Of a stretch of DNA of 64,000 nt, positions 1 through 64,000 are shown piece after piece. How positions within the stretch are numbered: position 1 is the first letter of the stretch; every line of letters starts with the position of its first letter. The notes under the pieces were generated by a model that had not been told where the DNA came from, did no database searches, and saw nothing but the letters and a program-made list of their open reading frames with translations. A program made the position numbers and the translations under genes. The stretch lies in IMG/VR virus record IMGVR_UViG_3300025575_000276. One strand, 5' to 3'. Source of the stretch: a virus (Duplodnaviria; Heunggongvirae; Uroviricota; Caudoviricetes).

Positions 1-475
1 CCCTCATAGTCTTATCAAGTGAGGTGTACTTCATAGACCTCTCGGATCTCGTTTTCACTATGACTTCCACATCATAAGGTTCACTAACTCCCTCCCAATC
101 CAACTGTAACTCTATACTGGTTGCATTACCAATGCCTTCTTTTTGAAGGGTTACTGTGCCTTCCATTGTAGCTATATCCAAAGTACCTAATACTGAGGAA
201 CCACTACTAGGAGCATTCAAGTAGATTATTAGTTCGTCCCTTGGATCTATTGGTGCAAACAATGGATTGATTGCTATAATACCACCTACTACAGTACATA
301 ATGTTACACCTTCAACCGGCATATAATATGTTATGTCCTGAGTCTTGTTGAATACATAAAGGAGATTGGTAAGAGTAAACTCATTACCGGGAAGACCCAG
401 AACAAGTATAGACCGTTGATCTATTATCTGGTACCTGCTTTCTCCATCAACTCCAACTATAAATTTTAATGCCAT
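1..475 (-). CDS. hypothetical structural protein. The N-terminal 158 aa are in the window and the gene continues past the window edge
   Basis: Open reading frame on the minus strand from the ATG at about 473-475 down to base 1 with no stop. It is co-oriented and tightly packed with the downstream structural genes. Confidence 0.4.
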   Translation of the reverse strand, partial: MALKFIVGVDGESRYQIIDQRSILVLGLPGNEFTLTNLLYVFNKTQDITYYMPVEGVTLCTVVGGIIAINPLFAPIDPRDELIIYLNAPSSGSSVLGTLDIATMEGTVTLQKEGIGNATSIELQLDWEGVSEPYDVEVIVKTRSERSMKYTSLDKTMR

Positions 476-479
476 ATTG

Positions 480-1673
480 CTAGGATATAAAAGCTGCGTA
501 AATCAATGATTTTATTTTCTTTGTGAGACCTACCCCACTTACAAAAGAGACATATACTCTCTCACTACCTGGTACAGCCCGATCTACATATAGATCGAAC
601 ACATTATCTGCAAGTGGATTATAGAGACTTAAGTCGCCTTGAACCAATCTACAGTACGAAGGGAAAGGATTAGAACTTAAACTTTCACCCTTTATAATCA
701 ACCTTACTTGTTTGCCCTCAATAAGTTTCGACATTGTATAAACCTGATTACTTCCAGCCGTCTTTACAAACTGTTCAAAGTTTCCTATACTCAAATCACT
801 ATCTGAGGAAGAGTCTACTCTCCACACTCTAGTAGATTGGGAACCCTGACCATCAATACCAGACATTATCATTGGAGTTATTGGCTTGAACTTATCCAAC
901 CAGTCAACCCCATACAAGGGTTTCTCCATAAGATCGTAGTGATCTGTAATGTAGTCGATCCTATGGGTCATTTCCAAGTCGGTCCAATTATTATAATCAG
1001 AACTGACCGCTAGAATATACCATCGTAGTACTGTTGCATCCCTAATAAGTTCGTCTACATCACCACCAAACATGGACTTCTCATTTATCTCAACTGCAAG
1101 ATCTGATAATCTCAACCTTGCCCTTATCAAGAATTCGGATATCTCCAACTTCACTTCCTTGGCAATTGGGTATACGCCCGGAAATCTGGGAGGAGTCTCC
1201 ACATGAGGAGTGTTGAAGAAAGCAACGTACTCTTCATCAACGGTACCAACGTAAACCCTATATGCTGCCGTTGTCGAAACAACTATACCTGCTTTTTTCC
1301 AAGCCACAAAACTGCAACCTGCGTTTGGTGTGGCTAGTAAGTTAATAGAATTACCCCAACCATATACAGGTATATTTGAAGGAGTTACAGTACCCCCACC
1401 GGAACTATCCACAACTACTGTTATTACAGGTGTCACTACAAATGTTGCAGTACAAAGGGTGTCTCCGGTCAATATATCCTGTAATAAACTCTGCCCTTTA
1501 GATCCAGATTTTGTTGGTTGATCCGTAGGTCCCCAATCCCACCCAACGAACATGTACCCGGAATTAGGAGTAGGGGTTAACGTGAATGTAGCCCCTATGT
1601 CATATAACCCGGCACCTGTTACAGTCCCGGACCCGGAAGGAGTGATAACTACCGTTACTAGTGCTTGTGCCAT
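480..1673 (-). CDS. virion-associated protein with two Listeria-Bacteroides-type repeats (GYxFxGW). It could be a fiber or decoration protein
   Basis: Two N-terminal repeats of about 45 aa are visible, 'TPNSGYMFVGWDW' and 'TPNAGCSFVAWKK'. The ORF is 397 aa and sits in the late minus-strand block. Confidence 0.5.
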   Translation of the reverse strand: MAQALVTVVITPSGSGTVTGAGLYDIGATFTLTPTPNSGYMFVGWDWGPTDQPTKSGSKGQSLLQDILTGDTLCTATFVVTPVITVVVDSSGGGTVTPSNIPVYGWGNSINLLATPNAGCSFVAWKKAGIVVSTTAAYRVYVGTVDEEYVAFFNTPHVETPPRFPGVYPIAKEVKLEISEFLIRARLRLSDLAVEINEKSMFGGDVDELIRDATVLRWYILAVSSDYNNWTDLEMTHRIDYITDHYDLMEKPLYGVDWLDKFKPITPMIMSGIDGQGSQSTRVWRVDSSSDSDLSIGNFEQFVKTAGSNQVYTMSKLIEGKQVRLIIKGESLSSNPFPSYCRLVQGDLSLYNPLADNVFDLYVDRAVPGSERVYVSFVSGVGLTKKIKSLIYAAFIS

Positions 1674-1675
1674 AA

Positions 1676-2389
1676 TTAACAGAATTCGTATGGGTTAGAG
1701 TTTAATACACTTTCAACTAATGTTTGCGAGATGCTCTTTTCACTATCTTCAAACTTAACCTTGGCACCTACAATCATAGTCTCAACATAAGAAATAGCTT
1801 TAAACGTGTCGTGGAACTCAGGGCTGTTCTTTCCCTTTATCAGTCCCAGATCCGCTAACTTTCCAATCCTGTCTGCAAGTTCAAGTTCAATATGAGGAGT
1901 AAAAAGGTTCTCCATACTGATATTCTGAATGCTGGAGATTGAGAGTGCTTGTTGAGGACTTATAGTTACTCCATCACTTTTGATGAGGTTAGTGTCCTTA
2001 TCGTAATAGGTAGACTTAGTTTTATCAGTCGGGATTGCCATAGCGTAGATAGTGTACCATCCATCTAACTCAATAGGGAAAGTGAATACTCTCCTTATAT
2101 CGTTGTAGTTTGTACATACTTTAGTCAAAGCAGTCACTACAGGGGATCCTGTAGGAACAACTAACTTGATACCTGAACTGGAGTTGTAGTATGCGAGAAG
2201 CACTAATGCTAACTCGTCAACTTTAGGGTACTGAACGTCCAGACCATCATTAAATGAGGTGTTATAATTATTGAATCCTTGAACACCGTCGCCAGTGGAG
2301 AACCCAATATTATCTTCGACAACAAAGAATTTCCCTTCTCTGTCAATCCCTTTAACCACTAATAGGTCAGAATTCAATACTATGTTCAT
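1676..2389 (-). CDS. hypothetical structural protein
   Basis: The ORF is 237 aa. Its start overlaps the upstream portal-candidate stop by 4 nt and it lies in the same operon. Confidence 0.5.
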   Translation of the reverse strand: MNIVLNSDLLVVKGIDREGKFFVVEDNIGFSTGDGVQGFNNYNTSFNDGLDVQYPKVDELALVLLAYYNSSSGIKLVVPTGSPVVTALTKVCTNYNDIRRVFTFPIELDGWYTIYAMAIPTDKTKSTYYDKDTNLIKSDGVTISPQQALSISSIQNISMENLFTPHIELELADRIGKLADLGLIKGKNSPEFHDTFKAISYVETMIVGAKVKFEDSEKSISQTLVESVLNSNPYEFC

Positions 2390-4671
2390 ATCTTGTCCTC
2401 GTTTATTTTACGTGCTTGTCCAGTACTTAGGTATAGTTGGTCTTTCTCTAGTTTTATACCTTCCATTTTCAATTCGATGTCCCTCTCTTTGTGTTCCCGG
2501 TTTATATCATTGGTATCTTTAGCAATTTCATAAGTGGCCTTAGCTTTGAAAGTATCCAGATCAAGCTTCTTACTCTCTAGTTCCTGTTTGAACTGATCAA
2601 ACTTTTTAAGTTGTTGAACTACATCAGCATGATCTTTCTGTAACTGTTCATTCTGACTACTAAGGTTCTGAATCTGACTCTGGTAATTGTTAGATTCTTT
2701 CATACTCTGGTCGAGAATGTACACCATGTCACTAACGTTATCCTGCATCAGAACCTTGAATACAACATCCGGAGCAATAATCTTAGCATTGATTAATATT
2801 GGGATCATTTGCCGTATCTCCATTTTCTTTGCATACTCGTTGGATGAACTGGTTACATGGATATTATAATCTGAGTAACAGAAATACTTAGGCATGATAC
2901 TAAACATATTCACTCCACTTGCAGTCGTAAATGACCCAGTGTACCCAGAGTTCAAAGTAAGCTGACACCCCTGAATAAGATCGGTTATAAGGTGCTTCGT
3001 GAGTATATCATGGTGATCAAAAAGATTCTTAGTAACTAAGGATGCTTGGGTTACACCCATTTTAGCATTACTCACTGCTTCCCTTTGTTCGATCATACCC
3101 ATCATCTGCGGTGTTACCCCGGTGATTGCAGAGGCATCATCGTCAAGCATCTGAAGGGTTGCATTAATAGCACTTAGAGAATTACCATCAAGTGAATCAT
3201 CAAAACCACCATAATTATTAAAGTCCTTTGCGCCATCCTGAGAAGCAGATACAAGGCTAATACCTTGTTTTTTGTACGCCATGTATTTCATAATCCTTGT
3301 CACTGGTTCAGGATCTAGGAATTCAGGAATAGCATCGTAGTTTGTGTTGGATCCCTTCACACCACTATTGGCGATAAGGTTGTCCCTATGGTATCTTAGG
3401 ATATCAGAATCATCCTGAACATCCTTAGCTTTCCAACATAATGAGTAGGGATCTCCACTCCTATCTGAATACTGGATGCCGTTAAAAGTAGTGTGACAAA
3501 CATTCTCGTCCTTCTTACTTCTTACGATGTAGGAACTCTTACCCATATCAAGGTATATGTCAGATTCTATGCGAACACTTTGATACCTATCTTGTCTCCA
3601 TCGTTTCTTATTTGCTTTACCCGGACCATCTACAAGTTGGTTTAACATGGTGGCTTCAGGATCGATATCATAAGGGTTATTTGCGATCCATTCGCATTCA
3701 TAAACTGTATGAATGTCAGCTTCTCTCATTGTCTTCCTATCTCCTTTAAACTGTTGTTCTCTGGATGTACGTTCAAGTAAAGCTGCACTGTTTATCGCAG
3801 CTCCTCTAGTAATAGTAGGAAGTGTAAACAGATCCTCCATATCTTCCTTACTCATCAAATGGCCGTACCTTGTAAGTATCTCGGTCTTTGTCATATACCT
3901 AACGTATACAATTCTTTGAGCATTCTTAAGATACTGCTGGTCTCTACGAGTATGGTAATAAAGGTTCTCAGGAATAAGAATTTCTACCTCTGGAAGTTTA
4001 CCTTTCTCTATGGCTCTGACCCTGTAGGCAGCTATACCGATAACACAAAGATCCTCGAACAGGAGTTTCCTTTTCTGGTGCATGTCGATATCAATATCCT
4101 CTTGAAAATACTTGAGCATATTGTTACAGGTATGTACGAATACAGATCTCCACTCCCTATCAACTTTCTCTTTGGTTTCCTCGATGAGGTTTTTAATATT
4201 CAATGGAGTTGTTGGGTTACCAGGTTGTGCAGTTGGATCTAATGGCATCATGCTTTTAGACAATTTAATATGTTCGTCTATAGCTGCGTATACTTCCTGT
4301 AAGTGAGCAAAGACCTTCTCTTGCATCATTGCACTAAGGGTATCCTGATCCATTACAGTAACCTTGTAATCAAATGTGGCAGAGGCCAGTAATCCAATCA
4401 TCACATCAATCCTGTTCCTAATAATAGGACGGAATTTTAGTTCGGCTGGATTGCCAATACCTTTATTGTCTGTAAGATACTTAAATTCCTTCTCATCTCT
4501 TATGCCTTCATACATATCCCTCATCTTTGCAAACTTCTGTCTGGCAGAACTATTAGTCGAAACAAGGTCAGCAATCATCCAGTCAGTGTACCCAACAAGG
4601 TAGTCTACGTTCTTCTTTTCTTCTTCGGTTGTAGTGTAATCGCTAAGGGCTATGGAGTTAATATTGTACAT
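2386..4671 (-). CDS. putative portal protein
   Basis: The ORF is 761 aa and follows the terminase-like gene in transcription order. It has a C-terminal coiled-coil tail. The call rests on size and synteny only. Confidence 0.4.
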   Translation of the reverse strand: MYNINSIALSDYTTTEEEKKNVDYLVGYTDWMIADLVSTNSSARQKFAKMRDMYEGIRDEKEFKYLTDNKGIGNPAELKFRPIIRNRIDVMIGLLASATFDYKVTVMDQDTLSAMMQEKVFAHLQEVYAAIDEHIKLSKSMMPLDPTAQPGNPTTPLNIKNLIEETKEKVDREWRSVFVHTCNNMLKYFQEDIDIDMHQKRKLLFEDLCVIGIAAYRVRAIEKGKLPEVEILIPENLYYHTRRDQQYLKNAQRIVYVRYMTKTEILTRYGHLMSKEDMEDLFTLPTITRGAAINSAALLERTSREQQFKGDRKTMREADIHTVYECEWIANNPYDIDPEATMLNQLVDGPGKANKKRWRQDRYQSVRIESDIYLDMGKSSYIVRSKKDENVCHTTFNGIQYSDRSGDPYSLCWKAKDVQDDSDILRYHRDNLIANSGVKGSNTNYDAIPEFLDPEPVTRIMKYMAYKKQGISLVSASQDGAKDFNNYGGFDDSLDGNSLSAINATLQMLDDDASAITGVTPQMMGMIEQREAVSNAKMGVTQASLVTKNLFDHHDILTKHLITDLIQGCQLTLNSGYTGSFTTASGVNMFSIMPKYFCYSDYNIHVTSSSNEYAKKMEIRQMIPILINAKIIAPDVVFKVLMQDNVSDMVYILDQSMKESNNYQSQIQNLSSQNEQLQKDHADVVQQLKKFDQFKQELESKKLDLDTFKAKATYEIAKDTNDINREHKERDIELKMEGIKLEKDQLYLSTGQARKINEDKI

Positions 4672-5030
4672 CGGCTTTCGGGTTATAGGTTATAATATAG
4701 TCATAAATTTTACTATTTGCAAATATATTATAACGAGAAAACAAGATACTTCAAAAATAGGTAATAAAAAAAGTATACGGTAATTGTTGGAAGTGTGGTA
4801 TTTAAACTACTACTTTTGTAGTATAATATTTCGAACTATGGGTATGAGCAACAGAGAAAATATAAACAAGACTATTGAATGGTACGATCAGCACGGACTG
4901 GGGATATATTCTAATGACCCAAAAGTGCAGGAGATGCTTAACGATCTCTCCTTCGAGACCATATACACATTCCCTGCACTTACTGCAAACTATTCGTATA
5001 AGGGTACTAATAACCCTGAGGATCAGGATT

Positions 5031-5660
5031 CTATTCTGTTATAGTCGCAACTAAGTCGTAGCGGACAAGTACTCTGTATTCTTTTTTCCTTACTGATATG
5101 GGGACACCGCAAGCATCGTGGAAGATAACTTTATCTCCTGCAACTACTTCATCTACATCATCTGAAACTGATTTAATTATCCCTTTACGAAGACTGCGAT
5201 CCAAGACACTATCTCGTTTTGCAGTGTCAGGGATAATAATTCCTCCTTTTGTCATATTACTGAAAGCCTCTACTTCAACAATAACTCTATCCTTGTAAGG
5301 TTTAAAAGAGTCAATATTGAATTCCGCAAACTCACCGGAGTTCTTTAAAATAAGCATACCTACTTCAACTAGTTTGATGAAATCATCCCCTTCTGTTGAA
5401 ATAGTAACTTCGGACAACCGATCAAAAATAACCTTGTCCCCTACCTTGAAGAACCCATTACATTTCTTTTCTGCGTTGGGACTAAGTTCTAAAACTTCTC
5501 CTTCATATATCTCAATGTCTGTGAAGTACTCACTTAGTTTTGTGCTGTTTGCGAGTACAATACCGGATGTGGTTTTGATCTCTTTTGGTAGTTCTACCTT
5601 TACTTTTACATAATCTCTGAGAGGTCTTACAGACCCTACATTCTCTTTAGCATTAATCAT
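5031..5660 (-). CDS. hypothetical protein
   Basis: The ORF is 209 aa and lies between the terminase-like and portal-like genes. Confidence 0.5.
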   Translation of the reverse strand: MINAKENVGSVRPLRDYVKVKVELPKEIKTTSGIVLANSTKLSEYFTDIEIYEGEVLELSPNAEKKCNGFFKVGDKVIFDRLSEVTISTEGDDFIKLVEVGMLILKNSGEFAEFNIDSFKPYKDRVIVEVEAFSNMTKGGIIIPDTAKRDSVLDRSLRKGIIKSVSDDVDEVVAGDKVIFHDACGVPISVRKKEYRVLVRYDLVATITE

Positions 5661-5731
5661 ATTACGTTGTTGTTTAGTTGTTCTATTTAGAAGATACGAA
5701 AATACCTAATGTTTTATTCATTTGCAATATA

Positions 5732-7978
5732 TTAAAACGATAATTCAAATAATAATTTTGGTGCTGTTGTTCCTATTGTGTTCGTCTCACAAGGATCTAC
5801 AAAATTGAGAGGTGGTACTTCTGCAAATGAGTCCAGATCCTTAGGGGCCTCATATCCTAGTTTTGTGTACTGGGTTTCGAAACTTTCCCTTTCAGGTAAC
5901 GCTCCAAACTGTTTATACCCATCAGTATCATAGTAGTAACCAAAGAGTCTCATATTGTTAGTTGCCTTCTGAGTACTCTTAGCAACCAACCCGGATGCAT
6001 CATACTCCTCATCCAACATCTCACACATACCCATGGCAGCGATCATGTCAAACTTTCGTTTCATCTCAATGGAGTATTCACCCAACTGTTTTAGTATTTC
6101 CTCAAAGAAGATAAGTTCACTGAAGTCACATACATACTCCTTGATCTTATTGTTGTAGTGAATCACAACCTTCTCGTGAGCAGGAGAACCGTAAATGTTT
6201 GGGATCTTACTTGCATCCACACCACCTGACCAGATACTTGGTTGCTTGGCCATGTACTGTAACATACCCTTGTCCCGGAAATAACTGATTACTTCCTTCT
6301 TGGTACGTTCAACATTGAACTTACAGTTATACCAGATAGCAAGTTTAAGGGAGATCTCGAAAGCATCCCTCTCATCTCCCGGCCTATCCAAATAGTAAGC
6401 AACGTACAAGTTACCAGTCTTCTCAGCAGACAGGTATTTCTTCTTAACTACTGCACAGAACTTGGAACCGTCAGCACCAACAAGGGAGTTATTCGCACCC
6501 ATATCAATACCGTCAATACCTCCTATGTACAGGTTCTTAAATAGCTTACCGTTAGGATCTCTCTCCGGTTCCTCCAAAACAACTACACGCCCATTGATGT
6601 TCTCTATGAACTCAACACCAGTTATCTTCCTGGTACCTTTTGCATATACCCATTGAAGTTCACCTCTCTTTGGTTTTGGCATAGTCTTATCTTGCTTCAA
6701 CCTGATCATCTGATTGGCGATCTTAATTGAGTCAAAAATGTTTGTACCAGATTTCAAGAAGGCCTCTTCTGCCCAGAATGGGTACTCTGCTTTTAAGTTC
6801 CTAAGTTCTTCTACAGCACCTTCACTTTCAAAGTTATCCCTATGAACCTTATAGTGATTGTAGGCCAATTCAATGTCCGTAACTCCATGTGAGTCCATGT
6901 ACTTCTGCATACACAGATATACCGGGAAGAAGAAACCAGTTTCGACTATTGACCCATCCTGTGTAAACTTGTGTCTGATTGGGAGCATATTGAACACACT
7001 TGGTTTGTAGTACATATCCATCAAACCTTCGAGTGCCTCACCTCCTGAAGACTCGTCACCACCTGTACCAAATCCAATTAGGGTACCGAACTTCTCTCCA
7101 CCAATTTCTGTTAGGGCCTTGGCTGTCATTACTGTTTTCTTGGACATCCTAAAGGAACCAAGCTCTTCAAACACCAGATAATTTGTACGAGTACCACGGA
7201 GTTTATCCGGGGAGTCAATTACCTGTCCGATAATCTCTGATCGCCATCCGGACTCTACACGTTCCCTATCAAGTAGGGATGCCCTTTTGTGAAACTTGGA
7301 ATTTATATTCTGACGTAATCTCTTGAATCCCTTCTGAGTATTCTCATTAACCCAGTCAAGATTTCTCCATGCTTTGTTAAGGATACCATCCTTGATAAGA
7401 TACTGTTCTTTAGATGCACAAAACATAGTCACCGAATTGGCGACAGAGTTGTACATGTTGCACCCCATATTGGCAACGTACTCAGACCAACCCACACCTC
7501 GGGGTTTAACACATACCGCATCCTTCTCTAAAGCCTTGCACCACTCGATGTAATGAGCGAAACAATAATGGGCTTCCCAGAAGTGCGGATGTGCCAGAAC
7601 ACGATCCTTCCTACCGTTAACAGTCACCACAACCGGCAACACGTAAAAGTTTAGGAAGTTGTACAAGTCTCCCGGACAGAAATATCCGTGAACTGTGTAA
7701 CCATCACGGCACCTTCTAAGTTGTTCTGTCCAGTATTCTCTATATGCAGCAGAACCAAAGGGAGCTGTTGTATAACTCCCTTTGTTCTTTTCTGCATCTA
7801 GTTTCGCAGGAGCAAACCATTTAGGGTCAAACCTGTCAGATATTGGCTTGTATTTTGACAGGTGCCACTTATCCTTATTCAGATCCATCATCTCCTCAAA
7901 TGAGGACAGTCCTTGAACTTCCTTGATGAACTCCCTATTTCTTTGTAGGACCCTGTATATTGGTTTATCTAATGCCAT
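5732..7978 (-). CDS. terL: putative terminase large subunit
   Basis: A deviant P-loop 'KPRGVGWSE' is followed by a Walker-B-like 'NYLVFEELG'. The C-terminal region has a 'LYIGGIDGIDMG' nuclease-like hhhGhDxG motif. The ORF is 748 aa. Confidence 0.5.
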   Translation of the reverse strand: MALDKPIYRVLQRNREFIKEVQGLSSFEEMMDLNKDKWHLSKYKPISDRFDPKWFAPAKLDAEKNKGSYTTAPFGSAAYREYWTEQLRRCRDGYTVHGYFCPGDLYNFLNFYVLPVVVTVNGRKDRVLAHPHFWEAHYCFAHYIEWCKALEKDAVCVKPRGVGWSEYVANMGCNMYNSVANSVTMFCASKEQYLIKDGILNKAWRNLDWVNENTQKGFKRLRQNINSKFHKRASLLDRERVESGWRSEIIGQVIDSPDKLRGTRTNYLVFEELGSFRMSKKTVMTAKALTEIGGEKFGTLIGFGTGGDESSGGEALEGLMDMYYKPSVFNMLPIRHKFTQDGSIVETGFFFPVYLCMQKYMDSHGVTDIELAYNHYKVHRDNFESEGAVEELRNLKAEYPFWAEEAFLKSGTNIFDSIKIANQMIRLKQDKTMPKPKRGELQWVYAKGTRKITGVEFIENINGRVVVLEEPERDPNGKLFKNLYIGGIDGIDMGANNSLVGADGSKFCAVVKKKYLSAEKTGNLYVAYYLDRPGDERDAFEISLKLAIWYNCKFNVERTKKEVISYFRDKGMLQYMAKQPSIWSGGVDASKIPNIYGSPAHEKVVIHYNNKIKEYVCDFSELIFFEEILKQLGEYSIEMKRKFDMIAAMGMCEMLDEEYDASGLVAKSTQKATNNMRLFGYYYDTDGYKQFGALPERESFETQYTKLGYEAPKDLDSFAEVPPLNFVDPCETNTIGTTAPKLLFELSF

Positions 7979-8724
7979 TATTCACACACCTCTCTATCAA
8001 CTATAAAGTACTGATTGTTTATAAATTTAATCACTTGAACAGAGGCCTTTCCTTTGAACACATCAACTAACCCAAATGAATTTACCCAGTAAGACTTTGT
8101 ACCTTCTTCAGCATAATCAAAGAAATCATGTTCCGGATCTCCCATCCACCCTATGTTATAAGCGCAGTATAGACCTTCATCAAAGACCTGATGCCTGTGC
8201 GTATGGCCAAACATGATATTGCATTTATATACCTCGCAGTGTTTTTTTGCAGCATGAATGTTATAATAAACACCGTGGATTAACTTAAGGTCACCTAACA
8301 TGTGGTAGGCTTTCTTTCTAGGGTTATCATAAACAGTGTACCCTCTCTTATCCAGATCAAGCGCATCCCTGATGTCCTTTATTGCAGTGCCATACTTTGA
8401 CACTTCCAACTTAAGACTCTCACGTTTGAACCTTCCTTCGTGATTACCGTACAGGAAGATCTTTTCCTTACCTTCTCCCAGAGCTTCATCGAACAGGTCA
8501 AGCAGATTGTTGGCCATCTCATACTCCCTACCAAGGTTAATACCAACAACCATCCCTTTATTATGGGCACTGATTGAAGGAAGATCCATGAAATCTCCGG
8601 TAAAGATTATACCTTTAATTCTGATTCTGTTACGCCTTATGTACCGCAGAACAGCCTTTACAAACTTAGCATTATATGCCGGGCAGTGAATGTCTGGAAG
8701 TACTAACCATCTTTCTACTATCAT
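7978..8724 (-). CDS. calcineurin-like metallophosphoesterase
   Basis: The motifs appear in order: 'LPDIHCP' (DxH), 'TGDFMD' (GDxxD), 'GNHEGR' (GNHE) and 'FGHTHRH' (GHxH). Confidence 0.7.
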   Translation of the reverse strand: MIVERWLVLPDIHCPAYNAKFVKAVLRYIRRNRIRIKGIIFTGDFMDLPSISAHNKGMVVGINLGREYEMANNLLDLFDEALGEGKEKIFLYGNHEGRFKRESLKLEVSKYGTAIKDIRDALDLDKRGYTVYDNPRKKAYHMLGDLKLIHGVYYNIHAAKKHCEVYKCNIMFGHTHRHQVFDEGLYCAYNIGWMGDPEHDFFDYAEEGTKSYWVNSFGLVDVFKGKASVQVIKFINNQYFIVDREVCE

Positions 8725-9140
8725 ACACTTGTTAGTTTTTGTTCGAAGTCTGTGTCTACAATTATTACAGAAGAAGTCTCTATGACAGCCTCTGAAATCA
8801 CTATGTTTGTGAAGAGTGGTTTGATAGGGATATCTAATAGAGATAGAATCCCATCCTTCAAGTTCTCAATCCGCTTACATGTTAAACACTTATCTGCTTC
8901 AGGAGTAGGAAAAAGATCATTGATCATCTTTACTTTGGCCGGAGGGTAAATGTACATTCTTGAAAGTGCTAAGAGTATCTGGTCCCTATTTAATTCCGTA
9001 TCTTCGGTAACTGTACCTAGTTCCCCATAGAACTCAAACTCCTTCTTGTGTGCTATAACAATATCCTTAACTGCTCTTGGAGTTTTCATTACTTCAAGTG
9101 CAAGGGAAGTTATAGACATTTTATTGTCTTCTAATTTCAT
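8721..9140 (-). CDS. hypothetical protein
   Basis: The ORF is 139 aa and overlaps the downstream gene by 4 nt. Confidence 0.5.
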   Translation of the reverse strand: MKLEDNKMSITSLALEVMKTPRAVKDIVIAHKKEFEFYGELGTVTEDTELNRDQILLALSRMYIYPPAKVKMINDLFPTPEADKCLTCKRIENLKDGILSLLDIPIKPLFTNIVISEAVIETSSVIIVDTDFEQKLTSV

Positions 9141-9176
9141 GCGTTGGCTATATATTTAAACGATATTAAACAATAC

Positions 9177-9755
9177 TTAATTTCTCTTCTGATCAAACAG
9201 TCCCGGCTCAGAATCACCACGGATTGCAGACTCTTTTTCGAGTTCTTTACTTACCTGGTATTCTAAATCCTGTATCCCAGAAACGGCATCACCTAAATTG
9301 GCAATGTTGGACATGGCCTCTTTAGGACTGTACTTAAGTTTACCATGATCATCGACATCTGTAAAGTTGGCACTTTCAAAATACACCCTGAGAGAGTCAA
9401 CCAATTTATGAGAACTGTTCAGTAGTTTCATAATCCTTGAATCAAAACTCTGGTACTTTGCCTTTGCATTTCGAACTATAGGATCAATGAAGTCAGACTC
9501 TGGTAATCCCGAGTCATTCCTAGCATACTTTTCCCTTATCGAGTCAGGTTCATTTGAATAATCACACCTGTAATCTGAAGACAAGTATATGTATTTGAAC
9601 ACGTTGTATGCCCAACCTTTCTTTATACCTGAAGGATCATCCTTACTAATATTCCTAGGGTCACTCCATACATCCGCAAACTCTGGATGTAGGAGTACCT
9701 CTGGTTTATTGAGTATGAGTTCATTATCCTCCATTATGAAGATGTGCACTCTCAT
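9177..9755 (-). CDS. hypothetical protein
   Basis: The ORF is 192 aa. Confidence 0.5.
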   Translation of the reverse strand: MRVHIFIMEDNELILNKPEVLLHPEFADVWSDPRNISKDDPSGIKKGWAYNVFKYIYLSSDYRCDYSNEPDSIREKYARNDSGLPESDFIDPIVRNAKAKYQSFDSRIMKLLNSSHKLVDSLRVYFESANFTDVDDHGKLKYSPKEAMSNIANLGDAVSGIQDLEYQVSKELEKESAIRGDSEPGLFDQKRN

Positions 9756-10438
9756 ACGGATCGTTTTATTGGTGAGAGTGTAGGCACTAGTCCGGTATAA
9801 TCGGACAACTCTACATCGTGTAACATACTCTTCTCAATAAGAAACTTAACTATGTCGGCACCTGTCTTCCATAGGAAGGAAGTAGTGTCCCGAGTGTAGT
9901 TCGTAGATAGAGTAAGGTCTATGTCACCCTGTCTTGTGAATACTATACGGCCAAATGTGATTGGCTTTTTAGCCTCCCTCCATGGGTAACTAAAATCAAA
10001 TATGAAGTCGTAGTCAGGAAAGTCTCTCTTTTTAACGAGTTCATTACACACAAGATCCACCAAGTCAAGGTAGGTCTTTCCTTTTAAAACATCTTCGCTC
10101 ATATACTTGAAGTAGTAGAACTTGTCCGAATGATGAATAGTTCCATTCGGAATCGACACACCAATTAATTCGTGTATCCTGCTAGGGACTTTAAAAACAC
10201 CCATATTCTTCTTTTTTATTTCGTCAGGAGTTGCATACCTGAGGTCTTTCGAGCTGTAAAGGTTCTTGTTAATTGATCCGTTTTTATCGAACCAAAAACA
10301 TCTAATGCCTAGTAATGATGTAGTTCCAGTCTTTAACATAGACCTAACAATTTTATCCACCATCATCACCGGCCTATTCTGAAGTTCCTGTCGTAGAATT
10401 ACAACATCCCCTTCTTTAAAGTATTTATCTTTATCCAT
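9752..10438 (-). CDS. hypothetical protein
   Basis: The ORF is 228 aa and overlaps the downstream gene by 4 nt. Confidence 0.5.
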   Translation of the reverse strand: MDKDKYFKEGDVVILRQELQNRPVMMVDKIVRSMLKTGTTSLLGIRCFWFDKNGSINKNLYSSKDLRYATPDEIKKKNMGVFKVPSRIHELIGVSIPNGTIHHSDKFYYFKYMSEDVLKGKTYLDLVDLVCNELVKKRDFPDYDFIFDFSYPWREAKKPITFGRIVFTRQGDIDLTLSTNYTRDTTSFLWKTGADIVKFLIEKSMLHDVELSDYTGLVPTLSPIKRSV

Positions 10439-10448
10439 ATCTCATGCA

Positions 10449-10778
10449 TTATATAAAATCAAATTTGAATACTAGACAACCTAAATTCTCCGGATATGGA
10501 AACTTTGATGCGTAGGACCTATTAACCCTGTTGTAATCTAACAGAGACTTCTTCTTAAGAGCGTTTATTGTGTTGTTGAAACTATATACCCCTAAACCTG
10601 TTGCCTCTCTTACAGACGGTCTATTTGCCCTATTCAATAAACCTGCTTTTAGGATCTCTGATAATACCAGGCATTCTGTGAGAGTGACAGCCCCACGAGT
10701 TCTTAGTTTTAAATAGTGCTCAAGAAAAGTTCTCTCAGTAACACGAATGGGTACTACTTCCAGTCTCCCTGTTAACAT
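10449..10778 (-). CDS. hypothetical protein
   Basis: The ORF is 109 aa and is the first long gene of the minus-strand block. Confidence 0.45.
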   Translation of the reverse strand: MLTGRLEVVPIRVTERTFLEHYLKLRTRGAVTLTECLVLSEILKAGLLNRANRPSVREATGLGVYSFNNTINALKKKSLLDYNRVNRSYASKFPYPENLGCLVFKFDFI

Positions 10779-10933
10779 TCCTTCTTCATATTTGGCATCC
10801 CCTTTTTCATATCGGGCATACCTTTTTTCAAAGGAAAAACCTTCTTACCTGTGGCGTGAGTGGGGATTGGTTTCTTCTTACCACCGCACTTTAGATTTTC
10901 TTCTCTCTTTTTAATCTGTTCGCTGATGTTCAT
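10776..10933 (-). CDS. small Lys-rich protein of about 52 aa
   Basis: I called this manually. The ORF reads MNISEQIKKREENLKCGGKKKP... and ends in an ATGTTAA overlap with the next gene's start. Confidence 0.3.
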
Positions 10934-11138
10934 GTTTCAGAAATTTAGATCGTTGTAATTTTTTTTACACGAATTTGTATTGTAATATAATAAAGTTTTA
11001 ATATATTTGCAAACAATAAAACGCTTCCACCGAAAGTAATTTCACAAGGGGTAACGTGATTACAACTTAACAAGCTGAACATAAGCGAAGAACACTATAA
11101 TATTTCATCTTCCAGTTATACTAAATAACAAACAAAAG
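10934..11138. promoter_or_regulatory. divergent promoter region between the minus-strand late block and the plus-strand early block
   Basis: This is an AT-rich 200-nt gap with 'TATATTTGCAAAC' at about 10995. That matches the Bacteroidota sigma-A -7 consensus TAnnTTTG. Confidence 0.45.
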
Positions 11139-11411
11139 ATGAAAACACTCAAGAATAAAAAGGTCTACATTGAAGCTTCTTCAGAAGGGGAGCGAAAACT
11201 TAGTGTCCAAACTAATGATCCAAGGGACTTCCCTTGCGAAGGTATGTGTCTGGACAATGTGAAACTATCCACCGAGATCACAAATGCAGAGGACATCTCT
11301 AACATAGAGAACCTGTTAAGGAAACTACGTCCCTGCTTCACTCCGGTTCCGTATAAAATTATGGAGACTCTTGGAGTAAAGGTCATTAACCCAATCCCAC
11401 AGAGAGGATGA
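11139..11411 (+). CDS. hypothetical protein
   Basis: The ORF is 90 aa and is the first plus-strand gene. Confidence 0.45.
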   Translation: MKTLKNKKVYIEASSEGERKLSVQTNDPRDFPCEGMCLDNVKLSTEITNAEDISNIENLLRKLRPCFTPVPYKIMETLGVKVINPIPQRG

Positions 11412-11581
11412 GCGCTTATTGTGTCGAGTGTTTACATGAATTTCCTGAGGATGAAGTTGTAAAACTATGTGAGTTGCAGGAATCGGGCATAAAGGTGATC
11501 CCTGAAAATAAGGTTGAACACTGCACAATGAATCAATCCTGTTGCGGTCTCCCACTTACACTAAACAGATTTACAAATGAT
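11408..11581 (+). CDS. small zinc-ribbon-like protein of about 57 aa
   Basis: I called this manually. The ORF reads MSAYCVECLHEF...CTMNQSCCGL and has an ATGA start/stop overlap with the upstream gene. Confidence 0.35.
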
Positions 11582-11756
11582 TAGAATTCCCAAGTTAGCA
11601 AAGAACACACTAAAGTCAACGTTTGTCCTATTTCTATTAGTAGTTTGGTTGGCTGCCTGTATCTACAGTGTAAACCACCGCAAGCCCCCGACACAACGTA
11701 GTTGCACATGTAACTGTTGTAACTGTAACAATATAAATCACTAATAATCAAACATA

Positions 11757-12119
11757 ATGACAGGAAACAATACCCACAAAGAATACGTTGATCGTATTGC
11801 CAAAGTTTGCCACGATGCAAACAAATCTTTTTGTGAAGTACATGGAGATAATTCCCAGTTGCCTTGGGAGGAAGCCCCTGAGTGGCAGAAGGAAAGTATG
11901 AGATTGGGAGTTAACTTTACTTTAAGCAATCCTGATGCTCCAGTTGATGCTCAACATAATGCTTGGCTCGAACACAAAGTCAAGAAAGGTTGGGTCTACG
12001 GTGTAGCAAAGGACTCAGAACGTAAGACACATCCCTGTATTGTTTCTTATAATATGCTACCTAGGTATCAACAAGTTAAAGACATGCTATCAAGATCAAT
12101 CGTAAACTCCTTAAAGTAA
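11757..12119 (+). CDS. RyR-domain protein
   Basis: The segment 'AQHNAWLEHKVKKGWVYGVAKDSERKTHPCIVSYNMLP' matches the RyR-domain consensus, with a W...GW.YG core and 'k.hP.lv.y..Lp'. Confidence 0.55.
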   Translation: MTGNNTHKEYVDRIAKVCHDANKSFCEVHGDNSQLPWEEAPEWQKESMRLGVNFTLSNPDAPVDAQHNAWLEHKVKKGWVYGVAKDSERKTHPCIVSYNMLPRYQQVKDMLSRSIVNSLK

Positions 12120-12123
12120 AACC

Positions 12124-12438
12124 ATGAAAGTAAACATTCCCGGCCATAACTATGAGTTGGCCAACTTCGAAAACAAAGAAGCACAAGGTCAGATCCTTCA
12201 GTTCATTCAGAAGGAACCAATTTCACCCGGTTCATCCGAACTAGTAACAATCCATGACGGTACTACCAATGAGGAAGTACTGAAAGTTTTAATCAATCGT
12301 ATGGAGTCTCTACAGGCAAAGTTCCCCTGTCGTGAGAATGCACTTGCCCTGACACACATGGAGGAATCCCTGATGTGGTTGGATAAGCGGACTGCTGATC
12401 GCCTGAAGAGAAATGTTGAAGGTAAACAACTTGTATAA
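12124..12438 (+). CDS. hypothetical protein
   Basis: The ORF is 104 aa. Confidence 0.45.
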   Translation: MKVNIPGHNYELANFENKEAQGQILQFIQKEPISPGSSELVTIHDGTTNEEVLKVLINRMESLQAKFPCRENALALTHMEESLMWLDKRTADRLKRNVEGKQLV

Positions 12439-12441
12439 GTT

Positions 12442-12894
12442 ATGTCAAGCCCAATACAACATGAAGGAGGGGATATTGCTTGGCCCAAAACACCACAAGC
12501 ATTTGTAGGTGGGGAACTCCTAACAATCACATTGGCTGAACCATATTATAATCCTAATTACTTTAATATTAAATACAAAGCACCAATCATTATGAATGCA
12601 AAAGAAGCAAAAGCACTAGCGTTACAAACGCAACAGACATCACAGAACTCAGAGATTAATGCAGCACTAGAGGCTATCAGTGTTGAAGCAACGGCAGGTA
12701 AACTGTCCAAGACATTCACATCCAACCTTAGTGATGTAGTTGTAACAGCTTTGAAAGAAGCCGGGTTCGCAGTATTCCAACATACCATTATGGAAGAGTT
12801 ACAACTTGCTAGTCCTAGCACTACAGTAAGTTGGGCAGATGCAGTTCCTACTGGGTTCTTTGCAAAACTCTGGGCACTGCTGTCAGGTAAATAA
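12442..12894 (+). CDS. hypothetical protein
   Basis: The ORF is 150 aa. Confidence 0.45.
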   Translation: MSSPIQHEGGDIAWPKTPQAFVGGELLTITLAEPYYNPNYFNIKYKAPIIMNAKEAKALALQTQQTSQNSEINAALEAISVEATAGKLSKTFTSNLSDVVVTALKEAGFAVFQHTIMEELQLASPSTTVSWADAVPTGFFAKLWALLSGK

Positions 12895-12964
12895 TATTCC
12901 GGTTAATAATCGTTGGCAATGGTTGGGTATCTATCCGGCCATTGCCTTTTCTAATCTCCCACCA

Positions 12965-13264
12965 ATGAAAATAATAATCATCACACTGTCACTAATCGCC
13001 ACTCTGGAGTCTCTTACTGCAATGACATTTATCACTCTTTACGCACTCCTAAGTGATGCAAGGTGTACTATAGTTGATCGGAAACTTAAATGGTTCCTTC
13101 AACGTAATGTTATAAACAAGTCGTGGATATCAAGCTACAAGAAGATGGACATCAATAACTTTATTTATCAAAACATAAACTGTGGTACTCTGGGTTTTGT
13201 ATTTCTAATGTTGACATACTTTGACCTATACTTCCGTAGCATTTTACTCAACTTAATCAAGTAG
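12965..13264 (+). CDS. small membrane protein
   Basis: The ORF is hydrophobic, beginning MKIIIITLSLIATLESLTAMTFITLYALL. An internal ATG is the likely start. Confidence 0.35.
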   Translation: MKIIIITLSLIATLESLTAMTFITLYALLSDARCTIVDRKLKWFLQRNVINKSWISSYKKMDINNFIYQNINCGTLGFVFLMLTYFDLYFRSILLNLIK

Positions 13265-13292
13265 TATATTACACCGTTATAACATATTATCA

Positions 13293-13712
13293 ATGACAGA
13301 AACGTTTCCAAGAAAGAAGAGTATTTTAGACAGACTTATCGGCCCAGTTGGTACTCGCCAAAGAGATCTCTACGACAGACCTAGTGACCGTGGAGTGATC
13401 GATAGTGTTAGTTGTGGAATACCAATATCTTCAATCTCAAGAGTACGAGTTTGGAAAATTGAGATATACTCAACTTGGAAAAGTATGACAGCAGTATACT
13501 ACTCTGTTGGTGAGGACGAGATTGATATTAAGTACATTCGTGAAACAGTGGTCAAGAAGTACTGTCTTGACCCTGACAATACGTGCATTAATAGATGGTA
13601 TGAAGTAACCAGATGGGGAACCTCGGTAACCCCTACCCTTTCCAATGAAGAATGTATACGTCAAAAGATGGAAAGAGAGTACCGTGTTATTAACGAACCC
13701 TCACAAAACTAA
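13293..13712 (+). CDS. hypothetical protein
   Basis: The ORF is 139 aa. Confidence 0.45.
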   Translation: MTETFPRKKSILDRLIGPVGTRQRDLYDRPSDRGVIDSVSCGIPISSISRVRVWKIEIYSTWKSMTAVYYSVGEDEIDIKYIRETVVKKYCLDPDNTCINRWYEVTRWGTSVTPTLSNEECIRQKMEREYRVINEPSQN

Positions 13713-13901
13713 ACCTTTCCAAATATGATTATTGCAGTTGATTTTGCCGGCAACTGTACGTCACATGATTTCCCGAGTGCAAGGAAAGATGAAGAATGAA
13801 GCAATAGTTCTCCTGTATCTGCAAGTATAGGTAATAAAAAAATTTAGTATATATTTTTTGAGCGAGGGGTCACTATATAAAGACTCCCCCGGTGGTTTTC
13901 C

Positions 13902-14666
13902 ATGGGAAAGGTACCCAGTGCCCTTCCGTCCAAAATAAAAAGGAGATCCTCTTGGAAAAAATTCCGAATACAAAGGAGCTACAACTTCGTTGTATCTAAA
14001 CGTTACCTTCGGATGTCTAATTTAAAACCATTCATTATGACCACATTAAAAAAGAACCTAGAGTTCGATGCTTCATCACTGAAGCCATACCGTGATTCCA
14101 AATCAGTTGGCGGTATAAATCTACCTATCGGTAGACAAATCTTCATAGAAGGTGAAGATACTGAAACCCCAATGACTTGGGGCAAAAATGATTGCACTGG
14201 CATTATCCTTGATAACGGATACATAATGCCATTCCCTCAATTTCAGAGTTTTGTTATTGCAAGGGAAGGTATCTTGCATAACGTTAAAACTCCAATGGAG
14301 TGTGTCCTCGTTGATGAGGATGTAACTGTCGATGCGTACTTCACCGCATACTTCAAAAAGAACGGAAAGCATGTGCTTCCTGAAAGTGTAACTGCACGTT
14401 CACGTACTCCAAGAGGTATTAAAATCTCTGAAGTATCTGATACAATGCGTGACATTCTCATGGAAGCGAAAGTTCTTGATATGTTTGGCAGAAAGGGTGC
14501 CACATTCGAGATCGCCTATAAAGGTGTTGACGTTGTTCCTTGTGTGTTCAAGAAAACCAATGGCGAAGACGTATCCTATCGTAAATGGATAACGCACATC
14601 GTTGAACCGTTCATCGTTGACGAAGAGTCTTCAACCGAAGGCGATACCGACAACAAGACTGAATAA
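13902..14666 (+). CDS. tandem paralog A, a hypothetical protein with an acidic C-terminal tail
   Basis: The ORF is 254 aa. It shares the motifs REGILHNVK and VLPESV with the gene at 14975 and ends in 'DEESSTEGDTDNKTE'. 'GGGTCACTAT' lies about 35 nt upstream. Confidence 0.55.
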   Translation: MGKVPSALPSKIKRRSSWKKFRIQRSYNFVVSKRYLRMSNLKPFIMTTLKKNLEFDASSLKPYRDSKSVGGINLPIGRQIFIEGEDTETPMTWGKNDCTGIILDNGYIMPFPQFQSFVIAREGILHNVKTPMECVLVDEDVTVDAYFTAYFKKNGKHVLPESVTARSRTPRGIKISEVSDTMRDILMEAKVLDMFGRKGATFEIAYKGVDVVPCVFKKTNGEDVSYRKWITHIVEPFIVDEESSTEGDTDNKTE

Positions 14667-14671
14667 TCATA

Positions 14672-14699
14672 ACGCCTTGCAATGCCTCTGAAATACGAG
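14672..14699 (+). terminator. perfect 10-bp stem hairpin directly after paralog A
   Basis: The hairpin is GCAATGCCTC-tgaaatac-GAGGCATTGC. No clear U-tract follows. Confidence 0.35.
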
Positions 14700-14974
14700 G
14701 CATTGCTGTGTTACTGTGCAGTACGTGAATCTACGTGCTGTGCAGTTACATGCAGGGACCTGAGCTGCGAAGTATCGCATCTAAACGTCACGTTCCGGTG
14801 TGAGCTGCTTGCGCATCTAAACGTTACCTACGGACATCATTCGGCTCGTAGAGCCGATGTAAATTAAAGGTCGTATAGGCCGGCCCCAAAGGGGACGTAC
14901 CATTGTAACCACGGCTGCTTAAGAAGGGATTCTTAAGGGTCACTATTTTTATAATCTTTCAAAATCAAAAACAA

Positions 14975-15652
14975 ATGGCTATTACTATTTTAGCTCCCGA
15001 AATGTTCAAGGCTAACAAGCCAAACATCAATGCAAATCTTCGTCTACCTGCAAATGAGGACATCCTCATCATTGGTTTGGCTATTGACACAGACCACGAA
15101 ACTGGCTTTCAACATCAGCCATGGCAGAGTGCAGAGTCAGGTGAATGTCCTGTAGTTGATATCGAAGTATCAGGAAAGGCTCGTCAGATTCCTTTGCCAA
15201 TGTTGTTGAATTGCGTTATCATGTCCGAAGGGATTGTACACAACAAAGGCAACAAAGATCTGAAGTGTGTTGACTTTGCCGATCACCGTCTTGGTGATTA
15301 TCTTGGAGAGAAATTCAAGAACGGTGATGTTACATTACCAGAGAAGATCGTTGTTGTTGAGCGCATCATGAAAGGCTGGAAGGTTGAGAACATTGTCAAC
15401 AAAGACGCTTTCACTGAGGCGTTCTTCAAAGGTCTTGAGAAAGACGAGAAGGGTTTCAAAGCAGTTGTTCCTACGAACTTCAAAGAGTACGTAGCACAGG
15501 CTAAGACTGGCTGGATTCCTCAGTTGTTCTTGGGTGATGCTGGTAACAGTCGGTATGCTTTCACCTATGTCATTCAGCCTGTAAAGATTGAAGGCATTGA
15601 TGATGCTGACCCTAAGTCTGAAACCGAAACAACAGACGAAAAGAAAGACTAA
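14975..15652 (+). CDS. tandem paralog B, a hypothetical protein with an acidic C-terminal tail
   Basis: The ORF is 225 aa. It shares the motifs SEGIVHNKG and VTLPEKI with paralog A and ends in 'DDADPKSETETTDEKKD'. 'GGGTCACTAT' lies about 39 nt upstream. Confidence 0.6.
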   Translation: MAITILAPEMFKANKPNINANLRLPANEDILIIGLAIDTDHETGFQHQPWQSAESGECPVVDIEVSGKARQIPLPMLLNCVIMSEGIVHNKGNKDLKCVDFADHRLGDYLGEKFKNGDVTLPEKIVVVERIMKGWKVENIVNKDAFTEAFFKGLEKDEKGFKAVVPTNFKEYVAQAKTGWIPQLFLGDAGNSRYAFTYVIQPVKIEGIDDADPKSETETTDEKKD

Positions 15653-15682
15653 TCAGGTAAAATAATTTATCCCTGTTAGTTG

Positions 15683-15717
15683 AGAGGGCACTCTATAGGG
15701 TGCTCTCTTTCTTTTTA
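15683..15717 (+). terminator. intrinsic terminator
   Basis: The hairpin is GAGAGGGCAC-tctatag-GGTGCTCTCT, followed by TTTCTTTTT. Confidence 0.6.
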
Positions 15718-15739
15718 ATTTCCCTACACAATTATCACC

Positions 15740-15871
15740 ATGGAACATACCTACAGAGTAGTTTACATTCTTTGCGGAGTTATAGGCATAGTATTTGTTC
15801 TAGCCACAACATCCGTCAATGCAGCAGCAGACGTTGAAGGTCTTAAGATCTCCGTTGAGTTAGCTAAATAA
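15740..15871 (+). CDS. small hydrophobic protein of 43 aa
   Basis: I called this manually. The ORF reads MEHTYRVVYILCGVIGIVFVLATTSVNAAADVEGLKISVELAK and lies between two terminators. Confidence 0.3.
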   Translation: MEHTYRVVYILCGVIGIVFVLATTSVNAAADVEGLKISVELAK

Positions 15872-15947
15872 AAAACCTTTCCAAGTAACAGCTTTACCCA
15901 TAATGAATGGAGCTGTTGCCTATACCCTTAGACAAGGTGAAATGGTT

Positions 15948-15992
15948 TAAAGGGACAACCTGGCAAAAGCTGGGTTGCTCCCTTTCCTTTTA
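15948..15992 (+). terminator. intrinsic terminator
   Basis: The hairpin is AAAGGGACAACC...GGTTGCTCCCTTT, followed by CCTTTTAT. Confidence 0.5.
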
Positions 15993-16067
15993 TAGTCTCG
16001 GCCCGAAGGGACGCTTTAAATTGAAAGTTTAGCCATGTGGCTTTAACCATAACCAAATACCAATACA

Positions 16068-16265
16068 ATGAAAAATTTCTTAATGTTAATCTGTTTACTG
16101 CTGTTAACAGTAGTATCCTTTACTGCTTTTGCAGCAAGGCCAAAGAAGGTTCCAGTCGCTAAGTTCGCAATGAACATCAGGCCCAAGAAAGTTTCAAAGC
16201 CTAAAGCAACCTATGCCGTGAATATCGACAAACGTGGCCGGCCAAAGAAAACAGTAATGGCATAA
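16068..16265 (+). CDS. small secreted basic protein
   Basis: It has an N-terminal signal-like segment, MKNFLMLICLLLLTVVSFTAFA, followed by 'RPKK' repeats. Confidence 0.45.
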   Translation: MKNFLMLICLLLLTVVSFTAFAARPKKVPVAKFAMNIRPKKVSKPKATYAVNIDKRGRPKKTVMA

Positions 16266-16269
16266 CAAA

Positions 16270-17066
16270 TAAGTGAACGGTCCCGGTATATCCGGGGTTC
16301 GTTTTACTATATCACCAACACACAAGACATAATTGCTAGCTCTGTAGTTAGTTGACCGTGCTGCGATGATGTGGCCAGAGGAACATTATGTTTCAATGGT
16401 ACTAATCCCTAATCCTGATTGTCTATCAGGGTTGGCCTACGGGAGCACATAGCATTTAGGTTTGGCGACCTAGTTTCGTGTGTGTGAAACAGACCACAGC
16501 AGGAGGAACTTATGATCCCTCCTGTTTGTGGTTTAATACCTCACGGAACAAATAACATTGCCTAATGGCAATCAGGGTAAGTATACATCCTGCAACAGAA
16601 CAGTGAGTCTGTATTAAGAGTCAGTATCATGGCGAGCTGACGTTGGGAGGAGTAATTATCCTTTCGATATTTGCCAGAGTCCCGGCCAGAGTCTCTCATC
16701 ATTGAGAACTCCCGGCCATTGGATGATCATTGGGTCTCTTATTAGTGTCTCTCATTAGAGGGATCACAGAGAGTTTTTACAAGATTGGTACGTGGAAAAG
16801 TGTATATAGTATTATGTGGTATTTTCACGTACCAATTTCTTGAAATGTCTTGTTGTGAGAAAGATTTTGTGCGTGTCGTGCGAGCGGGAGCCATGCCTCG
16901 ATCACTCCTGTTTCTTCTCTCTAACACACGATCAATCTCAATCAACACGTTTCACTTATAAAAGAGTACCCCGACCCTGCAGGACACCTCTGTGCTGCTC
17001 TCGGGCTATAATGAGAGAAGGAATGTGAACCTGAGGGATGTTTTTCACACACTTTAATTATTACCT
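16270..17066. other. structured region of about 800 bp with few ORFs. It could be an ncRNA or an origin
   Basis: It holds several long imperfect hairpins, for example 16487-16536 and 16783-16828. It has 'CCCGGCCA' direct repeats, and an inverted copy (16746-16760) of the motif TAATGAGAGAAGGAA that occurs twice directly at 17008 and 17078. Confidence 0.4.
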
Positions 17067-17126
17067 TTGCCCCTCTCTAATGAGAGAAGGAACCAATCGA
17101 ACTTTAAACTAAAACAACTTATTAAA

Positions 17127-17339
17127 ATGAACTATGTAATGGAACTATCCCCAAACATGTTGGGTGTTGCTTTTATTGTATGCTCTATTGTCCTTAGTGC
17201 AATAATCAACTATGGGAGACTGTATAAGTGGAAATTTACACACTGGATTGAAGTTTCTTTGGGAGTCTTCGTATCTGTCATGTGTATTCTATTAGCGATA
17301 CAAGGAATGGACAACTTTCTATTAACCTTAATTCAATAA
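17127..17339 (+). CDS. small membrane protein
   Basis: The ORF begins MNYVMELSPNMLGVAFIVCSIVLSAII... Its leader AACTTATTAAAATGAA is shared with the gene at 18389. Confidence 0.45.
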   Translation: MNYVMELSPNMLGVAFIVCSIVLSAIINYGRLYKWKFTHWIEVSLGVFVSVMCILLAIQGMDNFLLTLIQ

Positions 17340-17343
17340 CTCT

Positions 17344-17724
17344 ATGAACATGAGTGAAACAATCCAAGACCTTTTGGTGAGACTTCGTAAGTCACAAAAG
17401 GAATTAACGGAAGTATCTCTGAACTACATTCAACGTGCTTTGGATACTCTGGGAGAAGAAGAGATGTTCTACTTCAGGAAGGAGTTGGACTATGATGGAA
17501 TTCTGTCTGAAGTGCGAGTGAAAGACCATGGAAGGTTGATCAATGGTATTCTTAAAGATGGAACTGTTATATTGAGACAGGAGTATGGGAACGAAGGAAA
17601 TGTCCACGATGGTATTAAGTTAACAGCTTTATCAATTGGACATTTGATCGAACTTATCAATGTTCTTGAAAAGGGTAACTTTAGAGTTATCAAGTGGAAT
17701 TTCCCAGTTAACAAACGCAATTAA
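17344..17724 (+). CDS. hypothetical protein
   Basis: The ORF is 126 aa. Confidence 0.5.
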   Translation: MNMSETIQDLLVRLRKSQKELTEVSLNYIQRALDTLGEEEMFYFRKELDYDGILSEVRVKDHGRLINGILKDGTVILRQEYGNEGNVHDGIKLTALSIGHLIELINVLEKGNFRVIKWNFPVNKRN

Positions 17725-17736
17725 ATATTTAAACCA

Positions 17737-17937
17737 ATGCTTGATAAAAACGGATATCCAATCGAAGTTGGAGATGCAGTATTAGTACCTGAACCTATTG
17801 ATGGTGATGATTTATGGAACTGTTCATTTATGGGAGTGGTTGATGGCTTTCGCTATGAAAACATTATTGTTGTTGACGGTGATGGTGATTATTTTGATAT
17901 TGACCCTGAACGTCTGGAAGTACAGGACAACGACTAA
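17737..17937 (+). CDS. small acidic protein
   Basis: The ORF is 66 aa and rich in Asp. Confidence 0.45.
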   Translation: MLDKNGYPIEVGDAVLVPEPIDGDDLWNCSFMGVVDGFRYENIIVVDGDGDYFDIDPERLEVQDND

Positions 17938-17941
17938 ACCT

Positions 17942-18310
17942 ATGACAACTCAAGAAATAGCAGAAGTCGAAAAAGGTTGGAATGGTTTATATGGGCCATG
18001 TTGTAATATCCAACACAGAATGACTGGAGATGTGGAATGGGAACACTGTCCATATCCAAGGTTCTTTGCAATAGAAGCTCTTGAATTTAGAGTAACACCA
18101 TTAGCTGAATTACCGGCAGGATCTGGTAAGAGTAGTGCGGTTGCTGATGAAATCAATAAGAGAAATGTTATTGAAAAAGCATACAATGGCCTTGAAGGAT
18201 CAGAGTCCAATATTGAATTCAAATTCGACAATGAGCCTGAAACTGCTTGGACTGCTGTTACGCCTAAGTGGAATTGGGTGTGGTGTAATTACAGAATTAA
18301 ACAAACTTAA
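17942..18310 (+). CDS. WNG/CNIQ repeat-domain protein with 2 repeats
   Basis: I took the start at the internal ATG. The repeats are 'GWNGLYGPCCNIQH...' and 'AYNGLEGSESNIEF...WNWVWCNYRIK'. Confidence 0.5.
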   Translation: MTTQEIAEVEKGWNGLYGPCCNIQHRMTGDVEWEHCPYPRFFAIEALEFRVTPLAELPAGSGKSSAVADEINKRNVIEKAYNGLEGSESNIEFKFDNEPETAWTAVTPKWNWVWCNYRIKQT

Positions 18311-18388
18311 AATCTTAATCAAACCACTATTGTAGTGATTGTGGTTTGATTTACACACATTAATCGTCAAACTAAAAAACTTATTAAA

Positions 18389-18706
18389 ATGAATGAAATT
18401 GCTGAAGCACCAGTACGATTGGTAGGTATGATGCGACCACACTTGAGTATCTCTCGACATGGATCGACTGTTCTTATTACCAACCATCCAAAGAATATGG
18501 GCAGGATAACTCTGTCTTTCTATGAGTTCTTTAATGACTATTGTGCTGAGGCATTTGTAGCTAAATTAGATCTCGTTTATGAGTTAGTAAAAGGCACAGA
18601 CTTTACTGCTGAAATAACTGAAAAGGCTTTTAAACTGAAGTACCACGGAGGATCAATATCAATGGTGGAAGTAAAATATCCTCTAAAATCTTTCAGAAGT
18701 GTTTAA
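18389..18706 (+). CDS. hypothetical protein
   Basis: The ORF is 105 aa. Confidence 0.5.
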   Translation: MNEIAEAPVRLVGMMRPHLSISRHGSTVLITNHPKNMGRITLSFYEFFNDYCAEAFVAKLDLVYELVKGTDFTAEITEKAFKLKYHGGSISMVEVKYPLKSFRSV

Positions 18707-18742
18707 AAGTCCTATATTTGCAACCTCAAATAATATTTCAAA

Positions 18743-18991
18743 ATGAATAGAATTGGAATCATTGGCCATGGTACTGTTGGAAGTATATGCCTTGCAAAGG
18801 AAGATCTCACTGATAAACTTATCCTTGTTATTGATGAAAAACGAAATTCAGATATTATGAAAGAGATACAGCAAAACGAGTCATTAGTTCTACGTAATAC
18901 TATAATGCCAATCTGTGAAATGCCCGGCTTTATGCCAGAAACTCGTGCAGAAAGAAGGGCTAAAGCACGTAAAAAAGCTAAGAAGAAATAA
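18743..18991 (+). CDS. hypothetical protein with a basic C-terminal tail
   Basis: The ORF is 82 aa and ends 'RAERRAKARKKAKKK'. 'TATATTTGCAA' lies upstream at about 18707. Confidence 0.45.
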   Translation: MNRIGIIGHGTVGSICLAKEDLTDKLILVIDEKRNSDIMKEIQQNESLVLRNTIMPICEMPGFMPETRAERRAKARKKAKKK

Positions 18992-19003
18992 ACTAACACA
19001 CAC

Positions 19004-19234
19004 ATGATAAAACCAGTTAAAACAGTAGTATTTGATGTCACACTAACCTTTAGTGATGAAATCTCCAATAAAGAAGCCATTAAAGAAGTCTTGGAAAAGA
19101 CTTTAAGTGCATTGGTACACGAGGTTAGTTCCGGTTGTGGACTTGCTCCAGAGGAAAATGGAGAGGGTTACACTGAAACAATTGAGATCCGGGAACCTAG
19201 TTCTGATCAGATCGTCAACCATAGGTTTATTTAA
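19004..19234 (+). CDS. hypothetical protein
   Basis: The ORF is 76 aa. Confidence 0.4.
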   Translation: MIKPVKTVVFDVTLTFSDEISNKEAIKEVLEKTLSALVHEVSSGCGLAPEENGEGYTETIEIREPSSDQIVNHRFI

Positions 19235-19241
19235 GGTGATT

Positions 19242-19532
19242 ATGTTCCATTCGGATGAACCAATCGATAAGATAGACATCCCTCAATCAATCACCGATGA
19301 AGTTATCCGCAGATACTTTGATAACAATCCTACTTGGCTTAAAGTTGTTGACCTGATGAAAAGGAACAAAGTTGAAGGTGAGTGGAATTGTAAGTTAGGT
19401 ATGAAAAGTAATATTCAACACAGGTCTAAGAAAGATGGTCCAGATGCTAAATGGTGGACTATCGGTGGACTAGTTGAAGTACCAATTTGGCAATGGCATG
19501 ATATGGATTTACGTATAAACCCTGAAATGTAA
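19242..19532 (+). CDS. WNG/CNIQ repeat-domain protein with 1 repeat
   Basis: I took the internal ATG after the stop of the 19004 gene. The repeat reads 'EGEWNCKLGMKSNIQHRS'. Confidence 0.45.
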   Translation: MFHSDEPIDKIDIPQSITDEVIRRYFDNNPTWLKVVDLMKRNKVEGEWNCKLGMKSNIQHRSKKDGPDAKWWTIGGLVEVPIWQWHDMDLRINPEM

Positions 19533-27132: not shown

Positions 27133-27339
27133 ATGAAACCTAGTAAATTTAACACCCCTAACAAGGAAACAATGTTTATTTGGGATTGGTATTTTGGATT
27201 GGACCTTAATGAAAATGTTAGACACCATGAAGTAAGGAATTGGTACTTCTGCCGTATAGCAGATAGACCATTTCACCATAGGTCAAGGCGGTTCAAAACT
27301 TGGAAACACAATAGAAGATGTCAGTGGAAGGATCGTTAA
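27133..27339 (+). CDS. hypothetical basic protein
   Basis: The ORF is 68 aa. Confidence 0.4.
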   Translation: MKPSKFNTPNKETMFIWDWYFGLDLNENVRHHEVRNWYFCRIADRPFHHRSRRFKTWKHNRRCQWKDR

Positions 27340-27368
27340 CATGTGACTTCCCTGACATCTTTTTTAAC
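27318..27368 (+). terminator. intrinsic terminator
   Basis: The hairpin pairs GATGTCAGTGGAAGG with CTTCCCTGACATC and is followed by TTTTTT. Confidence 0.6.
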
Positions 27369-27468
27369 CTTACCTATCCGAAACTTCGGAACACCTTAAA
27401 TAGTAAGTTATTATAAACTTACTAAACCACACCTTATAATTTTTTACACACCAATACCCAACGTTATA

Positions 27469-27882
27469 ATGGATAAAATTGAATGGGAAGGAACTGATGC
27501 AGATCTCGAAATCAGTCTGTTCGAGCAAGGGCTTATTTGTAGGCCCAATCCAGTGTTCGGAGATCCTAATGATTGGTTATGCCTTTACCAAATTTCTGAA
27601 GACGAGTATGATATAGGTCATTCCGATGAAGTATTTATATCTAAACTCCTGAAAGGAGAAGAGTGGGCGAAAGACAGTGATATAGAAGGGTTTCTGTCTT
27701 TTGTAGGAGAGGAAACTACAGAAGGTTTCTTGGAGTTGCCTTTTGTACAAAAATTGTCTAGCTTATTACGTTACTGGGGATGTCTAAATATCTTTGGTAC
27801 CTACTCTTGCACTATGAGTAAAGAGGAAGCTAAGGAATATCTTAATGATAAAGTATTCCCATTCCTAGGGGAAGTAGCTTAA
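27469..27882 (+). CDS. hypothetical protein
   Basis: The ORF is 137 aa. Confidence 0.5.
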   Translation: MDKIEWEGTDADLEISLFEQGLICRPNPVFGDPNDWLCLYQISEDEYDIGHSDEVFISKLLKGEEWAKDSDIEGFLSFVGEETTEGFLELPFVQKLSSLLRYWGCLNIFGTYSCTMSKEEAKEYLNDKVFPFLGEVA

Positions 27883-27891
27883 CTTAAAACT

Positions 27892-28677
27892 ATGAAGGTA
27901 ATCACAATGTACACAATTCCGGGGTTTGACTATAGCTTCAACAGTACAGTTAAAGTGTTTGAGTTTCTCAAAAAGGAAAGTTTGAACATGCCGGTAGATG
28001 TCGAATCTTGTATGCCTTTACAGATAATCCGGTGTGAGAGAATACTCCAGTACCGTTCTCAGATTATCACATGGTTAGTTAACCTATGTGAAAGTTCAAT
28101 TGCCGGTTATGATGAACGAGGAGCATCCTACCTGGTTAAGCCTGTAAGAGATAAAGTTGTAAATACCCTTATTCGAAAGAACATCTATTTAGGCGTAATG
28201 AATGCAAATTTACTGCCTCTAGCAAATCTGTGTGAACAGGAGTTTATCGAGAAGTATTCCTACTATGAACTCTTACTTGATACATCCCGAAAAGTGGTTT
28301 TTTTATACTCTGAGGAAGACGTTAAACATGTGGTGATGCCAAGTATCCCTGAAGTAGTTGAGCCTATCACACAGGAAACAATACAAGGTAAAGGTGTAAA
28401 GTTTAAACCTGAGCACTACATGAAGATGTACTTCACGACAAATGTACTCTACAGACCTTCTATGACTATGTTAAAGGGGTTGATAAAGTTCCACTTGGAT
28501 AAGCAATACATCAAATCAAAGGAAAACTATGAACAAAGTTTCAAAGAATTATTGGACGTAGCTAACCTATTGAGGGATATTAATCCCAAAATTACTCAAC
28601 AAGAATTGTATAATGAACTCCGTACTGGTATGAGAGTGGTAAAGCAAATAAAGAAAATCTGGAAAGATGAAGAATAA
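27892..28677 (+). CDS. hypothetical protein
   Basis: The ORF is 261 aa. Confidence 0.5.
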   Translation: MKVITMYTIPGFDYSFNSTVKVFEFLKKESLNMPVDVESCMPLQIIRCERILQYRSQIITWLVNLCESSIAGYDERGASYLVKPVRDKVVNTLIRKNIYLGVMNANLLPLANLCEQEFIEKYSYYELLLDTSRKVVFLYSEEDVKHVVMPSIPEVVEPITQETIQGKGVKFKPEHYMKMYFTTNVLYRPSMTMLKGLIKFHLDKQYIKSKENYEQSFKELLDVANLLRDINPKITQQELYNELRTGMRVVKQIKKIWKDEE

Positions 28678-28864
28678 ATCTAAGTACCAACCGCATGAGG
28701 AGTTCCTCAGAGCACAAGAATTTATGTTGGATGAGGCTGTTAAAGCAGTTGGTATTCCTCCAGCCTACCTTGGTGTTGATCCTCCTGAAAGCCGTGTATT
28801 GAAATCGATTGAAAAGATAAACAACCAAACACGCACTAATCTAAATAAAATTACCGAATTTTAG
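28667..28864 (+). CDS. hypothetical protein
   Basis: The ORF is 65 aa and overlaps the upstream gene. Confidence 0.4.
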   Translation: MKNKSKYQPHEEFLRAQEFMLDEAVKAVGIPPAYLGVDPPESRVLKSIEKINNQTRTNLNKITEF

Positions 28865-28919
28865 TTGTGTTTGTTTATTTTTGTTATACATTTGTTCCGT
28901 AATACTATATTAGCAACGT

Positions 28920-29654
28920 ATGAAACAGAAACTAATCACCCTCATTACTTCATTCAAATCCTATGGGTTACTTGCGATAGCAGGTGTCTTTATCCTTGGG
29001 TACCTACTGATTAACTCTAAGTCAAATGCTTTATACCGGGAAACTAGTTTGAATAAAGCATACTCGCATTTATCGGATACTCTTGTTAAGACTCGTAATG
29101 CTTTAAATCAAGAAGTTGCAAAAACTGGAGTTATCCAAACTGAGTCTGCAAAAGCTTTCCTTTCATTGAAATCAAAGGATGCAGAAGTGTTAAGACTTCA
29201 GAAACTTGTGGGTCAAGAACAAGGTAAAGGTCGGGATGTACAGTTGGCACTAAATGTCACAACTACATCCTATTATAAGTTAAAGGATTCTACTCAAAAT
29301 CTGGTTGCTTACGACTCTTCTAAAATGTATTCAAAGGAAACTGTTACTATGTGGCCTATTTATGAGCATATTATCAAGGACTCCCTGAAATGGATCCAAG
29401 GTACTATAAAATTAGGACGTAAGGTGTTCAGTGCAGAGTTAGAGTTTAAAAACGACTACTCAATATCAGTTGGAGAGGAAAGCAAAGGGTGGTTTAAAAA
29501 ACAACCTTATGCGGAGATTGTAAACCATAATCCCTATACTGGCACTGATGCAATGAAAGTTTACCAAAAGAAACTAGTTCCTAATAAGGCCGTTAAATCA
29601 AGTTTGATTACAGGTATTGCGGTATTCATAGGAACATTTTTACTATTCAAATAA
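28920..29654 (+). CDS. membrane protein
   Basis: It has an N-terminal TM segment 'LLAIAGVFILGYLLI' and a C-terminal TM segment 'ITGIAVFIGTFLLF'. The leader motif TACTATATTAGCAACG sits directly before the ATG. Confidence 0.5.
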   Translation: MKQKLITLITSFKSYGLLAIAGVFILGYLLINSKSNALYRETSLNKAYSHLSDTLVKTRNALNQEVAKTGVIQTESAKAFLSLKSKDAEVLRLQKLVGQEQGKGRDVQLALNVTTTSYYKLKDSTQNLVAYDSSKMYSKETVTMWPIYEHIIKDSLKWIQGTIKLGRKVFSAELEFKNDYSISVGEESKGWFKKQPYAEIVNHNPYTGTDAMKVYQKKLVPNKAVKSSLITGIAVFIGTFLLFK

Positions 29655-30111
29655 CTTTTATTTATGTGTGTATTAATTTACGCAGATTCAAAACCTTGGG
29701 ATGGACGGATTTTCCTGGCAGACAGAGCGATTATGTTAATCATGGAGTATCCATCACCAATATCGCCTAAGCTAACTACTAATGCTTACAGAGACTTGCA
29801 CATTGACTATGGTTAAGTCCGCTAATAAACAGAACTACTAACTTTAAAACTTAAAATTTATGTTTGGATTTTTCGAATTTGATTACTCCGACTTGATTTG
29901 TTCATTAGTTGCAGAAGATTATGTAGTAGCCCATATAAGAGACCTAACCCTTAAGCAAGGAATACCCGGACCAAAAAGAGTCTTAGTCCTTGAATACGGA
30001 TAGAGTTTCAGCACTACTAAATTGACGTAAACTGGACAAAAAATAAAAACATTAGCAATTAACAATAAATATTCAAAACTCTTTAGTGTAATAGCTAAAG
30101 AGTTTTCAATC

Positions 30112-30184
30112 GGGGGATTAACGCTCAATTGGCAGAGCAACGGTGACTAAACCGTAGATATTGGTTCGATCCCAGTATCCCCCA
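30112..30184 (+). tRNA. tRNA-like gene, non-canonical. It has a 6-nt anticodon loop and a 4-nt acceptor-to-D connector
   Basis: The acceptor pairs GGGGGAT with ATCCCCC perfectly. The D-arm is GCTC-AATTGGCA-GAGC. The anticodon arm is ACGGT-GACTAA-ACCGT. The T-arm is ATTGG-TTCGATC-CCAGT. Confidence 0.45.
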
Positions 30185-30209
30185 CAAATAATTTAAACCA
30201 TAATTTTTT

Positions 30210-31481
30210 ATGAAAATCAAAGATGTAACATTGGTTAACTTCGGCCAGTATGGTAACATTTCAGTCAGTTTTGACGATAATGTGACGTACCTAGTTGGTC
30301 CGAATGGATCAGCTAAAACCACCATGGGCCTGACTGGTATCTGGGCCACAATAGAAGGCATTGCTCAAAAAGGACAAAATGTATTGACCGGAGAAAGGTT
30401 CAGGTTTATCGGTGACAAAGCTGCAACATCAACTTCCACAATTACCATCTACGATGAAAAGATTGGAGAGATAAAAGCAGAAAGGAAGTTCACTAAAACT
30501 GGATCATCATTATCATTCGAAGGCCCGGCAGGAGTTACTTTATCTCAAGAGTGGTTGTCCTCCCTGTTTAACATCCTACTTATTGCTCCAAAACGGTTCA
30601 TATCTCTTACAGGACGTGAGCAAGCATTAGCTTTGGGTATTGATGTCGCTTCCTTTGAAAAGGAGCTTGCAGAGCTTAAAACTGACTATACTTTGATCAA
30701 TCGGGAACTCACTAATATGGGTAAGATTGATGTGGTAGAGGAAGCTGTAACGGTTGATATCGCTGACCTTATTGCTGAAAAGAAATTAGCAACTCAGCAC
30801 AATACCGAGGAACAGAAAAAGGAAGATGCTATTACAACAGCCGACACAACCATCACTAGCACTGAAAAATCAATAAGTGATGCTGAAGTGACTATTAAGA
30901 ACCTTCAGGAGCAAATAGTAATCTTTAAAAAGAGTTTGGAAGCTTGGCAAGAGTACAGAGGAAAGCTTGAAGATCCTGCCTATAAGGATATCGATGCTAT
31001 TGATACCAAAATGGAAACAGCCTCAACAACAAACATTGCTGCTGCAAATTACGATGCTTATCTTGTTAAAGTTAAGAACAAAGAGGATAAGACAAAGGAA
31101 CTTGCTGACAACAAGGAGAAACAAGCTGATGTCGTTGCCCGGCAACTGGCCTACATTAAAGGTAAACAACTCCCCTTCCCTGATTTAACTATCGGTGATG
31201 ATGGTGGACTATTGTTACAAGGCCGGCCACTTAAGGAACCATACTTCAGTACTGGCGAACTCACTCAGATCATTCCAATCCTTATGAGTTCCACAAATCC
31301 TGAGTTGAAATATGTCTTTATTCAGGATTTCAATTTGTTGGATGAAGTTCGTCAACAACAAGTAGAGGAAGCACTTACTTCTAAAGGGTTCCAACTCGTA
31401 ATTGAGTATGTGGGAACAAAAAAAGTACCAGGTAAGAATTGTATTTTAATGGAAGAAATCAATAACCAAAACCAAGTATAA
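30210..31481 (+). CDS. SMC/Rad50/RecF-like ABC ATPase with a central coiled coil
   Basis: The N-terminal 'YLVGPNGSAKTT' is the Walker A motif. The C-terminal 'FSTGELTQ' is signature-like and 'YVFIQDFNLLDE' is the Walker B motif. The roughly 200 aa between them are rich in Glu, Lys and Ala. Confidence 0.7.
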   Translation: MKIKDVTLVNFGQYGNISVSFDDNVTYLVGPNGSAKTTMGLTGIWATIEGIAQKGQNVLTGERFRFIGDKAATSTSTITIYDEKIGEIKAERKFTKTGSSLSFEGPAGVTLSQEWLSSLFNILLIAPKRFISLTGREQALALGIDVASFEKELAELKTDYTLINRELTNMGKIDVVEEAVTVDIADLIAEKKLATQHNTEEQKKEDAITTADTTITSTEKSISDAEVTIKNLQEQIVIFKKSLEAWQEYRGKLEDPAYKDIDAIDTKMETASTTNIAAANYDAYLVKVKNKEDKTKELADNKEKQADVVARQLAYIKGKQLPFPDLTIGDDGGLLLQGRPLKEPYFSTGELTQIIPILMSSTNPELKYVFIQDFNLLDEVRQQQVEEALTSKGFQLVIEYVGTKKVPGKNCILMEEINNQNQV

Positions 31482-31484
31482 ACA

Positions 31485-32522
31485 ATGAAAACAACACTTA
31501 AAGTGATTGCGTGGATTGCTGTCTACGTCACATTATTAGGGTTCATTTGCCCTGATCTAATCAGTGCTCCAAGCACACCCGAAGTACTCTTAGGAGTCGC
31601 CCTAATCATAGGGATAATTCTTTCATTCATTTATCATTTCAAAACCCTTTACAAAATTATGAAACCAATCATCAGTAAATTTCTCTTAGGAGTAGTGTTA
31701 TTAATGGCTTTAATAGCCTTCACAAGTTGTTCAACAGTTCCTCCCGGATACGGTGGAGTAGTAATCAAAAAGTATGGCTCTGAGAAGGGTGTTCAAAAAG
31801 TTGCCCTTGGAGTTGGAAGTTACTGGTTAGGACCTAATGAGAGCATGGAAAAGTACCCTACACATCAGGTAAACTACACTTTTACACAAGATAAGTCAGA
31901 AGGATCAAATGCCAACGAAGAGTTTACTTTCCAAACCAATGAAGGTATGGAATGTGCTACAGATTTAGGAATCGCAATGCATTATGATTTTGCACTTATT
32001 CCGCAGATGTATCAGAAATACTTAAAAGGTGAAGATGAAATACGAGGTACAGTTGTAAGAAATAGCATAAGAAACTACTTGAATAAAGTTGCCGGGGGAA
32101 TGCCTGTTGAATCCGTATATGGAAAAGGTAAATCTACTTTAATTGACAGCGTTCAACTATTAGTTAAGAAGGAGTTAGATGCTACAGGAATTATTATAGA
32201 GAAGATATATTTGATCGGATCTATTCGTATTCCAGAATCAGTTAAACAATCACTTGACTCAAAAGTAAAGGCTACACAAGATGCTCAGAAGATCGAGAAT
32301 GATGTAAGAGCAACTAAAGCAAAAGCAGAGCAAGCCATTGCAAAAGCAGAAGGTGATGCCAAGGCTTTACTTACCATAGCAGAGGCCCAAGCTAAAGCAA
32401 ATAAATTAATATCACAATCAATAACTCCAGTACTTGTTAACTACAAGGCCATTGAAAAGTGGAAAGGAGAACTACCTACATATTCTGGAGGTGGTGCAAT
32501 ACCATTTATCAATATTAAGTAA
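31485..32522 (+). CDS. SPFH/band-7 family membrane protein, similar to HflK/C or prohibitin
   Basis: It has N-terminal TM helices, an SPFH core, and a C-terminal Ala/Glu-rich coiled coil 'AKAEQAIAKAEGDAKALLTIAEAQAKANKLI'. Confidence 0.7.
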   Translation: MKTTLKVIAWIAVYVTLLGFICPDLISAPSTPEVLLGVALIIGIILSFIYHFKTLYKIMKPIISKFLLGVVLLMALIAFTSCSTVPPGYGGVVIKKYGSEKGVQKVALGVGSYWLGPNESMEKYPTHQVNYTFTQDKSEGSNANEEFTFQTNEGMECATDLGIAMHYDFALIPQMYQKYLKGEDEIRGTVVRNSIRNYLNKVAGGMPVESVYGKGKSTLIDSVQLLVKKELDATGIIIEKIYLIGSIRIPESVKQSLDSKVKATQDAQKIENDVRATKAKAEQAIAKAEGDAKALLTIAEAQAKANKLISQSITPVLVNYKAIEKWKGELPTYSGGGAIPFINIK

Positions 32523-32529
32523 TAAAAAA

Positions 32530-32592
32530 TGGGGAGGAACATAAGTCGATAAGACTAGGTGGAGAGGGATCGAATCTCTCTCCTCCCCCAAA
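32530..32592. terminator. large GC-rich hairpin after the SPFH gene
   Basis: The hairpin pairs GGGGAGGA...GGAGAGGG-atcgaa-TCTCTCTCC with TCCTCCCC. Confidence 0.5.
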
Positions 32593-32619
32593 TAATTTCA
32601 CACACTAATAATCTATCAA

Positions 32620-32847
32620 ATGAAGAATTGCGAAATAATTGATAAAACTGGAGTAATCTTCAGTGGTTACGATACCCATACCACAAGACGTATCTGGGAT
32701 TTAGCCACAATGTCCAAAGAGCAGTTCATGGAAGACCATGAAGACGATGTTGAAGATTACGAAGCCGAACTCCAAGAGTACTGGCCTAATACCCCAAAAT
32801 GGAATGGGACCTTAAAATTTGTTCAAGTACTTAGTACAGCTTACTAA
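32620..32847 (+). CDS. hypothetical acidic protein
   Basis: The ORF is 75 aa. Confidence 0.45.
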   Translation: MKNCEIIDKTGVIFSGYDTHTTRRIWDLATMSKEQFMEDHEDDVEDYEAELQEYWPNTPKWNGTLKFVQVLSTAY

Positions 32848-33203
32848 TGAGCCTACCTGACGAAGCTGAAGTATGGTGGCCTGATCACAGAGTTAAGCAC
32901 ATCTTCTCCCACTTACCCAATGTAAAATGTGGACATTTCCATGTTCACAATGCAACTTTCATCGATGATGTTGATTGTTACGCATGTCTGAAACTAGTTG
33001 ATGAAGGTTACAAACACAACCTTTCCACAAGAGCAGAGCGAGAATCTCAGCGATTAAAATCTATTGGAGGGCAGAACGGATATTGTTCATGTGGGGCACC
33101 ATTTATAATAAAACGGAACCATACAACAAAAGAGCAATTTCTTGGATGTAATAACTATCCAAAATGTAAGAATACCAAAAGTATAATACGTAAACCAGTA
33201 TGA
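32847..33203 (+). CDS. zinc-finger protein with a topoisomerase-type C4 zinc ribbon
   Basis: It carries 'CYACLK' and 'FLGCNNYPKCKNTKS'. Confidence 0.5.
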   Translation: MSLPDEAEVWWPDHRVKHIFSHLPNVKCGHFHVHNATFIDDVDCYACLKLVDEGYKHNLSTRAERESQRLKSIGGQNGYCSCGAPFIIKRNHTTKEQFLGCNNYPKCKNTKSIIRKPV

Positions 33204-34225
33204 AACGAAAACTATTTTTCTCAAATGTTGCCCATGCTCCGGGCATTGACTGCGGTTACAAACACTATTTAGATGCAAGTAAACTTGAAAAAGTTACTTG
33301 TCCTAGGTGTATGCGACTCATTAAGGAAGGAGGAAAATCTACGTTTAAAGATGGCCGTAGCCTACCCTCAGATCCGAATTTGAATGTTATTTGCGACCAG
33401 TGTGGAAAACCTATGGTTAAGCAGTCAATTGGCCAAGGTGGGGAATCAACCTATATTTGTTCTGACTACCCCAAGTGTCAGAATATAAAAAAGATTACTT
33501 TTGCAAAGTTAATTAAAGTAAGTAAAGAAACACCTAATTCCCTAATTACAAAGAATATGAGTACTATTACAGGACTAACATCTGTTATTTCAGACATCCT
33601 AAGATCGGCAGTAAACAAGCGTATATCTGTTAAAGATCAACCAATTACAAAGTTATTGAAAGATGCTGAAGTGTCCTTACATTTCTCCTCTACTTTACTT
33701 GATGTTCTGGCTGAAAAGGGACTTATTTTCAGAGAAGGTGAGAGAGCTGGTATTTATTACACAGTTTTGACTGATGTGATCCCAGATCCGCAAGTACTTG
33801 CAACTGAGTGCTACAACAGGTACAAAGAGGAGAATAAGAAATCTCGGGAACAGAAGAAACTTGACCTCGAAGATGGGAAGGTCACTACCAGAGCATACAG
33901 GAAGAAATCCATCGAAAAAGGAGAAATCCAGAATGGTACAAGTACGATTATTCGTAGAAGAACTCCGTCAATTGGCGACATCATGTATATGATGAACGAC
34001 AATAGAGTTTGCGAAGTTCGTGTATACGGTGTTCAGGAAAATGAGACTACTGGAGCTATTGAGTGTCATGTTGAACACTTTAACCATTTAGAGGAAATTG
34101 AGGAAGATATACCGTACACTGGCTGGAAAGCTACAAATACTCCTCACAAATCTCTGTTTGACTCTCCAGAAATCTTAGTACAAAGACTACTAGCAACTGT
34201 TTTAAAGCACATTAAAAGAAGATAA
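33200..34225 (+). CDS. multi-zinc-ribbon protein with a C-terminal domain of unknown function
   Basis: It carries 'CPRCMR', 'CDQCGK' and 'YICSDYPKCQNIKK'. The ORF is 341 aa. Confidence 0.5.
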   Translation: MKRKLFFSNVAHAPGIDCGYKHYLDASKLEKVTCPRCMRLIKEGGKSTFKDGRSLPSDPNLNVICDQCGKPMVKQSIGQGGESTYICSDYPKCQNIKKITFAKLIKVSKETPNSLITKNMSTITGLTSVISDILRSAVNKRISVKDQPITKLLKDAEVSLHFSSTLLDVLAEKGLIFREGERAGIYYTVLTDVIPDPQVLATECYNRYKEENKKSREQKKLDLEDGKVTTRAYRKKSIEKGEIQNGTSTIIRRRTPSIGDIMYMMNDNRVCEVRVYGVQENETTGAIECHVEHFNHLEEIEEDIPYTGWKATNTPHKSLFDSPEILVQRLLATVLKHIKRR

Positions 34226-34228
34226 TTT

Positions 34229-35407
34229 ATGAAAAGTGTAGTTTCTACAGAAAGACTTCCAATCAAATTTTGGTTGGAAGATATTGAACCCGGTGCATTA
34301 TCTCAAGCAAGGAACTTGGCTAACTTGCCATTTCTATTTAAGCATGTAGCAATCATGCCGGACAGCCATCAAGGATATGGAATGCCTATTGGTGGGGTAA
34401 TCGCCACTACAGGTGTTGTAATTCCAAATGCCGTTGGCGTGGATATCGGGTGTGGCATGTGTGCGGTCAAAACTTCCCTCAATGTAGAGGATTTTGATAG
34501 AGATGAGCTAAAGGCTATCCTATCATTAATAAGGAAATGTGTTCCAGTGGGGTTTGAGCATCACAAGGAACGTCAAGATTGGGAACTAATGCCTAATGTT
34601 GTTGGATTTGAACAGTCTCCTTCAATTGTGTTTAATCAACAGGCTTCAGCAATGAAGCAACTTGGCACACTCGGAGGTGGAAATCACTTTATCGAAATTC
34701 AAAAAGATAATGATGGCTTTATCTGGATTATGATCCATTCCGGTTCACGAAATCTCGGTAAAAAAGTTGCAGATTACTATAACAGTATAGCCAAAAAACT
34801 CAATGGATTATGGTACTCTCAGGTTGACAAGGTGAAAGACCTTGCTTTTCTTCCTATAGATACCTTAGAAGCAAAAAGCTACATGATGGAGATGCAGTAT
34901 TGTGTTGATTTTGCTCTGGCTAACAGAAAGCTGATGATGGAAAGGATTCTCGAAAGTTTCTATGATGTTATAGATACAAGTGTTATGCATGATCCAATGA
35001 TTAATATCGCCCACAACTATGCTCAGTGGGAAAACCACTTTGGTCACAATGTAATAGTCCACCGGAAAGGTGCTACATCGGCCAAAGTAGGTGAGATCGG
35101 AATCATTCCCGGTTCTATGGGTACCAAATCCTACATTGTTGAAGGGCTAGGAAATCCTGAATCCTTTATGTCCTGCTCACATGGAGCTGGCCGTAAAATG
35201 GGAAGAGGTCAGGCGACTCGGGAACTCAATCTGGAGAAAGAAATCTGGGATCTGGAGGAACAAGGTATCATTCATGGTATGCGTTCTGTTAAAGATCTTG
35301 ATGAAGCTCCCGGTGCTTACAAGTCAATTGAAAAGGTCATGGCTAATCAAAGTGATCTAGTTAAGATATTAGTAGAACTAACTCCGCTTGCGGTTATTAA
35401 AGGTTAA
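34229..35407 (+). CDS. rtcB: RtcB-family RNA ligase
   Basis: The RtcB motifs present are 'VGVDIGCGM', 'GGGNHFIE', 'HSGSRNLG' and 'HNYA'. The Cys/His metal-site residues are in place. Confidence 0.8.
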   Translation: MKSVVSTERLPIKFWLEDIEPGALSQARNLANLPFLFKHVAIMPDSHQGYGMPIGGVIATTGVVIPNAVGVDIGCGMCAVKTSLNVEDFDRDELKAILSLIRKCVPVGFEHHKERQDWELMPNVVGFEQSPSIVFNQQASAMKQLGTLGGGNHFIEIQKDNDGFIWIMIHSGSRNLGKKVADYYNSIAKKLNGLWYSQVDKVKDLAFLPIDTLEAKSYMMEMQYCVDFALANRKLMMERILESFYDVIDTSVMHDPMINIAHNYAQWENHFGHNVIVHRKGATSAKVGEIGIIPGSMGTKSYIVEGLGNPESFMSCSHGAGRKMGRGQATRELNLEKEIWDLEEQGIIHGMRSVKDLDEAPGAYKSIEKVMANQSDLVKILVELTPLAVIKG

Positions 35408-35798
35408 ATAATTGAGTGTAACTTGTAATTCCGTAATAAACTATTAACAATTAATAAAATTTCAACTAAACAAGCTACAATTTGGAATTTGGTTCCTATT
35501 TGGTCTACTGTGTGGGTCGGGTTTTACCCTTTTATTAGGTACCCGGAATTACAATACAGTAAAACTTGATAGAGTGCCTGAAGACGAGATTGCCTCATCT
35601 GTAAGGTATTGTTTACTTTACACTTCTACTCCCTTTAGGATTAAGTATAAAGGTAATCCCGACCTGAATAAAATTTGCTCATCAATTGAAGACCTTAAAC
35701 TTAAACAAAACATTAAAGTTGAGTTTGTTAAGAAAGGTATTATTATTGATTTGATGTAATCACAACTAATCGTATTTAACTTTATAAATTATCAAATT

Positions 35799-36986
35799 AT
35801 GAAATACATTCATACAAAAGAAATGGTTGCCCATCTATGGGCACATCAATCACAAGACAATGCTAGAACTCCCAATGGTGCCTTATACTTTAATGGGGAC
35901 ACTATATTTAGTTATGGAAGTCATTTTCCTATAGCTAAATGGATCACAAATTTCCAAGGTGAGAGAATTGTCCTTGTAAATAGTGACAGTTACAGTTCGA
36001 CTACCAGTGGACATCAGTACACAGTAGCACACTCTATTCCTAGTTATGTAAAAAAAGTCTATTTATCAAGTAAGAATTTTTTCAGGATTAGTGAAAGTCA
36101 AGGTATAAGGTATTTCCAAACCTCTGATTACGATTCAATTTCATCTCTCTTTACTTCAAGTTGTAATAACATTATCAATACAATGGAGAAACAGAGTAAG
36201 GCCAGATCAAGGGATTATCGTTCAGAAGTTTCAGATGCCATTTACAAGTTAAGGGATGTGTTTGTAGGGTTTGACTTGAATGTGTCGCACAGTCTTCGTT
36301 CAGAACTTAAAATAAAACCAATTCTTTCTCATTTGCTTGATAATAGCATTTTCAAGTATAGGGATAGGTTCGATGTTCTAAAGGACATCCATACTATGAA
36401 GAACGTTTGGGTACTCCAACTACTTGTAGATATGGAAGTATTTGAACTTACAGATACTATGGAGTTCAAAATTCAAAATATCGACACTGTTTTTATCAAT
36501 GAGTTATTTAGTAAGATTTCAGGAATAAGCGGAGTAAAATTAACTGCTCACCTTGAAAAACTTGTGAATGCTGAAAAAGTAAGGAAACTTGAAGAAAAGA
36601 AACGAGCAATAGAACGTAGAAAGAAGTACGTTGCTGATGTGGAAAAATGGAAGTCTGGAGATCTTAGAGTTAGTTTCCCTTACAATTACTCTGATTACGA
36701 TACTGTTGCCCTTAGGATTGCGGTTAACCCGGAGAAGAAGGTTGAGATGGTAAATACCTCAAAAGGTATATGGATCAACTTTGAAGAGGCTCTCAGGTTA
36801 TTCACCTTCCTCATTGCAGTTAAGGATAAGAACAAACCTTTCACTCACGAACTTGTAGTTGATTCAGGTAACAATAAATGGAAAATTGATTCAATTGCAG
36901 CAGACGGAACATTAAAAGCCGGCTGTCATAGGGTACCATTTTCTGAGTCACAGAGGATCGCCCAACTATTGAACTTCGCAGCTTAA
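35799..36986 (+). CDS. hypothetical protein
   Basis: The ORF is 395 aa. Confidence 0.5.
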   Translation: MKYIHTKEMVAHLWAHQSQDNARTPNGALYFNGDTIFSYGSHFPIAKWITNFQGERIVLVNSDSYSSTTSGHQYTVAHSIPSYVKKVYLSSKNFFRISESQGIRYFQTSDYDSISSLFTSSCNNIINTMEKQSKARSRDYRSEVSDAIYKLRDVFVGFDLNVSHSLRSELKIKPILSHLLDNSIFKYRDRFDVLKDIHTMKNVWVLQLLVDMEVFELTDTMEFKIQNIDTVFINELFSKISGISGVKLTAHLEKLVNAEKVRKLEEKKRAIERRKKYVADVEKWKSGDLRVSFPYNYSDYDTVALRIAVNPEKKVEMVNTSKGIWINFEEALRLFTFLIAVKDKNKPFTHELVVDSGNNKWKIDSIAADGTLKAGCHRVPFSESQRIAQLLNFAA

Positions 36987-37011
36987 TTTACTCATTTAAT
37001 AATTTATCAAA

Positions 37012-37176
37012 ATGGAAAACCTAAAGAAATACATAAGGGAAACTATTGCATCACGTCCTGATTTAAAGGAAGCCATTTACGATCTATACTTACTTTGTAA
37101 GGACGAGATTGAAGATGGTGGTTCTGAAGACCATGAAATAGAACTTTGTTACTCAGCAATTAAAGATTTATTGTAA
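37012..37176 (+). CDS. small protein of about 54 aa
   Basis: I called this manually. The ORF reads MENLKKYIRETIASRPDLKEAIYDLYLLCKDE... and has a TAATG overlap with the next gene. Confidence 0.35.
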   Translation: MENLKKYIRETIASRPDLKEAIYDLYLLCKDEIEDGGSEDHEIELCYSAIKDLL

Positions 37177-37886
37177 TGAGAGACTACACAGATTACCAGC
37201 TTACCACAGGTAACGTTCTCCGGGTCATTCAGGATGATAGTCCAGCTAACCCTAGAACAGAATGGGATAACCTAGGAACTATGATCTGTTTTCACAAAAG
37301 GTACAACCTTGGAGATAAACATGATCATTCCGAACCTGATGATTTCAGAAAATCCTTAATTGAAGAATATTATCCCGGACTTACAGAGCGCATTGATAAA
37401 GAGACTGATAAACTATGGTCTAAATATGCGGAAGGTTATACTTTTTCTGAAAGACAAAAGAAAGTTTGGGGAGAGTATGACGATGCAATTAATGCTGCAT
37501 GGGAAAAAGTTTGTACAAAGTACCTGGTAATCCTACCACTGTACCTGTACGATCATTCAGGAATTACTATGAACACCATTGGATTCACCTGTCGATGGGA
37601 TAGTGGTCAAGTTGGCTACATCTATATTGATAAGGAGAAAGCTTTAAAAGAGTACGGAGGAAAAATCTTCTCCAGACAACTTAAAAAGCGTTTGACTTCG
37701 TATTTGGAAGGAGAGGTTGAAGTTTACGATCAATTCCTTACTGGTGATGTATATGGGTTTCAATTACTCGACCCTGAAGGTGAAGAAGTAGACTCCACTT
37801 GGGGATTCTTTGGAAGTGATCCAAAGGAAAACGGCATGATGGATGATATTGATGGTGAAATTGTCCAACAACGTAAAGCTGCATAA
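37176..37886 (+). CDS. hypothetical acidic protein
   Basis: The ORF is 236 aa with an Asp/Glu-rich C-terminal half. Confidence 0.5.
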   Translation: MRDYTDYQLTTGNVLRVIQDDSPANPRTEWDNLGTMICFHKRYNLGDKHDHSEPDDFRKSLIEEYYPGLTERIDKETDKLWSKYAEGYTFSERQKKVWGEYDDAINAAWEKVCTKYLVILPLYLYDHSGITMNTIGFTCRWDSGQVGYIYIDKEKALKEYGGKIFSRQLKKRLTSYLEGEVEVYDQFLTGDVYGFQLLDPEGEEVDSTWGFFGSDPKENGMMDDIDGEIVQQRKAA

Positions 37887-38209
37887 TGAATAAATCACGA
37901 TTAATTAGCCGGGAATGGGATATTCCCGGCAGTTGGTACGCTCCCAGAGGGTTTCTAGGTGAGTTTCCTTCAGTAAAGTTTGTGGAATTGACTGATACAT
38001 GTTCCTCTTCCGGAGATTGGAGTGGTTATTTCTGTCAGCAGATTGGGAAGACTTCTTATGTTATTCCTTTCGGACAGACAAATAATTGGCCTAATGGTGG
38101 GTACACTTTGTACACAAGTAACGAGTTTGCTCAAACCAAAGCTATACTTACTCGTCAAGAGTTTATGCAAATCATTGAAGACATTGAATCAATTAACAGG
38201 AGTAATTAA
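37886..38209 (+). CDS. hypothetical protein
   Basis: The ORF is 107 aa. Confidence 0.45.
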   Translation: MNKSRLISREWDIPGSWYAPRGFLGEFPSVKFVELTDTCSSSGDWSGYFCQQIGKTSYVIPFGQTNNWPNGGYTLYTSNEFAQTKAILTRQEFMQIIEDIESINRSN

Positions 38210-38211
38210 TT

Positions 38212-38421
38212 ATGAAAGAAAAACGCTATTATCTTATTAGTCCCGATGATCTTGAGGATGAAGATATTATTATACTGGATCTTGATGATGAAGGTTTTAT
38301 AACTGAAGCTGAAAGACAGGGTAATGTTTATACTGAATCCGGATTTGTAGATGCATTCAATACTGAAGAAGTCAGTTGTTTTACCCTGTATTTACGAGTC
38401 ATTGAAGTGGAGATACCATAA
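38212..38421 (+). CDS. hypothetical acidic protein
   Basis: The ORF is 69 aa. Confidence 0.45.
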   Translation: MKEKRYYLISPDDLEDEDIIILDLDDEGFITEAERQGNVYTESGFVDAFNTEEVSCFTLYLRVIEVEIP

Positions 38422-38612
38422 TGGAAAAACTATTCCCAGAGAAATTAACAAGACTATCGTTTGACAAAGCCTTCGACCTAGCTTTAAAAAAGTACGGTTC
38501 GGAACTTGGTATGTTTGGTAGGCTCCTTACTAAAGGAGGTTCAGTGATTCCCGGTAAATACATAAGTTATGGAATGTTTAAAGTAATCACCAAGGAGGAA
38601 CTATTATCGTGA
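38421..38612 (+). CDS. hypothetical protein
   Basis: The ORF is 63 aa. Confidence 0.4.
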   Translation: MEKLFPEKLTRLSFDKAFDLALKKYGSELGMFGRLLTKGGSVIPGKYISYGMFKVITKEELLS

Positions 38613-38902
38613 GCACAATACAACTTGAGGATACTACGACATTTCAATGTGTCGTTGATGGCCATAATGGTATCTATACTTATCAAGCATTCGTTGAAAT
38701 GTTCGAGCATGAACTGAGACACAATGGAGTTAAGGAGGAAACGATCATTGGAATTTTAAGTGGTCCGGAAAACCCTGACTACTCTGACGATTGCTGTTAT
38801 TTACTTCCAATTTCATTTGGTGGGAGAACTTACTTTGATGGAGAGAGTGGGGATATTTTCTCCCTTTCAGACGAAGAGTACGGAAAAGTTGAATTTAATT
38901 AA
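38609..38902 (+). CDS. hypothetical protein
   Basis: The ORF is 97 aa. Confidence 0.45.
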   Translation: MSTIQLEDTTTFQCVVDGHNGIYTYQAFVEMFEHELRHNGVKEETIIGILSGPENPDYSDDCCYLLPISFGGRTYFDGESGDIFSLSDEEYGKVEFN

Positions 38903-38958
38903 CTAATCAATGAAGGCTGCCCTTAACCGGGTGGCCTCTATCTAACACACACAGAAAC

Positions 38959-39372
38959 ATGAAGAAATTAATTCATAAAGATGTTATTGCTGAAGGCAAT
39001 GCTCTAATTGCCCAGTTCGAAGGGTACAAATTAATTACCCCATCAATGAGGAAGATCCCTGAAAGCTGGTCTCTCGCCTATTGGGAAAAAGAACGGCCAG
39101 ATAAAGGCAGACAGGTTATAAGTACAGAACATACCCTACCATACTTCACTTCTTATGAGGCAATGATGAGAGTAGTGGAACTTATTGAGAGCAGATCAAA
39201 GTGTATTTGTTTTGACATTACATCAACACATATTCATGTTCTACTTACCGGAAATCCGGGTTACAAAGAGAAGTTTTTCTATGACTTTGAGGAACTCACT
39301 AAAAAAGAAACTATCTGGGTTTCAATAGTTCAATGTATCAAATGGTTTAATTCTAAAGATAATATAGGATAA
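38959..39372 (+). CDS. hypothetical protein
   Basis: The ORF is 137 aa. Confidence 0.5.
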   Translation: MKKLIHKDVIAEGNALIAQFEGYKLITPSMRKIPESWSLAYWEKERPDKGRQVISTEHTLPYFTSYEAMMRVVELIESRSKCICFDITSTHIHVLLTGNPGYKEKFFYDFEELTKKETIWVSIVQCIKWFNSKDNIG

Positions 39373-39373
39373 T

Positions 39374-41152
39374 ATGCAATACACAGTTAATGAAACCGTA
39401 AAACTCATTTATGTTGATTTATTTGCCGGTGCCGGAGGGACAAGTACTGGTGTTGAAAGGGCTAGACATAATGGTAAAAAGTGTGCTATTGTAGCTGCTT
39501 GTGTTAATCACGATGCAAATGCTATTATCAGCCACAAATATAACCATCCGTTCACACTACATTTTACTGAAGATATCCGAACATTGGATCTTACTTCTCT
39601 GATTGTCCACATAGCTTACATGAGATTGGCCTATCCAAATGCAAAACTTGTGCTATGGGCCAGTCTCGAATGCACCAACTTTTCAAAGGCTAAAGGTGGT
39701 TTACCCAGAGATGGAGATAGTCGTACTCTTGCAGAGCATTTGTTCAGGTATATTGAGGCACTAGATCCAGACTTAGTTCAGATCGAAAATGTTGAAGAGT
39801 TTATGAGTTGGGGACCACTTGACGATGCGGGGAAACCTATTTCAAAAGAGGCCGGCATTGACTATACTCGTTGGAGAGACGAGGTTATAGCGTATGGTTA
39901 TAACTTTGACTATCATATATTAAACTCTGCTGATTTTGGAGCTAGGACTAGTCGTAGAAGGTACTTTGGCATCTTTGCTAAAGAAGGTATCCCTATAGCG
40001 TTTCCCTCCCCTACGCACTCTAAAAACCCTAAAAATGGACTGAAAAAGTGGAAACCTGTTCGTGAGGTTTTAGATCTCGAAGATGGCGGTGCCTCCATAT
40101 TTGACAGGAAGAAATCACTTGTCGATAAGACTCTTTTAAGAGTACACGCAGGATTAGTGAAGTTCGTGGCCGGTGGCAAAGAGCACTTCCTGGTAAAGTA
40201 TAGCTCCATGGGTCAAAATGGAAAATACAACGCACCGGGAGTGGATGAACCTTGTCCAGTTATTTCAACACAAAACAGATTAGGTCTGGCTCAGATAAAC
40301 TACTTAACAAAATACTATTCAGGAAATCCTGAATCTATGGTAGTTAGTCTCGAAAGACCTTCTCCTAAAGTAAGAACAAAGGATGGGCTTTCCCTTGTAG
40401 ACGTAAAGTTCTTTGCTGGTTACTATGGAACTGGAGATAATGTAACTTCGGTTGACTCTCCGGCCCCTACTATCACTACAAAGGATCGACTTGCTCTTAT
40501 AAAGGCACAATTTATAGATCAACAGTTTGGAAATTCAAAGCCATCTGGTGTGGACGTTCCTCTTGGAGCTGTTACCGTAAATCCAAAGTACAGTCTTGTG
40601 AATTGTGAGCAATTCTTTGCGAACTCTTACTCTGGCGGTGGTCAGATATCGGATATTGAAGAACCTTGTTCTACTTTAACAGTGGTTCCTAAACAGAACC
40701 TTGTTTCCTGTATTCAACAATCACAATACCTGTTTAATCCTCAGTACACCAGTAAAGGAGGAGACATCAATGAACCATGTTTCACATTGATCGCAAGGAT
40801 GGATAAGACTCCTCCAAGTATTGTTACTTGTAGTTCCGATCTCTCAGACAACGTACCCTCATTCATTAAGATACAGGGGAATACAGCAGTCTATGAAATC
40901 TATACTACAGATACTCCTGCAACCGTAGCCATAAAAGAATTTATGGCATTATACGGACTTCTTGATATTAAAATGAGAATGTTGAACATACCCGAACTAA
41001 AGCAGATCATGGGATTTCCTAAGGACTACATACTGGTTGGCACACAAGCCGAACAGAAGAAGTTCATAGGTAATGCTGTAGAGACTACTATGGCCATGGT
41101 GTTATGTGAAGCATTAGTTGAAGAATTAACTGAACTTAAACTTGTTGCATAA
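39374..41152 (+). CDS. DNA (cytosine-5) methyltransferase with a very large variable (target-recognition) region
   Basis: Motif I is 'VDLFAGAGG'. Motif IV is 'SLECTNFS', where Glu-Cys replaces the usual Pro-Cys. Motif VI is 'IENVEEF'. Motif VIII is 'TSRRRYFGIF'. Motif X is 'FIGNAVETT'. Confidence 0.8.
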   Translation: MQYTVNETVKLIYVDLFAGAGGTSTGVERARHNGKKCAIVAACVNHDANAIISHKYNHPFTLHFTEDIRTLDLTSLIVHIAYMRLAYPNAKLVLWASLECTNFSKAKGGLPRDGDSRTLAEHLFRYIEALDPDLVQIENVEEFMSWGPLDDAGKPISKEAGIDYTRWRDEVIAYGYNFDYHILNSADFGARTSRRRYFGIFAKEGIPIAFPSPTHSKNPKNGLKKWKPVREVLDLEDGGASIFDRKKSLVDKTLLRVHAGLVKFVAGGKEHFLVKYSSMGQNGKYNAPGVDEPCPVISTQNRLGLAQINYLTKYYSGNPESMVVSLERPSPKVRTKDGLSLVDVKFFAGYYGTGDNVTSVDSPAPTITTKDRLALIKAQFIDQQFGNSKPSGVDVPLGAVTVNPKYSLVNCEQFFANSYSGGGQISDIEEPCSTLTVVPKQNLVSCIQQSQYLFNPQYTSKGGDINEPCFTLIARMDKTPPSIVTCSSDLSDNVPSFIKIQGNTAVYEIYTTDTPATVAIKEFMALYGLLDIKMRMLNIPELKQIMGFPKDYILVGTQAEQKKFIGNAVETTMAMVLCEALVEELTELKLVA

Positions 41153-41154
41153 CA

Positions 41155-41388
41155 ATGGAAAATTTAAAAGATGTTTGCCTTACCTGTTTGACAAATGAAG
41201 AAGATCCTGAAAATGGGTACTGTATAAATGGCCATGATAATTGGTTAGATCATAGTGGTTTAATGCAACTTGAGTATATTAGAGAGGCAAAAATTGCACT
41301 TCATCTAACATGGGAAGAGATAATGACCAAACTTGAAATTAACTCTGGTCTTGGTTTAAGTGAAGTAATTAATACCGAAAAAGGATGA
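41155..41388 (+). CDS. hypothetical protein
   Basis: The ORF is 77 aa. Confidence 0.4.
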   Translation: MENLKDVCLTCLTNEEDPENGYCINGHDNWLDHSGLMQLEYIREAKIALHLTWEEIMTKLEINSGLGLSEVINTEKG

Positions 41389-41981
41389 AAGTAGGAAAAG
41401 AAGTATTTCAAGTTAAAGGTGAACTTATTGAGGTAGAACTTCACTATACAAGAACAGGAGGTTTCCGATTTAAAGGTATACCGGAGGAAGTGTATTCTAT
41501 GACGGAGACGGCCTTCGGGTACACAACCGAAAATGGGTTAAAAAATGCCACATTGGTAGCTCTTCAAAAGTGGCATGAAATGATTAAAGCTGAACGAAAA
41601 GTAATTGCTTACAGATTATTTGCATCATCAACCCTTATAAGGACCCGAGAAGGTAGAAAACCAGGTGTGAGTGGAAAATTCACTTCAGATGGTGGGTTTA
41701 AGATTCCTGATTATGCTTTTGGAGTTGATTATAAGGTTTACATGGAACTTAATAGTAATGGGTTAAAGTATTTCTCTCTTATGGAAAATGGAGAGAAGTG
41801 TGGCCGTCCAGAGCATATTGAGAGCGAGTGGGTCTTTATTGATTACTCAGAGGAAAGGGAACTATTCTTTAAAGGATTAGGGGACAATCTCCAAAACCTT
41901 GTTTATAAGGTGTCTGCTTTCTTTGATAGTCCGGAACTTCTTTCAATAATGGACAGTAACTCACTTAAACAGTTGATGTAG
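41385..41981 (+). CDS. hypothetical protein
   Basis: The ORF is 198 aa. Confidence 0.5.
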   Translation: MKVGKEVFQVKGELIEVELHYTRTGGFRFKGIPEEVYSMTETAFGYTTENGLKNATLVALQKWHEMIKAERKVIAYRLFASSTLIRTREGRKPGVSGKFTSDGGFKIPDYAFGVDYKVYMELNSNGLKYFSLMENGEKCGRPEHIESEWVFIDYSEERELFFKGLGDNLQNLVYKVSAFFDSPELLSIMDSNSLKQLM

Positions 41982-41982
41982 T

Positions 41983-42255
41983 ATGACAAAGAAAGAAATC
42001 CGAACTTCTGTTTCCTCATCCTGTAAAAAGGTTATGAAAAGTAACGGTTTTGGGTATAAGGATATTGAGTTTAACTATGGGCTACCTTGGATAGCAATAT
42101 TTGGTTTCTTCTTTGATCAAGGTGATGAAGCTCAAAACTTAATCGACCAAATGAAGGAAACCTCGCAAAAAACCGGACTACATATAAGTACTTGTCTGGT
42201 TTGGTATTTGGACTCCGCAGGAGTATTTTCACAACCAAGAAATACATTGATGTAG
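41983..42255 (+). CDS. hypothetical protein
   Basis: The ORF is 90 aa. Confidence 0.4.
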   Translation: MTKKEIRTSVSSSCKKVMKSNGFGYKDIEFNYGLPWIAIFGFFFDQGDEAQNLIDQMKETSQKTGLHISTCLVWYLDSAGVFSQPRNTLM

Positions 42256-42256
42256 T

Positions 42257-42556
42257 ATGAAAGAAACAAGAGAACAAATGGAAGCTGATGGTTGGATTTG
42301 CACTGATCCCGACTGTATACAGTATGTGAAAGTGCTGGGGCCACGTAAGTTTTACTTCAAGGAAGACAGAATCTCTGACCCTATGACTGGAAAAACTGAA
42401 GTGTATGGCTGTGAGATAAACCTGGATGATTATACCTTAGAGAAAACTATTGAAGAATGTTCCGCATTCTACCCTGCCGAAGAAATTACAAAGTGGTGGA
42501 ATGATGAGTCAGAGCTTGCCCTTATTGCAGAATGTATTTTTGAAATGAGTAACTAA
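42257..42556 (+). CDS. hypothetical protein
   Basis: The ORF is 99 aa. Confidence 0.45.
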   Translation: MKETREQMEADGWICTDPDCIQYVKVLGPRKFYFKEDRISDPMTGKTEVYGCEINLDDYTLEKTIEECSAFYPAEEITKWWNDESELALIAECIFEMSN

Positions 42557-42814
42557 GTAAACACCAATGAAAAAGACAAAACAAAATTATGAAAATTGGC
42601 TTAATGAGATAGGAAAAAGTCTTTCAAAGGAAGAGTTCTGGTTTGGAGGTAAAAATCATCATCGATATGGGAAGTATGGAACTTCAATGAGAAAACATGA
42701 TCCAATAGCATTTGAAGTAGGATTTAGAGAATTTCACCCTTAGTTTATTTATTCGTTGCATATTACATTAAAATGTTGTTATTTTACATCTCCGTTTTAC
42801 TATATTAGCAACGC

Positions 42815-43210
42815 ATGAAAGACGAAAGAATGATGTGGGTGGAAGCACTACACAAAACGGCTGAAAAGTACAGAGAACCATGGGGTAGAACCTTTTTGAA
42901 TCAAGATGAATGCTTTCTTTGCGGTGTCGCAGAAGAGATTCGGGAACGAGGTTCGAGATGTGGTAACTGTATTTTTCATGCCAATCACTGCACTTCACAG
43001 ATATCTTACATTGAGGCGAAAGACGACTATCTAAAACATAAGATAGAAATCCACACTCCTTTATCTGAGGTAAATGATGAAGATACGTTTGATCTCCCAT
43101 TATCATTTATAAGGAGAGCAGAAGAATTGGAGACTCTGGCTGAGTTACTGGAATACACTGTTCAAGAAACAGAGTACCCGGAATTCGCTGATGAGTACTT
43201 CCTAGAATAA
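42815..43210 (+). CDS. Cys/His-rich putative metal-binding protein
   Basis: It carries 'CFLCGV' and 'CGNCIFHANHC'. The leader motif TACTATATTAGCAACG sits directly before the ATG. Confidence 0.45.
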   Translation: MKDERMMWVEALHKTAEKYREPWGRTFLNQDECFLCGVAEEIRERGSRCGNCIFHANHCTSQISYIEAKDDYLKHKIEIHTPLSEVNDEDTFDLPLSFIRRAEELETLAELLEYTVQETEYPEFADEYFLE

Positions 43211-43297
43211 TTTAAAGTAAAATTTATAATAACTGAGGTCAGTCGTGAAATACCGGCTCAATATAATTATGTCTAATTGTTACTAACAGTATAATTT

Positions 43298-44056
43298 ATG
43301 AAAGAACAAATCACAATCCCCAATTTAAAGGTTGGGATGTTACTTACCACTTTCAGTATTAGCGGTTTTGCTCATACTGTGAGGAGTGAAATTAAGATTA
43401 CCGACATCCTTAGCAATCAGGTAATTTTCTCCCCAAAAGGCAAACGTAAAAAATACTACCTAAAGGTTGAAAATGATACCCTTGTGTTTGAAGGTTGGGA
43501 TCTCCCAATTAAAGACGACTATGCTGTATTTAGCAATATGTTCATGGGAAATGCAAAGTTGAACCTGGGAGGAATGGAGCCTGAAGAACTGAAGAAATTC
43601 ATTTTGGAGAAGAATATTAATCCTAAGTACAATGATTATAGTAGGATACGGTATGTAACCAAGAGTATTCCCTCCGACTCAAAAGAGAATTACTCCACAT
43701 TATTCTCAGCTTCAGAGATTCCTGAAACTCCAAGAGAACTTCATGGGGCCGATGGTTTGTATAACTACTCTATGGGTCTAGTGGTAACTTCAGGAGTAAA
43801 GGCAGTAGCTGATGCAAATGAGTGCTACTGGTTTCTGGATATTATTGCTTCTGTACAATACATGCCGGAAGTTCAAGCTGAAGAACACCAGACTTGGAAA
43901 CTTGAACATGTTAGCGGAAGTGCTTGTAAAGCAACCATGGAAGATGGGAACTACAACGTTATCTACAAACAGAATATTCAACATTCCAGTTTTAGAGGTA
44001 GTGCTCTGACTTTCTTTTTAATAAATAAAACCATACTTCTTCCTTCCGAAAACTAA
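43298..44056 (+). CDS. hypothetical protein
   Basis: The ORF is 252 aa. Confidence 0.5.
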   Translation: MKEQITIPNLKVGMLLTTFSISGFAHTVRSEIKITDILSNQVIFSPKGKRKKYYLKVENDTLVFEGWDLPIKDDYAVFSNMFMGNAKLNLGGMEPEELKKFILEKNINPKYNDYSRIRYVTKSIPSDSKENYSTLFSASEIPETPRELHGADGLYNYSMGLVVTSGVKAVADANECYWFLDIIASVQYMPEVQAEEHQTWKLEHVSGSACKATMEDGNYNVIYKQNIQHSSFRGSALTFFLINKTILLPSEN

Positions 44057-44062
44057 TTACCT

Positions 44063-44770
44063 ATGGTACCTACACTCGAAACATGGCTCCCGGTATTTCC
44101 GGGATTCTATGGTACTCATTTCGAATGCGATAATGAGGAACTTGAAATGGATAATGTTAACGACATCAGAGTTGAAAATAATTTGATCGGTGATGTTGTT
44201 TTTGACGATTATGATTGGGATTATGCTGCATACCGTGTTGAAGTAGCTAAAACCTGTTGTAATGTTATTGAACGGTGGTTAGAAGGTTTCATCTCTAAGA
44301 TTACTTACAGAGAAATCTGGTCTCCTGCTTACTATAACTTTACCAATGACAGCATTAACATTGGTGTAAAGATCTCAAAAAAGAACATCGAGAAGATCTC
44401 AGAGTACATCTATGAGCATAAAGATTTGTATCAGCAGTATTTAACTGAAAACTACACCTCTCGTTCTGGATTTGACTCATTCTGGTCTAATCAATTTGAT
44501 GTTTGGGAAAGGGATACTCAAAAGTTCACTGTGTTTGAAGGTGACTTTAGATTGGGAGCTGTACTCGATTTTATCTGTAGGTGTGAAAAACGTGAGGACT
44601 CTGAACGTCCTGACTTCACTTTGTACGAAGAGTCCGTTTGGTACGGAGAGTCCATGGTAAATGCCTCTAATTATGAAAAATTAACCACAATGCACAAATG
44701 CCCGGAGTGTGGAGAGTTCTTTGCTCCCGGTAAGAAGTGTTGTGATAACATTCTAATTTTAAAAGATTAA
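44063..44770 (+). CDS. hypothetical protein with a C-terminal zinc ribbon
   Basis: It ends in 'CPECGEFFAPGKKCC'. The ORF is 235 aa. Confidence 0.5.
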   Translation: MVPTLETWLPVFPGFYGTHFECDNEELEMDNVNDIRVENNLIGDVVFDDYDWDYAAYRVEVAKTCCNVIERWLEGFISKITYREIWSPAYYNFTNDSINIGVKISKKNIEKISEYIYEHKDLYQQYLTENYTSRSGFDSFWSNQFDVWERDTQKFTVFEGDFRLGAVLDFICRCEKREDSERPDFTLYEESVWYGESMVNASNYEKLTTMHKCPECGEFFAPGKKCCDNILILKD

Positions 44771-44773
44771 AGT

Positions 44774-45175
44774 ATGCGACCATTTAATAAAGCTCGAAAA
44801 GAATTAAAAACCTTGTTAAAGGACCAAAGCAGTGCAACAGTAACAAAGGCTTTGAAAATTCTCAAGCAACTTGAGAAGGATCTGGAAGAAAAAGCAGAGG
44901 AAGACTATTCTACCTGTGGTTGGGCAATTTCAGATTTTGAAACACAAGCCAGAAGACTTGAGGCCGATGCAATAGGAGAAGGTTACGAATATGATCCTGA
45001 GGATCACAGGAAAGAAATTCCTGTAAAGTATCGATTATATGATAGATCTACATTCAGGAGTACTCTTGATAGGATGGTAAGTAAAGCTTGTGATCTCAAT
45101 TGGGAAACAGTTGAGTACTATCTTGACCAGTATTGTCACATCTCCAGAAATGATATTGAAGAAGAAGTTGCGTAA
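44774..45175 (+). CDS. hypothetical protein
   Basis: The ORF is 133 aa. Confidence 0.5.
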   Translation: MRPFNKARKELKTLLKDQSSATVTKALKILKQLEKDLEEKAEEDYSTCGWAISDFETQARRLEADAIGEGYEYDPEDHRKEIPVKYRLYDRSTFRSTLDRMVSKACDLNWETVEYYLDQYCHISRNDIEEEVA

Positions 45176-45249
45176 TTCCAATTTTATTCCGTTACTTTGC
45201 ACTTTGTTTCTCCGTAATAATATATCAACAATACACAAAATATTTCAAA

Positions 45250-46218
45250 ATGATCATTAGGGAGTTGTCGTACTACGATAAATTTATCTTTTCCACAAGC
45301 GGTGGTAAAGACAGTCTCGCAATGATATTGTATCTTCTTGAGAATGGTGCCGATCCCAGTAAAATGGAACTTTGGCACCAATCAATTGATGGAAGGTACG
45401 ATACTCATAAAAGTTTCTTCGACTGGCCGTCAACCGATGGCTACGTGGCAAAATTGGCTGAACATTTAAACATTCCCCTATCCTATCAGTGGCGTGAGTA
45501 CGGTTTCTACGGTGAACTTCACCGTGAAAATCAGCGAACTAATGATGTTAGGTTTGAAAGATTTGGTGTTTTAGGACACCTACCCTCTTCTCCTTATGGT
45601 CAGGAGTCCACTAGACTTCGTTGGCCGGCCAAGACTGCATCTTTAACTACCAGGTGGTGTTCTGCATACCTAAAGATTGATGTGGCCTCCAGAGCACTTA
45701 ATAACATGCCAGACTTGAAGGGTAAGCGCATCTTGTTCATAACAGGTGAAAGGCGAGAAGAGAGTACTGCAAGATCGAAGTACAATGAATCAGAACTTCA
45801 TAGGACCAACTCTAAATCAAGGTTGGTACATCATTGGAGAGCGATCATTGATCAGAACGAACAATGGGTGTGGAATATCATACAAAGACATGGCATCCTG
45901 CCACATCCAGTGTACTACCTTGGGTTTCCCCGGTTGAGTTGTAGGAGTTGCATCTTCTTTTCAAAGGATCACTGGGCCACTTTAAAAGAGGTAAGTCCAG
46001 AGGTTGTCACTATGCTTTCAGGAGTTGAGGAGAACTTAAACTTTAAACTTGACAACAAGTTTACAATAAACGAGTTAACCCAAATGGGTAGAAGTCTACT
46101 TATTCCGGAAAACCACCAGTATGTTAAAATGGCTGTGTCAGAATTTTCTGGTAGTGTTACTACAAATAATTGGATCATGCCAACTGGTGCCTTCGGACAT
46201 GGTGGTGGAAGTCTGTAA
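45250..46218 (+). CDS. PAPS-reductase-family PP-loop ATP pyrophosphatase (CysD/CysH/DndC-like)
   Basis: The N-terminal 'FSTSGGKDSLAMIL' is a PP-loop SGGxDS motif in the PAPS_reduct style. The ORF is 322 aa. Confidence 0.6.
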   Translation: MIIRELSYYDKFIFSTSGGKDSLAMILYLLENGADPSKMELWHQSIDGRYDTHKSFFDWPSTDGYVAKLAEHLNIPLSYQWREYGFYGELHRENQRTNDVRFERFGVLGHLPSSPYGQESTRLRWPAKTASLTTRWCSAYLKIDVASRALNNMPDLKGKRILFITGERREESTARSKYNESELHRTNSKSRLVHHWRAIIDQNEQWVWNIIQRHGILPHPVYYLGFPRLSCRSCIFFSKDHWATLKEVSPEVVTMLSGVEENLNFKLDNKFTINELTQMGRSLLIPENHQYVKMAVSEFSGSVTTNNWIMPTGAFGHGGGSL

Positions 46219-46234
46219 TTTATAAATTAAAACT

Positions 46235-47266
46235 ATGATACAGTACCTTGAAATTTTGCAGGAAGTGCTTGACAAAGGCACTTGGAAGAGACCTGCTCGG
46301 GATAACATGCCCCGGACAATAAGTAGGTTTGGGATTACCAAACGATTTGATCTCAGTAAAGGGTTCCCTCTGGTCACTACTAAGAAAATGTTCTTCAATG
46401 GTGCTTTACATGAACTGTTGTGGTTCCTTAGAGGCGACACTAACATCCACTACCTTGTGAAAAACGGTGTAAACATCTGGAATGAAGACGGCTACAAATG
46501 GTACAAAAAGAGACTGAAGAATGTAGGTGCTGAAGATATGACTCTTGAGTTCCCAGATTGGGTAAAAGCAGTTAAAGGAATTGAACAACCTTGTGGTGAT
46601 TTAGGAAAAATCTACTCCCATCAGTGGAGAAGTTTTGGATCAAAGGACGGCAGAGGGTGGGTTGGTGGAGTTGATCAGATTACTAGAGTTGTCGAAGGGA
46701 TCAAAGCAAATCCTGAGTCTCGCTACAATGTCGTAAGTGCTTGGAACCCGGCTGAACTAAATGAAGGTGCTCTACCTCCATGTCACATGCTGTTCATGTT
46801 CAATTGTAGGGAAATATTCACAGAACAACGGTATGACATGGCTATGAAGAGTGAGGAACTAAGAAATGAGTTGAAAAGTACTGGCCTAACAAGTGAGTGG
46901 CTAACTAAAAAAGGCATTCCAACTCACTATCTTGATTGTGATATGACTCAGCGTTCTTGTGATACTCCCTTGGGAGTTCCCTTCAACATTGCCTCCTATG
47001 CACTCCTTACAATGATTATCGCAAAGTTGACAAATACTGTACCAGGTGAATTCATTTGGTCCGGGAAGGATGTCCACATCTACGAGAATCAAATCGATGC
47101 AGTATACAATCAACTCGAAAGAACTCCCCTACCCTTACCAACAATGGAAATTACAAGTGATTGGGATTCCATTGAAGACATAAAATTCGAAGATTTCAAA
47201 CTCAGAGATTACAAGTCACACGACTCAATCAAATATCCACTATCAACAGGTTTAATATTAAGGTAA
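46235..47266 (+). CDS. thyA: thymidylate synthase (ThyA-type) carrying an insertion of about 40 aa. The alternative is a dUMP hydroxymethylase
   Basis: The ThyA motifs present are 'LPPCHMLFMFN' and 'QRSCDTPLGVPFNIASYALL' with Asn retained. A roughly 40-aa insert lies between them. Confidence 0.75.
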   Translation: MIQYLEILQEVLDKGTWKRPARDNMPRTISRFGITKRFDLSKGFPLVTTKKMFFNGALHELLWFLRGDTNIHYLVKNGVNIWNEDGYKWYKKRLKNVGAEDMTLEFPDWVKAVKGIEQPCGDLGKIYSHQWRSFGSKDGRGWVGGVDQITRVVEGIKANPESRYNVVSAWNPAELNEGALPPCHMLFMFNCREIFTEQRYDMAMKSEELRNELKSTGLTSEWLTKKGIPTHYLDCDMTQRSCDTPLGVPFNIASYALLTMIIAKLTNTVPGEFIWSGKDVHIYENQIDAVYNQLERTPLPLPTMEITSDWDSIEDIKFEDFKLRDYKSHDSIKYPLSTGLILR

Positions 47267-47267
47267 A

Positions 47268-47606
47268 ATGGCAAAAACAAAGAAAGTAGTCCCCGAAGTC
47301 AAAGTAAAGGAAGAAGAGGCAATCGCACACGTCTACATTGTTGGAACTGAGGATGAAAAAGGGCTTGCCTTTATGATCGCACAGGCATTCTGCAATAACG
47401 GAATCCAAACAAAAATCTTTGTTCCAAGTGGTCCTAAAGCAGTGGAACTAGGAACATCTATTATCATTCAGGAAGCTGATAAAGCACCATCAGAACTCTT
47501 TAAAAAGTTCACTACACCTGAACAGTACCGCATGAGTAGAAGGTCAAGAAGGGCACTTCTACAGGCAAAAGAACTTCATACAGAGAGCAGAAAAAACATT
47601 AATTAA
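47268..47606 (+). CDS. hypothetical protein
   Basis: The ORF is 112 aa. Confidence 0.45.
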   Translation: MAKTKKVVPEVKVKEEEAIAHVYIVGTEDEKGLAFMIAQAFCNNGIQTKIFVPSGPKAVELGTSIIIQEADKAPSELFKKFTTPEQYRMSRRSRRALLQAKELHTESRKNIN

Positions 47607-47623
47607 TCTTAATTTAATTTAAC

Positions 47624-48820
47624 ATGGACATTGTTTCAGAAAACATTTACCGTAATTTCTTAACAGCCTATTACAATTACATTATTACGGAAGGAAAGTA
47701 CGAACTTCCAACAATAAGTATCTCAAACGTCTTTAACGGACTGTTTGGTTCAAAAGAGGAAGTAGAGTATTTACTTAAGGAAGAGGGCACTGCAATTGAG
47801 GATTATCTGACCATTACAGAGACTATTGAAGGTGTTATCAAAGTAAGTATGGAAATCACCCAAAGAGGGATTGAGAAGTTTATCATCCCTAAAATTACCG
47901 GCCTTGATGCTGTCTACAAGGGAGTTTTCGGAAGAGGTGTTACTCCCAACTTCAAGTTTACTATTTCATCTCCCAAACAAGAGATTATAGTTTTCCCGGA
48001 ACATATTGAGGAACCTTTACCAGGTGCAATGCAAATCTTCGATTACAAAGGAAGTGGCGTAACCTTCAAAACAGTTGATGGTACTATAATGGTCAATGCA
48101 ACTGAAATGGCTAAACCTTTTGGCAAATTAACCAAGGACTATCTCAAATTATCTTCGACAAAGGAGTTTATGCATGTTCTTGATAATCAATGTAGGGAGA
48201 ATAATCCCAACATTGACAGTCAACTAGTTATGATAAAACAAGGAGATGCAAGAAATGAGCAAGGGACATGGATGCATAAGGATTTAGCTACCTATTTTGC
48301 TATGTGGCTGGCCCCTGCATTTGGCCTTTGGGTTGTGCAAACGATCAACGAGTATATGCAGAAAGGGGTAATATCTCGTATACCGAATGACATTCCAAAT
48401 CTATCTAATCCTTTGGAGTCCGCTAAGAAACTACTTGAGTATACCGGCCTGTATGTGAAAGCAGAAGAGGCAAGGTTAGTTTTGGAAGCAAAGGTGATCG
48501 AAGACGAACCCAAAGTGTCAGCCTATGATCAACTGATCGGACAGGAAGGTTTATATGATTTCCGGGATGTGGCTCAGGTACTTGGTGTTAAAGGTTTTGG
48601 TAGGGGAAACCTTATCAAATTCCTTAAAGACGGTGCTATAAAGATTCTAGGGAAGAATGCAATTCCTTATCAGCCTTACTTGGATAAAGGGTACTTCAAA
48701 CGTAAGTTGTCTCCCAGAGGGTCTATGACAACTTACTTCACGTCTGAAGGTTTGGACTTTTTATGGAGACTCCTTCGTAAAAAAGGTATTGTTAAGGAAC
48801 AGTATCGTCCAGAATTCTAG
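47624..48820 (+). CDS. KilA-N domain protein, similar to an antirepressor
   Basis: The central 'QGDARNEQGTWMHKDLATYFAMWLAPAF' is typical of a KilA-N domain. The ORF is 398 aa. Confidence 0.5.
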   Translation: MDIVSENIYRNFLTAYYNYIITEGKYELPTISISNVFNGLFGSKEEVEYLLKEEGTAIEDYLTITETIEGVIKVSMEITQRGIEKFIIPKITGLDAVYKGVFGRGVTPNFKFTISSPKQEIIVFPEHIEEPLPGAMQIFDYKGSGVTFKTVDGTIMVNATEMAKPFGKLTKDYLKLSSTKEFMHVLDNQCRENNPNIDSQLVMIKQGDARNEQGTWMHKDLATYFAMWLAPAFGLWVVQTINEYMQKGVISRIPNDIPNLSNPLESAKKLLEYTGLYVKAEEARLVLEAKVIEDEPKVSAYDQLIGQEGLYDFRDVAQVLGVKGFGRGNLIKFLKDGAIKILGKNAIPYQPYLDKGYFKRKLSPRGSMTTYFTSEGLDFLWRLLRKKGIVKEQYRPEF

Positions 48821-48859
48821 TCATTAATTTTAGTCTATATTTGCAGAAAGTAAATTAAT

Positions 48860-49132
48860 ATGATATCAGATAAATACAACACTCAAATACAGACAATTAA
48901 GCGAGACATTCTTTTAAATATCAAGGTTTACGTCGAGGACATCCATAAAAAAGATATCGTTCTACGTGTCCCTTTAGTTTCATTGAAGGGTTTCATTATT
49001 ACTGAGGTGATAGCTTACGGTGTAACCGCCACAGACAACAGGGGATCAAAATGGTTAGAGCAATTAGACTCTTTACCTATTGAGGAATTGTTGAAAATTC
49101 TTAACATAATTGAAAAAGGGGAAATAAAATGA
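48860..49132 (+). CDS. hypothetical protein
   Basis: The ORF is 90 aa. 'TATATTTGCAGAA' lies upstream. Confidence 0.45.
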   Translation: MISDKYNTQIQTIKRDILLNIKVYVEDIHKKDIVLRVPLVSLKGFIITEVIAYGVTATDNRGSKWLEQLDSLPIEELLKILNIIEKGEIK

Positions 49133-49178
49133 CAAAGAAGTACGAACCTTCCCCTTTAACCGGGGAAGGAAAATCACA

Positions 49179-50564
49179 ATGAGTATAATTTACAATTCCG
49201 AACAACTTGAAGGTATAGAGCTTATGGTTAACCATATCTTGAACCCAAGAAGTCCAAAGGAATTTCTATTAAAGGGAGCTGCCGGCACAGGAAAGACTAC
49301 CGTAATGAAGGAAGTTATGGAGCGAGTGAAAACTAAAGCTGGAGTTTTCGGATTTACGGTTAGTCATTCTGCTAAAACAGTTCTAGCCAACAGTTGTGGG
49401 GATACGCTTTCTGAATACTACACTTACGCACAACTTTGTGGTTTAACACCTAAGCAAGTTAATGGTAAGGAAATATTCATTAAGAGCAGTAGGTTTGAAA
49501 ATGGGTTCAGACCACCAGTTGCATCAGCAAGGCTTTTAATTGGAGATGAGTGTTCAATGTTTTCTGATGATCAGCATAAAGAGCTATTAAAGGAGGCACC
49601 TATTGATTGTAAGATCATCTACATGGGAGATCACTGTCAGTTGCCTCCTCCCGATAACGGAGATAGGGACTCCAGTACTTTGTCAATAACAAATTCCTTT
49701 GAACTTAAAACTCCGATGCGATTTGACAGTATTATTGGAGAGACAGCAGCTCTGTATAGGTACTACATCGACTACCTAAATTACCACGGTAAGATGCACA
49801 CTGAAGGAAGGCATTTCTACAACCATCGTCCTGTTCGTTCTAATGAATATTCTTCCATTGAATACACCGATAACGAGTACAAGTTTATGAATGATGCAAT
49901 AGAATGTTTTACAAAAGACCTTCTAGGAACTCGTATTTTGGCTTATAGGAATAATGTTATCGATAGTATCAATGAAAGATTGAGGAACTTGTTCTACGAT
50001 CCTACTATGAGGTACTATCCAGGTGAGTATATTATAACGAACCGACCATCAAAGGACAGTGTTTTCTTAAATGGTGAAGTACTTCAAATTGGAGAGGTTG
50101 CAATTGGTGAGAAGAAAGTATCTGTTACTTACGATACTGGAAGTACACTTGTACCCACTAGTGTAATTATTAAGACTTATGAGCTTTATTTCGAAGGTAG
50201 GGACATTCCTCTTGTTGTACACCATCAAGACAGTGATCACTTATATAGTGAAACTGTAACAAGGTTACTTAATCAAGCTAAGAATAACCCTAAGTATTGG
50301 AAGTATTATTACGGCTTCTTACACGCTTTTGACAATATCAGTTACACCTATTGTATGACAACTCACAAATCTCAAGGACAAACCTTGAGACATGTCTTTG
50401 TAATGGCTGACGATATCCTCCAAGTAAAGCTAACATCGTTGAAGACTAAACTACAATCTCTTTATGTGTCGATTTCACGACCAAAGAAAAGTCTTCATGT
50501 ACTACTTCAGGACCCATTGAAAGGACAAAGAGTCCAATATCAACAACAACAAAACCACTACTAA
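49179..50564 (+). CDS. SF1 DNA helicase of the RecD/Dda/Pif1 type
   Basis: Walker A is 'LLKGAAGTGKTT'. Walker B is 'LLIGDECSM'. The C-terminal 'TTHKSQGQT' is motif V/VI. Confidence 0.65.
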   Translation: MSIIYNSEQLEGIELMVNHILNPRSPKEFLLKGAAGTGKTTVMKEVMERVKTKAGVFGFTVSHSAKTVLANSCGDTLSEYYTYAQLCGLTPKQVNGKEIFIKSSRFENGFRPPVASARLLIGDECSMFSDDQHKELLKEAPIDCKIIYMGDHCQLPPPDNGDRDSSTLSITNSFELKTPMRFDSIIGETAALYRYYIDYLNYHGKMHTEGRHFYNHRPVRSNEYSSIEYTDNEYKFMNDAIECFTKDLLGTRILAYRNNVIDSINERLRNLFYDPTMRYYPGEYIITNRPSKDSVFLNGEVLQIGEVAIGEKKVSVTYDTGSTLVPTSVIIKTYELYFEGRDIPLVVHHQDSDHLYSETVTRLLNQAKNNPKYWKYYYGFLHAFDNISYTYCMTTHKSQGQTLRHVFVMADDILQVKLTSLKTKLQSLYVSISRPKKSLHVLLQDPLKGQRVQYQQQQNHY

Positions 50565-52672
50565 TGATTTACTTAGTTTCAACTCGACAATACCCAGAGT
50601 CTAAACACTATGAACAGGTTTCTTTAAATGCATTCCATGAATGGTTCCTTATAACAAAGGAGTACCAGTTGGATGTTGAAACAAATGTTACTGATGATGT
50701 AACTCTTAGAGAGCTGTATGTTGTTCAATTTGGATCCACCGACTGTCAGTTTCAGTGGATATTTGACTTTGCTTCTTTTACTCCTGAGATGAAAGATTAT
50801 GTGAAAGCATGTCTGGATATGAGGGATCGAGTCAAGGTTATCTTTAATGCTGCATTTGAATATGTTACCTTAAAGCACACACTTGGGATTGATATTGACA
50901 ACATCTGGGATGTAATGCTTGCCCTAAAAGTAGTACTGAACGGAAAGAACATCAATCAGGAAGTTTTCAATTATAAGGGAGCTTGTTTAGAGTATTGTGG
51001 GGCCGTGATCGACAAGGATCTTCAGAAATCCTTTACAGGAGAGATGTTAACCGAGGCGCAGATTATTTATTGCGCTATTGACGTTTACTATCAAAGTTAT
51101 TTGAAAGAGTTGGTACTTTCATGGCCGGACACTAAATTCCTACTGAACACCATTTGGCTTGAAAACAATGCAGTTAGAGCTTTTGGCGACTCAACTTACA
51201 ACGGATTTGGTTTCGACACTGAGATATGGAAAGACAACATTGAATGGGCAAAACCTCAAATCGAGAAGTCCAGGCAAAAAGTGTTTTCCTATATAACTGG
51301 TGAGTTAAAGACCGAATGTGAAATGTTAGGAATACTCCAATCTCAGGATGCAGTCACTATCAATTGGAATTCATCAGAACAAAAAGGAAGAGCACTAACC
51401 CACTTGTATCCTGAACTTGCTAATTTCAAAAAGCCGGCACTTCAAAAATTTGAGAAGACACTTCCAGACGATAGTATTGTTAAGAACCTTCTTGACAAGG
51501 AGTATGGCAAGGCAAACGACTACATGTTAAAGAACCATCGAGATTTTCTCATTGAGGAGAAATTGATGATACCGGAAGGATCCGTCACACTTAACCTAAA
51601 TAGTCCTCCCCAGAGGTTGAAACTATTCCAATTAGTTGAACCTCATTTAGAGAGTACAGCTAATGAATTCCTAGAGAAGTGCTCCCACCCTATGATCGAT
51701 GATTATTTGGGGTACATCTCAATGGAAAAGTTAGTCTCAACATATGGTGCAAAATGGTTTGATTTCATTGATTCGGATGGAAAAGTTCGTCCAAGAAAGA
51801 TAAACCAGATCGTTGAAACTGGACGTATAGCAGTCTCTCCGGGATTACAGACAATCCCTGCGGATGATTATGACATCTTTAATCGATATAGGCAAGCATT
51901 CATTCCTGAACTAGGTTGGGATTTTTGTGCGGTTGACTATAAGAGTCAGGAGCTTGCTATTATCGCTTATATGGCTCAGGAGATAGTGTGGTTAAGTGCA
52001 ATTAAAAATGATCTTGACCTTCACTCTGTAAGTGCTGCAAAAGCGTTCCTTGAAAAGTGGACTGAAGCTGGAGGAGATCCTGAAGGAAAGACTAAGCCTA
52101 CCACACCAGAAGGTAAGCAATTGAGAGGTCACGCTAAAACTGTAAGTTTTGGCCTTGCCTATGGTATGGGAGTTGGAACTCTGGCAAAGAGGATTAACAC
52201 AACGAAGGCGGAAGCAAGGGAGATTATGGATGCTTACTTTAAGGCTTTTCCATCCATTAAAGGTATGCTCAACGTATCTGCCCAATTTGCAATGAAGAAT
52301 GGCTATTCGGAAACTTTGGCTCCATGGAGCAGAAGGAGGTACTACGGAGAGTGGAATACTTACCATGTTAATGAACAGGATATCGCCTCAATAGAAAGAC
52401 GAGGTAAGAACACACCAATCCAAGGTTCAGGAGCAGATCAGACTAAGTATGCCCTCATCTTAATAAAAAGGAAAATAGAGGAGAATGGATGGGGAAATAT
52501 CGTAAAGATTATTTTCCAGTTACATGATGCTATCTTAACTCAATTCAGGAAAGATATAATCCCCGAATGGCCTTCAATACAGTGTGCTCTAATGGAAGAG
52601 GCTGCATGTTCCAATGTTCCGGGGCATTTAATCAAAGGTGATATTTCAGTCACCGATCATTGGACAAAATAA
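50564..52672 (+). CDS. polA: family A DNA polymerase (Pol I-like) with a 3'-5' exonuclease domain
   Basis: Exo I is 'LDVETN'. Motif B is 'RGHAKTVSFGLAYGMG'. Motif C is 'QLHDAIL'. The ORF is 702 aa. Confidence 0.85.
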   Translation: MIYLVSTRQYPESKHYEQVSLNAFHEWFLITKEYQLDVETNVTDDVTLRELYVVQFGSTDCQFQWIFDFASFTPEMKDYVKACLDMRDRVKVIFNAAFEYVTLKHTLGIDIDNIWDVMLALKVVLNGKNINQEVFNYKGACLEYCGAVIDKDLQKSFTGEMLTEAQIIYCAIDVYYQSYLKELVLSWPDTKFLLNTIWLENNAVRAFGDSTYNGFGFDTEIWKDNIEWAKPQIEKSRQKVFSYITGELKTECEMLGILQSQDAVTINWNSSEQKGRALTHLYPELANFKKPALQKFEKTLPDDSIVKNLLDKEYGKANDYMLKNHRDFLIEEKLMIPEGSVTLNLNSPPQRLKLFQLVEPHLESTANEFLEKCSHPMIDDYLGYISMEKLVSTYGAKWFDFIDSDGKVRPRKINQIVETGRIAVSPGLQTIPADDYDIFNRYRQAFIPELGWDFCAVDYKSQELAIIAYMAQEIVWLSAIKNDLDLHSVSAAKAFLEKWTEAGGDPEGKTKPTTPEGKQLRGHAKTVSFGLAYGMGVGTLAKRINTTKAEAREIMDAYFKAFPSIKGMLNVSAQFAMKNGYSETLAPWSRRRYYGEWNTYHVNEQDIASIERRGKNTPIQGSGADQTKYALILIKRKIEENGWGNIVKIIFQLHDAILTQFRKDIIPEWPSIQCALMEEAACSNVPGHLIKGDISVTDHWTK

Positions 52673-52952
52673 TCAAAAATTTTATAGATTGCATTAGTGG
52701 TATTACGATGGTTTATTATACCTTTGCAATATGGTTAAGCAAACAATAGGAATCTTTCACATTACTACGTTACAATAAGACGTACTATACTTTGGTATCT
52801 CAAGTTCACACTTTGATACTTTAAGTGTAGTACGTTTTTTTTTTCATGTGGATGGATAACTGTTTACCCTACGAACAGGTACCCAAACTCAAACTAACAA
52901 AAAGAAGGACTAATTGGAGTATACTAAATCTCCGTAATAATATAAAAGCAAC

Positions 52953-53214
52953 TATGACAATTCAGGAAGACGTAAAGGGATATTGTATCGAGAGTGTTAT
53001 CTCGGAGTTATCCCAACAGAGTGAGAATTTGCAGCTATCATTAATGCACAGGTTTATTTATAACCATACCAATATTAGATTACTTACGGCAATACACAAA
53101 AAAATAACCCACAAACTTGTCCATCTATCCGTTTTACCTTCTGAATACGCAACAACATCGTATGATCAGAATGCAGTAAAGATGTCTATGGAAAAACTGC
53201 ACAACAGAAACTAA
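52953..53214 (+). CDS. hypothetical protein
   Basis: I took the internal start MTIQEDVKGY... A promoter-like 'TATACCTTTGCAATAT' lies at about 52721. Confidence 0.35.
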
Positions 53215-54474
53215 ATGACTGGCAACGAAATCAGAAACTTAGTTCAACATGCCGTTGTTGATAACTGGTCACCCGACTATTATGGGTATGCTGTTATCAC
53301 AATGGGGGTAGGAAAAAGTAGAATTATCGCAATGGCGATTAACAAGATTATGGAAGATCCTGCTAAAGCATTCGATATTCAACTTTACGATATTCCTATT
53401 CTTGTCTTGGTTAATTCCAGATACTTGAGGGATACAGAGTTGATGAAGGAGTTGCAAAAGTGGGGATGCAATCATAAAGTAAAGGCATCATGTTATCAGT
53501 CCGCATATAAGTGGAATAAGTCAATTGGACTTTTGATTGCAGACGAGTTAGACTTTAGTATTACAAAGGAGGAAAGGTACATCAATGCCTTCAGAAACAA
53601 CAAATTCAGGTTCTTTCTCGGTCTTACCGGAACAATGATCGCTGATAAGTTATCAAAGGCAATAGATGTATTCAAACGTCCACCTTTCTACATATATACC
53701 TTGCGCCAGGCACAAGAGGACGGAGTTATCAATAAAGTATTCATAACCTTACATGAAGTCCCTTTATTCACCGTTCCTACAGTAGCAGCCCCAATGGGGG
53801 AAGCTCAGAAATATGCTTGGGTTGAAAATAAAATAAAATCATGTGAACATGCCCTTTCTGTTTGCTTTGATAGGATCATTAATTGGAAAACCTTTCCACG
53901 AGAAATGGTAACCGAGGCCAGAGGGTCAATTGATCAATACAAAGCAATAAAGAAATATTGGGAGAGTTCAGGTGCAAACCCAAACTGTCGTGTTAAAATG
54001 ATGAAGTCCTCCGAGTCTTCCATCACGTATGCACGAAAACTAAAAGAACTGATCCTGCAAGACCCTTCAAACAAAGTTATTGTTTTTAGCGAACTTACAG
54101 AGGATGTTGACTCTATAGCTGACCATGGGTTTCATGGGAAGAAAAACGATTCATCGATTGTAACTAAATTTAATTCAGGTGAAATAAGGGAGTTAGGAGT
54201 ATGTAAAAAGGTCAATAGAGGTGTAAACTTTGAGAACTTAAACCATTGTATTGTACAGAGCTATTCCAGCTCTGAAACTGATGCTCTTCAGGGATACATT
54301 GGTAGGTTGGTAAGGTTGGAACCTTCTCAAATGGCCTATATTCATATTCTATACTCTTGTTATACAGTAGACGAAGTAAAACTCTACTGTAAAAATCTAT
54401 CATGGGCATTATCTTTCATTCAGAGCGAAGCCCTTCAACACATTAATAAACAATATTATATCAATGGCCTATGA
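53215..54474 (+). CDS. SF2 helicase/ATPase
   Basis: Walker A is 'MGVGKSRII'. Walker B is 'LLIADELDF' (DExx). The ORF is 419 aa. Confidence 0.55.
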   Translation: MTGNEIRNLVQHAVVDNWSPDYYGYAVITMGVGKSRIIAMAINKIMEDPAKAFDIQLYDIPILVLVNSRYLRDTELMKELQKWGCNHKVKASCYQSAYKWNKSIGLLIADELDFSITKEERYINAFRNNKFRFFLGLTGTMIADKLSKAIDVFKRPPFYIYTLRQAQEDGVINKVFITLHEVPLFTVPTVAAPMGEAQKYAWVENKIKSCEHALSVCFDRIINWKTFPREMVTEARGSIDQYKAIKKYWESSGANPNCRVKMMKSSESSITYARKLKELILQDPSNKVIVFSELTEDVDSIADHGFHGKKNDSSIVTKFNSGEIRELGVCKKVNRGVNFENLNHCIVQSYSSSETDALQGYIGRLVRLEPSQMAYIHILYSCYTVDEVKLYCKNLSWALSFIQSEALQHINKQYYINGL

Positions 54475-55217
54475 CAGTTGAACAACTAGTTAAAATTTGC
54501 TTAACTCTGAAATTAAATCCTACCCAAGTGGTCTCTCTCTACTATACAGAGCAGAATCAAAAGTGCCCACTTCACATGACTAATGACGAGTATAAAGACC
54601 TGTATGATAAAGGGTATATGATACAGAGTAAACCCACTACAAAGTACATAAAACTTCTCGATAAGCTCCTTGAAGATTTAGGGAAACCACGTACTGCAAT
54701 AAAACCTGTAGTATGTCCGTCTTTAAATAAACTTATCCCGGAACTTCAAAAACTCCTTTTGCAGGTAGCTCCTACAGAAGATGAAGAAGAGAGGGTAAAG
54801 GCTTTCTTCAAAGATGAAACACTTACAGCCCTATACTTTACATGGATGTACTTATTTCCAACTGTTTCAACCGATAACGCTAATCGAAATTCAAGTTGGG
54901 AACAATTGTTTGGAGTGAAGTATAAAGGTAACAGGCTAAGGCAGATAAACGAAGCCGGTCTGAATAACTTTGCAAGTATTGCAAGGAAGTTGGACATTGG
55001 CATTTATATCTTTGGAACATTCCTTTTTATTAAAGACGGTATCCGTGAAAACGGAGACACCTATATTTCAAAACAAGCTAACTTCTTCAAGGTGCATGAT
55101 GATTGGTATTGCGAGGCAAAAAGGATAGTTGATGAAACATCAGACATCAACCAACTATTTGCATACTTCCAGTACAAGCAAACCAAAAGCACTCTCCAAG
55201 GATCAACAATGATTTAA
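54471..55217 (+). CDS. hypothetical protein
   Basis: The ORF is 248 aa. Confidence 0.5.
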   Translation: MTVEQLVKICLTLKLNPTQVVSLYYTEQNQKCPLHMTNDEYKDLYDKGYMIQSKPTTKYIKLLDKLLEDLGKPRTAIKPVVCPSLNKLIPELQKLLLQVAPTEDEEERVKAFFKDETLTALYFTWMYLFPTVSTDNANRNSSWEQLFGVKYKGNRLRQINEAGLNNFASIARKLDIGIYIFGTFLFIKDGIRENGDTYISKQANFFKVHDDWYCEAKRIVDETSDINQLFAYFQYKQTKSTLQGSTMI

Positions 55218-55218
55218 C

Positions 55219-56436
55219 ATGTCTATATTTAAGAAAGTATTACAACAGGCTCAAACGAGCAGGGTGTCTGCATTTCATGGTATTCCCTTTCAATTTAGCT
55301 CTAAACTTAGTAGTCAAATTAATGGTATACGCCAAGGAACTTACTATGTAATTAGTGGAAGACCAAGTTCAGGAAAGAAGTCCTTTACAGACCTTAATTT
55401 CATGTTCTCAGTGATGTGGTGGTATGCTTGTACTCCTGAAGATATGCGACCTCCTTTAAAGATACTCTATTTTAATATGGATAAATCTGAGAAGGTTAAG
55501 GCTGCAAAGTGGATATGTTTATACATGTCTGCATGTTTCGGTAAGATCATCGACATCAACACTATCGATGGTGATTACAATAAGATGTACAACATTGACA
55601 GTAAAACTCTGCAAGAACTTGAAATTGCTGCATCTTTCTTTGATGATATGATCAGTAAAGGAGTTCTGGAGATACACAGTGGAGCTAAAAGTCCTTCAAG
55701 GATACATGAATACGTTGAGCGTAACATGATAAACTATGGAGGAATATACAATGAACAGGATGGAGAAAAAAGGTACGAGTTAAGTCCTCAATATAAGCAT
55801 CTTCAAATGATAGTAGTTGTTGATAATGCCTCTAAATTAAAGTTGGAATCACAAAACAAAATGGCTTTTGCCGATAATGACATTCACAAGAAGATGCATG
55901 AAACTATGATGCACTTCAAGGAATTCTACAATATCGCTCCAGTTATAATTGTCCCATCTTTTTCAGTAGGAGGTCTATTCAAAAAATCTCAAATGACCCC
56001 TGATTTCAGGGAATTTGGCATCTACTATGAAGGTTGTGATGTGGCTTTACATCTGTTCAATCCCTTTAAATGCGACTTAAACGAGTATGGAGAATTTCAA
56101 GTGAAAGACTTCGTAACTGAACCAGACAACATCCCAAGATTGCGGTTTTGCACCGTAATGAGGAACACAGAAGGTTTAGACAGTAGTACAATGCCAATCG
56201 TGTTTCATCCGGAATCCGGGTTCATGTTTGACTGTCCTCTACCGTCTGCACCAAATTATTTTCAAACTATTCAACATTATAAATTTTTCAAACAACTACA
56301 GATAAATGAACAACAACAATCCTTCAACACCGAGTACACCAATGCAAACCCCGAATTTGGCAGTACCACCATTGCCACCAGCACCGGCAATGAACCAACC
56401 TTTCAACCCATTAATGAATGCGCTGAACAATGCTAA
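55219..56436 (+). CDS. DnaB-like replicative helicase ATPase domain protein
   Basis: Walker A 'VISGRPSSGKKSF' resembles DnaB 'RPsmGKT'. Walker B is 'MIVVVDNASKL'. The 3' end overlaps the next ORF by about 130 nt in low-complexity sequence, so the true end is uncertain. Confidence 0.5.
   Translation: MSIFKKVLQQAQTSRVSAFHGIPFQFSSKLSSQINGIRQGTYYVISGRPSSGKKSFTDLNFMFSVMWWYACTPEDMRPPLKILYFNMDKSEKVKAAKWICLYMSACFGKIIDINTIDGDYNKMYNIDSKTLQELEIAASFFDDMISKGVLEIHSGAKSPSRIHEYVERNMINYGGIYNEQDGEKRYELSPQYKHLQMIVVVDNASKLKLESQNKMAFADNDIHKKMHETMMHFKEFYNIAPVIIVPSFSVGGLFKKSQMTPDFREFGIYYEGCDVALHLFNPFKCDLNEYGEFQVKDFVTEPDNIPRLRFCTVMRNTEGLDSSTMPIVFHPESGFMFDCPLPSAPNYFQTIQHYKFFKQLQINEQQQSFNTEYTNANPEFGSTTIATSTGNEPTFQPINECAEQC

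Positions 56437-64000: not shown

What the first reader, a model, noticed from the sequence alone, without database searches (positions are those of the whole stretch)
30112..32592. Self-contained cassette: a tRNA-like gene, an SMC/Rad50-like ABC ATPase and an SPFH/band-7 membrane protein
A 423-aa ATPase and a 345-aa SPFH/band-7 protein sit 3 nt apart as a clear operon. The ATPase has Walker A 'GPNGSAKTT', a coiled-coil middle, and the signature/Walker B motifs 'STGE...QDFNLLDE'. The SPFH protein is prohibitin/HflKC-like, with N-terminal TM helices and an Ala/Glu coiled coil. The operon is preceded by about 550 nt of non-coding DNA that contains a non-canonical tRNA-like gene, and it is followed by a strong GC hairpin. 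That layout is what an acquired moron cassette looks like. No Mre11-like nuclease partner is present, so this is not a Rad50/SbcCD pair. An ABC ATPase coupled to a membrane SPFH scaffold in a phage is not a described module. Possible roles are superinfection exclusion or an abortive-infection-like function, modulation of host FtsH, or a membrane-linked DNA transaction.
Basis: partly seen in the sequence, partly recalled or inferred. Interest (0 to 1): 0.75.

Follow-up and report, generated by a model that had tools for sequence, protein, structure and literature searches.

The report
Recombination-type ATPase beside SPFH lipoprotein
In a crAss-like phage, two ordinary and widespread phage genes (a DNA-recombination-type ATPase and a periplasmic SPFH membrane lipoprotein) happen to be neighbours in one narrow lineage; they are not a new two-gene system, and the only unusual features are two conserved tRNA-shaped RNAs on either side.

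Summary
They are a 423-aa SMC/Rad50/RecF-fold ATPase (30210-31481), a 345-aa SPFH/Band-7 protein 3 nt downstream (31485-32522), a non-canonical tRNA-like gene (30112-30184) and a GC-rich structure (32531-32590).

- The pair is adjacent only in one narrow, fully syntenic phage lineage.
- None of 25 more distant ATPase loci carries an SPFH gene. At least 16 of them carry a recombination exonuclease and/or a RecT-like annealing protein within 1.8 kb.
- None of 80 viral SPFH loci carries such an ATPase. In 59 of them a small transmembrane ORF lies immediately upstream, and that ORF is fused to the SPFH gene here.
- The SPFH domain is a periplasm-facing lipoprotein with an invariant lipobox Cys. 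The ATPase is soluble.

Best reading: these are two independent accessory genes. One belongs to PHROG 1499, which is recombination-associated. The other belongs to PHROG 200/1130, an envelope module found in 765 sequenced phages.

The "hairpin" is a conserved mimic of a tRNA acceptor stem and T-arm, not a terminator. The upstream ~500 nt is more conserved than the flanking genes. Interest is low for the pair and modest for the RNAs.

The parts
29664..30003 (+). Highly conserved leader region. It holds two small ORFs (50 aa at 29664-29816, 47 aa at 29860-30003) whose coding status is doubtful. It may be a structured non-coding RNA or a regulatory region.
   Evidence: The region is 88-95% nt-identical to relative L035, against 55-75% for the flanking protein genes. 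Substitutions in ORF50 fall [4,4,2] by codon position, with 6 non-synonymous against 2 synonymous codon changes. Rfam has no family match. RNAalifold gives helices with few informative changes.
30075..30106 (.). Conserved 12-bp hairpin (AAAACTCTTTAG...CTAAAGAGTTTT) that looks like a bidirectional intrinsic terminator. It ends 5 nt before the tRNA-like gene.
   Evidence: The terminator scan picks it up. Two pairs show compensatory double changes between relatives, and further variants keep the stem.
30112..30184 (+). tRNA-like gene 1. It has a cloverleaf with canonical D-loop (GG) and T-loop (UUCGAUC) and a 7-bp acceptor stem. It also has a 6-nt anticodon loop (GACUAA) and 2 extra nt between acceptor and D stems, so it is probably non-decoding.
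   Evidence: Rfam RF00005 scores 44.7 bits with alignment. ARAGORN is negative. MFE is -27.8 kcal/mol, z -3.4. It is conserved in every lineage member: the anticodon arm is invariant, while the 3' strand of the T-stem varies without compensation.
30210..31481 (+). Soluble SMC/Rad50/RecF-fold ABC-type ATPase with a ~170-residue coiled-coil insert. It belongs to PHROG 1499.
31485..31658 (+). N-terminal two-TM module of the SPFH ORF (residues 1-58). It is homologous to the small membrane protein that is a separate upstream gene in most phages, and is fused in frame here.
   Evidence: phrog_1130 'membrane protein' matches residues 1-52 at E 9.5e-5. In 59 of 80 viral SPFH loci a small TM ORF of 130 aa or less ends at the SPFH start, and 53 of these have 2 or more TM segments with the shared motif P.L.S..S. 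A separate 84-aa gene is seen in Pseudomonas phage vB_Pae_U2.
31659..32522 (+). SPFH/Band-7 lipoprotein precursor, starting at Met59. It has a signal peptide with lipobox Cys82, a periplasm-facing SPFH domain and a C-terminal Ala/Glu-rich helix.
   Evidence: Pfam Band_7 gives 1.1e-19. phrog_200 'lipoprotein' gives 1.7e-69. Cys82 is invariant and Met59 nearly invariant in 27 homologues, most of which start at the Met59 position. A profile search hits QmcA, prohibitin 1/2 and HflK among solved structures. tblastn finds it in 765 phage records.
It has an 8-bp acceptor-like stem, a T-arm mimic (GAGGG-AUCGAAU-CUCUC) and a short variable hairpin. It has no D-arm and no U-tract.
   Evidence: The fold is -27.3 kcal/mol, z about -3. 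The sequence is invariant in relatives except in the middle hairpin, whose loop length varies. ARAGORN's mitochondrial mode calls it a D-armless tRNA in three genomes. The Rfam tRNA model does not detect it, and the terminator scan does not list it.
32606..32617 (+). Motif TAATAATCTATC immediately before the next gene (start at 32620). It may be a phage promoter or initiation signal.
   Evidence: There are three exact copies, all on the + strand in intergenic DNA just upstream of genes (20910, 32606, 36997). With one mismatch allowed there are 6 matches against 1.7 expected.

Best explanation
The locus is not a two-protein machine. It is a stretch of the early/middle region of a crAss-like phage where two independent accessory genes lie side by side.

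Gene 1, the ATPase.
- Shown: it encodes a soluble ATPase with an SMC-type head and a short antiparallel coiled coil. It has no zinc hook and no Mre11 partner. It belongs to a phage family (PHROG 1499) that elsewhere is encoded next to a RecE-like or PD-(D/E)XK exonuclease and a RecT-like annealing protein.
- Inferred mechanism: ATP-driven head dimerisation on DNA ends or gaps assists the phage's own exonuclease/annealase recombination-dependent replication. In this genome those genes lie 25 kb downstream, at 56-62 kb.

Gene 2, the SPFH protein.
- Shown: it encodes an exported SPFH lipoprotein fused to its usual small two-TM partner.
- Inferred mechanism: after export through the third hydrophobic segment, and probably lipidation at Cys82, the SPFH domain and its Ala/Glu helix assemble on the periplasmic face of the inner membrane. 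The assembly would be a ring or cage like those of HflK/C, QmcA and prohibitin, and would insulate or remodel a membrane patch during infection. Candidate roles are control of a membrane protease, of lysis timing, or of entry of competing phage DNA.

Because the ATPase is cytoplasmic and the SPFH domain periplasmic, direct partnership is unlikely.

RNA elements.
- Shown: the unit is bracketed by two conserved tRNA-shaped RNAs and preceded by a conserved hairpin.
- Inferred role: these are most simply transcript processing or stability signals, or non-decoding tRNA mimics.
For: ATPase fold and family.

Genomic context of ATPase homologues:
- Prophage and phage contigs show PDDEXK_1, RNase H, DnaB and DUF3799 as neighbours.
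- Conserved neighbour clusters were identified as exonuclease (phrog_149/4763, phrog_298), RecT (Pfam 5.9e-35; phrog_561 at 2.5e-77), a replication initiator and a DnaC-like loader.
- Among 147 neighbours in 25 loci, the commonest PHROGs are exonucleases, RecE-like, RecT-like and a Holliday-junction resolvase. No SPFH family appears among the 25 most frequent families.
- 16 of 25 loci have an exonuclease and/or a RecT-like gene within 1.8 kb.
- In Arthrobacter phages ArV1 and Tiff81 the homologue sits beside RecE-like, RecT-like, SSB and exonuclease genes.

No co-conservation of the pair:
- SPFH lies next to the ATPase only in the window's own lineage.
- None of 80 SPFH loci has the ATPase, or any ORF with an N-terminal GxNGxGK[ST] motif.
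- The fused SPFH relatives at 53-54% identity lack it.

True partner of the SPFH gene: a small TM ORF lies upstream in 59 of 80 loci, and phrog_1130 matches residues 1-52.

Lipoprotein and topology: Cys82 is invariant and most homologues start at Met59. Hydropathy and charge distribution are given.

SPFH is a common stand-alone phage gene: 765 records; in Pokken it is a single gene followed by its own terminator.

Other points: tight spacing is the norm in this window, and there is no G+C anomaly.
Against: - The adjacency and tight spacing are kept in every member of the lineage found, down to 68% ATPase identity.
- The unit is framed by conserved RNA elements, as a transcription unit would be.
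- In this lineage the ATPase is detached from the recombination genes and carries a lineage-specific Walker A change. Gly35 is present in all 24 outgroup sequences and is Ala here. This could signal a change of role.
- 9 of 25 other ATPase loci show no recognisable recombination gene nearby.
- The recombination role rests on gene neighbourhood only. Neither family has a tested function in the literature I could search.
- The family has an unusual Walker B (YVFIQD) and no H-loop His, so even ATP hydrolysis is unproven.
- The periplasmic topology is predicted from sequence, not measured.
Confidence: 0.7

Rival explanations
1. Lineage-specific exaptation. In this crAss-like lineage the ATPase left the recombination module and now works with the two-TM/SPFH protein, for example by tethering DNA or a DNA transaction to a membrane microdomain.
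For: - Adjacency with 2-13 nt spacing is kept in all lineage members.
- The Walker A Gly35 to Ala change is lineage-specific.
- The gene lies 25 kb from the RecT-like and exonuclease genes.
- The pair is bracketed by conserved RNA elements.
Against: - All lineage members share the entire local gene order, so the conserved adjacency carries no independent weight.
- There is no independent recurrence in 25 ATPase loci or in 80 SPFH loci.
- The SPFH domain is predicted to be periplasmic and the ATPase cytoplasmic.
- 87 of 96 family-invariant ATPase positions are retained, so there is no sign of large-scale remodelling.
- In relatives a third, unrelated Hc1-like gene sits in the same unit.
Confidence: 0.08
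2. The pair is an acquired defence-type moron, acting in superinfection exclusion or abortive infection. It would be analogous to the ABC-ATPase defence systems Septu PtuA, PARIS AriA and Gabija GajA.
For: - PADLOC models for PtuA, GajA, AriA and mad3 hit the ATPase weakly (E 1e-7 to 1e-4).
- tRNA-related genes, including RtcB, are nearby.
Against: - No effector nuclease partner (HNH, Toprim or OLD) is adjacent.
- The SPFH protein has no PADLOC hit at E<=1.
- ATPase homologues sit among replication and recombination genes, not in defence islands.
- There is no compositional sign of recent acquisition.
- The SPFH gene alone could still act in exclusion. That possibility is part of the main explanation, not of this one.
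Confidence: 0.06
3. A true Rad50/SbcC-type double-strand-break enzyme whose Mre11/SbcD-type nuclease is encoded elsewhere in the genome, namely the Metallophos ORF at 7978-8724 on the minus strand.
For: - A 248-aa calcineurin-like phosphoesterase with D.H / GD / GNHE motifs exists in the window.
Against: - There is no CxxC zinc hook: the protein has a single Cys, at residue 411.
- Rad50 NCBIfam models score about 20 bits against cut-offs of 700 and above.
- The Metallophos ORF is 21 kb away, on the other strand, next to the terminase.
- In other genomes the family pairs with PD-(D/E)XK or RecE-type exonucleases, not with Mre11.
Confidence: 0.04
4. The interesting entity is RNA, not protein. 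The two conserved tRNA-shaped elements, and the ultra-conserved leader, would be functional non-decoding tRNA mimics. They could be RNase P/Z processing punctuation that releases the ATPase-SPFH mRNA, or decoys or substrates linked to tRNA-targeting host defences and the phage RtcB ligase. This reading is compatible with the main explanation.
For: - Both elements are nearly invariant while the neighbouring genes diverge to about 70% nt identity.
- The anticodon arm with its aberrant 6-nt loop is invariant.
- Element 2 keeps the acceptor stem and T-arm but varies in its middle hairpin.
- RtcB lies 1.7 kb downstream.
- All other tRNA genes of this phage are also sub-canonical.
Against: - Only about 5 distinct variants exist, all from one lineage, so conservation could partly reflect recent common ancestry.
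- The T-stem of element 1 accumulates uncompensated changes, as in a decaying pseudogene.
- Element 2 is not recognised by the Rfam tRNA model.
- No expression data are available.
Confidence: 0.25

Closest known systems
Rad50/SbcC, SMC and RecF/RecN head-type ABC ATPases
   Different: The protein is only 423 aa. It has no zinc hook or hinge and no Mre11/SbcD or kleisin partner. Walker B reads YVFIQD instead of hhhhDE, and Glu399 stands where the H-loop His is expected. Pfam and NCBIfam models of these families score below their cut-offs.
PHROG 1499 (unknown function), including the Arthrobacter phage 'recombinational DNA repair ATPase' (ArV1 gp36) and 'ASCE ATPase' (Tiff81 gp66)
   Same: The profile matches full length at E 8.6e-24. 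Size and architecture are the same.
   Different: In ArV1, Tiff81 and most Bacteroidota relatives the gene sits beside RecE/RecT/SSB/exonuclease genes. Here it sits beside an SPFH gene and carries Ala instead of Gly before the P-loop Lys.
Defence ABC ATPases: PtuA (Septu/retron), AriA (PARIS) and GajA (Gabija)
   Same: They share the ABC head fold and P-loop region.
PHROG 200 'lipoprotein' with PHROG 1130 'membrane protein', for example Stenotrophomonas phage Pokken lipoprotein YP_009883670, Burkholderia phage phiE125 gp43/gp44, and Pseudomonas phage vB_Pae_U2 WZB34876/WZB34877
   Same: Identity is 38-43% over the SPFH lipoprotein. The lipobox Cys is the same. The same small two-TM partner is present.
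   Different: Here, and in a few relatives (P0124, P0126, P0182), the two-TM partner is fused in frame to the lipoprotein precursor, giving a 345-aa ORF.
HflK/HflC, QmcA (with its NfeD partner YbbJ) and prohibitins: cage-forming SPFH proteins
   Same: The SPFH domain is followed by an Ala/Glu-rich helix. A profile search hits QmcA at 2.4e-6, prohibitin 1 at 1.5e-5 and HflK at 1.4e-3. The SPFH domain is extracytoplasmic, as in HflK/C. The gene is paired with a small membrane protein, as in NfeD-SPFH operons.
   Different: The anchor is a lipoprotein signal rather than an N-terminal TM helix. The hflK NCBIfam model scores 31 bits against a cut-off of 159. The partner is not an NfeD protein; Pfam gave no NfeD hit on the ORF. 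No link to FtsH has been shown.
tRNA mimics: bacterial and phage YrlA Y RNAs, plant-virus 3' tRNA-like structures, phage pseudo-tRNAs
   Same: Element 1 has a cloverleaf or acceptor/T-arm shape with canonical D- and T-loops. An RtcB ligase gene is nearby, as in bacterial rsr-yrlA-rtcBA operons (my own knowledge, plus the titles listed).
   Different: There is no Rfam match to YrlA or any family other than tRNA. No Ro60/TROVE gene was seen among the ORFs that were scanned. Function is untested.

Membership tests
SMC/Rad50/RecF-type ABC ATPase superfamily | Head fold: N-terminal Walker A lobe plus C-terminal signature/Walker B lobe, joined by an antiparallel coiled coil | tested here: met
SMC/Rad50/RecF-type ABC ATPase superfamily | Canonical catalytic motifs: Walker A GxxxxGK[ST], Walker B hhhhDE, H-loop His | tested here: inconclusive
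   Walker A Lys36 and Thr37 are present, but Gly35 is Ala in this lineage. Walker B reads YVFIQD across the family, and Glu399 replaces the H-loop His. The Q-loop, signature and D-loop are present.
Rad50/SbcC proper | CxxC zinc hook at the coiled-coil apex | tested here: not met
   The protein has a single Cys (residue 411) and none in residues 145-320.
Rad50/SbcC proper | Adjacent Mre11/SbcD phosphoesterase partner | tested here: not met
   The neighbours are a membrane protein and the SPFH gene. The only Metallophos ORF is at 7978-8724 on the minus strand, 21 kb away. In relatives the partners are PD-(D/E)XK or RecE-type nucleases.
Rad50/SbcC proper | Curated model score (NCBIfam Rad50 / Pfam SMC_N) | tested here: not met
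   PRK03918 scores 20.3 bits against a cut-off of 700. SMC_N scores 17.6 against 40.
PHROG 1499 | Full-length profile match | tested here: met
   E 8.6e-24, covering residues 1-405 and profile positions 3-412 of 427.
Known anti-phage defence systems (PADLOC-DB 2.0) | Full-length match of each component to a system model, plus the system's partner genes | tested here: not met
   The PtuA and GajA models match only the N-terminal ~40-75 residues of the ATPase. A few other models (mad3, AriA, LmuB, one JetC model) cover only part of it at weak E-values. The SPFH protein has no hit at E<=1. No nuclease partner is present.
SPFH / Band 7 (Pfam PF01145) | Domain score above the Pfam gathering cut-off | tested here: met
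   71.5 bits against 23.6, residues 84-288.
HflK/HflC (FtsH modulators) | Equivalog model score; N-terminal TM anchor; paired K and C paralogues | tested here: not met
   TIGR01933 scores 31.3 bits against a cut-off of 159.4. There is a single SPFH gene with a lipoprotein signal.
PHROG 200 phage SPFH lipoprotein | Profile match and lipobox Cys after a signal peptide | tested here: met
   E 1.7e-69. Cys82 is invariant in 27 homologues. Lipidation itself cannot be tested here.
Two-TM protein plus SPFH lipoprotein gene pair (PHROG 1130 + PHROG 200) | Small membrane ORF immediately upstream of, or fused to, the SPFH gene | tested here: met
   Residues 1-52 match phrog_1130. The arrangement is seen in 59 of 80 viral loci.
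tRNA (Rfam RF00005) | Covariance-model score above the gathering threshold | tested here: met
   44.7 bits against 29 for 30112-30184.
tRNA (functional decoder) | 7-nt anticodon loop with U33; standard 2-nt acceptor-D connector; detection by a tRNA finder | tested here: not met
   The loop is the 6-nt GACUAA and there are 2 extra nt before the D-stem. ARAGORN is negative even with -ps.
Moron (independently acquired cassette) | Own promoter and terminator, deviant composition, patchy presence among close relatives | tested here: not met
   G+C is 0.38-0.39, the same as the surroundings. The cassette is present in all lineage members within conserved synteny. There is no canonical terminator downstream. 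Only the upstream hairpin fits.

The most novel reading that the evidence does not exclude
The two near-invariant tRNA-shaped RNAs that bracket the ATPase-SPFH unit, together with the ~450-nt leader that is more conserved than any neighbouring gene, are functional non-decoding tRNA mimics of a crAss-like phage. The first is a cloverleaf with a fixed 6-nt anticodon loop. The second is an acceptor/T-arm mimic without a D-arm.

They could act as RNase P/Z 'punctuation' that defines the mRNA. Alternatively they could act as decoys or substrates in a contest with tRNA-targeting host defences, alongside the phage's RtcB ligase and its set of aberrant tRNA genes.

A still more novel reading is that the ATPase has been recruited to work with the SPFH protein. 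This is not strictly excluded, but I put it at about 0.08.
Probability: 0.2. Interest if true: 0.55.

Novelty: new member of a known kind. Interest (0 to 1): 0.22.

Why it matters
The main value is as a correction. A tidy-looking 'ATPase + membrane scaffold' operon turns out to be a chance neighbourhood of two common phage gene families. It should not be catalogued as a new module or defence candidate.

Three by-products may be useful.
1. PHROG 1499, annotated 'unknown function', can now be tied by gene neighbourhood to RecT/RecE-type recombination modules across Bacteroidota and Actinobacteria phages.
2. The widespread phage SPFH lipoprotein (PHROG 200, 765 sequenced phages) has a consistent small two-TM partner (PHROG 1130) and is predicted to act on the periplasmic side. 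This narrows hypotheses for a gene whose role the literature still calls unclear (PMC13239085).
3. A crAss-like lineage carries conserved, non-decoding tRNA-like RNAs and an RtcB ligase. This is a small, testable lead on phage RNA biology.

Tried and rejected
- Amber-suppressor idea. The loop GACUAA contains CUA, and crAss-like phages are known to recode TAG. I rejected it because TAG ends 9 of 58 ORFs, the late genes visible here (portal, TerL) are intact under the standard code, and the loop has 6 nt rather than 7.
- tRNA-gene integration (att) scar. The 3' ends of the two tRNA-like elements are only loosely similar (ATCCCCCA against CTCCCCCA) and are not a direct repeat. No integrase is nearby.
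- Intrinsic terminator for the downstream GC structure. It has no U-tract, the scan does not list it, and its sequence looks like an acceptor stem plus T-arm.
- Y RNA/YrlA or another known RNA family. There is no Rfam hit at E<=10 other than tRNA.
- Close DNA relatives. None were found in INPHARED phages. Neither the single ATPase sequence nor either RNA element found a match in IMG/VR.
- My first metagenome scan used a pattern with one N too many and found nothing. The corrected pattern found 5 contigs, all from the same lineage.
- Literature searches for a tested function of phage SPFH proteins, or of an SMC-like ATPase in RecET modules, returned only annotation-level mentions.
- A second copy of either gene elsewhere in the window. 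None was found.

Full report
**What is in the sequence**

The window is part of a phage genome. A portal gene and a large terminase gene lie on the minus strand at 2-8 kb. A long plus-strand block encodes DNA methyltransferase, a Dda-like helicase, family-A DNA polymerase, DnaB-like helicase, a RecT-like protein and an ExoVIII-like protein. The terminase is 27-37% identical to those of crAss-like phages of Bacteroidota.

At the coordinates given there are two ORFs, 30210-31481 (423 aa) and 31485-32522 (345 aa), 3 nt apart. Rfam finds a tRNA at exactly 30112-30184 (44.7 bits against a gathering score of 29). ARAGORN finds nothing there, even with relaxed thresholds. The Rfam alignment explains why: the anticodon loop has 6 nt (GACUAA between ACGGU and ACCGU) and two extra bases precede the D-stem. 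The region 32531-32590 folds stably (-27.3 kcal/mol, z about -3).

**The ATPase**

Pfam AAA_23, AAA_15 and SMC_N match below their cut-offs. PHROG 1499, annotated 'unknown function', matches end to end at E 8.6e-24.

An alignment of 27 homologues shows these motifs:
- the P-loop;
- an invariant Q-loop Gln138;
- the signature FSTGE;
- a family-wide unusual Walker B, YVFIQD;
- a D-loop Asp378;
- Glu399 where the H-loop His would be.

**Where the ATPase family lives**

Homologues at 33-49% identity occur in phage-sized contigs and in Bacteroidota chromosomes, for example a Limibacterium fermenti prophage region.

I examined 25 independent loci outside the window's own lineage.
- None has an SPFH gene within 6 kb.
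- The conserved neighbours are an exonuclease (phrog_149/4763, immediately upstream in 8 loci), PD-(D/E)XK exonucleases (phrog_298), DUF3799, RecT-like proteins (Pfam RecT 5.9e-35; phrog_561 at 2.5e-77), a replication initiator, a DnaC-like loader and DnaB.
- Across 147 neighbouring proteins, the commonest PHROGs are exonucleases, RecE-like, RecT-like and a Holliday-junction resolvase.
- A local iterative search finds an exonuclease and/or a RecT-like gene within 1.8 kb in 16 of the 25 loci.

The only cultured-phage homologues are in Arthrobacter phages. There they sit next to RecE-like and RecT-like genes (ArV1) or between an exonuclease and SSB (Tiff81). The family is therefore tied to recombination and replication modules across two bacterial phyla. 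That link is shown. A role as an accessory to exonuclease/annealase recombination is inferred from it.

**The SPFH protein**

Pfam Band_7 is well above threshold, and PHROG 200 'lipoprotein' matches at 1.7e-69. tblastn finds relatives in 765 phage records of very diverse hosts.

Most homologues are about 285 aa. They begin at the position of Met59 with a lipoprotein signal peptide, and Cys82 is invariant. Residues 1-52 match PHROG 1130, a small membrane protein. In 59 of 80 IMG/VR loci a small TM ORF ends right at the SPFH start, and 53 of these have two or more TM segments and share the motif P.L.S..S. In this lineage and a few others that partner is fused in frame.

The charge distribution and the three hydrophobic segments place the SPFH domain on the periplasmic side. 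The ATPase has no hydrophobic segment. The profile's nearest solved relatives are QmcA, prohibitins and HflK, all of which build cages. I found no experimental function for the phage family. A 2026 paper states that the reason for its presence in phages 'remains unclear' (PMC13239085).

**Are the two genes a pair?**

From the ATPase side the count is 0 of 25 loci. From the SPFH side it is 0 of 80 loci. This holds even at E<=10 with the family HMM, and with a search for any ORF carrying an N-terminal GxNGxGK[ST] motif. The nearest SPFH relatives with the same fused architecture (53-54% identity) have only small unrelated neighbours.

The pair is adjacent only in the window's own lineage: contigs L001/2, L006/7, L035-37 and L122-126, with ATPase identity of 68-96%. 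In those contigs the whole neighbourhood is syntenic, from the upstream membrane protein to RtcB. Tight spacing is usual in this genome, with 20 of 54 same-strand junctions at 15 nt or less. G+C content is unremarkable.

Points that keep a small probability for a lineage-specific partnership:
- the lineage-specific Walker A Gly35 to Ala change;
- the separation from the phage's RecT-like and exonuclease genes at 56-62 kb;
- the shared RNA brackets.

**The RNA elements**

The stretch 29680-30160 is 88-95% identical to a relative whose flanking genes are only 55-75% identical. The two small ORFs in it show a substitution pattern that is not codon-like.

A 12-bp hairpin at 30075-30106 keeps its stem through compensatory changes. 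tRNA-like element 1 follows 5 nt later. Its anticodon arm is invariant, while the 3' strand of its T-stem drifts without compensation.

ARAGORN's mitochondrial mode calls it a D-armless tRNA in three genomes. Rfam does not detect it. It has no U-tract.

In relatives an extra Hc1-like gene lies between the SPFH gene and this element. The bracketed unit therefore varies in content. I read these RNAs as processing or stability signals, or as tRNA mimics. This is inference only.

**Verdict**

Two real genes, each a member of an existing phage family, lie next to each other by lineage history rather than as a system. The cassette is ordinary. The conserved tRNA-like RNAs and the leader are the only mildly unusual features.

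Noticed in passing
window 20331-20905 (+): A cluster of tRNA genes, all sub-canonical. The gene at 20331-20436 has a ~35-nt insert in the anticodon region and three mismatched acceptor pairs. The gene at 20507-20586 has 6 extra nt in the anticodon arm. The gene at 20686-20760 only just passes Rfam (32 bits). A further T-loop-like site (GGTTCGATTCC at 20883) is uncalled. ARAGORN finds none with default settings. Short inserts in phage tRNAs alongside a phage RtcB ligase deserve a look.
   Followed up: partly
window 34229-35407 (+): A full-length RtcB RNA ligase (Pfam 6e-118) lies 1.7 kb downstream of the cassette. It is preceded by two proteins with topoisomerase-type zinc ribbons (32847-33203 and 33200-34225). 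The gene is conserved in relatives.
   Followed up: no
window 29664-29830 (+), extending to 30003: This stretch is more conserved (88-95% nt identity) than any nearby protein gene. Substitutions do not favour third codon positions. It may be a structured non-coding RNA, with no Rfam match.
   Followed up: partly
L001 8346-8537, L007 2978-3172, L035 7044-7238 (absent from the window at about 32523-32530): A 63-64-aa Hc1-like (PF07432, histone-H1-like) gene lies between the SPFH gene and tRNA-like element 2 in relatives. It is deleted in the window.
   Followed up: partly
window 20910, 32606, 36997 (+): The motif TAATAATYTATC occurs exactly three times. All copies are on the + strand, in intergenic DNA just upstream of genes, and two follow tRNA-like elements. 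With one mismatch allowed there are 6 matches against 1.7 expected. It may be a phage promoter.
   Followed up: partly
window 7978-8724 (-): A 248-aa calcineurin-like phosphoesterase (Pfam Metallophos 7.9e-6; motifs D.H / GD / GNHE) lies directly next to the large terminase gene.
   Followed up: partly
window 30210-31481, ATPase residues 35, 372-373 and 399: Across the family, Walker B is YVFIQD (Gln372 invariant) and Glu399 replaces the H-loop His. In this lineage alone the Gly before the P-loop Lys is Ala. This suggests a slow or switch-like ATPase.
   Followed up: partly
L013 4043-4918, and homologues in L012, L014, L018 and L030: A conserved ~270-290-aa protein with no Pfam or PHROG match sits just upstream of the exonuclease-ATPase pair in five phage contigs. 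That is the position where an annealing protein would be expected, so it may be an unrecognised SSAP family.
   Followed up: no
window 47624-48820 (+): A KilA-N plus ANT (antirepressor) domain protein lies in an otherwise lytic-looking crAss-like genome.
   Followed up: no

Follow-up and report, generated by a model that had tools for sequence, protein, structure and literature searches.

Phage-encoded RtcB ligases are common (702 phage records), and a counter-defence role for them is an old hypothesis. Those of subcluster K1 mycobacteriophages and of Erwinia, Caulobacter and other jumbo phages are stand-alone enzymes in large phages that carry tRNA-type genes, with a proposed role in resealing tRNA breaks inflicted by the host. 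RNA repair by phage RtcB against host RNases, host tRNA cleavage included, has been proposed in print since 2011 and is the standard hypothesis (PMC3203893; PMC7824862). Phage T4 follows the same logic, as its Pnkp and Rnl1 repair tRNA cut by the host suicide nuclease PrrC. Bacteria carry the same ligase family in rtcBA and rsr-yrlBA-rtcBA operons, which are regulated by RtcR or WYL proteins and associated with Ro60/TROVE and Y RNA. Enzymatic tRNA splicing in archaea and animals relies on RtcB as its ligase; the archaeal/eukaryal pathway combines it with EndA, an intron marked by a bulge-helix-bulge (BHB) motif, and archease.

The locus described here lies in a window of 64,000 nucleotides (the whole stretch of DNA analysed) and would belong to the early genes of a phage of ~170 kb whose host is probably a member of the Bacteroidota; a near-DNA match of the window to any sequenced phage was not found. 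Its RtcB gene follows two zinc-ribbon genes, an arrangement that an earlier note had read as a candidate module for tRNA repair or counter-defence. The features around RtcB are as follows.

26497-26919, plus strand: Zn140, a divergent third copy of the zinc module, lying 6 kb further upstream (Zn_ribbon_Top1 subthreshold; family HMM)
30210-31481, plus strand: SMC/SbcC-like ABC-type ATPase (AAA_23; Pfam/PHROG domain matches)
31485-32522, plus strand: SPFH/Band-7 membrane protein of phrog_200 type (Band_7 71.5 bits; phrog_200 E 1.7e-69)
32532-32588, plus strand: mini tRNA-like element of 57 nt in the SPFH-orf75 spacer, with an 8-bp acceptor-like stem, a short hairpin and the T-arm loop AUCGAAU
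32620-32847, plus strand: orf75, a small ORF lacking homologs, which occupies a mosaic slot ahead of Zn118
32847-33203, plus strand: Zn118, a small phage protein representing an unnamed family at full length (Zn_ribbon_Top1)
33200-34225, plus strand: Zn341, a divergent zinc module (residues 1-107) with a C-terminal part of ~230 aa containing a weak wHTH-like region
34229-35407, plus strand: RtcB RNA 3'-phosphate/2',3'-cyclic-phosphate:5'-OH ligase (392 aa; PF01139, phrog_1075)

The RtcB and the three zinc-ribbon ORFs were recovered at these positions, in agreement with independent gene calls on the source contig. The RtcB product matched PF01139 over the complete profile (395.2 bits with a cut-off of 27, E 6e-118, positions 1-426 of 426) and phrog_1075 (E 9e-122); NCBIfam scores were below the equivalog cut-offs, marking it as a generic family member. 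The motifs that had led the earlier note to call a clear RtcB are all present (DIGCG, residues 72-76; GGGNHFIE, 149-156; HSGSRNLG, 170-177), which bears the call out. Alignment to P. horikoshii RtcB equates D72, C75, H153, H170 and H262 with the metal ligands D95, C98, H203, H234 and H329, and H318 (in SCSHGAGR) with the histidine nucleophile, the guanylylated H404, while the GTP-site residues N152, E156 and K391 are also kept. As all metal-site residues are present, the concern that their loss might make the enzyme inactive does not apply. The protein is a complete ligase whose active site is intact, and it looks catalytically competent. Its closest homologs are cellular proteins from Bacteroidales/Bacteroidota genomes (67-69% identity), whereas cultured-phage RtcBs share only 42-46% identity with it; in further contrast to those phages, the 'tRNAs' of the window are mostly non-decoding.

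The company of the enzyme also differs from that in the described systems. In contrast to the rtc and Rsr operons, no RtcA, RtcR, WYL or Ro60/TROVE protein was found among the scanned window ORFs, whereas genomic RtcB loci related to that of the window carry RtcR (L174) or TROVE and WYL (L160). In contrast to T4, RtcB seals 3'-phosphate or cyclic-phosphate ends directly to 5'-OH ends without healing enzymes, and domains of a polynucleotide kinase-phosphatase or an ATP-dependent (ATP-grasp) RNA ligase were not detected in the scanned ORFs. Archease, PNK and Hen1 were likewise absent from the ~68 window ORFs scanned, which take in only part of the small ORFs, consistent with the earlier note. 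In PADLOC, RtcB and Zn118 matched no defence system, and only marginal matches were obtained for Zn341 (Csa3, E 1.5e-3) and Zn140 (LmuB, E 7e-3).

The zinc-ribbon proteins proved to be true paralogs, as the earlier note had proposed for the two genes and a third copy: they have in common a module of two zinc sites, the last part of which is a Top1-type ribbon. Zn118 combines an N-terminal MSLPDxAEYWW motif with a zinc site of the form C-x-H...C-x2-C, a basic helix and the Top1-type C4 ribbon. Against Zn_ribbon_Top1 (PF01396, gathering score 32), Zn118, Zn341 and Zn140 scored 34.8, 27.8 and 26.4 bits, and a family HMM built here recognized them with E-values of 1.5e-43, 1.2e-24 and 8.8e-27, respectively, matching nothing else in the window. 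Their pairwise identity is 30-38% over ~110 residues, and their Cys and His positions do not vary; the ribbon ligands C80, C82, C101 and C107 (Zn118 numbering) are invariant in 26 sequences including all three paralogs. The AF2 model of Zn118 (pLDDT 80) matched only generic zinc-ribbon and Topo I C-terminal folds, the best, albeit weak, match being the C-terminal ribbons of E. coli Topo I. For Zn341 the model was unusable (mean pLDDT 33), and its C-terminal part gave weak HTH_45 and Csa3-wHTH matches and none to PDB sequences. Zn341 is a near-orphan (one cluster, 95% identity). Because residues 116-241 of its C-terminal part correspond, at 47% identity, to a separate gene with its own start codon in the relative L239, Zn341 is, judging by this comparison, a lineage-specific fusion of the zinc module to a weakly wHTH-like protein encoded next to it.

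Beyond the window, the zinc family comprises at least 161 clusters, is virtually absent from cultured phages, and is not spanned as a whole module by any Pfam or PHROG model; JGI names its members 'ssDNA-binding Zn-ribbon topoisomerase 1'. The family was defined by profile search and alignments, and its loci were retrieved with a 12-sequence subset of the 26-sequence alignment; 17 loci (14 non-redundant) were examined, with 10 kb on either side. In L009, L010/L155 and L013, of which L155 is an integrase-bearing Epilithonimonas (Bacteroidota) prophage, an SbcC-like ATPase gene (AAA_23/AAA_29) directly precedes the zinc gene, which is followed by RecT and metallo-beta-lactamase genes. These ATPases share the AAA_23/AAA_29 Pfam domains with the window ATPase but are not close to it in sequence; for the window ATPase PADLOC reported generic P-loop matches only. 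Further members are surrounded by DnaB, AAA_24, NUDIX, GIY-YIG and methylase genes. By its gene neighbourhoods, the family is tied to DNA replication and recombination regions. Given this setting and the likeness to topoisomerase I ribbons, the proteins most likely bind single-stranded DNA, as those ribbons do; the conserved company of DNA genes, together with the weak wHTH of Zn341, points to DNA rather than RNA. They differ from the C-terminal ribbons of Topo I (PF01396) in being stand-alone proteins of ~120 aa without a topoisomerase catalytic domain, which have a distinct zinc unit at the N terminus and carry the conserved MSLPDTAEYWW motif. The delineation of this populous two-zinc family of small phage proteins, and its tie to recombination and replication genes, is a by-product of the analysis.

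Within the window, the genes leading to RtcB are all co-oriented and extremely compact, with overlaps of 1 nt (orf75/Zn118) and 4 nt (Zn118/Zn341) and a spacer of 3 nt (Zn341/RtcB). This packing makes co-transcription of orf75, Zn118, Zn341 and RtcB almost certain and translational coupling possible; scans for promoters and terminators around the block gave counts at shuffle level and were uninformative. The block upstream of Zn341 is, by gene content, mosaic among close relatives: orf75 had no family match, and near its position L239 has a 64-aa Hc1-like ORF, while in L240 an unrelated 247-aa ORF takes its place. L240, a 95%-identical sibling, is the sole relative whose contig reaches RtcB, and it keeps the order zinc-family gene, Zn341, RtcB. 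There, the Zn118 slot holds a copy that is only 43% identical, with Zn341 and RtcB being 95-98% conserved.

The proposed coupling did not withstand comparison with other genomes. The family HMM detected no zinc-family member in any of 86 other RtcB neighbourhoods (3 on viral contigs at 58-63% identity, 3 in cultured phages and 80 in cells, the last being the closest cellular loci). Conversely, RtcB tblastn searches found no RtcB within 10 kb of the zinc gene in any of the 17 family loci (0 of 14 when redundancy is removed), nor in 128 other Top1-ribbon loci, covering ~1.78 Mb in all including the family loci. The only other linkage was that in L240, attributable to shared descent. In the loci examined, the genes are thus unlinked outside a close sibling, contrary to the coupling proposed in the earlier note, and the RtcB-zinc-ribbon 'module' is most likely a chance neighbourhood. 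What stands of the RNA-repair idea is a real, competent-looking RtcB for which repair is the standard hypothesis; the zinc-ribbon part of the idea is not supported.

We therefore favour, at a probability of roughly two in three, an explanation in which RtcB serves in stand-alone RNA repair and the zinc-ribbon genes belong to an unrelated, DNA-side family placed next to it by mosaic packing. Going by the established biochemistry of its family, RtcB would ligate RNA 3'-phosphate or 2',3'-cyclic-phosphate ends to 5'-OH ends in a reaction that uses GTP and Mn2+. In infected cells, its substrates would be tRNA or other RNA that metal-independent RNases of the host or of competitors had cut, and it would reseal them alone, without an end-healing kinase or phosphatase. 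This repair role is drawn from family knowledge and not from evidence in the window. The zinc-ribbon proteins would not be partners of RtcB, but likely ssDNA-binding members of their widespread family, which the phage would have expanded to three copies, one being fused to the neighbouring wHTH-like protein to give Zn341. The position of Zn118 and Zn341 beside RtcB would then reflect a densely packed mosaic early-gene stretch rather than a conserved functional unit. However, the very tight co-oriented packing and the gene order kept in L240 would also fit a functional link, and zinc ribbons are able to bind either DNA or RNA. A new, lineage-specific partnership would be compatible with the absence of linkage elsewhere. 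As originally proposed, the finding matters little, since phage RtcBs are widespread, the counter-defence idea is old, and dedicated zinc-ribbon cofactors, which would have set this case apart, are not borne out by comparative genomics.

Among the other explanations, the one that survives best, though we consider it unlikely, holds that the meaningful partner of RtcB is the SPFH/Band-7 protein encoded 2.7 kb upstream. The two would represent a recurrent two-gene unit into which orf75, Zn118 and Zn341 were inserted, acting perhaps in stress sensing or in RNA repair at the membrane. Among the 80 closest cellular loci, an SPFH gene is located directly upstream of RtcB in 7 cases (27-135 nt spacer) and nearby in 2 more, and the SPFH gene PaFlo8 sits inside the rtc locus of P. 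aeruginosa PA14 (PMC13086221). In these pairs (Bacteroidota/Chlorobiota MAGs; PaFlo8), as in the window, the SPFH-domain gene is upstream of RtcB and co-oriented with it; the window order runs SPFH, tRNA-like element, orf75, Zn118, Zn341, RtcB, and the SPFH gene is kept at the same place in L239. However, the window protein is of another subfamily (phrog_200), and its similarity to the cellular SPFH linked to RtcB is not significant (BLASTP E 0.25, no tblastn match), so that the supposed orthology was downgraded to a lead, and three genes and an RNA element separate it from RtcB. Moreover, phrog_200-type SPFH proteins occur in 453 phage records, the best 60 of these 453 being mostly 37-80 kb Pseudomonas, Burkholderia and Stenotrophomonas phages; none of six other viral or phage RtcB loci has the window type close to RtcB; and placement within 3 kb in a 170-kb genome would arise by chance in ~3-4% of cases, which is not negligible. 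The cellular SPFH-RtcB spacers contained plain hairpins only and no tRNA-like element. The pairing of an SPFH protein with the closest cellular RtcBs (Bacteroidota, 69% identity) echoes the P. aeruginosa rtc locus and is an observation in its own right.

The idea that Zn118 and/or Zn341 are specificity or activator factors, replacing archease or recruiting RtcB to broken tRNA in a dedicated counter-defence module, draws on the overlapping stop and start codons of the operon-like block, the order kept in L240, the lack of archease among the scanned ORFs and the conserved tRNA-like element just upstream, but is very improbable given the reciprocal absence of linkage (0 of 86 and 0 of 14), the DNA recombination and replication genes recurring around the family, and the exchange of the Zn118 slot (43% identity) beside a 98%-identical RtcB, unexpected of a co-adapted partner. 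Nor need the archease gap be filled, because bacterial RtcBs, that of E. coli among them, are not known to require archease for ligation.

A comparably small chance is given to an explanation centred on RNAs of the phage itself, the elements concerned being the one at 32532-32588 and the following.

20331-20902, plus strand: cluster of four tRNA-like genes (Rfam, ARAGORN with introns or lowered thresholds, folds, strict module scan), listed in the next four lines
20331-20437, plus strand: tRNA-like, 107 nt, with an anticodon arm that contains a 35-nt hairpin insert
20507-20587, plus strand: tRNA-like, with an irregular GUAA-capped anticodon arm
20686-20761, plus strand: tRNA-like, Pro-UGG-like
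20770-20902, plus strand: tRNA-like, 134 nt, with ~60 extra nt
20937-21476, plus strand: RNase H-like gene directly downstream of the cluster (phrog_531 E 1.2e-15; NCBIfam RNase HI weak)
30112-30185, plus strand: tRNA-like gene with the 6-nt anticodon loop GACUAA and good acceptor, D and T arms (RF00005 44.7 bits)

The phrog_531 match agrees with the RNase H assigned to the phage in the earlier note; its statement that the phage has its own tRNA genes held in part. The window contains six tRNA-like elements, compared to 0.03 expected by chance (four from the Rfam tRNA model, the total from a strict structural module scan), and the four RF00005 matches exceed the gathering threshold (32-48 bits vs 29). 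On the other hand, default ARAGORN called no tRNA in the window, finding 30112-30185 only at lowered thresholds, and a normal 7-nt anticodon loop on a 5-bp stem is present in just one of the six, 20686-20761. The element at 32532-32588 is without any anticodon arm, yet folds stably (MFE -27.3 kcal/mol; z between -3.2 and -3.7), none of 200 shuffles reaching this stability. In L239, 59 of 60 of its bases are identical, and a hairpin insertion (net +4 nt) extends the stem by 2 bp with the fold kept; 30112-30185 is identical at 73 of 74 positions there, its flanking genes being 68-82% identical. The near-invariance of these two elements, the ones covered by L239, compared to the genes indicates that selection acts on them and that they are not pseudogenes in decay.

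These conserved, mostly non-decoding RNAs could be the physiological partners of RtcB, and possibly also of the zinc-ribbon proteins, in a splicing or maturation pathway or as decoys: RtcB would either ligate the exons of 20331-20437 once proteins had excised its 35-nt insert, or recycle tRNA mimics that absorb nucleases. Besides their excess over chance and their conservation, the location of 32532-32588 directly 5' of the orf75-Zn118-Zn341-RtcB block and the established part of RtcB in tRNA splicing fit such a role, as does the predicted outcome of deleting the insert, which would restore a 7-nt loop with the anticodon CAU or CAC. Like the archaeal/eukaryal splicing system, the window combines RtcB with a tRNA-like gene carrying an anticodon-arm insert; unlike it, the scanned ORFs included neither EndA nor archease, and the insert is a simple 12-bp hairpin at the stem-loop junction. 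Archaeal-type splicing was rejected, as in all 8 registers and both orientations none had 4/4 central pairs with flanking helices, hence no BHB. Further arguments against the role are the three mismatches in the acceptor stem of the insert-bearing gene, the similar anticodon-less modules in phage contigs L006 and L154 with no RtcB in the 20 kb retrieved, and the ends that RNase P or RNase Z processing of such modules would leave, which RtcB does not join. If true, it would mean protein-dependent tRNA splicing or maturation in a bacteriophage, or RtcB-re-ligated tRNA-mimic decoys against host tRNA-targeting nucleases.

Two further assignments were rejected. Although a tRNA-like RNA near RtcB recalls YrlA of the rsr-yrlBA-rtcBA operons, there was no Rfam Y-RNA/YrlA match near RtcB even at E <= 10 and no TROVE was found among the scanned ORFs; the tRNA-like elements of the window also have their ends at the acceptor stem and not, as in Y RNA, in a Ro-binding stem. 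A general association of tRNA-like modules with zinc-family genes fared no better, strict-scan matches being limited to L006, L154 and the window lineage, and the relaxed scan being dominated by noise (20 matches near genes vs 12.5 expected). Separately from any role of RtcB, anticodon-defective tRNA-like RNAs are kept under strong selection in this phage lineage and, of the three by-products of the analysis, are the only one that could lead somewhere new.

The zinc-ribbon paralogs Zn118 (32847-33203), Zn341 (33200-34225) and Zn140 (26497-26919) and the RtcB ORF (34229-35407, 392 aa) lie at the positions assigned to them in the earlier note, and gene calls on the source contig (ENA ERZ27294293 k141_289202, 169,860 bp) concur. 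The small ORF orf75 (32620-32847), Zn118, Zn341 and RtcB are tightly packed: successive genes overlap by 1 nt and 4 nt, and RtcB follows after 3 nt. The earlier note had read RtcB and the zinc-ribbon genes as a candidate tRNA-repair or counter-defence module; its observation is confirmed, its view of RtcB as an RNA-repair ligase is reasonable, and the coupling to zinc-ribbon proteins is not supported.

RtcB is full length, covering the entire Pfam PF01139 profile (395 bits) and matching phrog_1075 with an E-value of 9e-122. In an alignment with the P. horikoshii enzyme, the metal ligands D72, C75, H153, H170 and H262 (D95, C98, H203, H234 and H329 in P. horikoshii), the nucleophile H318 (H404) and also N152, E156 and K391 are all conserved. 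By this alignment the protein is an RtcB-family enzyme with an intact active site, so that the option of an RtcB inactivated by missing metal-site residues is closed. Reading it as an RNA-repair ligase is reasonable, and such a role is known already: phage RtcBs are common (the phage collection has 702 records of them), and a counter to host tRNA cleavage was proposed in 2011 for mycobacteriophage RtcBs (PMC3203893) and later generalised to jumbo phages (PMC7824862). The best matches in that collection are 42-46% identical to the window RtcB. Cellular Bacteroidota enzymes, at 67-69% identity (Bacteroides xylanisolvens, 61%), are nearer to it than the RtcB of any viral contig, in agreement with the Bacteroidota-style lipoprotein signals of neighbouring ORFs; the sequences suggest that RtcB was captured from the host lineage. 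Scanning ~68 ORFs turned up no archease, RtcA, RtcR, kinase-phosphatase, ATP-grasp ligase or TROVE protein; RtcB is accordingly taken as an enzyme that acts alone to seal 2',3'-cyclic-phosphate/5'-OH breaks, its substrate and biological role being inferred.

The co-occurrence test of RtcB and the zinc family, that is, small phage proteins with the two-zinc-site module of Zn118, was negative in both directions. No RtcB was found in 17 loci encoding full-length family members (14 non-redundant, with 10 kb on either side), nor in 128 further loci with other Top1-type ribbons. Conversely, the family HMM had no match in the three closest viral RtcB loci, three cultured-phage RtcB loci and the 80 closest genomic RtcB loci (816 kb). 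A radical-SAM enzyme or isochorismatase-like gene lies upstream of RtcB in the closest viral loci (58-63% identity), and hypothetical proteins alone flank it in the cultured phages. The sole other adjacency of the genes is in the sibling contig L240, whose DNA is 95% identical and whose arrangement is explained by shared descent.

The SPFH/Band-7 gene of the window (31485-32522) could be considered as a different partner of RtcB, which lies 2.7 kb downstream with mosaic genes between. An SPFH/Band-7 gene is located immediately upstream of RtcB in seven of the closest cellular loci (L159, L172, L173, L167, L164, L183 and L171), and the P. aeruginosa rtc locus contains an embedded SPFH gene (PMC13086221). 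However, the RtcB-linked cellular proteins of Bacteroidota/Chlorobiota (~366 aa, with a 27-135 nt spacer to RtcB; L191 and L174 also have an SPFH gene near RtcB) show no significant similarity to the window SPFH, a member of another subfamily (phrog_200) that has 453 phage records and is absent from the six other viral and phage RtcB loci. The probability that it is a meaningful partner is low.

Taken apart from RtcB, the zinc-ribbon proteins have features of their own. Their paralogy is borne out and the likeness extends well past the Top1 ribbon: all three match Pfam Zn_ribbon_Top1 (one above the gathering cut-off, two just under) and have in common a module of ~110 residues, 30-38% identical among them, that comprises a first zinc site (C-x-H...C-x2-C), a basic helix and a C4 ribbon. 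When a profile of the three paralogs was searched against 1.84 billion representative proteins, most of the 1675 matches covered the ribbon alone, many with several ribbon repeats, and the whole module was matched by single-domain proteins of 110-170 aa that form a set of their own. These proteins have a common N-terminus, MSLPDTAEYWWDVK, followed by F-x-H-I-P-G-x-D-C-G-H-x-H, C-x2-C and then G-x-C-S-C-G...R-x-N...F-L-G-C-x-N-Y-P-K-C-K-x-T-K-S-I. Zn118 is a typical full-length member, and Zn140 and Zn341 are divergent copies without the N-terminal motif. Clustered at 90% identity, the family comes to at least 161 clusters. Cultured phages essentially lack it, and there is no Pfam or PHROG model for its module as a whole. 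An AlphaFold model of Zn118 (pLDDT 80) has two small zinc-binding beta units with helices between, and structure searches with it returned only generic zinc ribbons, the best being a weak match to the C-terminal ribbons of E. coli topoisomerase I. Directly 3' of Zn140, a small ORF (26928-27104, a 58-aa gene in the source-contig calls) encodes a zinc-ribbon-type mini-protein with two C-x2-C pairs (YYIDCPHCDY...VECPVCETKF).

The genomic company of the family points to DNA. In three loci (L009, L010 and L013), an SbcC/SMC-like ATPase of ~660 aa is encoded immediately before the family gene, their stop and start codons abutting or overlapping, and RecT and a metallo-beta-lactamase-fold protein are encoded one to two genes downstream. 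The same order recurs in L155, an integrase-bearing prophage of Epilithonimonas xixisoli (Bacteroidota), where it adjoins methylase, DnaB and VRR-NUC genes, and other members neighbour DnaB, AAA_24, NUDIX, GIY-YIG, DEDD exonuclease and methylase genes. In the window, an AAA_23 ATPase lies three genes upstream of Zn118. These gene neighbours all belong to DNA metabolism; together with the topoisomerase I resemblance, they make single-stranded DNA binding the most economical guess for its function. The ATPase-Zn-RecT-metallo-beta-lactamase set may be an unrecognised accessory of a phage recombination module.

Two relatives show the block to be evolutionarily fluid. In the related contig L239, whose genes are 68-82% identical to those of the window, an ATPase, SPFH, a 64-aa Hc1-like ORF and a Zn118 homolog are followed by a separate gene (L239 3660-4055) with its own start codon, which matches only residues 116-241 of Zn341 (47% identity). 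Judged by this split, Zn341 arose when a duplicated zinc module fused to the gene beside it. The fused part has weak wHTH-type matches (HTH_45; Csa3 C-terminal region). In function, the fusion ties the zinc module to this weakly wHTH-like partner and not to RtcB. In L240, where Zn341 and RtcB are 95-98% identical to those of the window, orf75 is replaced by an unrelated 247-aa ORF and the Zn118 slot (L240 688-1143) holds a family member just 43% identical to Zn118, with similarity to the Zn118 gene kept in the first 35 nt and last ~80 nt. The pattern resembles cassette exchange among family members, and such a free swap would not be expected of a partner co-adapted to RtcB.

The phage had also been credited with an RNase H, and 20937-21476 does encode an RNase H-like protein. 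The claim that it carries its own tRNA genes fared less evenly, as the Rfam tRNA model finds four and default ARAGORN none. A strict scan (5-bp T-stem with G-C closing pair, canonical T-loop, 7-bp acceptor stem) gave five modules, against 0.03 expected in random sequence, and an Rfam match at 20331 brings the tRNA-like total to six, all on the plus strand.

tRNA-like elements of the window
20331-20437, plus strand, 107 nt; anticodon arm with a 35-nt hairpin insert
20507-20587, plus strand, 81 nt; anticodon arm irregular, GUAA-capped
20686-20761, plus strand, 76 nt; ordinary 7-nt anticodon loop (Pro-UGG-like), D stem weak
20770-20902, plus strand, 134 nt; ~60 extra nt
30112-30185, plus strand, 74 nt; 6-nt anticodon loop
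32532-32588, plus strand, 57 nt; mini element with acceptor stem, T-arm and one short hairpin only

Only one of the six has a normal 7-nt anticodon loop. Archaeal-type splicing of the 35-nt insert is unsupported, no bulge-helix-bulge motif being found in any register. The 74-nt element is identical to L239 563-636 at 73 of 74 positions, within surroundings of 68-83% identity, and the mini element, located in the spacer directly ahead of orf75-Zn118-Zn341-RtcB, matches L239 3176-3239 at 59 of 60 positions; an insertion there (net +4 nt) lengthens the small hairpin by 2 bp and keeps the structure. Given this near-invariance, both elements are under purifying selection and are not decaying pseudogenes. 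Just upstream of the 74-nt element, a 12-bp hairpin (30075-30106) flanked by an A-tract and a T-tract carries two compensatory pair changes in L239 (T-A to G-C and T-A to C-G) and is probably a conserved terminator.

Similar anticodon-less modules occur in two family-bearing contigs, L006 and L154, with no RtcB within the fetched 20 kb.

tRNA-like RNAs with non-decoding arms in family-bearing contigs
L006: 1493-1552, 2825-2895, 6118-6192, 10464-10569
L154: 16168-16255

They include a 60-nt mini element, a tetraloop-capped 7-bp stem and extended arms, and one L006 element lies 65 nt after the zinc-family gene. In unrelated viral contigs, a D-arm...T-arm pattern demanding an over-long spacer found tRNAs with anticodon-arm insertions of 21 nt (L144 9632-9705), 43 nt (L146 2705-2801) and 26 nt (L147 7017-7095). 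The tRNA-like RNAs could punctuate early transcripts for RNase P/Z, act as tRNA-mimic decoys or serve as RtcB substrates; only the latter two roles would tie them to RtcB and the zinc proteins. We consider it very unlikely that these conserved non-decoding RNAs are the target of RtcB and/or the zinc proteins.

Elsewhere in the window, a macrodomain protein (63236-63718) resembles the ADP-ribosyl glycohydrolase of the DarG antitoxin (phrog_335, E 2e-46; PADLOC DarG, E 8e-9) and is a candidate for countering host defence by ADP-ribosylation. A PAPS-reductase-like protein (45250-46218), a long (343-aa) thymidylate-synthase homolog (46235-47266) and a 592-aa C5-cytosine methylase (39374-41152) share one early region and may indicate DNA base modification by the phage.
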